Source of the DNA: Octopus sinensis
Lineage: Eukaryota
Direction of reading: 5' to 3'
DNA: 64,000 nt
Assembly: GCF_006345805.1 (NCBI RefSeq)
Contig: NC_043021.1
Span: forward strand, 25,544,001 to 25,608,000
Positions 1 to 64,000 of the stretch are shown here, piece by piece. Each line of letters opens with the position of its first letter. Within the stretch, counting starts at the first letter, position 1. The notes beneath the pieces are model-generated. The model was not told the DNA's origin. It was given only the letters and a program-made list of their open reading frames with translations, and made no database searches. Both the position numbers and the translations under genes were made by a program.

Positions 1-196
1 GTATATTTTCTTTCTATTTCTACTCAGCAAATAAAATTTTTTACAGATACAACTGCTTACAAAAATATGTATTAATGTACAATTTCTTTTTATGTTCATA
101 ATTAAATCAATGATTAGACAGAGGTCCAAGAGAATAGCTCGCTGAAACAGTCTACATACAAATACGCCAATCATCACAACCACAACATCCAAATAG

Positions 197-225
197 ACCG
201 GGTGAAACCGGGTTTAGCAGCTAGT
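197..225 (+). mobile_element. Possible Helitron 3' terminus
   Basis: GC hairpin CCGG-GTGAAA-CCGG followed ~10 nt later by CTAG|T. Confidence 0.45.
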
Positions 226-446
226 ATATATATATATATAAAGCACAATTTATTTGCGATCGGAGTTGTTTGAAAACAAAGGTACTACTGTATTTTTCTC
301 TTTGGATACAACCAACCAACAATGTTATCCAGTATTTAGTTTCTGAGCTGATTTTCTCAAATCTAATGATTCATTAACACATATCAAACCACATCATAAA
401 CATAAAAACTAATTGCTTAATTAATTATGTCGGTGGCTGTACAAAC

Positions 447-589
447 CTGTTTTGGCATTGTAGATGATGTTGTTTAAGAGCAGATCATTATGGCAGATGG
501 CTACGGGCACATCGCAATTCTCAAATACCTTGCAGAGGTCATTGAACTCATCCCACAGGTTTATTTTATCCAAAATCTCAGATGTGTAC
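447..589 (-). CDS. ETNK1: Ethanolamine kinase, coding exon 4 with Brenner motif (CHNDLLLNNII); gene continues beyond window start
   Basis: Acceptor tttttag|, donor AG|gtttgt. HNDLLxxN is the catalytic phosphotransferase motif. Confidence 0.95.
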
Positions 590-1276
590 CTAAAAAAGGA
601 GAATGCATAATATATGGTTTTATATAATTCATGGTAATCCCCCAAAAGCTTCCCTAGTTACAAACCACGTAGTAAACCGTTGAAAGGCTTGCTCTTCAGA
701 TCAACAGAATATCACAGTTACATCGATTTTTCAACCCTAGAAAACACACATCTGCATTTGTTATATATCTACATTGGTTTGTAAAATATACAATAGTACT
801 GTAAGAAATATGAACGCACGTGGTCGCATTGTGTAGGGAATACGATCGCACGTGGTCATATTCTTAATGAATTATTACAAGCCATAAATACATGCAGTAA
901 CAATAGAACATAAGTGAATTGACGACAAGTCTTGCTGTTGAGATGGCTGTAACCTCAAACAAGATCATTTCTTGCCTTGCCTTTCAACAGTGACGATATT
1001 AGAAATCACTATAGTCATATTTCAAAATGGCTGAAACTGCCATGCTACAGTACTATGCAATTTATAGCATAAACACTAATAATTTATTACCCACTATAAT
1101 AAATTACTTTTGCTTGATGTTGGCTGCAGAATGGCCATCATTTTATGGATATCAACTGGGGAAATAAATATATTCACCTCATACCTCCTCACTTTCTGTC
1201 TATGTATGTATATATGTGTGTGTGTGTGTGTGCGTATAAATATATATATATATATATTATATATATATATATACAG

Positions 1277-1478
1277 ATCGCCATGTTGATTTGCTAGCTT
1301 CTGCAAGCATTTTTTTTCTCTCCTTGTTTCTTTTCTGTGTATCTTTCTGTCGAAGAGCGTAGGCTCGAAACGTAAAAGACTTGTTTTATTTATATTCTTG
1401 AGCGCCATACTAATACAATTGTTTGTTTGTATTCCACCTGCCTTCGTCTTTTGTTTATTTTCATAAAGCTTCCCGTTA
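1277..1478 (+). mobile_element. Short TA-flanked Penelope-type pLTR fragment with degenerate hammerhead-like motif (1342-1379)
   Basis: TCTTT-CTGTCGAA-GAGC(GTAG)GCTC-GAAA-CG-TA-AAAGA. A second copy is inverted at 46733-46970. Confidence 0.65.
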
Positions 1479-2737
1479 TATATATATACACATACATACA
1501 TACCTATACACACACACATGTACATAATTCTTATACAAGAATGTTGTTGACAGTGACTTTGAAGCTTCAACTAGCTCAGCCATCATTGGACTGTGATGCC
1601 TTAGAGTTAGTCTTGCCTTTATATTGTCTCTGTCGAGTTAAAATCCTCTTTGGGTGTGTGGGGTTGAGTGGTGTGGTAATTAGGTTTTTATGGTTGGTTG
1701 TTATGGAAAGGTGTCTTGGAAAATTTTTTAATTGGTTAAATTTGGGGTTATGTCATTGTTTGGAATTCATTAATGCATGTAGAACTTTGTAAATAAGCCT
1801 GAAGGTGTTCTGCTTTTGTTGGGTAGGCAAGAGGTGTGAGGGTAATTTTGTTGCTTTTGGTATTATTGGATTAAATCTTTTTGCTTTGACAGTTTCAAGG
1901 TCAAAGGTACAAAGTCCTGTATTTAAACCCTTAGTAATTGGGTGTCAACTTTTTTCCACAAAAGAATGTAGATCAGAGGTAAGATTGAGCTGGTCATTTC
2001 TTTACTTCTTCTTCTTCTTCTTCATCTTATTTAAGGTACTTCTTCTTTCCATTTGTTATTAGTCAAGGCATGTCTTGGCTTTGTTAGTAAAGAAACTTGC
2101 TTCTTTTGTGTTTTGATGTTCACAAAAGTATTTGAGTAAAGGCTGTATCTTTATATGTTTCTCTCAGGGTGTTCATTGTTCTACTGCTTCTAAGGGTCCC
2201 TACCAGACATTTGAGGGAGTCTAACTTCTGTACATTCCTAGTGTTTCATGTACCTACACATCTGCCAACACACAGTGACTTGTCTATTTTCCTTCTAATG
2301 GGCCCTGCTAGCAGACCACATAGTAGTCAATACAGAGGAGAGTAATGCAGAGTCCCATGCAGCTGAAATTCAGAAGATCCCGGCAATGAAATCATTTCAT
2401 GACAAGTATTTAAACTCTAAAATGTCAGGAGGTATGAGAAGTGAATATATCTTTTATTTAACCAATTGTTATCCTTAGGATTACGGCCATTTCACAGCCT
2501 TCGTCCCGTAATAATAATCTCAGCGTTAATAAATTATTCTACATCTCTGCACAAATGTGTGTGCCATGCATTGTACAAATACGTTTGTATATTTACACTT
2601 AATGGAATAAAGAAGTAAGGATGAAAGTAGGGAGTGACGAAGGAGGATGAAATATGGAAGAACTTGTTAAAGGGAAGCGGGGAAATTAATACTGGATAAA
2701 AGAGCATTTCTTAAAAGAATCTTTGAAAGTACCTTAC

Positions 2738-2905
2738 CTTTGTTGTGTCTGGCTGTCTTCAAATTTATTTGGAATAATCTGTAGCATGCTCTTCATTTTC
2801 TTGAGCAGAATTGGTTCACCTTTGAAGAACACACTGTAAGTTTGCAAATCATCAACTTCACTAGCTTTGATGCTATGTAAGCGGACCATTTCTTGTGTAA
2901 TCAGA
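2738..2905 (-). CDS. ETNK1: Ethanolamine kinase, coding exon 3 (LITQEMVRLHSI...MLQIIPNKFEDSQTQQR)
   Basis: Acceptor aatcag|, donor AG|gtaagg, 168 nt, phase 2-2, open frame joining exons 2 and 4. The 'LI..EM..LH' motif is present. Confidence 0.92.
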
Positions 2906-5077
2906 CTGATTATGAGAGAAGTCGATAAGAAATAAAATATTAGATAAATGCAAAATGATTAAAATGGTGGTGTAGGAATCTGGAAATAGATAAATATGGT
3001 GCATCCATTTAATACATATTTTTCCTATACACACACGTCTGGTAAAATCAGTACATTAATTATAAGTACACACACACACACACACATAGTACAATAGACT
3101 AAGAGGTGTGGTTCAATTAGTGACATAGGGACTTTATAATTAAATAGTTGGCAGCATGAGTGTTACTTACTTCTGCCATTTTCTACCTATGGCGCATCAA
3201 CCACTTTTCTCTACAATTCTCAACTCTCTGTCATTCTCTGAAGGATGGTCTTCCTCTCCAAGCACTCCAAGTTTTTGTATTGTCATTGATGCTTCTGCAA
3301 TTTTGTATTTTTCTAGCTAAGGGTGTTGGCCCTATGCAAACCCATTTTTACCTCTGGGAACAGGTGGTCCATATCTGTCTGACCTCCATCCTTTTCATTT
3401 GTCCAGCATGGGGAAGGGGGCTACCAGGAGCTTGTGCTCTGTTGGCATAGCTCTCAGGGTCATCAAGGCATACAAGTCACCACATCACAATAAGGACTGA
3501 AACATGTGATGGGGCAGAACGAGTGTAAAGTTAAACAAAAATGGGTAGTGAAGCCATATTATACAAAAGGATTCAATAAGGATTTGTTATTTTACCCAGC
3601 ACCAGACATAGCAACAACCTACGTACATTTTTCTGTTTGGACAGACCAACCTCCACACAAAATCACTCAGTAAATGATTCCTTAAGAAAACCATTCCTCT
3701 CCTGCATCTATGCCCATCTGTGTTTATAATTTCACTTGTAAAAGAGCATTGAAATGCTCAATAGTCCACATCTGCAATGGAAATGTGTAGAATCTATTGA
3801 ATTCCACAATATGGTTTCCTGTAAGTGTTCCAGCAGATATCTCCAATCCTCCATGAAGACAAACCAAAGGTGATGCTTCTGCTACATGTCATGCTTAACA
3901 CGGTTGTTGCTGATGTTTGTTTGTTTGTTTTATTGTTTCAAGAAACAGGTGAAGAGGATTCTTTGATTTTATTGAGAGAGAAAAAATGGTGAGCCGACAG
4001 AACCATTAGCATGTGGGACAAAATGCTTAGCAGCATTTCTTGATGTTTTGAGTTCAAATTCTGCTGAGGTTCATTTTGCCTTTTATCCTTTCAGGGTCGA
4101 TAAAATAAAAACCAGTTGAACAAAATTTCAGGTTGTGTACCTTTAGTGGAAAGAATTAGTAATGGGAGGAGGTAGAGGGGGAAGTTCATGAAGAATGCAG
4201 TTCCTCGCAACTTGTAAGATCAATGCGAACGGAATATTTCTTCTGTAGATGGATATCTGTCATTGAAACATGGCCTGGAAAGGTGGGCTACATGTTTGAA
4301 ATTCTAAAAAGGACGAGCTACTTTCAACATGTCAGTACGTAAAAATGGGCTGAGTTTCAATATGTATTCATTTAATTTCAAGATGTGTCTTGTCCAAAGG
4401 TAGTTTTAGTCTAAAATACTATATCATTAACTGAAATTTAAAGTCAGCTGTCAAGAAAAGATGTTCAACTGAAAATAGATGAAACCCTTTCGTTTCTGTC
4501 TGTTTTATTCCTCACAAACCATTGCTACTTTTTATGTCAGTTTTATTGGTGGGGGAAAAGGTGAAAATCTATGAATAATGCAATGTTTTTATAGTAATTT
4601 AAAGCTAATGTTGGAACGATGCGCGTCTATCAGTATAAACCACTGATAAAACTGTATGTGCATAAATAAGTTGAGTAGAATGACACGAGTGAATTTATGG
4701 ATAAGAGAAGGCTGTTGTATGGTGCCTGACCTAATAAGGTCAGAAGGGGGACAATATGGATACAATTTTGCCTATTCAGAAGAAAGTTTCGAGATTTCCA
4801 AAAAATTAACCCAAAATTACTAAAATCAATGACCAGTAGATCAATAGCTCATCAATTCAATAAAGAAATAGCAAAGAAAAGAATTTAAACTTATTTTTGG
4901 AAAAGTCAATAAGCTTATATTATAAAAGAGAAGAAGATCGCTGTCCGTCTGTCACAATATTTGATAAAAGGAGGGAAAGAAGGAGAGGAATCAAAACATG
5001 TCACGACATATTTTTAGAAGAAAGGGAGGAGAAAATGTTGTTGTTGAGAGAAAAATACAGTGAGAGAGAGTGTATGA

Positions 5078-5222
<145 letters not shown>

Positions 5223-6280
5223 TGTTATCACCATAGTAACTAAATTTTGATTAAAAATACAGGAATTCTAAGTGCAAGTCTGTCAACACAATGCAATAGC
5301 TTCAAAAAAAGACTATATGTATATGTATATATTTTTTGTTGTTGTTTTTGTGTGTGTGTGCATGTATTTCTATGTCTTTCAACATATAGACAATGCAATA
5401 CAGATTTCAAAAAAAGACTTTCACTTTGAACAATTTTTTGAAGCTATGTGCAGAATCAATAAATCATTTTTACCAGCAGTGTAATGACATCAATGACCTA
5501 GTTTATATAATTTCAACACCCATGAGATTCGAAAACATTTTTTTACGTTCAGATGTACTGAAGCTTCAGTAAAACACAAAAAAAAACAGAAAAGTTTCCT
5601 CTTTATGGCACTTTTCTACTTTTTTGTGTTTTATTCTGAATTTTGACCAAAACTATTTCAGTTGCAATCATACAATTAATGGAATTTTCTATGATTTTCC
5701 TGCCAAAATATGGTCATGAATATAGAAAGGTGAAACAATCAGTGCAGAGGATGGGAGAGGTTCCTGAAAATACAGACAAACACAGTATTCTTGGTTGCTG
5801 CTTGACCTTGGGTTAAAAGGATCATTTTATCTACAATGTATTGCTCCAAGAATAGGCACAGCACATTCTTAATTCTCACCTCTTGTCACACAAATTCATA
5901 ACTAATGATTGGCAACCAGTGATACAATGTTTGGTAAGTGTTGTAGTCATCATAATGTTCATGTAAAAATACTCACATCAAAAATCCAAAAAGGATTTGG
6001 TTTTAATATGGGTAAAAACATGCAGCCAAAACCATCCAAATCAAATAACCAAAATATCGAGAGAATATCAAGCCAAGGTTCAACATGGTCGTTCCATACT
6101 TGACATATTCCTGCCTTCTGTCTTCTCTTTTACTCTTTTTCAACCAGTTGTAGTGCACCTAAGCACTACAGGTAATAGACATATCACTATTGGCAGAACC
6201 GTTAGCATGCTGGGCAAAATGCTTCGTGACATCTTGTCCATTTTTATGCTCAGAGTTCAAATACCACCAAGGTCAACTAT

Positions 6281-7300
6281 TGTGGCAAGAGTCATTGACA
6301 CCCCTAGGGGATTGGAAGAACGGACTTGCCAAACTCTTATAAAGAGTAACAACAAGAGGTGGGTAGAAGTTGTCATAAGAGTCAGTGTGTTAGTTCCGCA
6401 TTGAACTCACACTGAACCCGTAAGTTGCCGTTAAGGGCAGTTGTTTGAATTACTGTGTGTTGGTCCCATCGCTAGAATGTGGTAAGGGTTTGATTCCCAT
6501 GCTCACAATATATCAGATGCAGCTGTGTTAATCAGCAAGAGGAGATGTCTTCTTGGGGTTAAAAAATCGCAGTGAAGTCCTTTCGACTGAAAAACAAGAG
6601 AGCTAACAAGAGTGCTTAGTACAACAAGAAACAAGAATGCTGTGCGCAAAAAATGAACCATACTGCCTAAGAGTTGGGTAACAATTACATTACAACATCT
6701 GGCAATGAATTGGCAAGGATATAAAAGTGGCTACGACATATTTGAAGCTTGTGTTGGACGTTAAAATTTTTTTTGATACAAAATCAAAGAAAAAATCATT
6801 AACATGGAAGATTTATTGGCTTGCATGATGCAGCTGCAACAACAGCAGCAACAACAATACTAACAGTTACTGGAAGAAGTCTGAAAATACTTCAGGTTCA
6901 TTCTTGTCAGACGGCGTAGCAAACTCAATTGGAGAATTTATTTATAACCCAGAAGAAAGTACTACTTTTTCTTCATATTTTAGAAGATACAAAGAAATCT
7001 TCAAAGAAGAATGTAAAAATTGGAATGACGTGAAGGTGCGACTACTTTTAAGAAAGTTATCCCCTGCCGAACACGAAAAATACTATAATTATATTCTGCT
7101 GAAAACCAGGTGAAATTTGTTTCAAAGAAACAATTAATTTGTTATCAAGAATTTTCAGGGAAAGAAGTTTGCTGTTCAATACTCGTTGGCAATGTTTAAA
7201 TTTAATTAAAAAAGATGATGAAGATTTTGTCACCTATGCTGGGGTCGTTAACAGAGAGAGTGAAAAATTCAAATTAAATGAATTAATCCTGGATTTGTTC
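6281..7300 (+). mobile_element. Ty3/Gypsy relic: probable 5' LTR (6281-6697), PBS-like sequence and decayed gag (K02A2.6-like)
   Basis: TGT...ACA segment followed by TCTGGCAATGA. Peptide EFIYNPEESTTFSSYFRRY..IF...KVRLLLRKL...F...SL.NTRWQCLNL.K.D.EDF..YAG.VN. Inserted into a SINE. Confidence 0.8.
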
Positions 7301-7826
7301 AGTACAAAATAAATAAGCATATTTTAGGGGAGGTCATAGGAAGATTGGACGTAGAGATTGGGAAGGGGGGAGAGGTGGAGGAGGAGAGACGTGTGTGATG
7401 GTGGTGGTGGTGGTGAGTGTGTGTGCGTGTGTGTGTGTATTTGCTTACATTTGTGCTTATCTGGAAATGGTTGAGCCACAAGCAGTGACTGTGCTGAAAT
7501 TTCTTCAGACCCCAAATTGTCTGCTGGCTTTGCACCTTCAAAGACAGGTGAAATAAGAGATTGACTTACTTGAAAAACAAGAAAAGATCAGAGACAGGAA
7601 GGGCATACAGTTGCCTCGATAAATATGTCTAACCCATTCTGGTATGGAAAAACAGACGTAAAAACGACCAAACTGCATGAGGTGACAAGGGGAGGAGGGG
7701 GAAAAGCTTGCACTTGCACACACACACACACACCAATAGAGTGGAATGGTTGACCAATTCAAGAAGTAGGTTAAGAGACACTTTAAACTGATTTCTCACT
7801 TGATAAAAAGGGGTTTTTGTTCTTAC

Positions 7827-8086
7827 CCGCTAATTTTTGGATCACACACTTCATGTACGTTGATGGGCCGTCCCTGTTGATAACCGTAACACATACCATT
7901 GCTGAAGCAGCAGTAAACGTCTGGAGCCATACCTTTTGAATTCAGGAGGGTCATGGATAAATACTCTAATTTGCGGTCAATAAGAAGCTCGGTGTTTTTC
8001 CCATAGAGGCGAACAAGGACCATGTCACTGTGTGAATCATTTTGGTAGCAACCCACCAACTGATTGGTAATTCCTTCACTGAAAAC
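7827..8086 (-). CDS. ETNK1: Ethanolamine kinase, coding exon 2 (VFSEGITNQLVGC...VLVRLYGKNTELLIDR...)
   Basis: Acceptor ttggcag|, donor GG|gtaaga, 260 nt. GITN.L and VLVR.YG..TEL..DR are choline/ethanolamine kinase N-lobe motifs. Confidence 0.95.
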
Positions 8087-9255
8087 CTGCCAACACAACA
8101 AAAAAAAAAAATTAATTAATAATAATATACTAAAAACATACAATGCAATTCATAGATTAACATCACATGTGAGAGTCTGGTTAGGGAGTTTGCTTACCAA
8201 CCACATGGTTTTGGGTTCAGTCCCATTGCATGGCACCTTGGGCAAATGTCTTCTACTACAGCTACAAGATGACCAAAGCTTAGTGAGTGGATTTGGTTGA
8301 TGGAAACTGAAAGAAGCCTGTTGTATATGTGTGTGCATGCATGTGTGTGTGTGTGTGTGTGTGTATGTGTGTGTGTATGTGTGTGTGTATGTGTATTTGT
8401 GTTTCTTTGTCTTGACATTGCATGATTCTTGTAAACGAGTGTCATTAATGTCCAATCTTCCACAAAAACATGTCTGGCCATGAAGAAAACATAATGTGAC
8501 AGGAAGGGGCATCGAGTCACAGAAAATCTGCCTAAGTAAGCTCCATCTAACCCATGCAAGCATGGAAAAGTGGATGTTAAAACAATGATGATGAAATGTC
8601 TAGCTGACATCAATGAGCAAGACCAAGGGTGAGCACATTTTTTGGCCGTGGACTGAATTGGAAATGCTTTTATGCCAGGCCGGGGTGAATAAAAATGAAC
8701 AATAAACATGCACCAGCAGTTTATTTGGTTATTTATTTTTGTACTTTTTAACTGTCACCTGTTGTAATAAAGGAATCAATACAAATTTAGTGAGTTAACA
8801 AAAAACTAATGTCATATTTAACATGGCAAAGAGTTTATGGGTCAAGATGAATGATTGCAGTGATTGTGATATCAGACAGTGTGGGTTGCCTTCGTAGACA
8901 TGTCGATATTTTCTGTCACCCTCTCCTTTCTTAGAATTGATTAAGCAATGCAAATCACATCACAACAACGTAAGAGACATACCTGGCGCTTTGTTGCTCT
9001 GTTTGTTTAGGAAGGTGAATGCGTTGACTACCTTATAAACATGAGAAAGTTTTACCAAGTCAAGGAACCTCATGCTTATATATTTTTGGTTTTTGCATAA
9101 AACATTGATTTATTTATAGACATTGCAAAAATAAAACTTGTTTGAATTTGTTTCATTGTTCACCGTTTCCTCTTTATAACTCTTTTATTGGTCACTTTTC
9201 TCTCTTTTCCAGTTTTGGTCTGTGAACTGCACATATATATATGCATATATATATA

Positions 9256-9666
9256 GGATCTTTTCGGTTTGAACGGCAGTTTTTAACATAATTTCTAGGT
9301 AACTAAAAAATTTTAAACTTCGTATACTGGTAGAAAGTGTTTATAAAACATCTTTTTCTCTTGGCTTTATTGAGAAAATTCTATAGTTTGTAAGATATTT
9401 GTTGTTTTTTGTCTTCATTTTCTGCAATTTCAACCAATCACTGACGTCTATTGAGGTAAAAAACATTCTGTGCCGTATGAATATGTCCCTCGTTTAAGAA
9501 ACAGATTGGGTTTATTTACATTTGTGAAGAAAAAAAGATAACCCTTCCCCTAACCCTAACCCTAAAAGAGATTGAAATGCAATAGATCGATTCTAGGGTC
9601 ATAATTATGGGTGACAATTTCATATGACACCGCTAGAAAAAACTGCTGTTCAAACCGAAAAGATCC
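9256..9666. mobile_element. Non-autonomous TIR element with internal (CCCTAA)3
   Basis: 29-bp TIRs GGATCTTTTCGGTTTGAACGGCAGTTTTT / AAAAACTGCTGTTCAAACCGAAAAGATCC, flanked by TA repeats. Confidence 0.85.
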
Positions 9667-9769
9667 AATATATATAATAATGAAGTTATTGTATACAGTG
9701 TTGAGGTGCAGCACAACTGATGAGCAAAAGTAACCAAAAGTGCATGAACAGAATAATTAGAATAATGCA

Positions 9770-10690
9770 GAGGAAGTGAGTCATTTAAGGAAATGACAAG
9801 AAAAGAAGCGGGCGGCAGGTGTTGGCAGATTTCAAGAAGCAAGGAAGTTTTGAAGGATGTAGTGTCTTGATGGCTAACAACTAATGCAGGTAGTTTGCTC
9901 CATGCTTCAGCAACTCTGAGTATCAAAGAATGTTTCTGAAAGTCATGGGTACTGTGTTGTTTTTGTTTTTTTTTGATTTTGTAAACATGTCTATGAGTGT
10001 TAAACATACAGAATATAAAAAAAGGGTCCAAGATTGTTGTTGGAAAGATGGTGGATAAAATAGTGGGTGTCATTAAAGTTCTGCCTAAATGGCAGAGCCT
10101 TAATGTGTCTCAGCCCAGGGAAGCAAGACATTTAAAGTATAGTTGATGGTGGATCTCCATTTGGTTGCATGTTTCTGAACAATTTGCAGGAGATTTGATA
10201 TGCTGAGTAAGATAGGAGTTCCAGACTCTAAATGTAAACAGACTATCACCATATACAGCTTTAAATTAAAAATCTGGAAAGCAGCTGAGTGATGCCTTTT
10301 TGACAATCTTAGAGATGTGGTTTGTCCTATGTCCAGGTCACAAGATGTCATAAGAATGGTGTTGTTGAAGGTGTATGTAAAAGTAAGGTTTTCTCCCCTA
10401 AAAAATGCTTGGTGGTGCACTTGTCTCCAGCCAGCTTGAGTTGCCAGTCAGGAATCCATTGTGTCCAGGTGTGAGGAAAGGTATACAGCATATAGGATCA
10501 GTTCTTTTTATTTCAAGGTACAGTGTAATATCATCTGTGTATTTCAACACTGTAACATTCTTCTTCAAGTTGGCCTATATGGCATTAATATACGCAACAA
10601 ACAACAGGAGTCTAAGAACAGATCCCTATCGTACACCAGATCTCATCTCATAGGGTGAAGAATGCCATCCTAGAACCTATCACATTAACA
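9770..10690 (-). mobile_element. Degenerate CR1/L2-like LINE RT and 3' end
   Basis: GVR*GSVLRLLLF (GVPQGSVLGP.LF-like), LQIVQKHATK, RVAEAWSKLP. Confidence 0.7.
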
Positions 10691-11159
10691 ATGTAATTTT
10701 AAAAAAAGTGGAGGGCATGATTATAAAGTCAGAAAGTTAAATATTTTTTGCTGATTTATCCATATAAAGTTCTAACAAACTGTCATACTTTTGGGAGTCG
10801 ATAAAATAAAAGACCAGCTGGGGACTAAAGTTGATGAAATTGACTACCCTGTCCCCTAAACAATTTCAGGCGTTGCACCTGTCACAGAAAGGATCATCAT
10901 CATTATTTCAAGTCCCTTTTCCATGCTGGCAAAGGTTGAATAGGTTGACATGAACCAAGTCAGTTTCCGTTCAGATTTACTGCTCCCCCACACAAGTTAC
11001 GACCATATTTGGTTTGTACGTTCCATTTTTAGTAGGTTTTTTTTATCACAGGATTTCCTTCTTATTCTTAAACATTTTACAGAATGTACTCAGTGCACAC
11101 ACAAAGATACACACACATGCATAAATATGATTACGATGATATATATATATATATCAAAA

Positions 11160-11680
11160 TCAAAATCATTTCGATGACTGGCATCCGTGCAAGCAGGGTG
11201 CAGAAAGCACCATACGAGTGTGATCATAGACAGAGCGGCTATTCGAGTATGATCGTTACCAGTGTCGCCTTACTGGCACTTATGCCTGTGCTAGTAGGGT
11301 GCCAAGAGCAACATCCGAGTGTGATCATTGCCAGAGCAGCCAACTGGCTTCCGTACCCGTGGCATGTAAAAGAGCACCATTCAAACATGATTGTTACCAA
11401 CGTCGCTTCACTGGCACCTGTGCCGGTGGCACGTTTAAAAAAATTCGAGCAAGGTCCATTGCCAGTACTGCCTGACTGGCCGCCGTGCAGGTGGCACGTA
11501 AAAAGCACCCACTACACTCTCGGAGTGGTTGGCGTTAGGAAGGGCATCCAGCTGTAGAAACTCTGCCAGATCAAGACTGGAGCCTGGTGCAGCCATCTGG
11601 TTTGCCAGCCCTCAGTCAAAATCGTCCAACCCATGCCAGCATGGAAAGCGGACGTTAAACGATGATGATGATGATGATGA
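11160..11680 (+). mobile_element. 3'UTR-only copy of the same RTE family (diverged repeat units, (GAT)n tail)
   Basis: GTGGCACGTAAAAAGCACC units, then GGAGTGGTTGGCGTTAGGAAGGGCATCCAGC...GGAAAGCGGACGTTAAAC(GAT)n. Confidence 0.8.
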
Positions 11681-12019
11681 GTGTTTGTGGAACCATACAC
11701 ACACACACACTCACGTAATACATACATACTCCCTCGGGCGTTCAAAATCTCCCCTTCTCACCAATGAACCCACCATGCATCGGGTTGTACTGACGTTCGT
11801 GTTACCTATAGCATTAACGAGCAACCTGACAACCTGTTAATGAGCAGATGGACTGAGGAGAGTCAATGACCCTCAAAGGTGTGACAGATGCATGTGCAAA
11901 TATGCAGCCAAATGCATTTAAATGCACCGAGTTGAAGGTTTGCTCTTATTTCAAGACTTTGGTGTTTGGAGTTGCCAGCATTCTTGTTTTTCTTTATTAT
12001 TTTTCTTTTGTGTCCGTTT

Positions 12020-12375
12020 CAGTCAACTGACTGTGGCCATGCTGGAGCATCACCTTTTAGTCAAAGAAATCGACCCCTGGACTTATTCTTTGTAAGCCTG
12101 GTGCTTATGCTATCAGTCTCTTCTGCCAAACTGCTAAGTTATGGAGACGTAAACACCAACATTGGTTGTCAAACAATGGCAAGGGGACAAACACATATAT
12201 ACACATAATTATATATATACGGCAGGCTTCTTTCAGTTTCCATCCACCAAATCCACTCACAAGGCTTTGGTTGGCCCAAAGCAATAGAAGATACTTGCCC
12301 AAGGTGCCACGCAGCAGGACTGAACTCAGAACCATGTGGTTGGGAAGCAAGCTTCTTACCACACAGCAACGCCTG
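12020..12375 (-). mobile_element. Longer copy of SINE family A including 3' part
   Basis: Reverse-complement match to 17556-17712 and 18050-18250. Confidence 0.8.
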
Positions 12376-13006
12376 TGCCTTGATTATTTTTCTTTTATTT
12401 TTTACTTGTTATCTGCTGCTTTTCAATTTAACGGTTCCAAACAGTCATGGACAAACTGCGGCCCATGGGACTCTCCGAATCGTACACCTAACAAAAAATG
12501 ACCTTTTGTTAGTAATGTGGCTTGCCTGGTGAGGATCCATATCTCATGCAGCCTATGTCCGATGCAGAAAGTAGGACAGATTTCATCTGAATGTTTGATG
12601 CACCAGTAATTTTTGTGCAGCATAATTTTTCTTTCTCTTTCCGCTGTAAGTCAATACTTGAACTTCTTGGATTCCACTGTGACATTCGGAGCATCATGAC
12701 CAAAGCAATATCCACCACTACCTTCGCAGTTTCCCTACTTGCAAGGACACACATAGACAGGAGCAGTCATGGTTCACCTGTCATCCTTCGTTGTCGTACA
12801 GTCACTGCATGGCATGCGCAGACTTGTTCTTGCTAAACTAGTGTCTTGTCTTCAGTGACATGATGACCCATGACAAGGGGGACTTCATGAAGAGGGAAAG
12901 AAGAAGGGAGATACGAAAGTGGTAATACTCCACAGTGAAACAACAGCCTCTGTACAGATGAGTGATGCATGCATTTATGCAGTCATACATGCATATCTAT
13001 GCATAG

Positions 13007-13206
13007 GAGGGGGTGGGACTGAAAAGTTCCTGGCTTTGGGTAAAAGAAAATACAGGAGGGTCAGTTAATTATGATTTTATTCAACATGTTCCTCTCTCAC
13101 TTATTGCAGCAGTCCTTCAGTTTTTCTAAGTCCTGTAAAAGAACTCAGAAGGTGGGGCCTCCAACCAGGCCTTTCGCGACACCCAGGAACTTTTCAGTAC
13201 ACCCTC
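13007..13206. mobile_element. Mariner-type MITE
   Basis: GAGGG...CTGAAAAGTTCCTGG pairs with CCAGGAACTTTTCAG...CCCTC as terminal inverted repeats. Confidence 0.7.
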
Positions 13207-16200
13207 ATCTAAGTATGCATACACCTATGCTTATATGTATGTATGCAAGCATGAATACAAGTGTATGCGTGTTAAGGCCTCCCAGAGAAATTTTAGACTG
13301 GTTCCTAGCCTTTTGATACCAACCGGTCTGAGGTCGCACCTACTTCCATTAAACGAACATTCTGTTTTAAAGTAATTCAAATTTAAACCTTCCCTCAAAC
13401 TTCACACTAACTTATGTTCCAAACGGCAGTTTAAGAACGACAAAGGTATTTTACTAAATAAATTCTTCAACATTTTAAGAATTAATTGAAACCAGGGTAG
13501 TATATATCAACAGCTGTTGTTTAACTCCAGGTCGCTGGCAGTATATCGAATGACACGATAGCTTCACAGTTAATAATGCTACATTAAACGCGTCACCACG
13601 GACATGTGCAACCAAGCACAAAATCATTAAAAAATTCTACACACGTCGAGCCTATGAGGAAGCTTCTAGGCAGTTAATCAATTTGCTAGAAATAGCAGTC
13701 GAATGTCCTTCAAATCACACGCTCTGCTATCTGTAAGAAACGCCATTCACACGAAAAATACAATTCACGTTTAATGTAGCAGCATAAGAACAATAATTAT
13801 ACAATTAAGAAATAAATGAAGGCACTCATTAATATAAGTCGTTGATTACTTTTGATTTCGAGTGACTGCCTGATTATTTCTCAACATGTGACATTTAAAC
13901 GTTCATTGTGAATTGGGTCGCTGGCTGCAACCACGAGATGGTGGTGAAGGCCGTCAAAGGCCTCAAATTCGCCATCAATAGCCGTAATTTGGGTTGCCTC
14001 TGAAACTTTCTGAGGACGAAACACCAGTGTTCCCTGGTGCGATGTGTAAGAGAGGGGGTGATGCAGATTTATTACTCTAACTACTTGGCGGCGAGCTGTC
14101 AGAATCGTTAGTGCGTCGGACAAAAGGCTAAGCAGCTCTTTACGTTCTGTTGTTCAAAAGCTGCTGAGGTCAGCTTTGCCTGTCATCTTCTCGGGGTTAA
14201 TAAAATAAAATACCAGTAATTGTTAGGGTCAATCTAGCGAAGATTCGGATCAGGACACCGGCAAAAGTTGGATTTTGACAGGGCCGTTTCCAACAGCTAA
14301 AAATCTACCTTAAATCACACGCCTTTTCATCTGAAAATATTTTCGCTTTTATTTTATTTTATTTATTTTTACCGAAAAAGCTTCTCCCATCCTTTTTATT
14401 AAATACATATTGCAAAAAAAAAAAAATAATAATATTGGCCAAAATCAGTAGGTTATGAATTTTCAAAAATTGTTTTTCATAAGGAGCTTCCCCCATTCAT
14501 TCGAGGTGAAGAAAAAAATTTGGAAAATCCTCGTCAGATCGGAAGGAATCCAACTTCTGTTGATGTCCTGATCCTCCGCCCAATTATCTTACCTACTCCG
14601 TTATTTGTTTTTGCTCATTTTATGGTAAAGTTTTCGAATATGTACAACACAGAAGGAGCCCACATAGAAAGCACACGCTGGACTCCCAGAATCTCTACAA
14701 AAACAACAAAGTATGGTGTTTGATTGTTCATAAGACGGTAATTAAATCTGTTCAATTAGCGTTGTTAATTACATGTTCACTCGTTGATTCATCAATTATT
14801 TACACACCTGTGAATCCCAAAACATCTGCGAAAATTCTTAAGTTAGCTATTTTCATAAATATATAATATACAATAAAACGCTAATTAATTCAGTTTAATT
14901 AACCATTGTAGTAATTTATGTGAGATGGTGATTTATTTTTATAAACTAAATGAATGTAGCATGTCGTTACGATGTGACCCCTTCCGTTTTGTACCCCAAA
15001 AAAGGGATACGTTATTATGTACAGATTCGACAACTTTATCCTATACTTTATTAGCGTTTTTATTTTCTTAAATTATGATCAATAAATATTTACAATCCGC
15101 CAAGAAACAAATTCTAGTTAGCTTTTTACCATCTGTTCATCTAATTAAAATTTGGTGAGGTTTATTCTGCCTATTTGCATTTCTGTTAGTTTAGAATAGA
15201 AAAGAAAACGAGAGAAAAACTTCAACATATTTGATAGAGAAAAATATACTCTTAGCGATTGTTTTTCATGGAGATGGTGTCCCTGAGTAAATTATTTTAA
15301 TCTCTTAGGCTAAACGCCGCGAATGAGATTTAGTGACAATCATGCCTTTCTCTACGACAACAGTGGCAGAAGTGAAGACTTGCTGAAGCAGATTTTCAAC
15401 GAGGGCGAGAAAACATCTAATAAATCGTAGGAGGTGCTAGAAATAGCAGGTCAATGACCCTCATGTAAAGGAGGGATACATTACATAGTGACATCCTAGT
15501 GTCGGGGGGGGGGGCAGAAATGGGATGATCACGGCTGGGATACGGATATAGAATACTTTTGATCAATGTTTGCAGGATATGAAGGACTGCATTATTTAAA
15601 TGTCTTTTCTTTAGTAGGAAATTAAACAGTAAATTGAGGGCGATATGACTGCTATATCTAGCAGGTCGAGCGATGGACGTTTAGGTATCCTGGTCCGTTC
15701 TGAGAACCTAAATCCCTCCGACCCGAAAGAAAGACTCGGCTTAAAAAAATAATAATAAACGTATAAATTATGATATGAAAGGATTAAGGTTTTTAAACAA
15801 TAATCGGATTTACGAAACAAAACGAAGCGAAAAGATAACCAGCTTTTCATGGTGGGAAACTATAAATGTGGAACCGCAGAGATCGAACCCTCACCCGGCC
15901 AATCGACCTGCTAGCAATAGCAGCTAACTCCCCCTCAAATCGCAAACACTCGATTTAGAAAAAGAAAACCGCACGGACTGTGTAGTCATAGATTTACAAG
16001 CAGGTGAGGTAGTCGAAGATTGAGCACTTGCTTTTATCAATTATCTTCCTCGACGAAGGTAGGACCCAGGGTGGGGCCTTAAATACTATAAACGAGAACC
16101 TTCTGGGAGAAGGATGTCCTGTGTCGGCGAGAAGAACATTAAAAAAGCTCCGAGTTAAGTGGAATCATGTATTGTGTTTCTGTTTACACATATTTCATTT

Positions 16201-16705
16201 ATAGATTTATAAATCATTCACATTGGAATTTACTTTGATTATTAAAAAAAAAGAAACGACCAAAACAGGCGCATTTTCTGTTGGTTGAGATTTAATTTCT
16301 TATACTCAATGTTGGATGTTTTGTGTGTGTCAACCCTCAAAAGAAAAAATTATTTACTTGAAAATATGAAAAGATGGCGAAGGGCAGAGATGTTGCTCGT
16401 GATGAAGATGTTTAGGCATAAATTATGGTTCAGTGCTGGGTTTATTACTCGAAAATAGCAGCTCGAGTCGCTGGAAGACGAGAAAACAAGCATTATTGAG
16501 TGGGAAAGAGAGACGTGCAAGTGACATGTGCGAAATCTCCCACAAATCGATACATTCAATAAGATGGGGCCAGATATATGCACCGTGGCTAAAGATAAAA
16601 AAAAAGACCAGAACCTTCTGAGATCGTATGTCTTCTGATTAATCAGGGCTGACCCGGCTTTAAAAAACAACAACGAAATGTTACATTATTTTATCACCGA
16701 CTTAC

Positions 16706-16822
16706 TTTGAAGAATATGGAATCCTGCTGCCAGGAGGGCCGCACCAGTTTTAAAATATCGTAAATACCATCTTTGTAATCGTTTGGGTTGATTGATATCT
16801 GCACGACGGCCTGCGGCGACAT
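16706..16822 (-). CDS. ETNK1: Ethanolamine kinase, coding exon 1 (MSPQAVVQISINPNDYKDGIYDILKLVRPSWQQDSIFFK)
   Basis: ATG at 16822, 39 codons, donor AAA|GTAAGT in phase 0 that joins exon 2. LVRPSW resembles the conserved 'L..LRP.W' N-terminus of animal ethanolamine kinases. CpG-richer surroundings. Confidence 0.88.
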
Positions 16823-17010
16823 TTCTGATCAAGTGCCGGAGATAACAACACCTATTTCCAAATGTGACCCAGCTTGTTCTGTGATGTGTTGTCACGATAG
16901 ACGGGTTTTATGTTGCTGACGGTTTCACATTTACTCGACAAATAGACAGAAACACGGGAGGCAGTCAGAGTGATAAGACACCTCAAATTACATTGATACG
17001 CGGCATCCAA
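16823..17010 (-). promoter_or_regulatory. Probable ethanolamine kinase 5'UTR/promoter region
   Basis: Upstream of the ATG with local CpG enrichment. TSS not determined. Confidence 0.3.
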
Positions 17011-17145
17011 CTATACTACACACATAAACACTTGATGTTAGAAACTTCGAACATCAAAACAAGTGTTTGCTTATTTTTTTAATTACAAAGCTCAGTGCAG
17101 GTTAGCACATATAAGTAATAACAAACACAATGTGACAAGAGGCAC

Positions 17146-17177
<32 letters not shown>

Positions 17178-17555
17178 CTATATATGAGACTACGCCCGTG
17201 TCAGAGGCGTAACTAGAGGAAAAGGTAGTGTTGCAGATTTTAACTCTAGGCTGTGATGCTAACCTCCTCGTTACAGTCAAAGCATATATACATATGTGTA
17301 TATGAGTGTGTTTCGGATATTGTAATAATCTTTCTAATGTAATTAAGATATGAATGGAAATTATAATAATCCTTCCTGCTATAGACAGAAGGCCTGAGAT
17401 TTTGAGAAGTCTAATCGATTACATCGAACTCGTTGTTCGACCGGTTCTTATTTTAATCGACTCCAGAAAGGATGAAAGGCAAAGTCGGTCACGGAGGAAT
17501 TTGAAAGAAATAGTAATAATAACCATGCACTAATGCCGTTTTATTTCATTATTTT

Positions 17556-17712
17556 GTGGCTGTGTAGTCAGAAGCTTGCTTCCCAACCACATGGTTCCGG
17601 GTTCAGTCCCACTGCGTAGCACCTTGGGCAAGTGTCTTCTACTATAGCCTCGGGCCGACCGAAGCTTTGTCAGTGGATTTGGTAGACGGAAACTGAAAGA
17701 AGCCTGTCGTAT
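17556..17712 (+). mobile_element. tRNA-derived SINE family A (copies also ~8165-8325+, 12020-12375-, 17927-18250+, 44745-44885+, 53075-53170-)
   Basis: A-box-like TGGCTGTGTAG, B-box-like GGTTCAGTCC, and core ACCTTGGGCAAGT...GGAAACTGAAAGAAGCC repeated across the window. Confidence 0.85.
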
Positions 17713-18670
17713 ATACACAAACATGACAGAAGTAAATGAACACCCTTATAATCATTAAAATTTCGGTTAATATAGGGCGTTAACCGAAATTTCTTTAAAT
17801 CTGAAATTATACATTCAGATTATGTATTAATTGTTATAATGTGAATATTTAATATTCAGTAGACAGGCCCCTTTGCATTTTTGAATGCAACGACCCTATT
17901 AGGCTTGTTACTGAGGAATTTCTTGCGTGGCACCTTGAGCAAGTGTTTTCTTCTATAGCCTCGGGCTGACCAAAGCCTTATTAGTGGATTTGGTAGATGG
18001 AAACTGAAAGAAGCCTGTTGTGAATGTATGTGTATATACATATATATATGTTTGTGTGTCTGTGTTTGTCCTCCCGGCATCACTTGACAACCGATGCTGG
18101 TGTGTTTATGTCCCTGCAACTTTGCAGTTCAGCAACAGAGACTGATAGAATAAGTATTAGGCTTACAAAGACTAAGTCCTGGGGTCAGTTTTCTCAACTA
18201 AAGGCAGTGCTCCAGTATGGCTGCAGTCAAATGAAATGAGTAAAAGAATAAATAATAATATGTCAGTATTCTATAAAGGTTAGAGGTCAAACGTTAAAGT
18301 TTCAGTAGAGTGGGGGGGTGGAAGGTCAATCTCGGTGAGGTTATAAGGATAATAGTTTAGTTCTGATATTTAGTTTTAAATATCTGCACTAAACTATTAT
18401 TCTTATAATCTTGTAATCCAAGTACTTGATTTGTGCTCTATTTTATCAACCCCAGAGGGATAAAAGGCAAAGTCGACCTTGGGGGAATTTGAACTCAGAA
18501 TGTAAAGTGACAGATTGATTGTTGTAAAGCATTGTTGTCCAACACTCCATCGATTCTCCTAATCCACCATTCTGGAGCACTATCATAGGGTTAAAACTTT
18601 CAGATATCCCTGCTGCATAAATTTTGAAGGTTTATGATGTCTGGCCACAAATGTTTATATCGTGTATTTT

Positions 18671-18976
18671 CAGTGGTTCTCAAAGTGGGCGATATTGACC
18701 CCTGGAGAGGTGTGGGGGTGGAAAGTTTCAGTGGGGTGAAGATGGGTTAGTGATTCATGTAAAAATTGGGGCCATAATGGGTGGGGGGAGGGGCAATTCA
18801 TGTAAAAACAACAAAATAATGGGTTTGTTAGGTTCAGTTTTATTTGTGAAAAAGAGTTGCTTTGAATTTGCTTCAGAAAGGGGTCTATGTTTGTGAGGGT
18901 TAGTTGGGGTGGGGGTGGTAGGAATGTGGCCTGGGTATCAAGGGGGTGGCAGCCTGAAAAATTTTGAGAACCACTG
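18671..18976. mobile_element. hAT-like MITE
   Basis: TIRs CAGTGGTTCTCAAA / TTTGAGAACCACTG. No clear TSD. Confidence 0.75.
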
Positions 18977-19754
18977 ATTTAAACCAATCTGTATAATAAA
19001 TGAACCCATCTTGTGTCATAACAGTAAAACGATGACAAAAGTTTGTATTTCTGAACGGGTCATCATCTTATTTCTTTTAAGGAATTTTGGATGGTATTTG
19101 GAGAAGAATGAAACTTAAGGATTGCTTACCTTTGGTGGTGAAATAGGATGGAATCTAATTTCTACTTCCAAAACTAGTAACATCCTATCCGTAAGGGTTT
19201 TAATTTGATAAATATTGTGGAATGGAAGAAGCCAACAGAAAATAAAGCACAATGTAACCTAGCAGTGATGGTGACTATAAGAAACGTTTACTTTAATTCC
19301 ATTCTTTTTGGCAGTAAAACGGAAATACAAGTACGACGCCTGATCTTTGGAAACATGTCGCAATGAGTCTCATCCCAAAGATAGACTTCACCTATAGCCC
19401 TGCTGACCACTAACCTCAATGAGGTAGTGTGGATTTTGGCCTAAATATAACATACCCATGACTACAGCAATTGCCCTCTCTCCTCCCATCATCTCCCAAA
19501 TTGGCTGCCCTCTGTGGACTGCATACTCCATACAATGTCATTTTGTCAATTCCTCTATGTCATTCACCTTTTGAAGGCAAAAGTAATTTTGTTATGCTGA
19601 TGGAACTTGTCTCCCTGCGTCCCTCAGCTTCTTGTAAGGTCACACAATCGAGTGTTGATTGGGTTTCCCTCGACTCCGACCCATGCGTTGGTTTAGCACC
19701 CAACCACATACTGATTATCCCCAACATTAACATCATAAACTACTTTACACTAAT

Positions 19755-20205
19755 ACTGGCTCCAAATTTGGGCACAAAGCCAGCAGTTTTTGAGGGGGAG
19801 GGTATCTGGTCGATTACATCAGCCCCATTGCTCAGTTGGTACTTATTTTATCGAACCCGAAAGGATGAAAGGCAGAGTCGACCTTGGCGGAATTTGACCT
19901 CAGAACATAAGGATGGACGAAATGCTGCTAAGCATTTGGCCTCAGGTGCTAACGATTCTGCTATTTCGCTGTTGTCCTCACTTTTAATAATGGTTTCAAA
20001 TTTTGCCACACAGGCAGCCATTTTGGGGGGAGGGATGAGTCGATTACATCGACCCCAGTATTTCACTGGTACTTAGTTTATTGACTCTGAAAGGATGAAA
20101 GGCAAAGTCAACCTCAGCGGAATTTGAACTCAGAGTGTACCAGCAGGCGTAATACCACTAAGCATTCCGCCCGGTGTGCTAACGAGTCTGCCAGCTCGCT
20201 GCCGC
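19755..20205 (-). mobile_element. Two tandem copies of SINE family B (Nin-domain-like core); others ~3990-4150+, 14087-14230+, 17375-17505-, 18420-18560-, 27265-27810-
   Basis: Recurrent GGCGGCGAGCTGGCAGA...GAGTTCAAATTCCGCCGAGGTCGACTTTGCCTTTCATCCTTTC...GATAAAATAAGTACCAG. Confidence 0.8.
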
Positions 20206-20649
20206 CTTCACCTCTAATAATGATCACGGTTATGTCGATGATGGATCACTTCATTCCCCGCTCTTTAATCTTTTGCGCTCAGGTGCCATACAACTCAGGC
20301 ACCTAACATTACTTGCACTGCAGCCATGAATGGAGATCTCAAAAACAACCCCCTCCCCACCCAAAAAACACTACCTCCAATGGAGATCTTGACAATTTTA
20401 TCTCTTTCAAAAAAGGTACCAAAATACAATTTCTACACATCGAGGAAACTATCTCAAAGACATCACAATATCTAACAAGTTCTCCTGGAGATTTTACATC
20501 CATAACAACAAAAACTGCCAAAAATACCATTTCTACACAAATTAATGTCCTGCATTGCATCCATAAAGAAAGCCATCCCACTGATTAGCAATAATTCACT
20601 CACATCAACTGTTGCCTCCTCTATCACTTCCACCACAGTCTACTCCACA

Positions 20650-20683
<34 letters not shown>

Positions 20684-21717
20684 CTTTCTCTCCCACCACA
20701 TAATTACGTTAAACACTATTCCAACTTATTTCTCCCCACATCACTCCCCTGAAATGCCTTTCCCACCAACATCTTTCTTGTTCACTTGTAGATATTTAAA
20801 CTAGATAACATTCTGAATAACAGACCTGAAAAGGTCACCACACAGCTTCTTCTTCCAACAATCTATAGAGTAAAAAAAAAAATTTAATTAAATAAAGCCA
20901 TTTAATTAGTAATCGACTATAAATTTGTTTTTATAAAATTATTCAGTAAAAAAAATAATTTTTTTAATTAACATTGTTATATAATAACGAATGAAGAATA
21001 ACACCCACCTCAATCATAGTCAAGCTAAAATGAAACCACCCCCTTCTTATATTAATGATAACAACACAATAACTACACCCTGGCTGAATTTATTAACATT
21101 TTTAACGTTAAACCTTTCTCTCATTGAAGCTTCTCTGAGTTTTCCACATTGCTAATTGAATAAAATTTTAAAAATTATAATTTTTTTGACCATGACTTTT
21201 AAATTTCATTAAATTGAACATTTTTTGGAATTTGAGGCTGTCTGACACAAAATCAAGTTGCTGACTTTACATGAAATCCTGTGTGACAACCTAGTTTACT
21301 GGTTCCATGCTGACAACTCTTGTGGTTCTCTTTTCAAGAATCTCTGGCAAGTTTCTTGCTCTTTCCTCTTAACCAAATACAAAGATTGTTTCAATTAACG
21401 AAGAATGTTGAAGAGTTTCACCTGAATGCCAACAGCAATAGAGATAAGAAAATCAACAGCTTTGAACAGTTAAGTTTATCAAAACGATTAGTTGACAAAA
21501 ACTCCCTCTAAGATGATTAAAATCTTAAAAAGAAGAAATAGAGAAAACGTCAAAGGTACTCCTGAGGTATAGGATTTTCCTGAAAATACAAACGATGCAG
21601 ATGAGAATGCACCTGGGTTTTAAAAACTAATTATGGAAAGCCATGAACATGGCTCTATCTTATTGCCTTTTCCATGAAGTGTCCGAGTTGGCAAAACCTA
21701 GAGATAATGTATGTAGT

Positions 21718-23191
21718 GTTGCTCTAATTGCTGAGTCACTATCAGAACTGGAGGAGAAGTTTCAGGTGTGGAAGCATGGATTAGAATCGAAGGGCCTTAG
21801 AGTCAACCTAGCTAAAACCAAAGTCCTAATAAGTAGGAAGGTAGACAAATCACAAACGCCTTCAGGTAGATGGCCCTGCTTGGTCTGTAGAAAAGGCGTA
21901 AGTAGAAACTCTATAAGATGCACCAAGTGCAAGCTATGGACACATAAGAGGTGCAGCAATGTTAAAGGAAGGCTAACTAGGAAAATAGTTTTTGTCTGTG
22001 GCAGATGCTCAGGAGCAATAAACACTGAAAATGCGCAGAGACCAACTTCTACCACGTTCCAGGGAGAAAAACTAGAAGTAGTTGATAGCTTCCATTACCT
22101 AGGTAACCTAGTCAGCAGCGGGGGCGGGTGTGCTGAAAGTGTAACTGCTAGAGTAAGAATAGCTTGGGCAAAGTTCAGAGAGCTCTTACCCCTGCTGGTG
22201 GCAAAGGGCCTCTCCTTCAGAGTAAAAGGTAGACTGTATGATGCTTGTGTACGAACAGCCATGCTACATGGCAGTGAAACATGGGCCGTGACTGCTGAGG
22301 ACATGCGTAAGCTCGCAAGGAATGAAGCCAGTATGATCCGATGGATGTGTAATGTCAGTGTGCATACTCGACAGAGTGTAAGTATCTTGAGAGAAAAGCT
22401 GGACCTAAGAAGCATCAGATGTGGTGTGCAAGAGAGACGTTTGCGCTGGTATGGACATGCGGCGAGAATGAATGAAGATAGTTGTGTGAAAAAGTGCCAC
22501 ACCCTAGCGGTTGAGGGAACCTGTGGAAGAGGCAGACCCAGGAAAACCTGGGACGAGGTGGTGAAGCACGACCTTCGAACTTTAGGTCTCACCAACGAAA
22601 TGACCAGAGACCAAGACCTCTGGAAATATGCTGTGCGTGAGAAGACCCGGCAGGACAAGTGAGACCATAACCCGTGGCCTTCTACACGGGATGTAGCCAG
22701 TCCACTTAGGCATACCTTCCCTTCTTGGGACACGAAACTCTACTTGTGAAGACCTGTTGAGGCAAGTGAGAATCAGAATCGAAATCGATCAATGGAAATT
22801 GCAGCTGAGTTACCAGTGCCGGTAGCACGTAAGAGAACCATCCGAACGTGGCCGTTGCCAGCGCTGCCTCGACTGGCCTCGTGCCGGTGGCACGTAAAAA
22901 GCACCATCCATTCGTGGCCATTGCCAGCCTCGCCTGGCCCCCGTGCTGGTGGCACATAAAAAGCACCATCCAATCGTGGCCGTTTGCCAGACTCGTCTGG
23001 CACCTGTGCCGGTGGCACGTAAAAAGCACCCACTACACTCATGGAGTGGTTGGCGTTAGGAAGGGCATCCAGCTGTAGAAACACTGCCAGATCAGACTGG
23101 GCCTGGTGCAGCCTTCTGGCTTCCCAGACCCCAGTTGAACCGTCCAACCCATGCCAGCATGGAAAGCGGACGCTAAACGATGATGATGATG
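21718..23191 (+). mobile_element. 5'-truncated RTE-clade LINE with PHD finger in ORF2, tandem-repeat 3'UTR and (GAT)n tail
   Basis: ORF open to 22662 with GLRVNLAKTK, F.YLG, LHGSETW, RRLRWYGH, RGRPRKTW. A C4HC3 motif lies at 21877-22008. Ends ...CGCTAAAC(GAT)4 against (TA)n. Confidence 0.92.
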
Positions 23192-23334
<143 letters not shown>

Positions 23335-23496
23335 TGTATATATATGTATGTATATATATATAATTAGAGGATATGTTAACCCCGTGAATGGATGGTTACA
23401 TCAAAAGAAATACTGGTTCAGTACCAAGTATTTTGGGGGAATGAAATTCCCTTAAAACAATAGTTATATATTAAGCATATAGTTTATATCCAGTTG

Positions 23497-23903
23497 AATG
23501 GAGACAAGGAGGTTGACAATGATTTATTATTAACAAATTGGTTATCTTCGCTTCTTACAGCCGTTTCAATTAATTCTCAATAATTTAATTACAAATTAAA
23601 TTACATTAAATTTACGTTTATGTGACACGAATATAATTTCATCAGAGGAAAAAAAAGATGTACCTTTGGATGTTGTATCTGGGCCTATCAATTCATTTCA
23701 GCAGACTCGTTTCAGGTCCGCATACAACATCCAAAGGTACATCTTTTTTTTCCTCTGATGAAATTATATTCGTGTCACATAAACGTAAATTTAATGTAAT
23801 TTAATTTGTAATTAAATTATTGAGTATTAATTAAAACGGCTGTAAGAAGCGAAGATAACCAATTTGTTAATAATAAATCATTGTCAACATCCTTGTCTCC
23901 ATT
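23497..23903. repeat. Long palindrome (~182-bp arms, 43-bp spacer) carrying hammerhead-like cores; probably Penelope-derived
   Basis: 23497-23678 is the near-exact reverse complement of 23722-23903. The minus strand of the left arm reads CTGATGA...GAAACGGCTGTA. Confidence 0.85.
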
Positions 23904-26900
23904 TCCTTTTCTTTTAACTGGACACACGGACACACACACACGGGGGAGGGAGAGTCTCATACCAAATATTATGAGTTGAAATTTCATCCTTTCCATTAGA
24001 GGAGCAGAACTTCCTTTCAGATTGTCCAACATTGAAATACCAATTGGCTTTAAGCTGGATCCACTTCTTACTGTTGGCTCAAAGTCGCAGAGCTACACTT
24101 AGTATTTTAAGGATAAATTATTTCAGACAACTTTTGACTGCTACACAAAAAAGAACCAACAATCTAAGCTCCCTTGCTAGCTATCAATTTCACATTAGTT
24201 TTAAATTGTCATAAAAGCTTAAGGTAACATGCAGTAAAACCGATTTGTCAGCCGATCACCAAAATGGCCACATTTACCGATTGCATCTCCAGTCTGGAAA
24301 CTCCATCTTGCTCACTACCTCCAATGGAGATCTTGACAATTTTATCTCTTTCAAAAAAAGCACAAAAGTACAATTTCTACACGTCAAGGAAGCTATCTCA
24401 AAGACATCACAATATCTAATTAGTTCTCTGGGAGATTTCACATCCATAACAACAAAAACTGCAAACCAAAAATACCATTTCTACACAAATTAATTTCCTG
24501 CATTGCATCCATAAGAAAGCCAGACAAATACCTTCTCTCGGTTATTTATCTTAAAAGGTTTTGATTTCTTTGGACATTGATTCACCAAAGTTCTAATGTC
24601 TTGCAGACGACTCGATAGAATCCCACAACATTATTCACAACTTTGGACACCGTTTTTTAATTCAAAAGCTCAACCACTTGTAAAAACGTTTATAAAATAA
24701 AATTAAAAAACAGCGCAGCACCCAAGGCTTTCAGAACCATTTTATTTTTCTTGCACAGAATTGTTGAAGCACGAAATAAACAACTTTTGTCAGTTGTTAG
24801 TTGTCCAAACACTGCCTCCTTCAACAATTCCATGCTTTCTGAAATCCACCCACACAACTCTTGACATACCAATTCCACCCTTTTCTCTTTATGGTGGGTT
24901 TTACTAATCATCTGTTTTCAGGTATTTTATTCAGTGTACAACATTTCTCGCTTTCAATGCTGTCTTTCTTTACTTAGTTTGACTTTCTTTTACTCTTTTC
25001 CGATGAATTGTAATGTATTTGAATGCTGCTTACAACAAAAATGGGCAAACTTCTTCATGAATTGGGTCACAGTACAAAAAAAAAATTTTCAAGGTAATTT
25101 TTTATCAGGCGTGCTACTCAGCAAGTCCCACAGGCTGCAGTGTATCCGTAATCGATATACAATAAGCTCGCTGTTAGAGGACTGGTTTGAATATAAAAAC
25201 TGCCGTTGTCTAGCCCCGGGTCTACTTTGATTGAGCAGGTTTAGGATCAAAGAGGTGTCCATCCCTATTTCTATTTATATCAGAGATTACATTATCCAAT
25301 GTGTCCTTAGCTTTTTTGAAAGATAGTTAAGTGTGATTTCAGGGAATTGGCATGCACGCGTATCAATGTGTGTGTGTATTATATCAAACATGACTGTGTT
25401 TAGTCTAATTAAAATTTTTTTCCGTTTTCTCATTATTTGTTAATGTTAACTTTGGCCAAGTTTATTAAAGCTTCTTGATTTTCTCCGTCCCACCTTCAGG
25501 GCAATTATCATGCTTTTTCTTACACTCCGTTATTCATTTCACACACTAGGAGAGTTTTTTTTTTCGTTTGAAGTTCGTTAAGAGCGTAGCTGCTCATTGC
25601 TTTTACCCATTTCTGAACCCACCAACTCCAAGAGGTTTTATGACGTAGGTCACAGAGATCTCAAGCAGCAAATGTCATGATGATGCAATCCATCTGAAAG
25701 CATTCAATCAAGGAAATTCCATACACAGCCTCCTCCTTATTCTCATCTCCATAATCATCATCTGTTATCTATGAGTATTTTGTGTCTTCTCTGTGTCTCT
25801 GTTCAATACAGATGACCTTAAACAAGTCTTAATCTTAAACTTTACTTAATCTCTCTCTCTCATGGCCACTGTTCATAGATTTTGCATCAATACAACCCCA
25901 ACAACTAGCATGGTGTCCTCTAATTTATTATGCTTGATGAAGTATTTATAAGGAGTTTGATACTTTCAGCACCACTATTTCCATCGAGGGCAGATGGTGC
26001 AACATTTGGCCCAGTGAAGAGCACCTTGACCTTCAACCTCAATGTTTTCTTGTTGCTTTATCTTCCAATCCTTGACATGTTTATCCCAGAAGATTTTTTA
26101 TCTGGAAAAGTCTTTTTATGTTATCTAAAAGTTCTTCTGTTTGTTGTTATTGAAACTTTGAGGCTTCAAACCCCCGATAACAAATCAACAGACATGTCAA
26201 GTATTAAGTGAAGCATAGTTAAATTATTTCAGGACAATTGACGAGTTTGAACCCTCATCAATGCAATCATTCACACAACCCCTTTTTTTCTTTTCTTTAT
26301 TTCATTTTTTACAACTTTTAAAAAATAGAATCAACATCAAATTCCATTGTTACACATGGTGACAGCACTAAGCAATGATGCATATGAATACCAGCTGTGA
26401 CCCCATGTTTTATTTACAGCAATCCACGGAACAGTGCTAGCAGTCATTGAATGATGACGAGAACATCATAAGAGGGACCTGGTGCTGAAGAGGAGATAAC
26501 CACTCTGAAATGCATGCATCCCAAACTCTAACTGGAGAACAGTGGTTTGACTTGGTGTATTTACATCTGTGTACAGCGAGAAATTTTGTGTGTGTCAACA
26601 TTCAATGAATGGCTTTCTTCTAGGTTTGAACATGCCTCAAGCATATTTGAACTGGTAACAAGGTTGTAATTCTATTGTTCTTTTGCCAATGATAAATGCT
26701 AGTTCGGAGTTTCTGGGATCAACTTTGCCTTCCTTCCGCATTTTGCTGTGGAATTTTATTCTTCATCATTTTGCTCTCCATCCGAGGAAGCCATTTCTCT
26801 CTTCTAATGCAAAACACCTTTCTGTCCCTCGTTACTACTCCCCACCAGTTGAGATGGGGGTGGGGTCTTGCCTTGTAACTTATTCAGTGACCTCACTGCT

Positions 26901-27985
26901 GCCACATATAAAGCACCTGGCACACTCTGTCAAGTGATTGCTGTGAGGAAGAGCATCCAGCCGCAGAAACCGAGCCAAAACAGAGAGCAGAGCTTAATGC
27001 AGACTTCTGACTTTGCAACTCATGTCAACCCATCCAATCTCTACCAGCAAGGAAAACAGATGATGATGTTGCACTGCATTTTCCTTAAAATAAGGCAGTC
27101 CAAGCATTTGCAGGAAGCAAATTAGACCCTACAGAAATAGAAAATATCTTCTTAATAGGTCTTCATTTAAACATTTGTGAAATGTTGCTCATGGCATCTG
27201 ATGCGGGGTTTAGCACTGCCAAACCGTTTGGAGAAAGTTTCAGGAGTTGTTTAATAAGAACAATGGTTTCAAATTTTGGCAGAGGGCCAGCAGCTTTTTG
27301 AGGGGAGGGGCAAGTAGATAACATTGACCCCAGTTCTTGACTGGTTCTTCATTTTATCAACCTCAAAAAAGATGAAAGGCAAAGTCAACCTCGGTGGAAT
27401 TGGAACCCAGAACATAAAAGAGATGGAATGAACACTGCAAAGCATTTATGCCAAATCACTAATAATTCTTTCTGATTTTGGCACAAGGCCAGCAATTTTA
27501 AGGGGAGGAGGAAATTCATTACATTGACCTCCCCCTGCCCCAGTACTTGACTGGTACTTTATTTTATTGATGAAGAAAGGGTGGAAAGGCAGCATTTGAA
27601 GCCAGAATACAAAGAACCTGAAGAAATGCTGCTAGGCATTTTGTCTGACACATTAATGGGTCTGCCAGCTTGGCATCTTAATTCTCCCAGGGGTGGGGTC
27701 AGCTCAATTACATTGGCTCCAATGCTAAACTGGTACTTCTTTCATTGAACCCAAAAGGAAGCAAGGAAGAAACCTTAGCAGCATTTAGTCCGACATGCTA
27801 ACAATTCTGCCTTCAATAATCAGAAAATATAATGGCAACAGTAATAATTGTATTATTAAAGAATAACTCACAGAACCACAACTTGATAATATAAAATTTT
27901 AATCAAATAAAGTCAACAAAACCACATTTTGTTTATTATTTCATTTAACATAACAGATACATAATCTCTAGTCACGTCATTTTCC

Positions 27986-28028
<43 letters not shown>

Positions 28029-28064
28029 AAAAAGTTGAGTTGTGGGGTATCGCACGAGTGGGAT

Positions 28065-28499
28065 TATATATGAAAAAAGGTTTGAAAATGCAATTTAAAC
28101 GATGTTTATTTACTTAACCGGTTTCACTCTTTGGTAAAAGATTGTCAAAAGTAACTTTGAATATTATGGGTTCAAAAAAAGTTTTTTACATAATTGTCAC
28201 ATTGAATATTATGAATTCAAAAATGTTTTTTTATACATAATTGTCACATTACATGTATAAATATAGTATAAAAAAGTTCAATAGTATGATGAGAATATTT
28301 GGAAAAATTGGCAGAAAAGAATAAAACAAATATATTATTGGAAATTTGGTTGCGTTAATTATTGGTTGTCGCCAATTGTCACATTACATGTATATATATA
28401 CAGTCTTTGGTAGAAAGGACATGTTAAAGACATAAGGAAGTGTAATAGTTTGGTGAGAAAGCTTGTAATATTGACAGAGAAAATTAAAATGGATATTTT
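28065..28499. repeat. 3' pseudo-LTR (left arm of inverted repeat)
   Basis: Reverse complement of 33782-34216 with no differences at spot-checked positions. Contains an internal ~45-bp tandem duplication and a minus-strand AATAAA. Confidence 0.95.
28110..28154 (-). ncRNA. Minimal type-I hammerhead ribozyme-like motif (U3-A8 variant) in 3' pLTR
   Basis: TTACTT-TTGACAA-TCTTT(TACC)AAAGA-GT-GAAA-CCGG-TT-AAGTAA: 6-bp stem I, 5-bp stem II, palindromic loop III. Confidence 0.6.
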
Positions 28500-28714
28500 A
28501 GACATCTCAGAATATTTTGAATCGAAGGCGAGAATTTGTTTTTTACTGACCTGTTTGTTTTAGCAGAAAAGTTGGATTGAGAGAAAAAAAGATATGTACC
28601 CAGTTTGGTTTATACTTCCCCTTCAAGCATCAGTGATTTTGGGGTTATTGGGAGGTGAGTATGCGGGTGTGAATAGATATGTCCGTGTGCCTGCTGGTCA
28701 GACAGCGTCTGTTT

Positions 28715-29985
28715 GTCACACACATATATACACACACACACAACAACAATACACACACACCACATACACACAACACACACACACAGAACACACACACACA
28801 CAACGCACCCACATATATAATATATACACACAGCACACAAATATAACATGTATTTATATATAATATACACACATATATAACACATACACACACAACACAC
28901 ACACACACACACACACCACACACACAACACAACACACGCACACATATATACATAATATAAATATCACACAAATACACCTAGCATATATATACACATACAA
29001 TACACATACACAGCATGTATATAATACACATACACAATATATGCATGCAATATACATACGCAATACATACATATAATATATATATATATAGACAATGCAT
29101 ATACATATATACATATATACATATAAATAGTGTTTACATACACATACATAGATATACCACATATACACACAATATACATACATACAATGCATACACATAC
29201 ACGTACGCATACATATAATATATATAGACACACACACACATAACATACATACACAATGCATACATATATATACACGCAACGTATATACATGTATTCATGT
29301 ATATATAGCACACTTACAATATACATATATACAATGCACACATACACACATATATACACTTAATTGTACACATACATATACAGTACACATACATACAATA
29401 TACATATACACAATGCGCATGCAAATAATGCACATGTTTATACACACATATACATGAAAATATATATACACACACACACATACACACACACATATATATA
29501 TATACACATATATATATATATACACATATACATACATGCACATACATATATTTTTTCACACACATACACACACATATATATATAAAATTCACACACACAC
29601 CCACACACACAAAATACAAACCTATAGCGTACACACTCAAATATATCTACATACCGCACACACACACAAACAATGTACTCACATATACACACATACCATG
29701 CATATACACACATACCATGCATATACACACATATATATATATATAAAAACAAATACACATGTAAATACATACACACGTACACAATGCTCACACACACACA
29801 CACATACACACACACACGCACACAGTGCACACACACACACACACATATATACACACGTGCACACACACACACAACGCGCGCACACACACACACATACATA
29901 TACACACGCGCACACACACAACGTGCACACTCACACACACACACACAACACCCACACACATACATAACCTACATATATATAATGC
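28715..29985. repeat. Degenerate (CA/TA)n tract inside the Penelope 3'UTR
   Basis: ~1.3 kb of interrupted CA/TA dinucleotides. Confidence 0.95.
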
Positions 29986-30133
29986 ATGCGTGTGCGTGCC
30001 ACGTATGTGTGCGGTCAATGCCCGCTAGTGTGTCCTATGCGTGCCGATGCGCACATGTGCCCGCCCGCACGATATGCTGTGAGTGTGCGCGTGCCCCTGT
30101 GTGCCTGCTCTGGATGTGTGCCCAGGGGGTATG

Positions 30134-32408
30134 TTAGAGTATGTTTAGTTGTGGTCTGTATTTTTGAATAAGATTACATTCCTTATTTATTCGTGTTTGG
30201 TCTGTGGTGTTGTCCGAGCATTGGTATAGTGGGAAGACTAAGAATTTGGGGGACTTATTGTGTGCACAAAGGTCTAAGTGTCCACTTAGTGGTATCTGTC
30301 TTGTGGAGGGGTCCCTCAGTTGTTGTCGGTGAACTGTCATTCTTTCTCTGAGGGTAAGGCTCGTTTGCCCTATGTAGTCTTCGTGGCATCCTTCACACCT
30401 TATGACGTAGAGTAAATTTTTTGATGCGCACGTGAAATTATTTTTTATGATGAATGTGTGTCCCGAGTGGAACTTGTACGACGATCCCTCAATGAGGTGG
30501 ATGCAGGTCTTGCAATTGGGGCGACCACATTTTTTGATGGTGGGCGGGGGTTTGTGTTGTGTAATTTTGCGTTGGTGAGGAGGTTTTTTAGGGATTTAGG
30601 TTGTCTCTTACTTTTTATTATTTTATGAGCTGCCAGTATTTTTTTCAGGCGTGGGTCTTGATTTAGTTGTGGAATGTTGTTGTATATAATAGTGTAAGCT
30701 TCTGCATTCCTTGGGTTGTGTGTTGAGAGATAGGGGAGGCTATTTACTGTACTGTGGATGTGTTTGGGTTTTCGTAGGTCTTGAATGTTGATTGATTTGG
30801 CCCGTTCTATTCCGTTGTCTACTAGTGATGCCGGGTAATGTCTTTCGAGAAGAATTGCCCTTAGTTCCCGGAGTCTTCTATTTCGTGTTGTGTCATTTGA
30901 GACAATAGTGCAGATTCTTCTCGATAGGTTGAAGGGGATATTTGTCTTTGTGTGTTTTGGGTGATTGGAGGTGAATAGAAGGTATTGTTTAGAGTCAGTG
31001 GGTTTGTAATGGATGTCAGTTTCAATGTTGACGCCTTTTTTAATGATTAGGATGTCAAGAAAAGGGAGTTGGTCCTGACTATATTCCATTGTGAATTGAA
31101 TGTTGTTATTAACACTGTTGATAAGGTTTTTGAAGTCTTTAAGTTGGTCGAGTGTGTGGGACCATAGGATGAGGCAATCATCTAAGTAGCGTTTCCAGTT
31201 CTCCAACAGGTATTTGTGGAAAGACTGGCCGTACTTATATTTGGATTTTTCATAGATATGTGATTCCAGGTAGGCCATCACCAGGTTTGCATAGGTAGGT
31301 GCAACTTTCGTACCCATTGCAGTTCCTGAGACCTGTCTGTAAGCGTTGTTGTGGAAATACATGAAGTTGTTTTGCAGAATAAATTTGAGGCCCTCAATTA
31401 TGAATTCTTTTTTAATTCTTTCCGGGATCTCATTGGGATATTTATCCAGCCAGAATTTAATGGCTTCCAGTCCATATTCATGTGGGATTGTGGTGTAAAG
31501 ATTAATAACATCAAAAGAAACGATTAAGGTGTCTTTATCGGCATGTTTGGGGAGATGATTTAATAGGTCCAGGTCATCTCTTACAATACTTGGAATGTGT
31601 TTCAGTATTGGCTTTAAGATGATATCTATAAAGTTGCTAAGTCTGTGTGTTTCACAACTTGGGCCTGCCACTATTGGTCTCAGTTTGAGATCAGTGGGAT
31701 GTGGTATAGTGATGCAGGTTGAAGTGGACTTTTTGCAAGCTTCTGTGATAATTTGACTCTTGTGTATTTTTGGAAGCCCATAGAGTGTGCTGGTTTTGCA
31801 ATTAAATTTAGTAATGTAGTCGCATTCCTTTGCTGTCAAGTCATTCCGGTGTTGGTAAATGAGTGCCTTCAGTTTGGTCATTGTTTTGGATTGCTGGTAG
31901 TCGACTACTCTCTCATAGTATGTGGTATCCTCTAAAAGGAGAGATACAGAGTTTTTATATTGCTCAGTATTCATAACAACGACCGTACTACCCTTATCAG
32001 CTTCCTTTATTGTGACGTTATGATTGTCTCGTAGCGTATGGATGATTTCCCATTCTCTTTTACTGGTGTTGGGTTTGAGTTTAGGTTGTGGGAGTTCACC
32101 ATAAGGGAAGTTTGAGATGTAATCGCAAAATTTGTCTAAGGTTTTGTTTTGCCTTTTATGGGATTATAGTTGCTTTTGTTACGGACCATTGATTCGTCAT
32201 TATTATTAGTTTTCCTGTCAAAAAATTCCTCTGTGAGGCGTAATTTTCTGCAAAAGTGTGAGATGTCATCCTGTATTTCCCTCAGGTTAGGGTATTGCGG
32301 AGTTGGGGTGAATTTTAGTCCTCTTGAAAGGATTTTTATTTGTGGTGTCGACAGGTTTAGGTTAGAGAGATTCACTATTTTTGGTTTTTCGGGGTTGGTA
32401 TCTACCAT
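30134..32408 (-). CDS. Penelope-like RT-endonuclease polyprotein, two 1-nt frameshifts (~32148, ~30548)
   Basis: Motifs in order: IVNLS...LSRGLKFTPTP, KEADKGS, YGLPKIHK, LRPIV, SFDVINLYT, GTAMGTKVAP, RYLDD, LPFLDI, Cys linker CGRPNCKTC, endonuclease LLYVIRCEGC..YIGQT..RERM..H. Confidence 0.93.
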
Positions 32409-33746
32409 CTGGTGTCGTGGAAACTGATGCCCTTGCCTAAAAAAAGAATCCTGGGGGTTCTTCTATCTGCGGTATTTTGCTGTATGTGATTCTGTCCCCC
32501 GTTGATATGTTGTCTGTTGAAGAGGTTTTGGTTGTTGTGATTCTGTCCCCCGTTGATATATTGTCTGTTGAAGAGGTTTTGGTTGTTCCAGGGTCTGGGT
32601 TGTTGGTGTGGCCTCCTGGAAGAGTTTGGTTATTCCAGGGTCTGGGTTGTTTGTCCTGGGTGTAATGTTGGTTCCTTAGAGTGGGTTGGAAATTACATTC
32701 ATGGTTTAGAAGTGAATTCCTATATGTTGGGGGAGAACTCTGAGTTAGGAGCGGTTTGGGTTGGAATCTACAATCATAGTTCAGAGATGGTTTCTATGTG
32801 ATGGGTAGGATCTCCGAATCTGGAACGGTTCTTGTGTGGGTTGGGGTCTACGTTGTCTGGTAAAGTTTTGTCTTGTGATGATGGGTGTCTCGGTTCTTTT
32901 GATGGGATTGTAGTGCTGTCTGTAAGTTCTGTTGTTGTTGTTGTCGATGTTAGGGGTGGTGTGTGTTCGGTGTTTTGTGGTTGGTTTTCTTTGTTTTTGG
33001 CGAGGGGTGTGAGTTGAGGTAGATATTTTAAAATATGGGTTGCTTGAAAGGTGTTCCTTTGTGAACTCTGTTTCATAATTGGCGAACCAGCTGTTTTTTT
33101 CCATTCGCTGGAGGGATGTTAGTTCTTCATCCTCGCAGTTTTTTCTCCACAGTTTGGTGGTTTCATCAAGGAGTGCTCCTTCACAGTGTTTTGAGATTTC
33201 AATCTGCATTTCATTGTCAAGGGTCTTGAATTTTTCTTCACTGGCGTTGGCTCTGAGCCGCAAGAGTTCTACTTCCGTTTTGAATTTTTCAAAAGCTAGT
33301 TTCTCCCTGAGGTTTTTTTGGTTTTCTGGTTCATTTTGGATGGGTTTTATTTGTAGTTTTCTGGGTAGGATGATAGGGGTGGAGTTGAGCCACTTTTCAT
33401 AAATGTCAGCTTTGTTGCTATTTTTTATGAAATTCCAGAAGGCAAACTTACGCGCTTTGAGATTTTTACTCCAGGTGTTGTTAAGAGAGCTTTTAACTGA
33501 GAAGCAGTCTTTAGTTTGCTCCTGCTTTGGGAGCACTGCCGTCTCTATGGATTTCATTAGGTTTTGCAGTTGGGTTGGGTGATGTAGGGATTGATTGGTT
33601 GTTTTGGCCTCCATGAGTCCATTTAGGTATAAGTGCGATTGTTCGACTTTGTTTATTATGGTTGAAAGTTTCGAGGAGATTTCTTGTAATTCTTTTAGGA
33701 TATTTTGGTTCATTAAAGATTCTGCTTGTTGTGATTTGGGTGGCAT
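32402..33746 (-). CDS. Upstream ORF1 of the Penelope-like element (coiled-coil-like N-half, Q/N/R-rich repetitive C-half); open 33746-32781, extension to 32402 inferred
   Basis: A 321-codon ORF starts 35 nt inside the 5' pLTR with heptad-like K/E/L-rich segments. Its repeat peptides continue in shifted frames (QPRPWNNQ x2, NNQNLFNRQ.INGGQNH x2). Confidence 0.65.
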
Positions 33747-33781
33747 TTTCGGGACTCGTGTGATGTTTATATATATATAAA

Positions 33782-34216
33782 AAAATATCCATTTTAATTT
33801 TCTCTGTCAATATTACAAGCTTTCTCACCAAACTATTACACTTCCTTATGTCTTTAACATGTCCTTTCTACCAAAGACTGTATATATATACATGTAATGT
33901 GACAATTGGCGACAACCAATAATTAACGCAACCAAATTTCCAATAATATATTTGTTTTATTCTTTTCTGCCAATTTTTCCAAATATTCTCATCATACTAT
34001 TGAACTTTTTTATACTATATTTATACATGTAATGTGACAATTATGTATAAAAAAACATTTTTGAATTCATAATATTCAATGTGACAATTATGTAAAAAAC
34101 TTTTTTTGAACCCATAATATTCAAAGTTACTTTTGACAATCTTTTACCAAAGAGTGAAACCGGTTAAGTAAATAAACATCGTTTAAATTGCATTTTCAAA
34201 CCTTTTTTCATATATA
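33782..34216. repeat. 5' inverted pseudo-LTR (right arm of inverted repeat)
   Basis: Reverse complement of 28065-28499. Confidence 0.95.
34127..34171 (+). ncRNA. Same hammerhead-like motif in the inverted 5' pLTR (antisense to the element)
   Basis: Identical to the reverse complement of 28110-28154. Confidence 0.55.
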
Positions 34217-34672
34217 TATATGTATATATATTTCTCTTTGCACAAGCAGTCTTCTTATTGTTTTCTTTTCACACATGCAAACCTTTCTAACTCTAAAGCA
34301 GGAGCAAAAATGTAGCCCTGTTTAGCAACACTGAATTTCAAATATCCCCTATTTTAAAGAAGGAAATAATACAAAATAAAGCAGGGTATTATATGAGCAG
34401 ATTCCACATTAAAAGATCCCCTGAATCAATTAAACAAGCTGAGATTGGCCAAAGTGTGGGAGACCGAGTTTTCGAATATGGTTACATCTACATTAGAGAC
34501 TTGATCTTCTGGAAGGAATAGTTCAGTCCTGGACCACTATTTAATCATTACAAGATTGAAATATAATCTGGTACAAAATATTGCTCATTTCTAAACTGGC
34601 ATCGTTTCTTCAAACATCTTATTTATAATCACTGAACCAAATCTATTTCAACATACACCATAACACCTTTAA

Positions 34673-34894
34673 CTCTTTTATTGCCATATTTCTGTGGAAA
34701 TACAGAACCTTTGTTTCAATTAATTTTGAAAATAATTAAGAATTTAGTAAAATAATTGCCATCATTAAGCTGGTGTCCGGAACAAAAATAGATTGCGGGA
34801 TTCTGACGGAAGGTTTCCATTTTGATCTTTTTAAAACATGAAGTTTGTTATCAAAGAACCAGGGATGGTCACGGGTGGGTTGGTATGAAAAGGG
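34673..34894. mobile_element. piggyBac-like MITE
   Basis: TTAA|CTCTTTT...AAAAGGG|TTAA. A related inverted fragment lies near 13305-13510. Confidence 0.6.
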
Positions 34895-35954
34895 TTAAAG
34901 TGTTAACTACGTTTCGTGTCTTATATTTTTGGATAGACTATGGCACAATGAACTCATTATCACCTGTCACCTGACTGGGCACTCAGTAAACACCTGGAGG
35001 CAAGGTTTCCTGGAGCTTACATTAGTACGTTACTTGTTTGAATAACTCAAACAAAAAAACATCTGAGCAAATACTGTTTGGCTGCCTTATTGCAATCACT
35101 GAGAGAGAGAGAGAGAGAGAAGCGGATGCATTTGGAAGGAGATTGCTGGAGATTTGAAGTTGGAATCTCTTAGTGATAGTCTCCTATGGACATTCGGTAT
35201 GGATGTACATGGGTCAGCTATCCAGCAAAGACTTCTATCAATTATCTCTGAACAGAGACAGAGTGTTGCTCTACTGACCTCCTGAATGTTATATGAGATC
35301 ATGACGGATGGTGCAATCAAGTGAAGCAAATCTAAAACTGCTTAACCAGATTACTGTCAGTTTCAACTTCGTGTTCATAAAAGAAGAGAAGTGTTTGGTG
35401 CCAGAAATGCAATTGTGGAAGCAATGAAGAAAACTTCAAATCAAAGTTGATGGCATTGTTCTGATGATGAAAAGAAGGGTTCTCTGCTGAGTTTCAACAG
35501 AAATAGAACTCGCAGACTGGTCACTTGGATGCTATCTCTGACCTTTAGCAAGCCCGTATTTTCTCCACTCATGTTTTTCAGGCAGATGTTTGGGTTAGAC
35601 CTCAGTTACACCAATCCCACAGGAGACAAAGACTGCTCCTCCTTTGACTAAGGAAAAAAAAAGGAGGGGAGGGCATGGACACAAGACAGGCAGCTCTTGA
35701 TAGCAAAGATATAGGGGAAAGAAGGGGACAAAACTAGGAAAAGAGTTCAGGTGAGGTTAATGAAGCTATTCTTCCTTAAAAAAGCTAAAATCTGTAGCAA
35801 TGTAAATACCATTTTATGAGGCAACACAATAACCTATTTGTTTAGGTTGACAGACAGACAGACAGATCAATGGAGAAAAAAAACGGGGTTGAAAAAATAA
35901 AATTACTTTCTCACATTGCACATCATTTTATATCACTCCTCACCACACATTTAC

Positions 35955-36408
35955 TTACATATACATATAAAAACACATACATACATATATATATATATAC
36001 ACATACATACATATATATATATATACACATACATACATATATATATATATACACATACATACATATATATATATATACACATACATACATATATATATAT
36101 ATACACATACATACATATATATATATATATACATACATACATATATATATATACATACATACATACATATATATATATACACATACATACATATATATAT
36201 ACACATACATACATACATATATATATACACATACATACATACATATATATACACATACATATAACATACATATATATATATAACACATACATACATACAT
36301 ATATATATATACACATACATACATACATATATATATATACACATACATACATATATATATATATATACACATACATACATACATATATATATACATACAT
36401 ACATATAC

Positions 36409-36439
<31 letters not shown>

Positions 36440-36719
36440 CATACATACATATATATATATATACACATACATACATACATATATATATATATACACATAC
36501 ATACATACATATATATATATATAACACATACATACATACATATATATATATATACACATACATACATATATATATATACACATACATACATACATATATA
36601 TATATACACATACATACATACATATATATATATATACACATACATACATACATATATATATATACAATACATACATACATAATATATATATACACATACA
36701 TACATATATATATATACAC

Positions 36720-36750
<31 letters not shown>

Positions 36751-36927
36751 CACATACATACATACATATATATATACACATACATACATACATATATATA
36801 TACATACATACATATACATACATACATATACATACACATACATACATACATATACATACATATACACATACATACATACATATACATACATATACACATA
36901 CATACATACATATATATATATATACAC

Positions 36928-36958
<31 letters not shown>

Positions 36959-38000
36959 CACATACATACATACATATATATATATATATACACATACATA
37001 CATACATATATATATATATACACATACATACATACATATATATATATATATACACATACATACATACATATATATACACATACATACATACATATATATA
37101 CACATACATACATACATATATATACACATACATACATATATATATATACACATACATACATACATATATACACATACATACATATATATATATACACATA
37201 CATACATATATATATATACACATACATACATATATATATATATACACACACATACATACATACATATATATATACATACATACATCCATATATATATATA
37301 CACACATACATACATACATATATATATACACACATACATACATATATATATATATATACACACATACATACATATATATATATATATACACACATACATA
37401 TATATATATACACACATACATATATATATACACATACATACATACATATATATATACACATACATACATACATAAATATATATACACATACATACATACA
37501 TATATATATATACACATACATACATACATATATATATATACACATACATACATATATATATACACATACATACATACATATATATATACACATACATACA
37601 TATATATATACACATACATACATATTATATATACACATACATACATACATATATATACACATACATACATACATATATATATATACACATACATACATAT
37701 ATATACATATACACATACATACATATATATACATATACACATACATACATATATATACATATACACATACATACATATATATATATATACATACATATAT
37801 ATATACATATATATATATACATATATATATATGCATATATATATACATACATATACATACATATATATACATACATATACATACATATATATATATATAC
37901 ATACATATATATATACATACATATATATATATATACATACATATATATACATACAGATATATGTATATATGTATATATATGTATGTATGCATGTGTATAT
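35955..38000. repeat. ~2-kb compound (ACAT)n/(AT)n micro/minisatellite
   Basis: Units of AC(ACAT)2-4(AT)3-7. Confidence 0.97.
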
Positions 38001-38280
38001 GTTGCCAGTATCCTCCTCAGTAATGACACAAAAATATCACAAAAGCTGAAAGTTCACAATGGTTTAGCATCAGGGCTCTTCTCCGAATGGTCTGCAAGTC
38101 ATGATGAGCAGTTTGAAATTCTCAAATCAATTCTTTATAAATGTCACAACAGGACCATTCCACATGTAAAACCAAGAATGGCAAGTTTCACTGGCACCAG
38201 AACAATTCGCACAAACAAACCGACATTTTCAGCACAAATCAAAAGGTTTAGGGACTCAAAGATGGTGGTGGAAGTGGAAG

Positions 38281-38335
<55 letters not shown>

Positions 38336-38589
38336 ATCTCAAGGCTTCATTCAGTTTAAATTCTTTAGAGTTTTAACACTGAATGATTTTTTAAAAAATT
38401 CCTTTGAAAGGACAAGGGTCATGAAAGGGTTACAATTTGATACATGATTTATAAATTTTCTGGGTTATCAAGTTCCAAAGTTCCATTTACTTTTTCAAGA
38501 AATCAACAATCTCAATAAAATACAAAAGGCACTCGTACCAACGGCTGGCTATAAAAGACTGGCTGAATCATAATGAGATATATATTATA

Positions 38590-39419
38590 CAGGGTGTCCA
38601 TAAATTATCTTTACAACTTCCACAAATTCTTTCAGGATGGCTGCATTCTTTTGTACTGTAAAGTAGGCAGTTAACTACAGTCAACAATTCACAAAGTTTT
38701 GCATAAGAAGCTGAGGCTTTATGCACTTCAGCCAGATGACCAACCCCAAGGAAAACAATTTTCAGCTTGATATGATGATGATGATGATTTGTTTCGGTGA
38801 TGAAGCAACATTTCATGTATCAAGAATAAGCACAACATCAGGATTTGGGGTTCTGAAAACCCACACAAATAAGAGAACTAGAGAGAACAACTCAAAAATC
38901 AATGTCTAGGGCAGCCTCATATTTGATCAAATGATTGGCCCCCAAAACTGATCCTTTCTAACACTTAGATTGATCCTTTACAGGAATTTGTTGTACCACA
39001 GTTGCACCATTTGCAGCCAACAGCCATTTCCAACAAAATGGTGCACTGCCCCATCAGGGGTTGAGTGTTCAAGAGTTTCTTACCAAAACTTTCCCAAACC
39101 AGTGGATTGGGAGGGGCAGTCCAGCTCCCTGCCCATCTAGATCATCAGATATAACCACCCTTCGAGACTTCTTATGGGACTACATTAAACACAGTTAAAG
39201 ACCCTACTGATCTCACGGAAAAAATATGCCAAACCATATCTAAAGCTCGTGGTCAGAAACTGAGCATCATTCAGATGCATTCAATCGATGCTGACCACAT
39301 GGAAGGTTTTCTCATGTTTCTGAGGAAGCTTTATTTCTTTGCCGGTTTTCCAATGAACTCCGAGTTATTCTTATTTTATAGAATTTTTCAAATTGTAAAG
39401 ATAATTTATGGACACCCTG
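38590..39419 (+). mobile_element. Internally deleted Tc1/mariner-superfamily (maT/DD37D-like) element
   Basis: TIRs CAGGGTGTCCATAAATTATCTTTACAA at both ends. Remnants FGDEATFH, FQQNGALPH, WIGRG, PSRSSDIT. Confidence 0.85.
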
Positions 39420-39975
39420 AATATATTTCACACCTTGCACCCTCTTTTTCCTTCTTGTTACAATCATTCTATCAAACAGCAGTTTATTGAAAATGTTTGA
39501 CAAACAGAAGAGAATAAAGGAAGACTGACAAATGTCAAACAACCTAAACTGAACAATTGCAGTCATCTTCACAAATATTTCCCAGGTGTTCTGGTCACAC
39601 CAGACCAATCGACCATTAAACCACTGACACAAGCAAATAAGGCAGCTGCTACACGGTCAGCTGACTAGTTAGAAATAGCAGTCTAATCTCCCTCAGATCA
39701 CCTCCTACTGTCATAAAAAGATACTGCTACGGCATATTAGATAGACAATGTGGGCAAAAAAATAAAACTAACGTTGGAATGGTCATAACCAGAACACCTT
39801 CGGACTGGATCCAGGTTGAATAACAACAATAAAAACAACAGCTGTTGAATTCCCATGAGTATCAAAGTGGGATGGCTTTCCTCTCTGGAATCGGATGGAA
39901 TGCTGACCAAACTCTTATTGCCAATTGCATCCAGCGAGGAAAGAAAATGAAAGACTTTTTAGTTTTGATTGTTTG

Positions 39976-40012
<37 letters not shown>

Positions 40013-40050
40013 GAACCCAAAAAGGGAAGCAGACATCTGGGGCCATTATC

Positions 40051-40217
40051 TTATGTTAGGTAAGACCAAAGATGGTAAGAAAAGATAGAAGAGAAAGCCG
40101 CAGTGAGTAAAGAGGAAAGTAGGTTGATGGCATGGTTGTTGAGCAGTTGTCTGCCATTGATGTGTTGGACATTAGGAGCAGAATGTTCGACAATTATATT
40201 CCGTTCTTGGTCGTAAC
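40051..40217 (-). CDS. TMEM19: TMEM19 terminal exon 6 (GYDQERNIIVEH...HINGRQLLNNHAINLLSSLL...YLT*)
   Basis: Acceptor ttgcag|, stop TAA at 40053-40051, with the L.N..VNL.SS-type motif. The summed CDS is 1020 nt = 339 aa plus stop. Confidence 0.93.
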
Positions 40218-41143
40218 CTGCAACGGAAGAAATAATGAAATGTCACATGTGGCGTTCATCGGTTGTTTAATGAGAAAATGAAGACATCGACAGGAACAAT
40301 GGAAGTTGCAAAGAAAAAGAATATGCTGGAAGGTTTTTTTTTTCTTGTGATTTGGAGAGAGAATAGGATTGGTGGTAGTGAGAGACATAGGGCAGAAAGC
40401 AAATTCAGACGGGCGTGTGATTGTGTGTGGTTGATTTGTAAATGTACAATAGTATTGTGCAGTGTATAACATACGTACTGATGTAGTAAAGTAAAATGAT
40501 TTATTAGACACAGAAATTATTATCATTACATGAAGGATGTGAGACAGCCATGATGCTATGGATAGCAACTGGTGAAATAAATATATTCGTCTTTCATACC
40601 TCCAGACTTTTTATTATCTACATATATAAAGGGATAGGGATTTTAAAATCCAGGTGGATATTCTTTAAGTACTCTGTAGTAATCCCTACTTGGCTAACTC
40701 GATCAACCGGTGAGAGAGATGAGGATCGGTGTAGACTGTTGCCCTTGCACACCGGTTCAAATCCAAAGTCCACTTTGAAGAATTTCAGATAAGATTCCAG
40801 ATTATATTTTAAAAAAAAACCCACAAAGAAGAATGGAGAAACACATCTTTGACTGAGGTTTTACAACATATCAATTGCTGCCATACGTTTCTGATCCATT
40901 ACAATGTGGGTGGCCTTGAGAATAAAATGCTGGTGGTTATTTTATAGATCCCCATAATGCTATAATCAAGTTGATAGGGATCAATTAACATGCAGCAGCA
41001 TTATTGCATTAAAGGATTATGCAACAGAAGCATATCAGAAACGAATGTTGGTAATTCATGTGTTGTAAATTATCAATTAAAAATGTGTAATTTTCCATTC
41101 TTCTCTGCGCTTATATATACATATATCTATCAATCTATCTATA

Positions 41144-41182
<39 letters not shown>

Positions 41183-41188
41183 TATCTA

Positions 41189-41225
<37 letters not shown>

Positions 41226-41427
41226 ACTTGATTGATATATATTTTCTCATTACCAGAAAGCTGATGTGAAGTCCAGAAGTAAAGCTAGAACTAGACCTTG
41301 TGAAGTATTTAGCTCAATGTTCCACCATTTCTTCAACATCCCCATCCTTGCTACAGACACCAATCAAAATAATTACAATAAATGAAAATGCAGCAAAGAA
41401 ACCTGGAAATGAAAGTCTGCTACGTAC

Positions 41428-41643
41428 CGGAGTATTGTACAGTTGCTCCAAGCAGAGAATCCAGGAAAGAGCCACCAAAGCCACAGACTAAGCCGACTAT
41501 GATGACCGGCCACTGGACCGGACTCTCTTGGAGCTTCCGTTGGTTGATGGTCAACAAGAGAGTTAAATAGTAAGTAACACCGATAATCAAACCACCAAGG
41601 GCACTGCATAGTAAACCGACAAAGGATATGGCACCATTGGTCC
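41428..41643 (-). CDS. TMEM19: TMEM19 exon 5 (GTNGAISFVGLLCSALGG...GSFLDSLLGATVQYS)
   Basis: Acceptor ttccag|, donor G|gtacgt, 216 nt. GTNG and GS..DS.LGAT.Q motifs. Confidence 0.95.
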
Positions 41644-41769
41644 CTGGAAAACAAAAAAAATTTAGGGGTTGGGTTAAATATTGACTGATTGCTCTTACGG
41701 AAGAATGGATATATGAAGATTGATGATGATGATGATGATATCTATAAGATGCTGAGATTTATATTGTCA

Positions 41770-42090
<321 letters not shown>

Positions 42091-42721
42091 TCAATATTTC
42101 TGTGGGAAAAAAAAAAAAGGGGACTGACATGTATTCAAAACTGAAGATGGCCTTCGTTTCTTTCCTCTTCCTCATGCTTGCTACTCAATTTGTCCAAACA
42201 ATAGCACTAATTAACATTCAACAACACATTCTATTGGACATTTCCTTAATTAAAATCTCAGTCCTGTAATGATTGAGCAGAAAATGGGTTTCTTTATTCG
42301 AATGTTTATAGTGTACAGACTTGAGATGAGATTATTGTGAAAACTGCCAGTATTGGAGAAAAGATTTAGTTTTTTTTCTTGTAAGGATGTCACTTGTGTT
42401 AAAAAAATAATCTTTTGTATGCAGAACTGTTAATTATTTAAAAGTAACTAAAAACAAAATCTTTGATCCATTAAAAAAAGAAAGGTGTTGGTAATGAATT
42501 AAATGCAATTAGTAACAAATATGGATACAGAAACATCACAAGACAAAAAGGCAAAAAAAAGGTTCTTCCCAGGCATTCAGTTTTTGCATAATAAGAATTT
42601 CCAGGTAAGCTGACTTAATCCATTCAGAAACAAAATACTCAGGTGTGCACAAAAGTTTCAATAAAAAAAAAGCAAAAACCTCCCAAAAATAAATTGCAGA
42701 AATTGAACATGATGATGATGA

Positions 42722-42780
<59 letters not shown>

Positions 42781-42781
<1 letters not shown>

Positions 42782-42898
42782 GTATGTAAAACAATTTAGA
42801 TCCAAATGAATATGGTATTTAACTTAGATGCACCAGAATTTTTTATGGTATTACCCATAAAATTATGTGGGGTGATTATAACCAAAAAATAAGCAACA

Positions 42899-42958
<60 letters not shown>

Positions 42959-43076
42959 CGTATGTAAAACAATTTAGATCCAAATGAATATGGTATTTAA
43001 CTTAGATGCACCAGAATTTTTTATGGTATTACCCATAAAATTATGTGGGGTGATTATAACCAAAAAATAAGCAACA

Positions 43077-43085
<9 letters not shown>
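42781..43085 (+). repeat. Exact tandem duplication of a ~126-bp unique segment separated by (TA)n
   Basis: 42781-42906 repeats at 42959-43085. Confidence 0.9.
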
Positions 43086-43116
<31 letters not shown>

Positions 43117-43503
43117 TAATATAAGCAGCTAAGCGCAATATAAAACCATAAAAAGAAAATTCAACCATCACTAATTGTGAGTGAGGGTGCTGAATAGCCC
43201 CTATATTGCTAGAAACTCTTAAAGCTGCATAAATGTACATTTATATAGAGTGACAGGGGAGATAACTGCGCCATGAGCTAAGCTGGAATCACTGGACTAG
43301 TTTCGTCTGTTAATTTCAAACTCCCGAGCAGTTCTCAACCTCACTGCTTAGATGGTTCAGCTAAAACCTTCTGTCAAGTATATGTATTTAGCAAGATGCG
43401 ATTGTCGACACTAAAAATTGATATAAGTGCAGAAAAATTTAACCATCACAAAATCACAAATTGTGACTGAGGGTGATGAATAACACCTATATATATATTT
43501 ATA

Positions 43504-44053
43504 CACGAGGGTGAGTCAAAAAGTAATGCCATTTTGTTTAGGACAGGTATAATTACCAACACAGGAACATGTATAATACATCAAAATGAAGCTGGTCCTC
43601 TGTGGATCACATCCCTACTTCTCAACATAGTCACCATTTCTCTCAATAGCAATGTTCCACCTTCGAATGAGAGCATGTATCCCTGCCCCATAAAATTCTG
43701 TTGACTGTTCTTTGAGCCACTTCTTCACTACAGTTTTCACTTCATCACTGGAATAATGTTTGCCTCTCAAACCCTCTTTCATGGGGCCGAAGAGATGATA
43801 GTCCAGTGATGAGGAAGTGAAAACTGTAGTGAAGAAGTGGCTCAAAGAACAGTCAACAGAATTTTATGGGGCAGGGATACATGCTCTCATTCGAAGGTGG
43901 AACATTGCTATTGGGAGAAACGGTGACTATGTTGAGAAGTAGGGATGTGATCCACAGAGGACCAGCTTCATTTTGATGTATTATACTTGTTCCTGTGTTG
44001 GTAATTATACCTGTCCTAAACAAAATGGCATTACTTTTTGACTCACCCTCGTG
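43504..44053. mobile_element. Fold-back mariner derivative made of two inverted 3' ends, TA TSD, in TMEM19 intron 3
   Basis: TA|CACGAGGGTGAGTC...GACTCACCCTCGTG|TA with ~250-bp arms. Encodes DYHLFGPMKEGLRG...GIHALIRRW...GDYVEK. Confidence 0.92.
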
Positions 44054-44177
44054 TATAAATATATATGTGTGTGTGTGCTGAATAGCACCTATATACATAC
44101 ATAAACACACACACACAAACATGGGGCAGGAAGTGAAGTGTAGAGAGAAAAGAAATACAATTTGAGTTTTTACCTAC

Positions 44178-44315
44178 CCTCTTTGAAGTTTTCCTCAAAG
44201 GACCTTTTTTTACTGCCGCGGAATTTTGTGGCAGACGACGCCGTGAAGAAGAAGACAATCAAAGATGTGGCAAAGCAAATGTTGGCAGAAATCATCAGGA
44301 ACCCAACAAACAGGG
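44178..44315 (-). CDS. TMEM19: TMEM19 exon 3 (ALFVGFLMISANICFATSLIVFFFTASSATKFRGSKKRSFEENFKE)
   Basis: Acceptor aaacag|, donor G|gtaggt, 138 nt, phase 1-1. Contains the FF..S..TK....K motif. Confidence 0.93.
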
Positions 44316-45039
44316 CTGTTTAAGTAGAGAAGCAGTTACTTGTATAAGACTACTAATACAGAGAGCAAATATATTTCACACACACATATCTATAATGTTG
44401 TAGATAGTCAACCCATTTGATCCCTCTTGAGACCTTAACTGCAGACTCCATGCACAGGAGAATTTACCATCAGGGCTTTACTCAAGTGACCCTGCCATTC
44501 AGCCAGGATGGTAGGGTCATTGAGATAATCTGCAAGAAAATCTCATTGAAACAGTCTTTTAGTCAGCTGTCAGTTCTGATTGTTGGGTATATGCAGAGAC
44601 GATTGATAACAGGGCTATTGGAAGATACCTGGTGGTGCTTAACTATTGAACCCATGATGCATTGAATCACAATGAAGCCTGAAAATGCTTTGTACACTGA
44701 CACAGCTTTTGTGCTGTTGAAGGAGACTAAGTTATCAGGACCAGCTGTGTGGTTAAGAAGCTCATTTGGCAACCACATGGCTTCAGGTTCAGTCCCACTG
44801 TGCAACATCTTAGGCAGGTGTCTTCTACTGTAACCCCCAAGCTGACCAAAGCCTTATGAATGGATTTGGTAGACAGAAACTGACTCCATTCTGCAAAGTG
44901 GTTGGTGTTAGGAAGGGCATCCAACCATAAAAACCATGCCAAAACAGACACAGTAGCCCAGGGTAATCTTCTATCTAGTTGGCTCCTGTCAACCATCCTA
45001 CCCATGCATTCATGAAAAACGGACAGTAAATGATGATGA

Positions 45040-45077
<38 letters not shown>

Positions 45078-45218
45078 CATATTTTATTCGAAATCATAGT
45101 TGTTCGAAAATTGAGGTACTACAGTGTATGTGTGTATATGTATATATTATTACAAAGAATAAGTACTGGGATCGATTTGTTCAACTAAAGGCGGTGCTCC
45201 AGCATGGCCACAGTCAAA

Positions 45219-45768
45219 TCATCATCATCATCATCGTTTAGCGTCCGTTTTTCATGCTAGCATGGGTTGGACGGGTCAACTGGGGTCTGTGAAGCTGGAA
45301 GGCTTCGTCAGGCCCAGTCAGATCTGGCAGTGTTTCTACGGCTGGATGCCCTTCCTAACGCCAACCACTCCGCGAGTGTAGTGGGTGTTTTTTATGTGCC
45401 ACCTGCACAGGTGCCAGACAGAGCTGGCGAACGGCCACGAACGGATGGTGCTTTTACGTGTCACCGGCACGGGGCCAGGCGATGCTGGCAACGGACACGA
45501 ACGGATGGTGCTTTTACGTGCCATCGACACGGGGCCAGACAGAGCTGGCAACCGGCCACGAACGGACGGTGCTTTTACGTGTCACCGGCACGGGGGCCAG
45601 CCGAGGCTGGCAACGGACGCGAACGGATGGTGCTTTTACGTGCCACCGACACGGTTGCCAGACAGAGCTGGCAAACGGCCACGAGCGGACGGTGCTTTTA
45701 CGTGTCACCGGCACGGGGGCCAGCCGAGGCTGGCAACGGACACAAACGGATGGTGCTTTTACGTGCCA
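45219..45768 (-). mobile_element. 3'UTR-only copy of the PHD-RTE family (six ~60-bp units plus tail) nested in a SINE tail
   Basis: Reverse complement of the 22815-23190 type sequence. It splits the SINE end GCATGGCCACAGTCAAAT / GACTGAAACAAATAAAA. Confidence 0.85.
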
Positions 45769-46420
45769 AAATGACTGAAACAAATAAAAAATATATAAAC
45801 AGGGGTAATTTAGGTGTTTCTCTGGGGACTGGAAAAAGTGATGGGGAGCCTTCACTGGTTTTTGGACTTTATTGGGATCTCATCCGAAGTGTCTCCATCA
45901 ATTGAAACAAGCAGCCAGCATTCAAGAACTTCAGTGGCTACAGAGAAGTGGGGCTGCTAATTTGCATACAGGGGCCTGAGTATGTCTTTGTGTTTGTTCC
46001 CCTCCACTGCTTGACAACTGGTGTTGGTTTGTTTACATCCCCATATATTTATGGTTTGGCAAAAGAGACCAATGAAATAAGCACGAGACTGAAAAAACAC
46101 AAGTACTGGAGTCGACAAGGTTTGACTAAAACTCTTCAAAGTGGTGCCCCAGCATGGCCACACTCCAATGACTAAAACAAGATAAAAAAATTTTAAATGC
46201 CCACAAAATGGCAGTTTTGGGGGTCTCTTTCTGAAGCTTAAATCTGGTTTATGGAGGTGTGGTGCAGCCTCAATGAAATGTGGTACAACAAGCAGGGGTA
46301 TGATAGGGAGTGGCAGTAGGGATAAGCAAGGGTAAGAGGATAAAGCATAAGCTACCACCACCACCACCACCACCATAGCAACAACAAGAACAAACCAAAA
46401 CAACCACAGAGAAGACGAAC

Positions 46421-46531
46421 CACTAAAAGCTCCAGAAGTATTCAGTGATTTCCGGTGGAAGGCTACACTGGCTAAAAGCACGGGTGAAACTGTGGAAGCA
46501 ATCCATCGCCAGGGAGTCACGGCTTCGTAAC
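46421..46531 (-). CDS. TMEM19: TMEM19 exon 2 (GYEAVTPWRWIASTVSP...HRKSLNTSGAFS)
   Basis: Acceptor ttccag|, donor G|gttcgt, 111 nt. PWRW and KSL..SGA are DUF92/TMEM19 motifs. Confidence 0.9.
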
Positions 46532-46732
46532 CTGGAAAAGACAAAAAACACACAAAAATACTCATAAGACAACTTTTAACACAAAACAAATTCATTTTGT
46601 TCATCAAATTTAGCAGCTAAAGTTGGGGATCTGGCTGCACGGATTTTGATGATGTTTAGCTGAGCAGATACAAATTCATGAAAGAAAGGAAAAGAATGGA
46701 TATAAAACTCGCTCTCTCATATATATATATAT

Positions 46733-46970
46733 AACGGGAAGCTTTATGAAAATAGACAAAAGACGAAGGCAGGTTTACGGAAATAAACAAAAGACGAAGG
46801 CAGGTGGAATACAAACAAACAATTGTATTAGTATGGCACTCAGGAAATATAAATAAAACAAGTCTTTAACATTTCGAGCCTACGCTCTTCAACAGAAAGA
46901 TACACAGAGAAAAAACACAGAAAGAAGGAGAGAAAAAAAATATGCGTGCAGAGGCTAACGAATCAACATG
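46733..46970 (-). mobile_element. Second copy of the 1277-1478 pLTR-like repeat, in TMEM19 intron 1
   Basis: Reverse-complement match, with an internal duplication of ACAAAAGACGAAGGCAGGT. Confidence 0.65.
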
Positions 46971-48123
46971 ATAAAATACACAGCTTATTTTGAGATTGCT
47001 AGTGTTAACAATACAAAAAATACAGACTGGATTTGTAGTGCTCCAAATGAGCTATATTTCACTTCTTAATTTGAACGGAGGCAATGCAAGCGGAAACTAG
47101 AGGAACATGATTAAAATCCACACTCGAAGACCAAATAGATACATATATTCTTCCACATTTATAAAACGGATGTATAAATTCCAGATATAAAGATATAAAA
47201 ATGTATATATAAATAAATAGATTTCAGTTGGTGTTATACATAAAACATAAAACACAGTGAATTTACATTTTAAAAGTTAAAAAATATTGGTATAATAAAA
47301 AATTTGGGATGATGAAACATTAAAAGGACGTATTAAAAACCTCCAAAAAATAATAATTAATGGTAGTCAACTGTTGTTGATCTTTCCATTTTCTGCTTAA
47401 TTTATTATTAATATATTATTATATTTTGTATATCATTTAATATACAAAATATAATAATATTAATATATAAATTTTGCAAAATTTGGATATTCCCCCCCCT
47501 GTACCCTTACTCCCCACTTAGATCTCATTGTGACCTCCTTTGTTTCCTACTTTAGACCCCTTTTAATTGATAATCATAATATAGTTTAAGTCAGCCCCGC
47601 CCTTCCCCTTTCCGGTTATCACCTACATACCATTTATCTTGCTAGCATCTTCTGAGTCATGTTCTTTTCTGTAGACAGGGTGAATTTACAGTCATAGTAA
47701 AATAGGGGTGAGGAAGAATTAATTTACCACCAGTAGCAAGGACTTAACTGTCAATTCCCTAACGGGATGTCGAATACTTGCTGTATTGGATCTTTTGATT
47801 GCGATAAGGAGAAAGATGAATGGAGCTAGATCCCCACTACTCCTTCTTGACCCCCATTGTTATTTTCTTCTGCCATTTAAGTATTTTCTCCTAAAGTTCA
47901 ATCTGCAGTAAACATTGTAATTCTTTTATTCTCTAGTTCTGATGAAAAATTTGCTAAAAAAATTATAATGGAGTATCCTGTATGTTGAAAACCAATATGG
48001 TCATCTGCGTCTGAGGAAAGCAGTTTATTTCGAATTGATGTAATGTTTGCATTGATTGATTAAATGGAGCCACTTGAAATGGCTGTAATGCACTATTACC
48101 TGGACATCCTTGATACTTATTTG

Positions 48124-48198
<75 letters not shown>

Positions 48199-48200
<2 letters not shown>

Positions 48201-50281
48201 GGTAGCGATCATCGTCTGGTAAGGGCAAGGGTCGTCATCGACGGGGAGAGGGAGAAGATGCCACTATATTTGGCGTCGAAGGGAAAACGTGTCTGAGTCT
48301 ACAACGAGGCAAAGCTGCAGGAAGCCATCTTGCAGGAAGACTGGTGCCAAGGAGACGACATAGACGATGACTACAACTCACTGATAGGGAAACTGAAGGA
48401 GTGTTTAAGGAAGGCTAAGGGAGTATGCCCAAGAGAAAAGAAGGGAAGAATCTCGGAAGAAACTACAAAGTTACTTGAGAAGAGGAAAAATATGAAGAGG
48501 ACTATTGAAGATCACCTTGAATATTCCCTTCTCAGCAGAGTGATTCGTCAGCAACTAAAGAAAGACTTTGAGGCATACCGGATGGAGAAGCTCTTGAAGG
48601 CCGCAGAGGAAAAGAAGAGCCTCAAGAAATGCAAGAGGGACATGGTACTATATAGATCGGAGGTGACGGCCCTGAAAAATACAGATGGAATACCGGTCAA
48701 CGAGAAGAGCGAGATGGAAAAAGTTTGCGAAGACTTCTACACCAAGCTCTTTAAGTCTACCAGAAATGTCCAGCCGTTACCACCACTCCAACAGGAAGAA
48801 AACGTGCCACCTATCCTTGTCTGTGAGGTTGAAAGAGCCATCGGCTCGATGAAAAACGGAAAGGCTCCAGGGAAAGACAGTATAACATCGGAGGTGCTAA
48901 AGTCAGGCAGAGAGCAGCTCTGGAAAATCCTCGCTGACCGATTTACACACTATCTAGACAAGGGAAGAATTCCCTCACAGTGGAAAGAGTCAAATACCAT
49001 CCTGCTGTATAAGAAGGACGACAGAGAAGATCTAAAGAACTACCGACCCATATGCCTGCTGTCTCACGTGTACAAGCTGTTCACGAAGATAATTCTGAAC
49101 GGGTTGTCACGTCGTCTCGACGAACAAAAACCGAGGGAACAATCAGGCTTCCGGAAGAACTACAGCACAATGGACCATATATTTACTCTAACGCAACTGC
49201 TTGAGTGAGCAAATGAGTACAAGCTGTCTCTTTGCATTGTGTTTATAGATTATGAGAAGGCCTTCGATAGCGTCGAAACCAACGCAGTGCTGAACTCGCT
49301 GCAGAGGCAAGGAGTCGAAGTGCAATATGTGCAGCTGCTCAGAGAGGCAAATTCTGGATGCACCACCAACATAACTCTACCGTCATCACCCATACAAGTG
49401 CCGGTCAAGAAGGGAGTGAAGCAAGGAGATACAATCTCCCCAAAACTTTTCACTGCATGTCTCGAACAGATCATCAGAGGCATCGAATGGCAAGGTGGTG
49501 TCAACATCAATGGCGAGCTCCTCACCCACCTCCGTTTCGCTGACGACATCGTACTCATCGCTGAAAACATGGATCAGCTTCAGACCATGCTGACGGAGCT
49601 CAACATCAAAAGCTCTGCAGTAGGTCTCAAGATGAACCGCATGAAAACAAAGTTCATGCGGTCAGACAACGTACCAACAGGTCGAATGGTGATCGGCAGT
49701 GATGACATAGAGGAGGTAAGGGAATATGTCTTCCTGGGACAGATGTGCCGAGATATCGAAAAGGAGATCTCATGGAGAGTAAGGGCCGAATGGAAGGCAT
49801 TTAATAGCATAAGGGATGTGCTCAAGGGAAGGTTGGACAGGACCACCCGCGCCAACCTCATCCACAGTCCAGTTCTGCCTGCAATGTTATATGGTAGTGA
49901 AACATGGGCTACCACAAAGAGAGAAGAGCAGAGACTGGTAACAGCTCAAAGAGCCATGGAAAGGACAATGTTTGGTATCTCGTTGAGAGAGCACATCAGT
50001 AGCGAGATCATCAGAAAGAAGTCCGGCGTGAGAGATGTCATCGCAGAGTATACACGCAGCAAGTTTAGATGGGCTGGACATGTCGCCCGGCTCACCGATA
50101 ATCGATGGACCCGTGCGAGCGGAAACGACCACCCGGAAGGCGTCCACGATGGTGGAGTTACGATTTCAGGAGGACGATTGGGATCATGTGGATGAGAAAG
50201 GCGCGATCCAAGGAAGAGTGGACAGCGTGCTGTGACCAGCAGTGTCAAATGGACGCCTGACGGACTGGTTGATCAAGGTGA
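48199..50281 (+). mobile_element. 5'-truncated RTE LINE (APE end + RT) inserted in (TA)n of TMEM19 intron 1, antisense; premature stops
   Basis: GSDHRLV, GKAPGKD, NYRPICLLS, QSGFR, FIDYEKAFDS, GVKQGDTISP, FADD, YGSETW, RWAGH. An in-frame TGA lies at 49206. Confidence 0.95.
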
Positions 50282-51584
50282 TATATACACACACACCTGT
50301 GCAATTATGTTAAAGGATGCAAAAAAGAAAAAGAGTACTCAATACATCTATATTTGTATAGAGTAGGTTCTTTTCCAAACTACTTGAAATTTCCTATGTC
50401 TTTGTTTAGATTGTATGGGAGTAAAAATGCTGAGAAGCAAGATGTTGAATAGGGGTCAGGTGATGGACTTCAGTACGCTCTGCTGGTGTTGGTGAAGTCA
50501 AGTGCAGATGATTGAGAAGTGTTATGCATGGTTCGGTTTTCCAATAGTGAAAGAGTTCATTTTTCTTTTGGGATAAAATGTTCTTGGTCATAGAATTACC
50601 ACTGTGAGGAAATCTGGAAAACTACACACACACACATCGTTACCATCGGTTGGATGGTTTGACAGGATCTCTAAGCTGCAGGGTGGCACCGAGTTCTAGT
50701 GTCAGCTTTCACAGGGTTGCAATGGCTGGACGTCCTTCCACTCTACAGAGAGTACATGGTGCGTTTTTCATGTCACTTGCATTTGTGAGGTTACCAAGTA
50801 TCTTGCGAGATACAAAAGGAACAGAGTGGGGGGAGGTCCAGCGGCTAAATGACAGGCTTCTTTTAGTTTCCATCAACCAAATCCACTTTTCCAAAACCCT
50901 GCTGATTGCTGGTTAAACTTTGTAAATAAAGATTTTTAAATTTCAACCACATTTTCCATCACCTAATTGGATTAGCAATGAAATATTGCAGCATTAGGTC
51001 TCTTAATTTGGGCTTTAAAAGTTCTCCCTAGGCAGGGGAAGTAGACAAGTGCCGTTTCGTTATCCTTTGCTTTTCATGTAGCCTCCAAGTTAGGGGGTCT
51101 TTCTCTCAACGAGTTGTAACAACTTGGGCATTACGGGTTTCGATTGTGTGGTGAATATAACGAGATATACTTATTGACTTATTTTATATCGTAACTGGTG
51201 AACAATAGCGTCGTTGGTTACAGTTTTCCAGCGGGCGGACAATCACTGCATTTCAACGAACTTTAACTTGTAGCAGAACATATCCCAAACATCATTGTCG
51301 ATATTTCTCGCTGCGATATCTACACATATATGCAATGGATACACACACGGCTTTGGCAGAAGACCCCTAGCTGTGAAACGAACTTCTTAATGACACACCC
51401 AGGCCTTTCTAGAGTTGTGATTTAGGCCATCTGCTGGGTAGTCTCAAATGGGAGAAGTGTGAAACATATTTGCTACCAAGGGAAGGCGACATGTAACAAG
51501 GCGGGACTCAGTGAGTTGATTCGCAGTACGAGGGGGCCCCTTCATCCCGTTTCCGTGGCCCCTAAAATGCACTTAACAACTTAC

Positions 51585-51717
51585 CTGAATCTTGAAAGAT
51601 GATTCCGTATCCAATATTTAAGACCCAACAACAGAATCCGAAAATAGCAGCAGCACCGGCGAAGACAATATACAAGAGAAGGTTTTCGTAGCGTTGGGAG
51701 AAACCGGACGACGCCAT
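51585..51717 (-). CDS. TMEM19: Transmembrane protein 19, exon 1 (MASSGFSQRYENLLLYIVFAGAAAIFGFCCWVLNIGYGIIFQDS)
   Basis: ATG in AACATGG context, hydrophobic segment, donor CAG|gtaagt in phase 1 matching exon 2. Confidence 0.88.
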
Positions 51718-52030
51718 GTTATCAAACACATGTAAAGATGGTGTTTCTTTCGTGTCCGTAAGTAACCTCAGTAGACTGCTCGGTCAAAACGACGAAATAA
51801 GAAACAATGTGTGAAACTTTATAAATTACGTATTTATATTTTTGATGCATAGATCAAAAAGATTATCGTAAAAAATAAAATTTATTATACGAAGCTATTT
51901 TTGATAACTGAGTTTAACAAAGTTTAAGTGAGGAAGTTAAAGGGAAAGAATCTTAAACTCGAAGCAAGGTTCGGTCCGGGTCGCCAGATTTCAAGGAGGC
52001 ATTCATGTAGAATAGCGTCGAAAATTATAA
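51718..52030 (-). promoter_or_regulatory. Probable TMEM19 5'UTR/promoter region
   Basis: Directly upstream of the ATG and visibly enriched in CpG relative to the CpG-poor flanks. TSS not determined. Confidence 0.35.
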
Positions 52031-52949
52031 TTTTAAAAAAATTTTCTTTCAAGCGAGTGTGTTTTAAACATTGTAGTTTACGACCCAGAAATAAATAAAA
52101 AGAAATAAATTGGTTGTTGGGAGGGAGGATTTTTTCTTTCTGACTATTTTTCAGATCTATATTACATATATTAAAAAAAAATATATAATATCAGATATTT
52201 AAACCATAAACATGGCCTCCTTCTGCCCTAAGGAGACACGCTTTTATTATAATTCTGTTCTCACCTTGGGTGCTTTGTAAGAATAAGAAGGCACTTCCCA
52301 CTTCTTTCTCTTATTCCTTCTCATCATCATCACTTATGTCCACTTTCCCTGCTGGCATGGGTTGGCTGGGTTGTCACAGTCCAAGTGAGTTTTTATTCAT
52401 AGGATCATGTCTCACACGCACAATTTATGTTTGTTGTGCTTTCTATGCTTTGATACATTTCCTAAGACCCCTCCTTTGGTGCCATGATATAAAACACTTT
52501 ACAAAGAGCAATCATCACCATCATCATCATCATCAACATCATCATCTTCATGGCACCAGCACAAGAGAGGTTAACCTGCCTTTCACAAGTTGAGGCTCCT
52601 TGCTTCGTTTGCCACCCACTTTGCACAATGTACATTTAATAGGGGCAAAATCATGCATTTTATCATGGCATTTTTTCATCATCATCATCATCCTTACCCT
52701 CCTTACTCTCATCATCATCATCATCATCATCATTACCATCATTATCTTCATTGTCATCACCATCTTCACTAATGTAACCATCATCCTCATTCCTATCATT
52801 TATCATTTTGGCATCTTCTTTTCTATGCTTGCAGGGGTTGGACGGGTCTTTTCCAGCACATTGTCTCACCCATTTTCGAATTCCATTTTCATCTCTTTCA
52901 TTTCCAGTCCATGCACTCATGTCAGAACTAGGAGAAAAGCAAACATTCA

Positions 52950-52982
<33 letters not shown>

Positions 52983-54315
52983 CTACATACACACACATAT
53001 ATACACATATACGTATTCTTTACAGTGTAGACTAGATGCTTTTTACGTGACACCGGCTGGCATGATGGGCTTCATTTAGTTTCCATCAACCAAATCCAGT
53101 CACATTTGACCAGGGTGCCACACAATGGAACTGAACCTAGAACCATGTAGTTGGGAAGTAAGCTTCTTGCCTGCACCTTTATTTACATATTTATATATGT
53201 GTGTGTGAATATGAGTGATGGAAGCATTATTAATACGAAATGCAATCTTTATATCCAGCTCAACATGGATGCTCTGCTAGAATGCCAAAGACTGCAGTAT
53301 TTGCCTTGAAAGGTCCTCTCATATAGGTGCATGGTGCATAAAAGTATAAACATAAATCATAGCACAAGAGAATCACCTGGCATTGGAGCCAGAACTGCCA
53401 GGTCACCTTGATTTCAGCATGCTGTGCTTCCTCAGTAGCAGGCATCCTGTTGCCACAAACCAAGCAAATCTTACTGCCAATGTTATACAGAATAGCAGTG
53501 ACTTTTTATTTACTGATGTCACAAATAGCCAGCAGATGTGCACTCTCAGCACCATATGTCAAAAAGAGACCTCTCTCAAGGCAAATATCTGTATTTTGGT
53601 GTTCTAATAATACATCCACAATAAATAGGATATTTAGTATTAATATTGCCTCTGCCACAAATATTTAAAAAAATAAGTTTGGTGGCTATTTGCGATATCA
53701 GTGACTGAAAAATCAGTTATTCTATATACTTTAGGCAGCGAAATTTGACCGGTATGCAGCAATTGGACGCCTGCCACTGAGGAAGTGCAGTGCAATGAAA
53801 TAATGTGATCCGGCAGTTCCAGCACCAATGCAAGATAATTCCTGTCTGTTCTTAGCAGTGTACATCTAAATGAGAGACTCTCTCAAGTTGAATACTATAG
53901 TAAAACAGCATTCTAATAGTACATCCACTTTAAGTAAAGAATTTTGTTTGTGTGTGTGTGTGTGTATGTGTATCTGTGTACATGTATGGTGCTGAGAGTG
54001 CACATCTGCTGGCTATTTGTGACATCAGTAAATGTATTTGTGTGTGTGCATGTGTGTCTACATGTGTGTGTGTAAACCTGTTTCGGGATTTGTTAGAATC
54101 TAGGCACATCAACATGCAGGATGCCAGAAATGGCTAGGTACCCATAACATAGAGTTTACAGTGAGGTAAAACAACCGTGACACATCATGTGTTGGTAGTT
54201 TACGGCAGGTAGGTAGATATTTAAGTAGTGAATCCAATTGAAACTGTTGATGTGACTCGGGGTTGGTTCCAAGTGCAGCATAAGTATAAAAAGAAGACCA
54301 GAAACAAGGGTTTGA

Positions 54316-54515
54316 AATTTACTACAGCTGTTTCAGAGGGATTTTATTGATGTATTGCTGATGATGACTTATTCCTCATGCTCTTTATTGGATATATCAT
54401 CATCAAGGTTCTGCCTTGCCTGCTTAAAATTTTACCTGAAGATGGTGCGTTTATGCCATGATGTAATCTATGAATACATCAATGAAATTCTAACGAAATG
54501 GCTGTAGTAAATTTT
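54316..54515. repeat. Imperfect inverted repeat with hammerhead-like motif (+ strand 54426-54515)
   Basis: AAATTTACTACAGCTGTTTC...TTGATGTATT pairs with AATACATCAAT...GAAATGGCTGTAGTAAATTT. The motif reads TTTAC-CTGAAGA...GAAA-TGGCTG-TA-GTAAA. Confidence 0.6.
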
Positions 54516-54824
54516 AACCACCATTTCTGTTCTTCTTTTTATATATACATATGTATATATGTATATATGTGTGTGTATGTATTTGTGTATACCATTGACT
54601 TGGCATCACTCATCAATGTTATAGAAGCAATGATGTCCATTTCCAATGTTTCATGAAAGACATGTCTAGCTATGGAGAAATACTAACTTGCTTGGAAAAA
54701 ACAGGTGATAGGAAAGTAATATGGCCATGGGAAATGTGCCTCAATGAATTCCTTCTGACCTTTCTAAACATGGGAAAGTGGACGTAAAAATGGCGATGAT
54801 GATAATGATAATAACGATGAATAG

Positions 54825-54862
<38 letters not shown>

Positions 54863-55269
54863 TTGGTGATTTTGTATTTATACTTGGAATGTATGCTATG
54901 ATGTATGGAGGACCTTTGTGTTACAGAAATGTTAACAGAACAAAAAGTACAACAAAAAAAAAACCAACGAGCAACAATCAAGGGAAATAAAACATATTTT
55001 ATTTTACCTCATCTCTTTTCGTTTTTAAATTTTCACCCACAAAACAAATTCTTTCCCCAAAATTAATGACCAAAATTTTTCTCTGCCATTGTCTTTGACT
55101 TTCTCCATTGTATAAAGTTTCTATGACACAAAACTTCTACATACAAGTCAAACAAGACTTCAGTTAGATGCAACAACACAAAAGCTATTTAATTAATTTA
55201 TATTGCTTTAACAAACTGGTGTATTGGTAGAATTATGTGTATGTATACACAACTATATATATGTGTGTG

Positions 55270-55314
<45 letters not shown>

Positions 55315-55319
55315 GTATA

Positions 55320-56320
55320 AGGGTGGAAAGGAACACACGAGTTGATATATATGAAAAAACAAGTCAAAAATAGAAAATGCTAAGATAATTTTATAGTGAA
55401 TCTTTCAGTACCGGTTTCGGTCATTTTGAGACCTTTTCAACTGTAATGATTAAATAATTAAATTTAGAAAAATTAGAAGAAAAGTTTTTTTAAAAGAATA
55501 TTTCTGTAGTAGTGTTCAGATATAAGTAGCATTCTGCCTTTCTCTGACTCCCTTGTTTGCACTTGTGTGTTCGAGGTCGTTTTGAGTTCTTGGTAGGATA
55601 GGTGAAGAATAATGAGGCTGATGTGGAGAGGGGGTGTGGAAATCTGGGAATGCCTTAATGGTCGTATTTTGAATGGTCAGTGGCTGACAGTAGTCGCAGT
55701 TCAATTCAGGAATTGTTTATGGAATTTGTGTAGGCGTTATACTGAAAGACATTAGTGACAAGGTTAAGGGGTGGAAGGTGGAGAAGTAGAAGAAGAAGAA
55801 GATGACGATGTTGATGATGATGATGATGAAGAAGAAGAAGGAGAAGAAGAAGGAGAAGGAGAAGATGGTGGTGATGATGGTGGTGATGATGATGACGACG
55901 ATGATGATGATAATGATGATGATGAAGAAGAAGAGGAAGAAGAAGAAGAAGAAAAAACAGAGAAGGGAGAATATGAATGGGTGTAAGTATAGCTGTGATG
56001 GGGCTGATTAGTAATGGATTCTCTGGAGTGTAATATTTGTGTGTGTATATATTTCTTTTATTCTAAAGTTGAGGTATATTAATTGTTTGTCGTAGACCTG
56101 TTAAGAAGTGGCTTGTATTTTGTAATAAAGAGATTTTCTTTACTTATTTGTTGTCTCGAGGTTGTATCGTCCCTAAATTGGTAGAGGGGAAAAATTCTGA
56201 AGTTTGGTGTTTTTTTGTTGGCGCAAGTATCTATGTGTTGGCTAAAAGCTATTTTTCTGTTTTGGGGAATTTTTATCTGGGATCTGTGCAGGGCTATTCG
56301 TTTACGCAGGGCCATTCGTT
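55320..56320 (-). mobile_element. 3' fragment of a second Penelope-like family (GIY-YIG C-terminus, 3'UTR, pLTR)
   Basis: LRKRIALHRSQI...FSQHIDTC...NFRIFPLYQ...KENLFITKYKPLLN aligns by eye to the C-terminus of the 30134 endonuclease. Has a hammerhead-like motif and a similar CACACGAGT...TATATATGAAAAAA end. TA-flanked. Confidence 0.85.
55406..55443 (-). ncRNA. Minimal hammerhead-like motif (U3-A8 variant)
   Basis: CAG-TTGAAAA-GGTC(TCAAAAT)GACC-GAAA-CCGG-TA-CTG. Confidence 0.65.
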
Positions 56321-56371
56321 TATGTATATATATACATAAATATATACATAAATATATATACATACATGCAC

Positions 56372-56702
56372 AGCGCATGGCTCAGTGGTTAGAGCATCAA
56401 GCTTATGATCGTGAGGTTGTGAGTTTGAATCCCAGACTGGGATGCGTGTTGTGTTCTTGAGCAAGACACTTAATTTCACATTGCTCCAGTTCACTCAGCT
56501 GTAGAAATGAGTTGTGACATCACTGATGCCAAGCTGGATCGGCCTTTTTGCCTTTCCCTTGGATAACACTGGTGGCATGGAAAGGGCAGGCTGGTAGGCA
56601 GGGCAACTGCTGGTCTTCCATAAACAGCCTTGCCTGGACTTGTGCCTCAGTGGGTAACTTTCTAGGCACAATCTGATGGTCCTTCATGACTGATGGGGGT
56701 CT

Positions 56703-56705
<3 letters not shown>
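56372..56705 (+). mobile_element. tRNA-derived SINE, third family
   Basis: TGGCTCAGTGGTTAGAGC A-box, GAGTTTGAATCCC B-box, then a TTGAGCAAGACACTTAA core. Confidence 0.75.
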
Positions 56706-56733
<28 letters not shown>

Positions 56734-57629
56734 GGTGCAGGAGTGGCTGTGTGGTAAGAAGCTTGCTTCCGTGCATGTGTCACCCAGAGTGCATTTGGTT
56801 TGTCGTTTGTGTGCACTTCAGACATTGCTTTTTGCTGCTTTAAGGGTAGAGATGATATACTCAGACTTTAGTAGATCTGATTTGTCTTCAGTAGAGGAGG
56901 AGCTGGTAAGGGCAGTCATATTGATGGACGGAGTGTTGGAGAAGACAAGAAGTTTTGCTGAGGCCACGGAGATGAAGCAAAGGGAGTTGGACTTGGCTGG
57001 TCTGAAGGAGTATGAGAAGATGGTACAGAAGGTGGGAGGTGATGTGAGGTTGTCACCCGTCCCCAAGGAATTATGGAGCGGATGGAGAGAAAAATGATCA
57101 CCTATAAGGTGTTAGGTGGTAAAAACAGAGGAAGCAGTGCTTCTGCCCACATACCTTGGAAGAAAGACTTCCGAGGTAAGAGTAGACGCAATCCCACCTG
57201 ATATAGAAGTGGCTTGGATGGCAGCAGCTGTCCTTGTTGGAAGTGAGGAGAAAGTGACTGTCCTTCAAGCCACAGAAACAGAAGAAAGAGGGTGGAAAGG
57301 GAGGACACTAGAATTAATTATACAGACAGAGGAGGACAGCTGGAGAGTTTGGCAGAGATGGTGACAACAAGTTCCTTTTCTTTTTTTTAAGAGAAAATAA
57401 GACACAAATTTTAAACAGAAAGTGATTTATTCAATCATTGATATAATGCTTTCTCACCTTGATCAACACTTATTACCTGTAAATACATAAATATCACAAT
57501 ATATTCAATAGAAGAGATGTAGTTTCATTCATTGGGTGTGTGAATTAATGTTACATGTGGGCGGAATGTACTGTGCTTCCAGAACTCAGTTTCACTGAGG
57601 TGGACAGATCTTCTTAAGAACCATATATG

Positions 57630-58605
57630 ACCCGACATCTTAGTCCATAATTATCTCTGTGAGGTCCAACATCTTGAGATGAGTCTTCACTACTTCATCC
57701 CATATCTTCCTCTTCCATAGGTACCATCAACACTTTAAGCAACTGATATTTCTTTGTACAGCTATCTTCATTCATACGCATCACATATCCAAACCAATGT
57801 AGTCTTCTCTCTTATATGTTGCATCAGATTCCTCTTCTTCCCAATTTTTCCCATTTACACTTTGTCATACATGCACACTGATGTTGCATATCCATCGGAG
57901 CATACTAGCTTCATTCCTCTCTAGTCTACGGATATCTTCTGCACTCAGAGCCCGTGTCTCACTCCCATGGAATATAGCTATTTGTACACAAGCATCATAC
58001 AATCTTCCTTTCACTCTGAGAAAGAAACCCTTTGTTGCCAACAGAGTTAACAGCTCTCTGAACTTCTTCCATCCTATTCTTATTCCAAGCAACTATACTT
58101 TCAGAACATCCTTCTCCATTGCTAATTTGGTCATTCAGGTAACACAAACGATCTACAACCTCTAGGTAGCCTCCTGGGTATTCGAGAAAATCTAATTCCC
58201 ATGTGTCCTTAGCGTTTATTGTTCATTCGCATTTGCCACACACAAAGACTACTTTCTCTGTTCATCTCCTTGTGATTCCACTGCACCTCTTATGAGTGCA
58301 TTGAATGGAATTCCTTCCAGAACCATTCCTACATATTGAGCAGGGTCACTTACCTGACAAAAAGAGAGTCTTACCTGTTTTCTTGCAAACAATATCTTGG
58401 GTCATTGCTAGATTTAATTCAAGACCCTTTGATTCCAGGTTTTGTCATCATACTGGAATTTCTCATCCAATTCCACTGCAGATTCTGCTCCAAGAGAGAG
58501 GTCATCAGCATATAGCAGTTCCTATGGCAGCCTGTTTTAAATTCCTCTGTTATGACCTGGAGGGCTAAGCTGAATCAGAGGGAACTGAGAAGTGAGCCCT
58601 GGTGA
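57630..58605 (-). mobile_element. Older degenerate copy of the PHD-RTE family
   Basis: IRIGWKKFRELL...GRLYDACV...HGSET..RRLERNEASMLRW, with many disablements. Confidence 0.8.
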
Positions 58606-58744
58606 TTGCTTTCTCTGAACATTTCAGTAGATAATTAATTATACAGACGGAGAACAGCTGTAGAGTTTGGCAGAGATGGTGACAATAAGTTTCTTTCTTT
58701 TTTTTTAAGAGAAAATAAGACACATTTCAGTAGATAATTCATTT

Positions 58745-59388
58745 CTCATCACCTGTCAATTTGCTTTAAAAAAGGTGCGTTTTCATTCCGTTTATAAAGC
58801 GAATCACCGATGGAAATGCGATCCAAAAGGTTCTTCTCACTCAACTCATGTGGTACCCAAACTTCGTAGTGATTTGTGTACCCAAGCTTTACCAGGTGCT
58901 CATGAACAACGGATTTTGATAGGTTGAGGCTTTCTGCCAACTGTCGAGTTGTGCAATGTGGGTTATTCTCAATTAATGACTTTATTTGGTCATCATCTGT
59001 AGTGGATGGTCTGCCTGATCGTTCTTTATCTATAAGGCTACAATTTCTAGCTTGGAACCTTCCGAACCACTTCCGTACAGTTCTTTCGGATAAAGAAACA
59101 TCACCGTAAACTGCGCATATTTCTTTGGTTGCTTGTGAGGCATTTTTCCCTTTACGAAAAAAGAAAAGCATCAAGTGCCAAAAATGAACTTTCTTATCTT
59201 CCATTTTAAAGGGTTACAGAACTAACACAGGTTATAGGAACATAAACCTTCTTCCACGAAAAGATAGCTTAAACTGTGCTCTAAATGAAAGTATAGTCAA
59301 ATCCTATTTTATGGACTCAACCATGTTCTAAAATAAGTCGAAAGGTATGGTACTATAAATTGGCACGAACTTTCCTGACAACCCAATA
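58745..59388 (-). mobile_element. 5' half of mariner element (TIR + transposase N-terminus)
   Basis: TIR-like TTGGGTTGTCAGGAAAGTTCGTGCC. ORF 59204-58749 has an HTH region, RSGRP and WVPHEL. Confidence 0.92.
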
Positions 59389-59390
59389 TA

Positions 59391-59839
59391 GAATGGTGAA
59401 TGCAATTGTCTTCCCAATAGCAACATATGGATGTGAGACCTGGACACTAAAGAAAGCTGACCAGAAGAGAATTAATGCATTCGAGCTTTGGTGTTGGAGA
59501 AGACTTTTACGGATTCCATGGACAGCGAGGCTCACCAATGGAGAAGTTCTTAAGCAGATAAGGCCGAAAATGCTGCTAGAAGCTAGGATCACTGAGGATA
59601 GATTGGCATATTTCGGTCATATTATGCGGAGAAAATCCCTGGAGAAGGACATCATGCTCGGAATGGTCAGTGGCAAGAGAGGAAGAGGCTGACCAAGAAC
59701 CCACTGGCTTGACACCATCAAGAGTGATACCGGAATGGACATAACCAATCTGAAAGAAGCGGCCCAGGATAGAACTGATTGGAGGACACTGATCCAACGA
59801 GTGACCGAGAGTCGACTTTGACTGAGCGGATAGAGAAAG

Positions 59840-59840
<1 letters not shown>
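59391..59840 (+). mobile_element. 3' fragment of BovB-like RTE LINE
   Basis: VFPIATYGCETWTLKKADQKRINAFELWCWRRLLRIPWTAR...YFGHIMR...LEKDIMLG. Confidence 0.85.
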
Positions 59841-59874
<34 letters not shown>

Positions 59875-59878
59875 TGTA

Positions 59879-59918
<40 letters not shown>

Positions 59919-59919
<1 letters not shown>

Positions 59920-60740
59920 GACCAAGTCAGTAGCATAGGTGGATGCTCTGAGAGCATAGCTGTGAGAATAAGAATAGGCTGTGCAAAGTTCAGAGAGTTC
60001 CTACCTCTGCTGGTAACAAAGGGCCTCTTGCTCAGAGTGAGAGGCAGACTATATGATGCCTGTATGTAAATAGTCATGCTACATGCCAGTGAAACATGGG
60101 CTCTGACTGCCAAGGACATGTGTAGTATTGAAAGAAGCGAAGCTGGTATGCTTTGCTAGATGTGCAATGTCAGTGTGCATGTACAACAGAATGTAAGCGT
60201 CTTGAGAGAAAAGCTGGGCATAAGAGGCATCAAATGTGGCATGCAAGAGAGATGAAAGCACTGGTATGGTCATGTGATGCATATGGACGAGGAGAGCTGT
60301 GAAAAAAAAGAACTGATTTCTACATGTGGAAGGAACCTGTGGAAGAGGTAGACCTAGGAAGACATGGTGGTGAAGCATAATATTCAAATGTTGGACCTCA
60401 CAGAGGCAATGACAAGTGACCGAGACCTTTGGAGATATGCCACGCTTGAGAAGACTCATGAAGCCAAGTGAAACATAGTTGTGGCTGGTGCCGGTGACAT
60501 GTAGCAGCATCCATGCCAGTCTCATAGAACTGGCACCCATGTCAATGACATGTAAAGTGTACCCATCACACTCTTGGAGTGGTTGGTGTCAGGAAGGGCA
60601 TCCAGCCGAAGAAACTTTGCCAAATCAGAGTGGAACCTGGTGCAGCTCTCAGGCTTGCCAGCCCTGGTCAAACCGTCCAACCCATGCCAGCATGGAAAGC
60701 GGATGCTAAATGAGAATGAAGATGATGATGATGATGATGA
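59919..60740 (+). mobile_element. Degenerate 3' fragment of the PHD-RTE family with (GAT)n tail
   Basis: DQVSSIGGCSESIAVRIRIG..KFREFLPLL..RLYDAC, and a 3'UTR matching 23030-23190. Confidence 0.85.
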
Positions 60741-61357
60741 TATATATGTGTGTACACACACACATACATGTAAATACTTATACATTCATACATACATGCA
60801 TACACATACATGCATGCATACACATACGTGCACACACACACACACATACTCTCTTTCTCTCTCACCCTATTTTTTATCTTCTTTCTCTTTCTCTTTACTC
60901 TCACCTTTTCTGTCTCCCAGCTTTTCTCTCTCTCTCTCTTTCTCTCTGTCTCAATCTATCTACCTGTTTACATCTCTTACTTCTATTCAGCCGCTCCACT
61001 TGACCACAGTCACCACCACCACCGCCACCACGACCGTATTCACATAACTCAAATTTTCACTGTATTCATTTGTAACCTATTGTGTTATTTAATTATTTAA
61101 TTATGTATAAACCACAATGAGTGTGTATGTGTGCGTGAGTAGTTTTGTGATATATATTTGTATGTGTGTGTGGTGTGTGTGTGTGTGCATGTTTGTGTGC
61201 TTGTGTGTGTGTGTGTGTGCTTGTGTGTATGTGTGTGATTATATGATCGAATTTAAAAGTATGTATGTTTACATACAAATTCACAAATGACTTCTCTGTT
61301 AGTTGTGTCTGCATCACTTTTTATACAGTATATTGTATACACACATTCTTTTATATA

Positions 61358-61388
<31 letters not shown>

Positions 61389-61489
61389 CATACATACATA
61401 CATATGTGTGTATATATATGGTATATATGTGTATGTATATATATATATATACATATCTATATCTATATTTCTCTCTTTCTATATATATA

Positions 61490-61567
<78 letters not shown>

Positions 61568-61971
61568 ACATATATATATATATATAATATATATATATAT
61601 ATATACATATATATACAGATGGCCAGATGCCTCAACTCACATATTCTGGCATTCTCTCACACACACATGAACGTACTGCTGGCTGTTTGGCCCACATTAA
61701 ATAATGTGTTGCGCTTCTAACTAAACTAGTGAATACAAACTTTAGTAAAACTTCCTTGACAACTAAGGTGCTCACAGTCACACGGTTGTATAACCTCAAA
61801 CCTCAGACTTCTAGTCAAGTGTAAAAGATTTGGCATTTCTAAGTCACTCCCAACCTAATTTTAATTAAGCAGGTAGACGAGTTTTCTACGGCATCCAGCT
61901 TTCCTTCACTGTCTGTTTATCCTTTCAAAGGAGTTGTGCTTTAATATGAACCTTTCAATCTATTGATTCCC

Positions 61972-62019
<48 letters not shown>

Positions 62020-62347
62020 CCTATCTATCTACCTATCTATCTATCTAACTCTGTCTATCTACTTGTCTGACTGTAGGGCTGTCCAATGCAAGTTAGTTCC
62101 ACTACAACACAATAGAAACCAGAGACCCCTGGTAGACACAAGAATATTAAGATGGTATTTGTGAGTATATATTTCAATATGTATTACGTTTCTGTTTTTG
62201 AGTATCTAACAAGTCTAATTAATTAAATTCTAATTATATTAGATATATTTTCCTATATTCATTGAGATTTCTATCAGAAATTATATGCACAGAAAATATT
62301 TTGTTTTGTACATACAAGAGACTATATTTCCCACATTTTAATTATAA

Positions 62348-62363
62348 TCTGTCTATCTGTCTG

Positions 62364-62442
<79 letters not shown>

Positions 62443-62450
62443 CTATCTTT

Positions 62451-62520
<70 letters not shown>

Positions 62521-62541
62521 GTCTGTCTATCTATCTATCTA

Positions 62542-62588
<47 letters not shown>

Positions 62589-62594
62589 ATCTTT

Positions 62595-62640
<46 letters not shown>

Positions 62641-62653
62641 GTATATCTATCTG

Positions 62654-62698
<45 letters not shown>

Positions 62699-62753
62699 TT
62701 ATCTACCTACCTACCTACCTACCTACCTACCTACCTACCTACCTACCTACCTA
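62348..62753. repeat. (TCTA)n/(CCTA)n microsatellite
   Basis: Direct reading. Confidence 0.95.
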
Positions 62754-63218
62754 TATTTATAGTTTTATCAATTGACACTTCAATCAGTTCATTTGATTGT
62801 CTTTTAGTGTATACACTAACGTATCTCGTTAAACACATAGAAAGTGAAAAATATTTACATATATCCACACATTCATACACACACACACACACACACGTTT
62901 CCTCTGTTTGATGTCACCATGTGGAATTTCTCCTATCAGGTAGCGTAGAAACGTTTTTCTGCATGTTTTACTTGAAAAACTAATATTTTTGCGTACATAT
63001 ATTCACAGACATGTATACACATGCATGTATATACACTCACGCGAGCATTCACACACACACACACAAAGGACAGGTTGGTGTCTTTTGACAAGGCAGATTG
63101 CATAATTTCCATTATTGCTCAACACCAAAGTTTAGCAATATCACTAATCCTGGTTAACACTATCTTAAAGACAGCAGTTTACCAATGAAATGTGCTTATA
63201 GATATATATATATATATA

Positions 63219-63287
<69 letters not shown>

Positions 63288-63340
63288 GTATATTTATATA
63301 TGTATGTATGTATGTATATATATATACATACATATGTATG

Positions 63341-63383
<43 letters not shown>

Positions 63384-63397
63384 ATATGTATATATAC

Positions 63398-63461
63398 CAG
63401 TGGTTCTCAACCCTTATATTTAAATGAGTTTTCCCACAGACCCCTTTTAATATGCTTATCC

Positions 63462-63511
<50 letters not shown>

Positions 63512-63594
63512 CAAATTTTGAATTTAGCTCATGGCCCCCAGTTCTACCTTTGTGGACTACCAGGGGCCCATGGACCCCAAGTTGGGAAGCACTG
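63398..63594. mobile_element. hAT-like MITE
   Basis: CAGTGGTTCTCAAC / GTTGGGAAGCACTG termini, internal (TG)n, TA-rich flanks. Confidence 0.7.
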
Positions 63595-63638
63595 GTATAT
63601 ATGTATATACACACACATGCATGTGTGTGAGTGTGTTG

Positions 63639-63671
<33 letters not shown>

Positions 63672-64000
63672 GTGTGTGGTGTGTGTGTGTAAACCTTCTC
63701 TTCACGAGAGAGCTGGACTTATTGTAATATCTCATGTGACTGTTTACTGCTAAAAAAACCCAAGATTTTTGCATATTCCATCAGCAAATTAAGAATATTT
63801 CGATTATTATGTCACTCTGAGCTTCCCGAAACAGTTGTCAAGTTAAGAAGTTCTCTATTTTGCTTCTTAGTATTCTGTATTTTTTATGCTTTATGTACAT
63901 TTATTTGCATATTTGCATCTGTATATGAGCTTATCTTTTTGAATGTATGTGGCTATATGCGACTGCATGTGAATACATCCTCATCATCATCCTCATCATC

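Follow-up and report, generated by a model that had tools for sequence, protein, structure and literature searches.

A conserved in-register slippery heptamer and a spaced ORF1 stop codon suggest -1 frameshifting in an endonuclease-bearing Penelope-like element of Octopus sinensis

We analyzed a window of 64,000 nucleotides from Octopus sinensis (contig NC_043021.1, positions 25,544,001 to 25,608,000), to which all coordinates below refer. Its minus strand carries a young endonuclease-bearing (EN+) Penelope-like retrotransposon (PLE) with two open reading frames (ORFs), copies of which are scattered inside many chromosome-scale contigs. ORF1 (32402..33746, minus strand) is joined in the -1 frame by an ORF for a reverse transcriptase (RT), a Zn-finger-like linker and a GIY-YIG endonuclease (30134..32438, minus strand); downstream of the slippery heptamer described below, Pfam gave matches to the RT domain PF00078 (E = 9e-8) and the GIY-YIG domain PF01541 (E = 6e-5). 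The C-x4-C-x2-C linker and the endonuclease domain occupy 30152..30529 (minus strand), with the linker reading CGRPNCKTC in the window and CGRPNCGIC or CARSNCGTC in sister families. A 3′ untranslated region with abundant (TG/TA)n repeats (28500..30133, minus strand) leads into a 3′ pseudo-LTR (28065..28499, minus strand), followed by a short tail and a (TA)n tract at 28028-27986. The 5′ pseudo-LTR, which adjoins (TA)n, lies on the plus strand (33782..34216), inverted relative to the element; its 435 nt are 100% identical to 28499-28065 in opposite orientation. An RT with a C-terminal GIY-YIG domain and an inverted pseudo-LTR pair are both traits of EN+ PLEs.

As the first-pass annotation of this DNA had noted, a 321-codon ORF stands upstream of the RT ORF, and in the window copy it can be read directly from the minus-strand ATG at 33746 to a stop at 32783-32781. 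Joining this ORF to the slippery frame had required two assumed single-nucleotide corrections, and both bases exist: compared with the window copy, one extra base is found at 32790 in 25/29 other copies and another at 32627 in 27/29, and both are present in contigs from 4/4 sequencing runs (the RNA status of these contigs was guessed, and they are uninformative as to abundance, strand and infrequent splice forms). In two natural copies (L003 and L010) ORF1 runs unbroken as far as the 32402 stop, as had been anticipated; this intact ORF1 is 448 codons long and ends with Phe-Leu (F-L), 11 codons and the stop. The RT-endonuclease ORF of the window copy likewise has 1-nt gaps, at ~32150 (base present in 27/29 copies) and ~30547 (base present in 4/4 runs). 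Intact copies from sister families (L032, L040, L042, L052 and L053) combine an ORF1 of 411-497 codons with a -1 ORF of 770-775 codons.

Where the frames meet, T TTT TTA at 32438..32444 (minus strand) stands in X XXY YYZ register, again read directly. The T run of the window copy has seven T, and 28/29 siblings have C at 32445, so that the family sequence is exactly T6 followed by A. The window's -1 frame reads RQGHQFPRHQMVDTNPEKPKIVNLS; upstream of the heptamer it is closed by a TAG (32463..32465, minus strand), as previously annotated, and in most siblings it is open there for only 8 codons. Downstream, an 11-codon spacer with no significant fold (32405..32437, minus strand) separates the heptamer from the 0-frame ORF1 stop codon TAG (32402..32404, minus strand), and a non-conserved ATG in the RT frame lies at 32406..32408 (minus strand).

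The ORF1 protein comprises a conserved all-helical part (33021..33746, minus strand), for which Pfam and PDB gave no match, and a variable, low-complexity basic tail (32445..33020, minus strand; net charge +25). Described earlier as a Q/N/R-rich repeat region, the tail is Q/N/R/P-rich and contains a 51-nt tandem repeat at 32485-32587. An AlphaFold2 model of the core (pLDDT 79) has helices of 28-45 residues, and these long predicted helices are the one sign we found of the coiled-coil-like segments proposed previously; a trimer prediction in which the alignment was not used scored 0.02 and speaks neither for nor against a trimer. Foldseek returned nothing for the model in the PDB at E ≤ 0.001, and the family had no significant match in Pfam, the PDB by fold or the ESM Atlas. 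ORF1 homologs form 961 clusters at 50% identity, and relatives of the RT occur in mussels, oysters, scallops and Solemya. Scanning metagenome and viral contigs for ORF1, and viral contigs for the RT start, gave no match.

T TTT TTA is found in the -1 register in seven divergent families of the O. sinensis genome. Of 30 copies examined in the window family, one had an unmatched junction, and the in-register heptamer is present at 27 of the 29 others. It is also present at 36/40 further loci, which form six more families with ORF1 identities of 51-58%; the exceptions are three loci lacking an RT start and one lacking a junction. Sixteen additional loci from the same genome belong to the same families (13/16 with a junction, all T6A; three without an RT start) and were excluded from the independent counts. 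The heptamer is commoner at junctions than expected by chance, because in-register T6A/G occurs at only 3/7291 other ORF1 codon positions. Conservation in register, for which the first-pass annotation had looked to related elements, extends to 12 loci from other samples (T TTT TTA/G): the heptamer is present in 12/46 outside loci showing an RT start and in 7/7 of those that match the ORF1 profile and show a junction. The Leu codon of these other-sample loci is TTA or TTG, both of which keep the T6 run. Among full-length ORF1 relatives, Phe-Leu falls within the last 40 residues in 68/81, compared with 4/81 in each of two control windows. None of the 68 has K, E, Q, M or W just before it (0/68; background 18.5%, P = 9e-7), which fits the heptamer because codons for these residues cannot end in T. 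From this conservation we infer that -1 frameshifting very probably occurs at T TTT TTA.

New here is a stop-spacing rule, with exactly 10 codons as the mode and never closer. The ORF1 stop lies exactly 10 codons past the heptamer at 9/20 DNA junctions and in 24/68 protein relatives, and at fewer than 10 codons in none of either set; a null from the same ORFs places 3% at 10 codons and 51% below 10 (binomial figures count related elements as independent). Spacing differs from 10 codons in 44/68 proteins and exceeds 13 in 33/68; it is 11 codons in the window family, and 20, 20 and 30 in three of the seven families. The nine 30-nt spacers of the ten-codon junctions share a mean identity of only 35%, residues of the spacer are not conserved among the 68 protein relatives, and the first RT motif lies at a distance of anywhere between 18 and 66 codons. 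Since the spacers are dissimilar and this distance varies, the stop tracks the heptamer. Ten-codon cases are spread over several branches of the RT tree (a quick version built from fetched sequences only). At 7/9 ten-codon junctions the stop is followed by C (background 16%), a post hoc observation; C after a stop codon is the slowest termination context. The stop at 20 codons falls on a conserved stretch of the RT frame that encodes K-I-I-N-L-S, and may be a by-product of it. Spacings of 10, 20 and 30 codons in six of seven families give a weak hint of queue periodicity, and only a weak one, given that the 20-codon cases of this genome have a common ancestry and coincide with the RT motif.

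A canonical -1 frameshift signal has a stimulatory hairpin or pseudoknot starting 5-9 nt past the heptamer. No conserved fold was found downstream of the heptamer here, with 19/20 regions no better than shuffles by folding energy, and a downstream hairpin or pseudoknot was rejected as the stimulator on these grounds. The weak CATC...GATG stimulator proposed in the first-pass annotation did not hold up (z +1.7). A good hairpin was seen at the L080 junction (z -3.5), which is also the only one of the 20 at which a simple pseudoknot score beat all 30 shuffles.

We lean slightly toward a reading in which the RT-endonuclease is made as an ORF1-RT-endonuclease fusion by a -1 slip, with a pause at the ORF1 stop, and not a fold, acting as the roadblock. 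Given frameshifting, collision would be a fairly probable main stimulator. The majority of ribosomes would make the ORF1 protein, with its helical oligomer-type core and basic tail probably an RNA-packaging protein, and then terminate. Termination at the ORF1 stop would be slow, and a trailing ribosome, its own decoding sites occupied by UUU and UUA/G, would hit the terminating one; unable to translocate cleanly, it would slip back one base and go on to translate RT and endonuclease, ~770 codons in all. Enzyme would then make up a larger share with heavier ribosome load and with slower termination. In E. coli reporters, which also place a heptad upstream of a stop without RNA structure, a stop-stalled ribosome is reported to stimulate -1 slippage, most strongly when 9 codons, the length of one ribosome, separate heptad and stop (PMC6815119), versus 10 here when counted alike; that system is engineered and bacterial, whereas the one proposed here would be natural, selected and eukaryotic. 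In yeast, the reported minimal separation of collided ribosomes is a 10-codon gap, and longer disome footprints are described at a uORF stop (10.1101/2023.02.01.526718). Counting against a collision stimulator, eukaryotic collisions are reported to give +1 shifts and decay (PMC6701860). For the general proposition, that widespread animal retrotransposons program a structure-free -1 frameshift through a weak-context ORF1 stop placed a single ribosome length after the slippery site, we consider the chances about even.

The same heptamer could instead slip unstimulated or be driven otherwise (by a scarce Leu tRNA, a nascent peptide, a bound protein or a missed fold), with the stop spacing maintained for other reasons, for example a constant length of the C-terminal peptide or RNA refolding after termination. 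We rate this tentatively, as a real possibility that falls short of an even chance. U UUU UUA slips at a low rate without any stimulator, the whole of the heptamer evidence fits equally, and spacings above 10 codons are widely spread. Refolding has a precedent in SARS-CoV-2, where a nearby 0-frame stop is reported to matter through letting the pseudoknot refold (PMC8168617), but at 19/20 junctions here there is no fold to refold. The unconserved spacer residues also count against this account, which does not predict a hard floor together with a peak at exactly the disome gap.

Independent translation of the RT ORF, either initiated at the 32408 ATG or through termination-reinitiation close to the stop of ORF1, is very unlikely. 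The ATG proposed earlier for independent initiation does exist, 4 nt before the ORF1 stop in the window family; one sister family has ATG at the same codon, and L094 and L114 each have an ATG that overlaps the heptamer. However, it is missing in five of the seven families, which have ATA, ATA, CTA, CTG or TTG there and whose first Met falls at codons 57-154, inside conserved RT motifs (across all seven families, codons 11, 58, 57, 11, 153, 154 and 106). The position of the ATG (32408-32406) is that of the stop in three sister families (A-TAG or A-TAA versus A-TGG). The first Met also wanders among 120 RT relatives, 17 AUGs lie upstream within ORF1, and separate translation leaves the in-register heptamer unexplained.

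Still less credible is splicing with TTTTTTAG as the acceptor, by which the RT frame would be attached to a short exon from further upstream. Introns are known in PLEs, G follows the heptamer in 7/7 families of this genome, and the residue after F-L has a G-starting codon in 46/68 proteins, but that residue has none in the other 22/68, and AG is absent at 6/20 junctions (three TTTTTTG-T and three TTTTTTA-T). In every family CAG is absent and the T run is without C. Three contigs from runs whose RNA origin is a guess read straight through 32437, which is weak evidence as they may be DNA and rare forms are dropped. The least likely account is one fused ORF that a random indel has disrupted, or whose fusion is restored during transcription by polymerase slippage on the T run: many 1-nt homopolymer indels occur among copies, and L049 and L050 are fused through private shifts in the ORF1 tail, yet the identical offset recurs at this heptamer across seven families as well as 12 outside loci, the run of only six T has no T insertion in 29 siblings, and the longest relatives are 546 aa for ORF1 (best 150) and 839 aa for RT (best 120). 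No family has a single fused ORF, and a weak search among proteins of 785-2240 aa found no ORF1-RT fusion. The gag-pol-like, two-product strategy that the first-pass annotation suggested for an EN+ PLE is thus supported by ORF1 continuity, by heptamer conservation, by the lack of any fused family and by the non-conserved AG and ATG.

HIV-1 gag-pol frameshifts by -1 at U UUU UUA with a downstream stem-loop and a long overlap; the element has the same heptamer and the same order of structural protein then enzyme, with no stem-loop and an overlap of 10-30 codons. The Athena/Terminon elements of bdelloid rotifers have a T6A frameshift site and a coiled-coil ORF1 ahead of the RT, joined by -1, an arrangement that the predicted helices and probable -1 shift here may parallel; they are telomeric and lack an endonuclease, whereas the O. 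sinensis element has GIY-YIG and dispersed copies. In Craig et al. (2021; PMC8557442), the legend to a figure of animal PLE types states that ORF1 can be frameshift-separated and pairs the frameshift with a pseudoknot; here no pseudoknot or hairpin is conserved, and in place of one the distance to the ORF1 stop is fixed. The novelty earlier seen in a frameshifted ORF1 as such was therefore overstated, and that legend (Fig. 1) may already cover some EN+ clades. Canonical EN+ PLEs (Neptune and Nematis) share the CX2-5CxxC linker with the window element and are described in the same paper with a single ORF, in contrast to the separate 410-500-codon ORF1 that overlaps the RT frame at the slippery site here. 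Killifish Neptune is reported to have two ORFs, with a 420-nt ORF1, that do not overlap (PMC12602865), unlike those described here. A literature search covering the text of papers found neither a description of a slippery site in EN+ PLEs nor a natural stop-spaced -1 signal, and either may have been described before.

For a sizeable group of EN+ PLEs (961 ORF1 clusters, with mollusc RT relatives), these observations correct the description as single-ORF elements, and -1 slippage would explain why RT ORFs of the group have no fixed start codon. If the spacing reflects collision-driven slippage, hundreds of natural 40-nt cassettes become available for testing collisions, usually treated in eukaryotes as a damage signal, as a programmed recoding cue. 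A heptamer followed by 10 codons and a stop would then be a search rule for structure-free frameshift sites in genomes and viruses. The element would also represent a natural eukaryotic frameshift by ribosome collision, in which the ratio of enzyme to structural protein senses ribosome load and termination speed.

Ten more distant loci, left out of the 20 DNA junctions, carry A AAA AAC with an overlap of 186-209 codons, and the spacing rule is therefore not general to PLEs. In two shorter proteins F-L comes less than 10 residues before the C terminus; both appear truncated within the core and not in the tail. Rfam gave no hammerhead match in the window at E ≤ 1, and the hammerhead core CTGANGA..GAAA is absent from it; the sole hammerhead-like trace is a GAAAC-CGGT half-core with a short stem, which is present in three families.

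The Penelope-like element (PLE) occupies 34216 to ~28028 on the minus strand of the window and consists of pseudo-LTRs, an upstream ORF (ORF1) and a downstream ORF encoding RT and GIY-YIG domains with a C-x4-C-x2-C linker. Its 5' pseudo-LTR is inverted relative to the 3' pseudo-LTR (435 identical bases), and (TA)n adjoins both. Direct reading of the window sequence bore out all coordinates of the first-pass annotation. We then searched the 2.72-Gb genome for the junction between the two ORFs (at least 41 matches; 40 of 100 candidates scored) and fetched 30 copies. The two 1-nt corrections guessed in the first-pass annotation proved real, as an extra base was present at 32790 in 25/29 and at 32627 in 27/29 other copies. 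The same was seen at 32150 (27/29), and contigs of four sequencing runs carried these three bases plus a fourth at 30547. The four 1-nt gaps, three of them within homopolymer runs, are therefore private to the window copy and represent either recent damage or assembly error. Also private is the stretch 33573-33592, with three single-base gaps and three extra bases (net in frame), where the window copy differs from 12-13 of 13 siblings. The expected continuity of ORF1 to its stop (TAG, 32404-32402) exists in natural copies: at two sibling loci, L003 and L010, ORF1 starts at the same ATG as in the window, runs uninterrupted for 448 codons and ends IPFL-GKGISFHDTRW-stop. At another, L007, the -1 frame is open through all 563 codons up to the locus end. 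The heptamer T TTT TTA (32444-32438) was unbroken at 27 of the 29 junctions found in this family, the two altered ones showing loss of a T and a substitution; in one more of the 30 copies the junction pattern was unmatched.

The in-register heptamer, proposed from a single copy, was conserved in related PLEs both within this genome and beyond it. A genome search with the ORF1 core gave 1394 candidates (150 scored), from which 40 loci picked for long open frames were fetched; these comprised six further families at 51-58% identity and one subfamily, and 16 additional loci were the same families again. T TTT TTA lay directly 5' of the RT start in 36/40 loci (three of the rest were without an RT start, one without a junction), and its register agreed with the nearest RT match in 34 of 36, the other two carrying a later indel. 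Apart from the heptamer, the flanks were dissimilar between families. In five copies neither ORF was interrupted, with 411-497 codons in ORF1 and 770-775 in the -1 ORF.

Outside the genome, 1.84 billion representatives searched with a profile yielded 961 ORF1 relatives, the best 150 of which were at most 546 aa. When the count was restricted to the 81 of 154 ORF1 proteins of at least 330 aa, Phe-Leu occurred within the last 40 residues in 68, whereas two control windows further upstream had 4 each, and the residue ahead of it was always one that a codon ending in T can encode; together these are the protein-level trace of T TTT TTR. RT relatives (best 120 of 509) were at most 839 aa with a variable first Met position, and Mytilus, Saccostrea, Ylistrum and Solemya were among the names. 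RT scans of public contigs yielded 87 fetched loci, 46 with an RT start, and in 12 of these 46 a long 0-frame ORF was followed by T TTT TTA or T TTT TTG in register; among the 12 were all seven (7/7) that matched the ORF1 profile and showed a junction. Elsewhere in ORF1, an in-register heptamer of this type was found at 3 of 7291 positions.

This conservation supports the -1 frameshift reading of the first-pass annotation and makes programmed -1 frameshifting at the heptamer very probable. Splicing would instead use an acceptor AG at the 3' edge of the heptamer, and all seven families do read TTTTTTAG at the junction; however, this alternative is disfavoured, as the AG is missing from 6 of 20 junctions, the residue after Phe-Leu is incompatible with G in 22 of 68 proteins and, more weakly, contigs from runs guessed as RNA span the heptamer site without a joint. 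Independent initiation of the RT ORF at its own codon, ATG at 32408, is unlikely: only two of seven families keep this ATG, and the first Met lies at codon 57-154 in the rest. Since three families have a stop at the same place, the ATG would most simply be a by-product of TAG turning into TGG. A broken single ORF is ruled out by the constant ORF1/RT offset across families and outside loci.

We then compared 20 junctions: one per family, the 12 outside loci, and L115, a locus with A AAA AAC and a short overlap. Folding of the 80 nt downstream of the heptamer was no better than shuffles in 19/20, and the downstream stimulator suggested for the window family likewise did not exceed shuffles (z +1.7). 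The gap from heptamer to ORF1 stop was 10 codons in nine junctions, 11 in two and 12 in two, the others being 14, 17, 19, 20, 20, 20 and 30 codons. Among the protein relatives, 24/68 had a gap of 10 codons, 5 of 11, 3 of 12 and 3 of 13, the remainder spreading up to 38 codons and none (0/68) falling under 10. A null from the same RT-coding sequences placed 3% at 10 codons and 51% under 10 (binomial P at 10 and under 10: DNA, 5e-9 and 7e-7; proteins, 6e-19 and 1e-21; overstated, as the elements are related). The nine 10-codon spacers shared a mean identity of 35%. In a quick RT tree they were scattered over several branches, and the first RT motif lay at a distance that varied from 18 to 66 codons; the 10-codon stop is therefore not fixed by RT coding. 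Downstream of the heptamer, the conserved feature is where ORF1 stops. A C, which makes for a weak termination context, followed the stop in 7/9 ten-codon cases (background 16%; noticed post hoc). The spacing rule is not general to PLEs, since ten A AAA AAC loci and loci without an in-register heptamer fall outside these 20 junctions. The ten (L099, L109, L119, L126, L129, L130, L140, L143, L152, L155) belong to an RT group of their own. Their ORF1 is long, A AAA AAC lies no further in than codon 16 of the RT frame, and the dual-coding overlap spans 186-209 codons; the endonuclease part of the profile was unmatched in the loci fetched. At L115:1215-1260, A AAA AAC is followed by a stop exactly 10 codons on, and the spacer region holds AACCC/AACCCTA-type repeats similar to reverse-complement telomere repeats.

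Smith et al. 2019 (PMC6815119) used E. coli reporters free of RNA structure, in which a heptad preceded a slow UGA by 5-11 codons, and -1 slippage was maximal with 9 codons between the two. A yeast disome study gives 10 codons as the minimum gap of collided ribosomes and reports that disome footprints at a uORF stop are longer (10.1101/2023.02.01.526718). As the floor and mode of the stop spacing match this 10-codon gap, we infer a collision-driven slip, in which one ribosome, while terminating at the end of ORF1, would block a trailing ribosome that, seated on UUU UUA, would slip -1 and yield an ORF1-RT-endonuclease fusion. The 11-codon gap of the window family is within the near-collided range. 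Against collision, half of the relatives lie beyond 13 codons, 20-codon stops overlap an RT motif, the SARS-CoV-2 near stop is described as working via pseudoknot refolding (PMC8168617), and eukaryotic collisions are reported to produce +1 shifts (PMC6701860). Given frameshifting, we nevertheless lean towards collision as the main stimulator.

The two-ORF frameshift layout is itself a variant of a known arrangement, and Athena has a T TTT TTA frameshift site. Craig et al. 2021 (PMC8557442) describe canonical endonuclease-bearing PLEs as single-ORF, but their Fig. 1 legend notes that a frameshift with a pseudoknot can set ORF1 apart. Athena is described as a two-ORF PLE (PMC13159263), and in a killifish Neptune the two ORFs do not overlap (PMC12602865). 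Our literature search found no report of a slippery site in endonuclease-bearing PLEs or of a natural stop-spaced -1 signal, and the available parts of PMC6431247, PMC3846280, PMC5408684 and PMC5718144 contain nothing on a slippery-site/stop-spacing signal. What would surprise a specialist is a stop spacing of ribosome length with no RNA structure.

Residues 1-240 of ORF1 were predicted to form long helices (pLDDT 79; alignment of 8 sequences) and had no match in Pfam, PDB or ESM Atlas, and the tail is variable, basic and disordered-looking. By analogy with other retroelement ORF1 proteins, it may have an RNA-packaging role. Two distant endonuclease-bearing PLEs (L094:1-3500 and L114:440-5487; ~28% RT identity) carry T TTT TTA with stops 11 and 14 codons past it. 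Their ORF1 is unrelated to that of the window and had no match by Pfam or PDB sequence searches; its C-terminal part, judged by eye, resembles an SGNH/GDSL esterase (GDS..., DGxH motifs). Animal retroelements found inside bacterial genome bins and labelled as bacterial proteins (L071-L077; P0191, P0202, P0234, P0269) are likely host contamination. Directly before the ORF1 ATG, in the window (33750-33800) and in sister families, a short inverted repeat (CTCGTG...CACGAG type) closes a 35-45-nt loop followed by GAAA-ATG in each family, possibly a junction made during priming. Inside the pseudo-LTR, a GAAAC-CGGT motif (28130-28110), preceded by a short stem in two sister families, is a possible degenerate hammerhead half-core. 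A piece of another PLE endonuclease, 47% identical, lies at 56100-56315.
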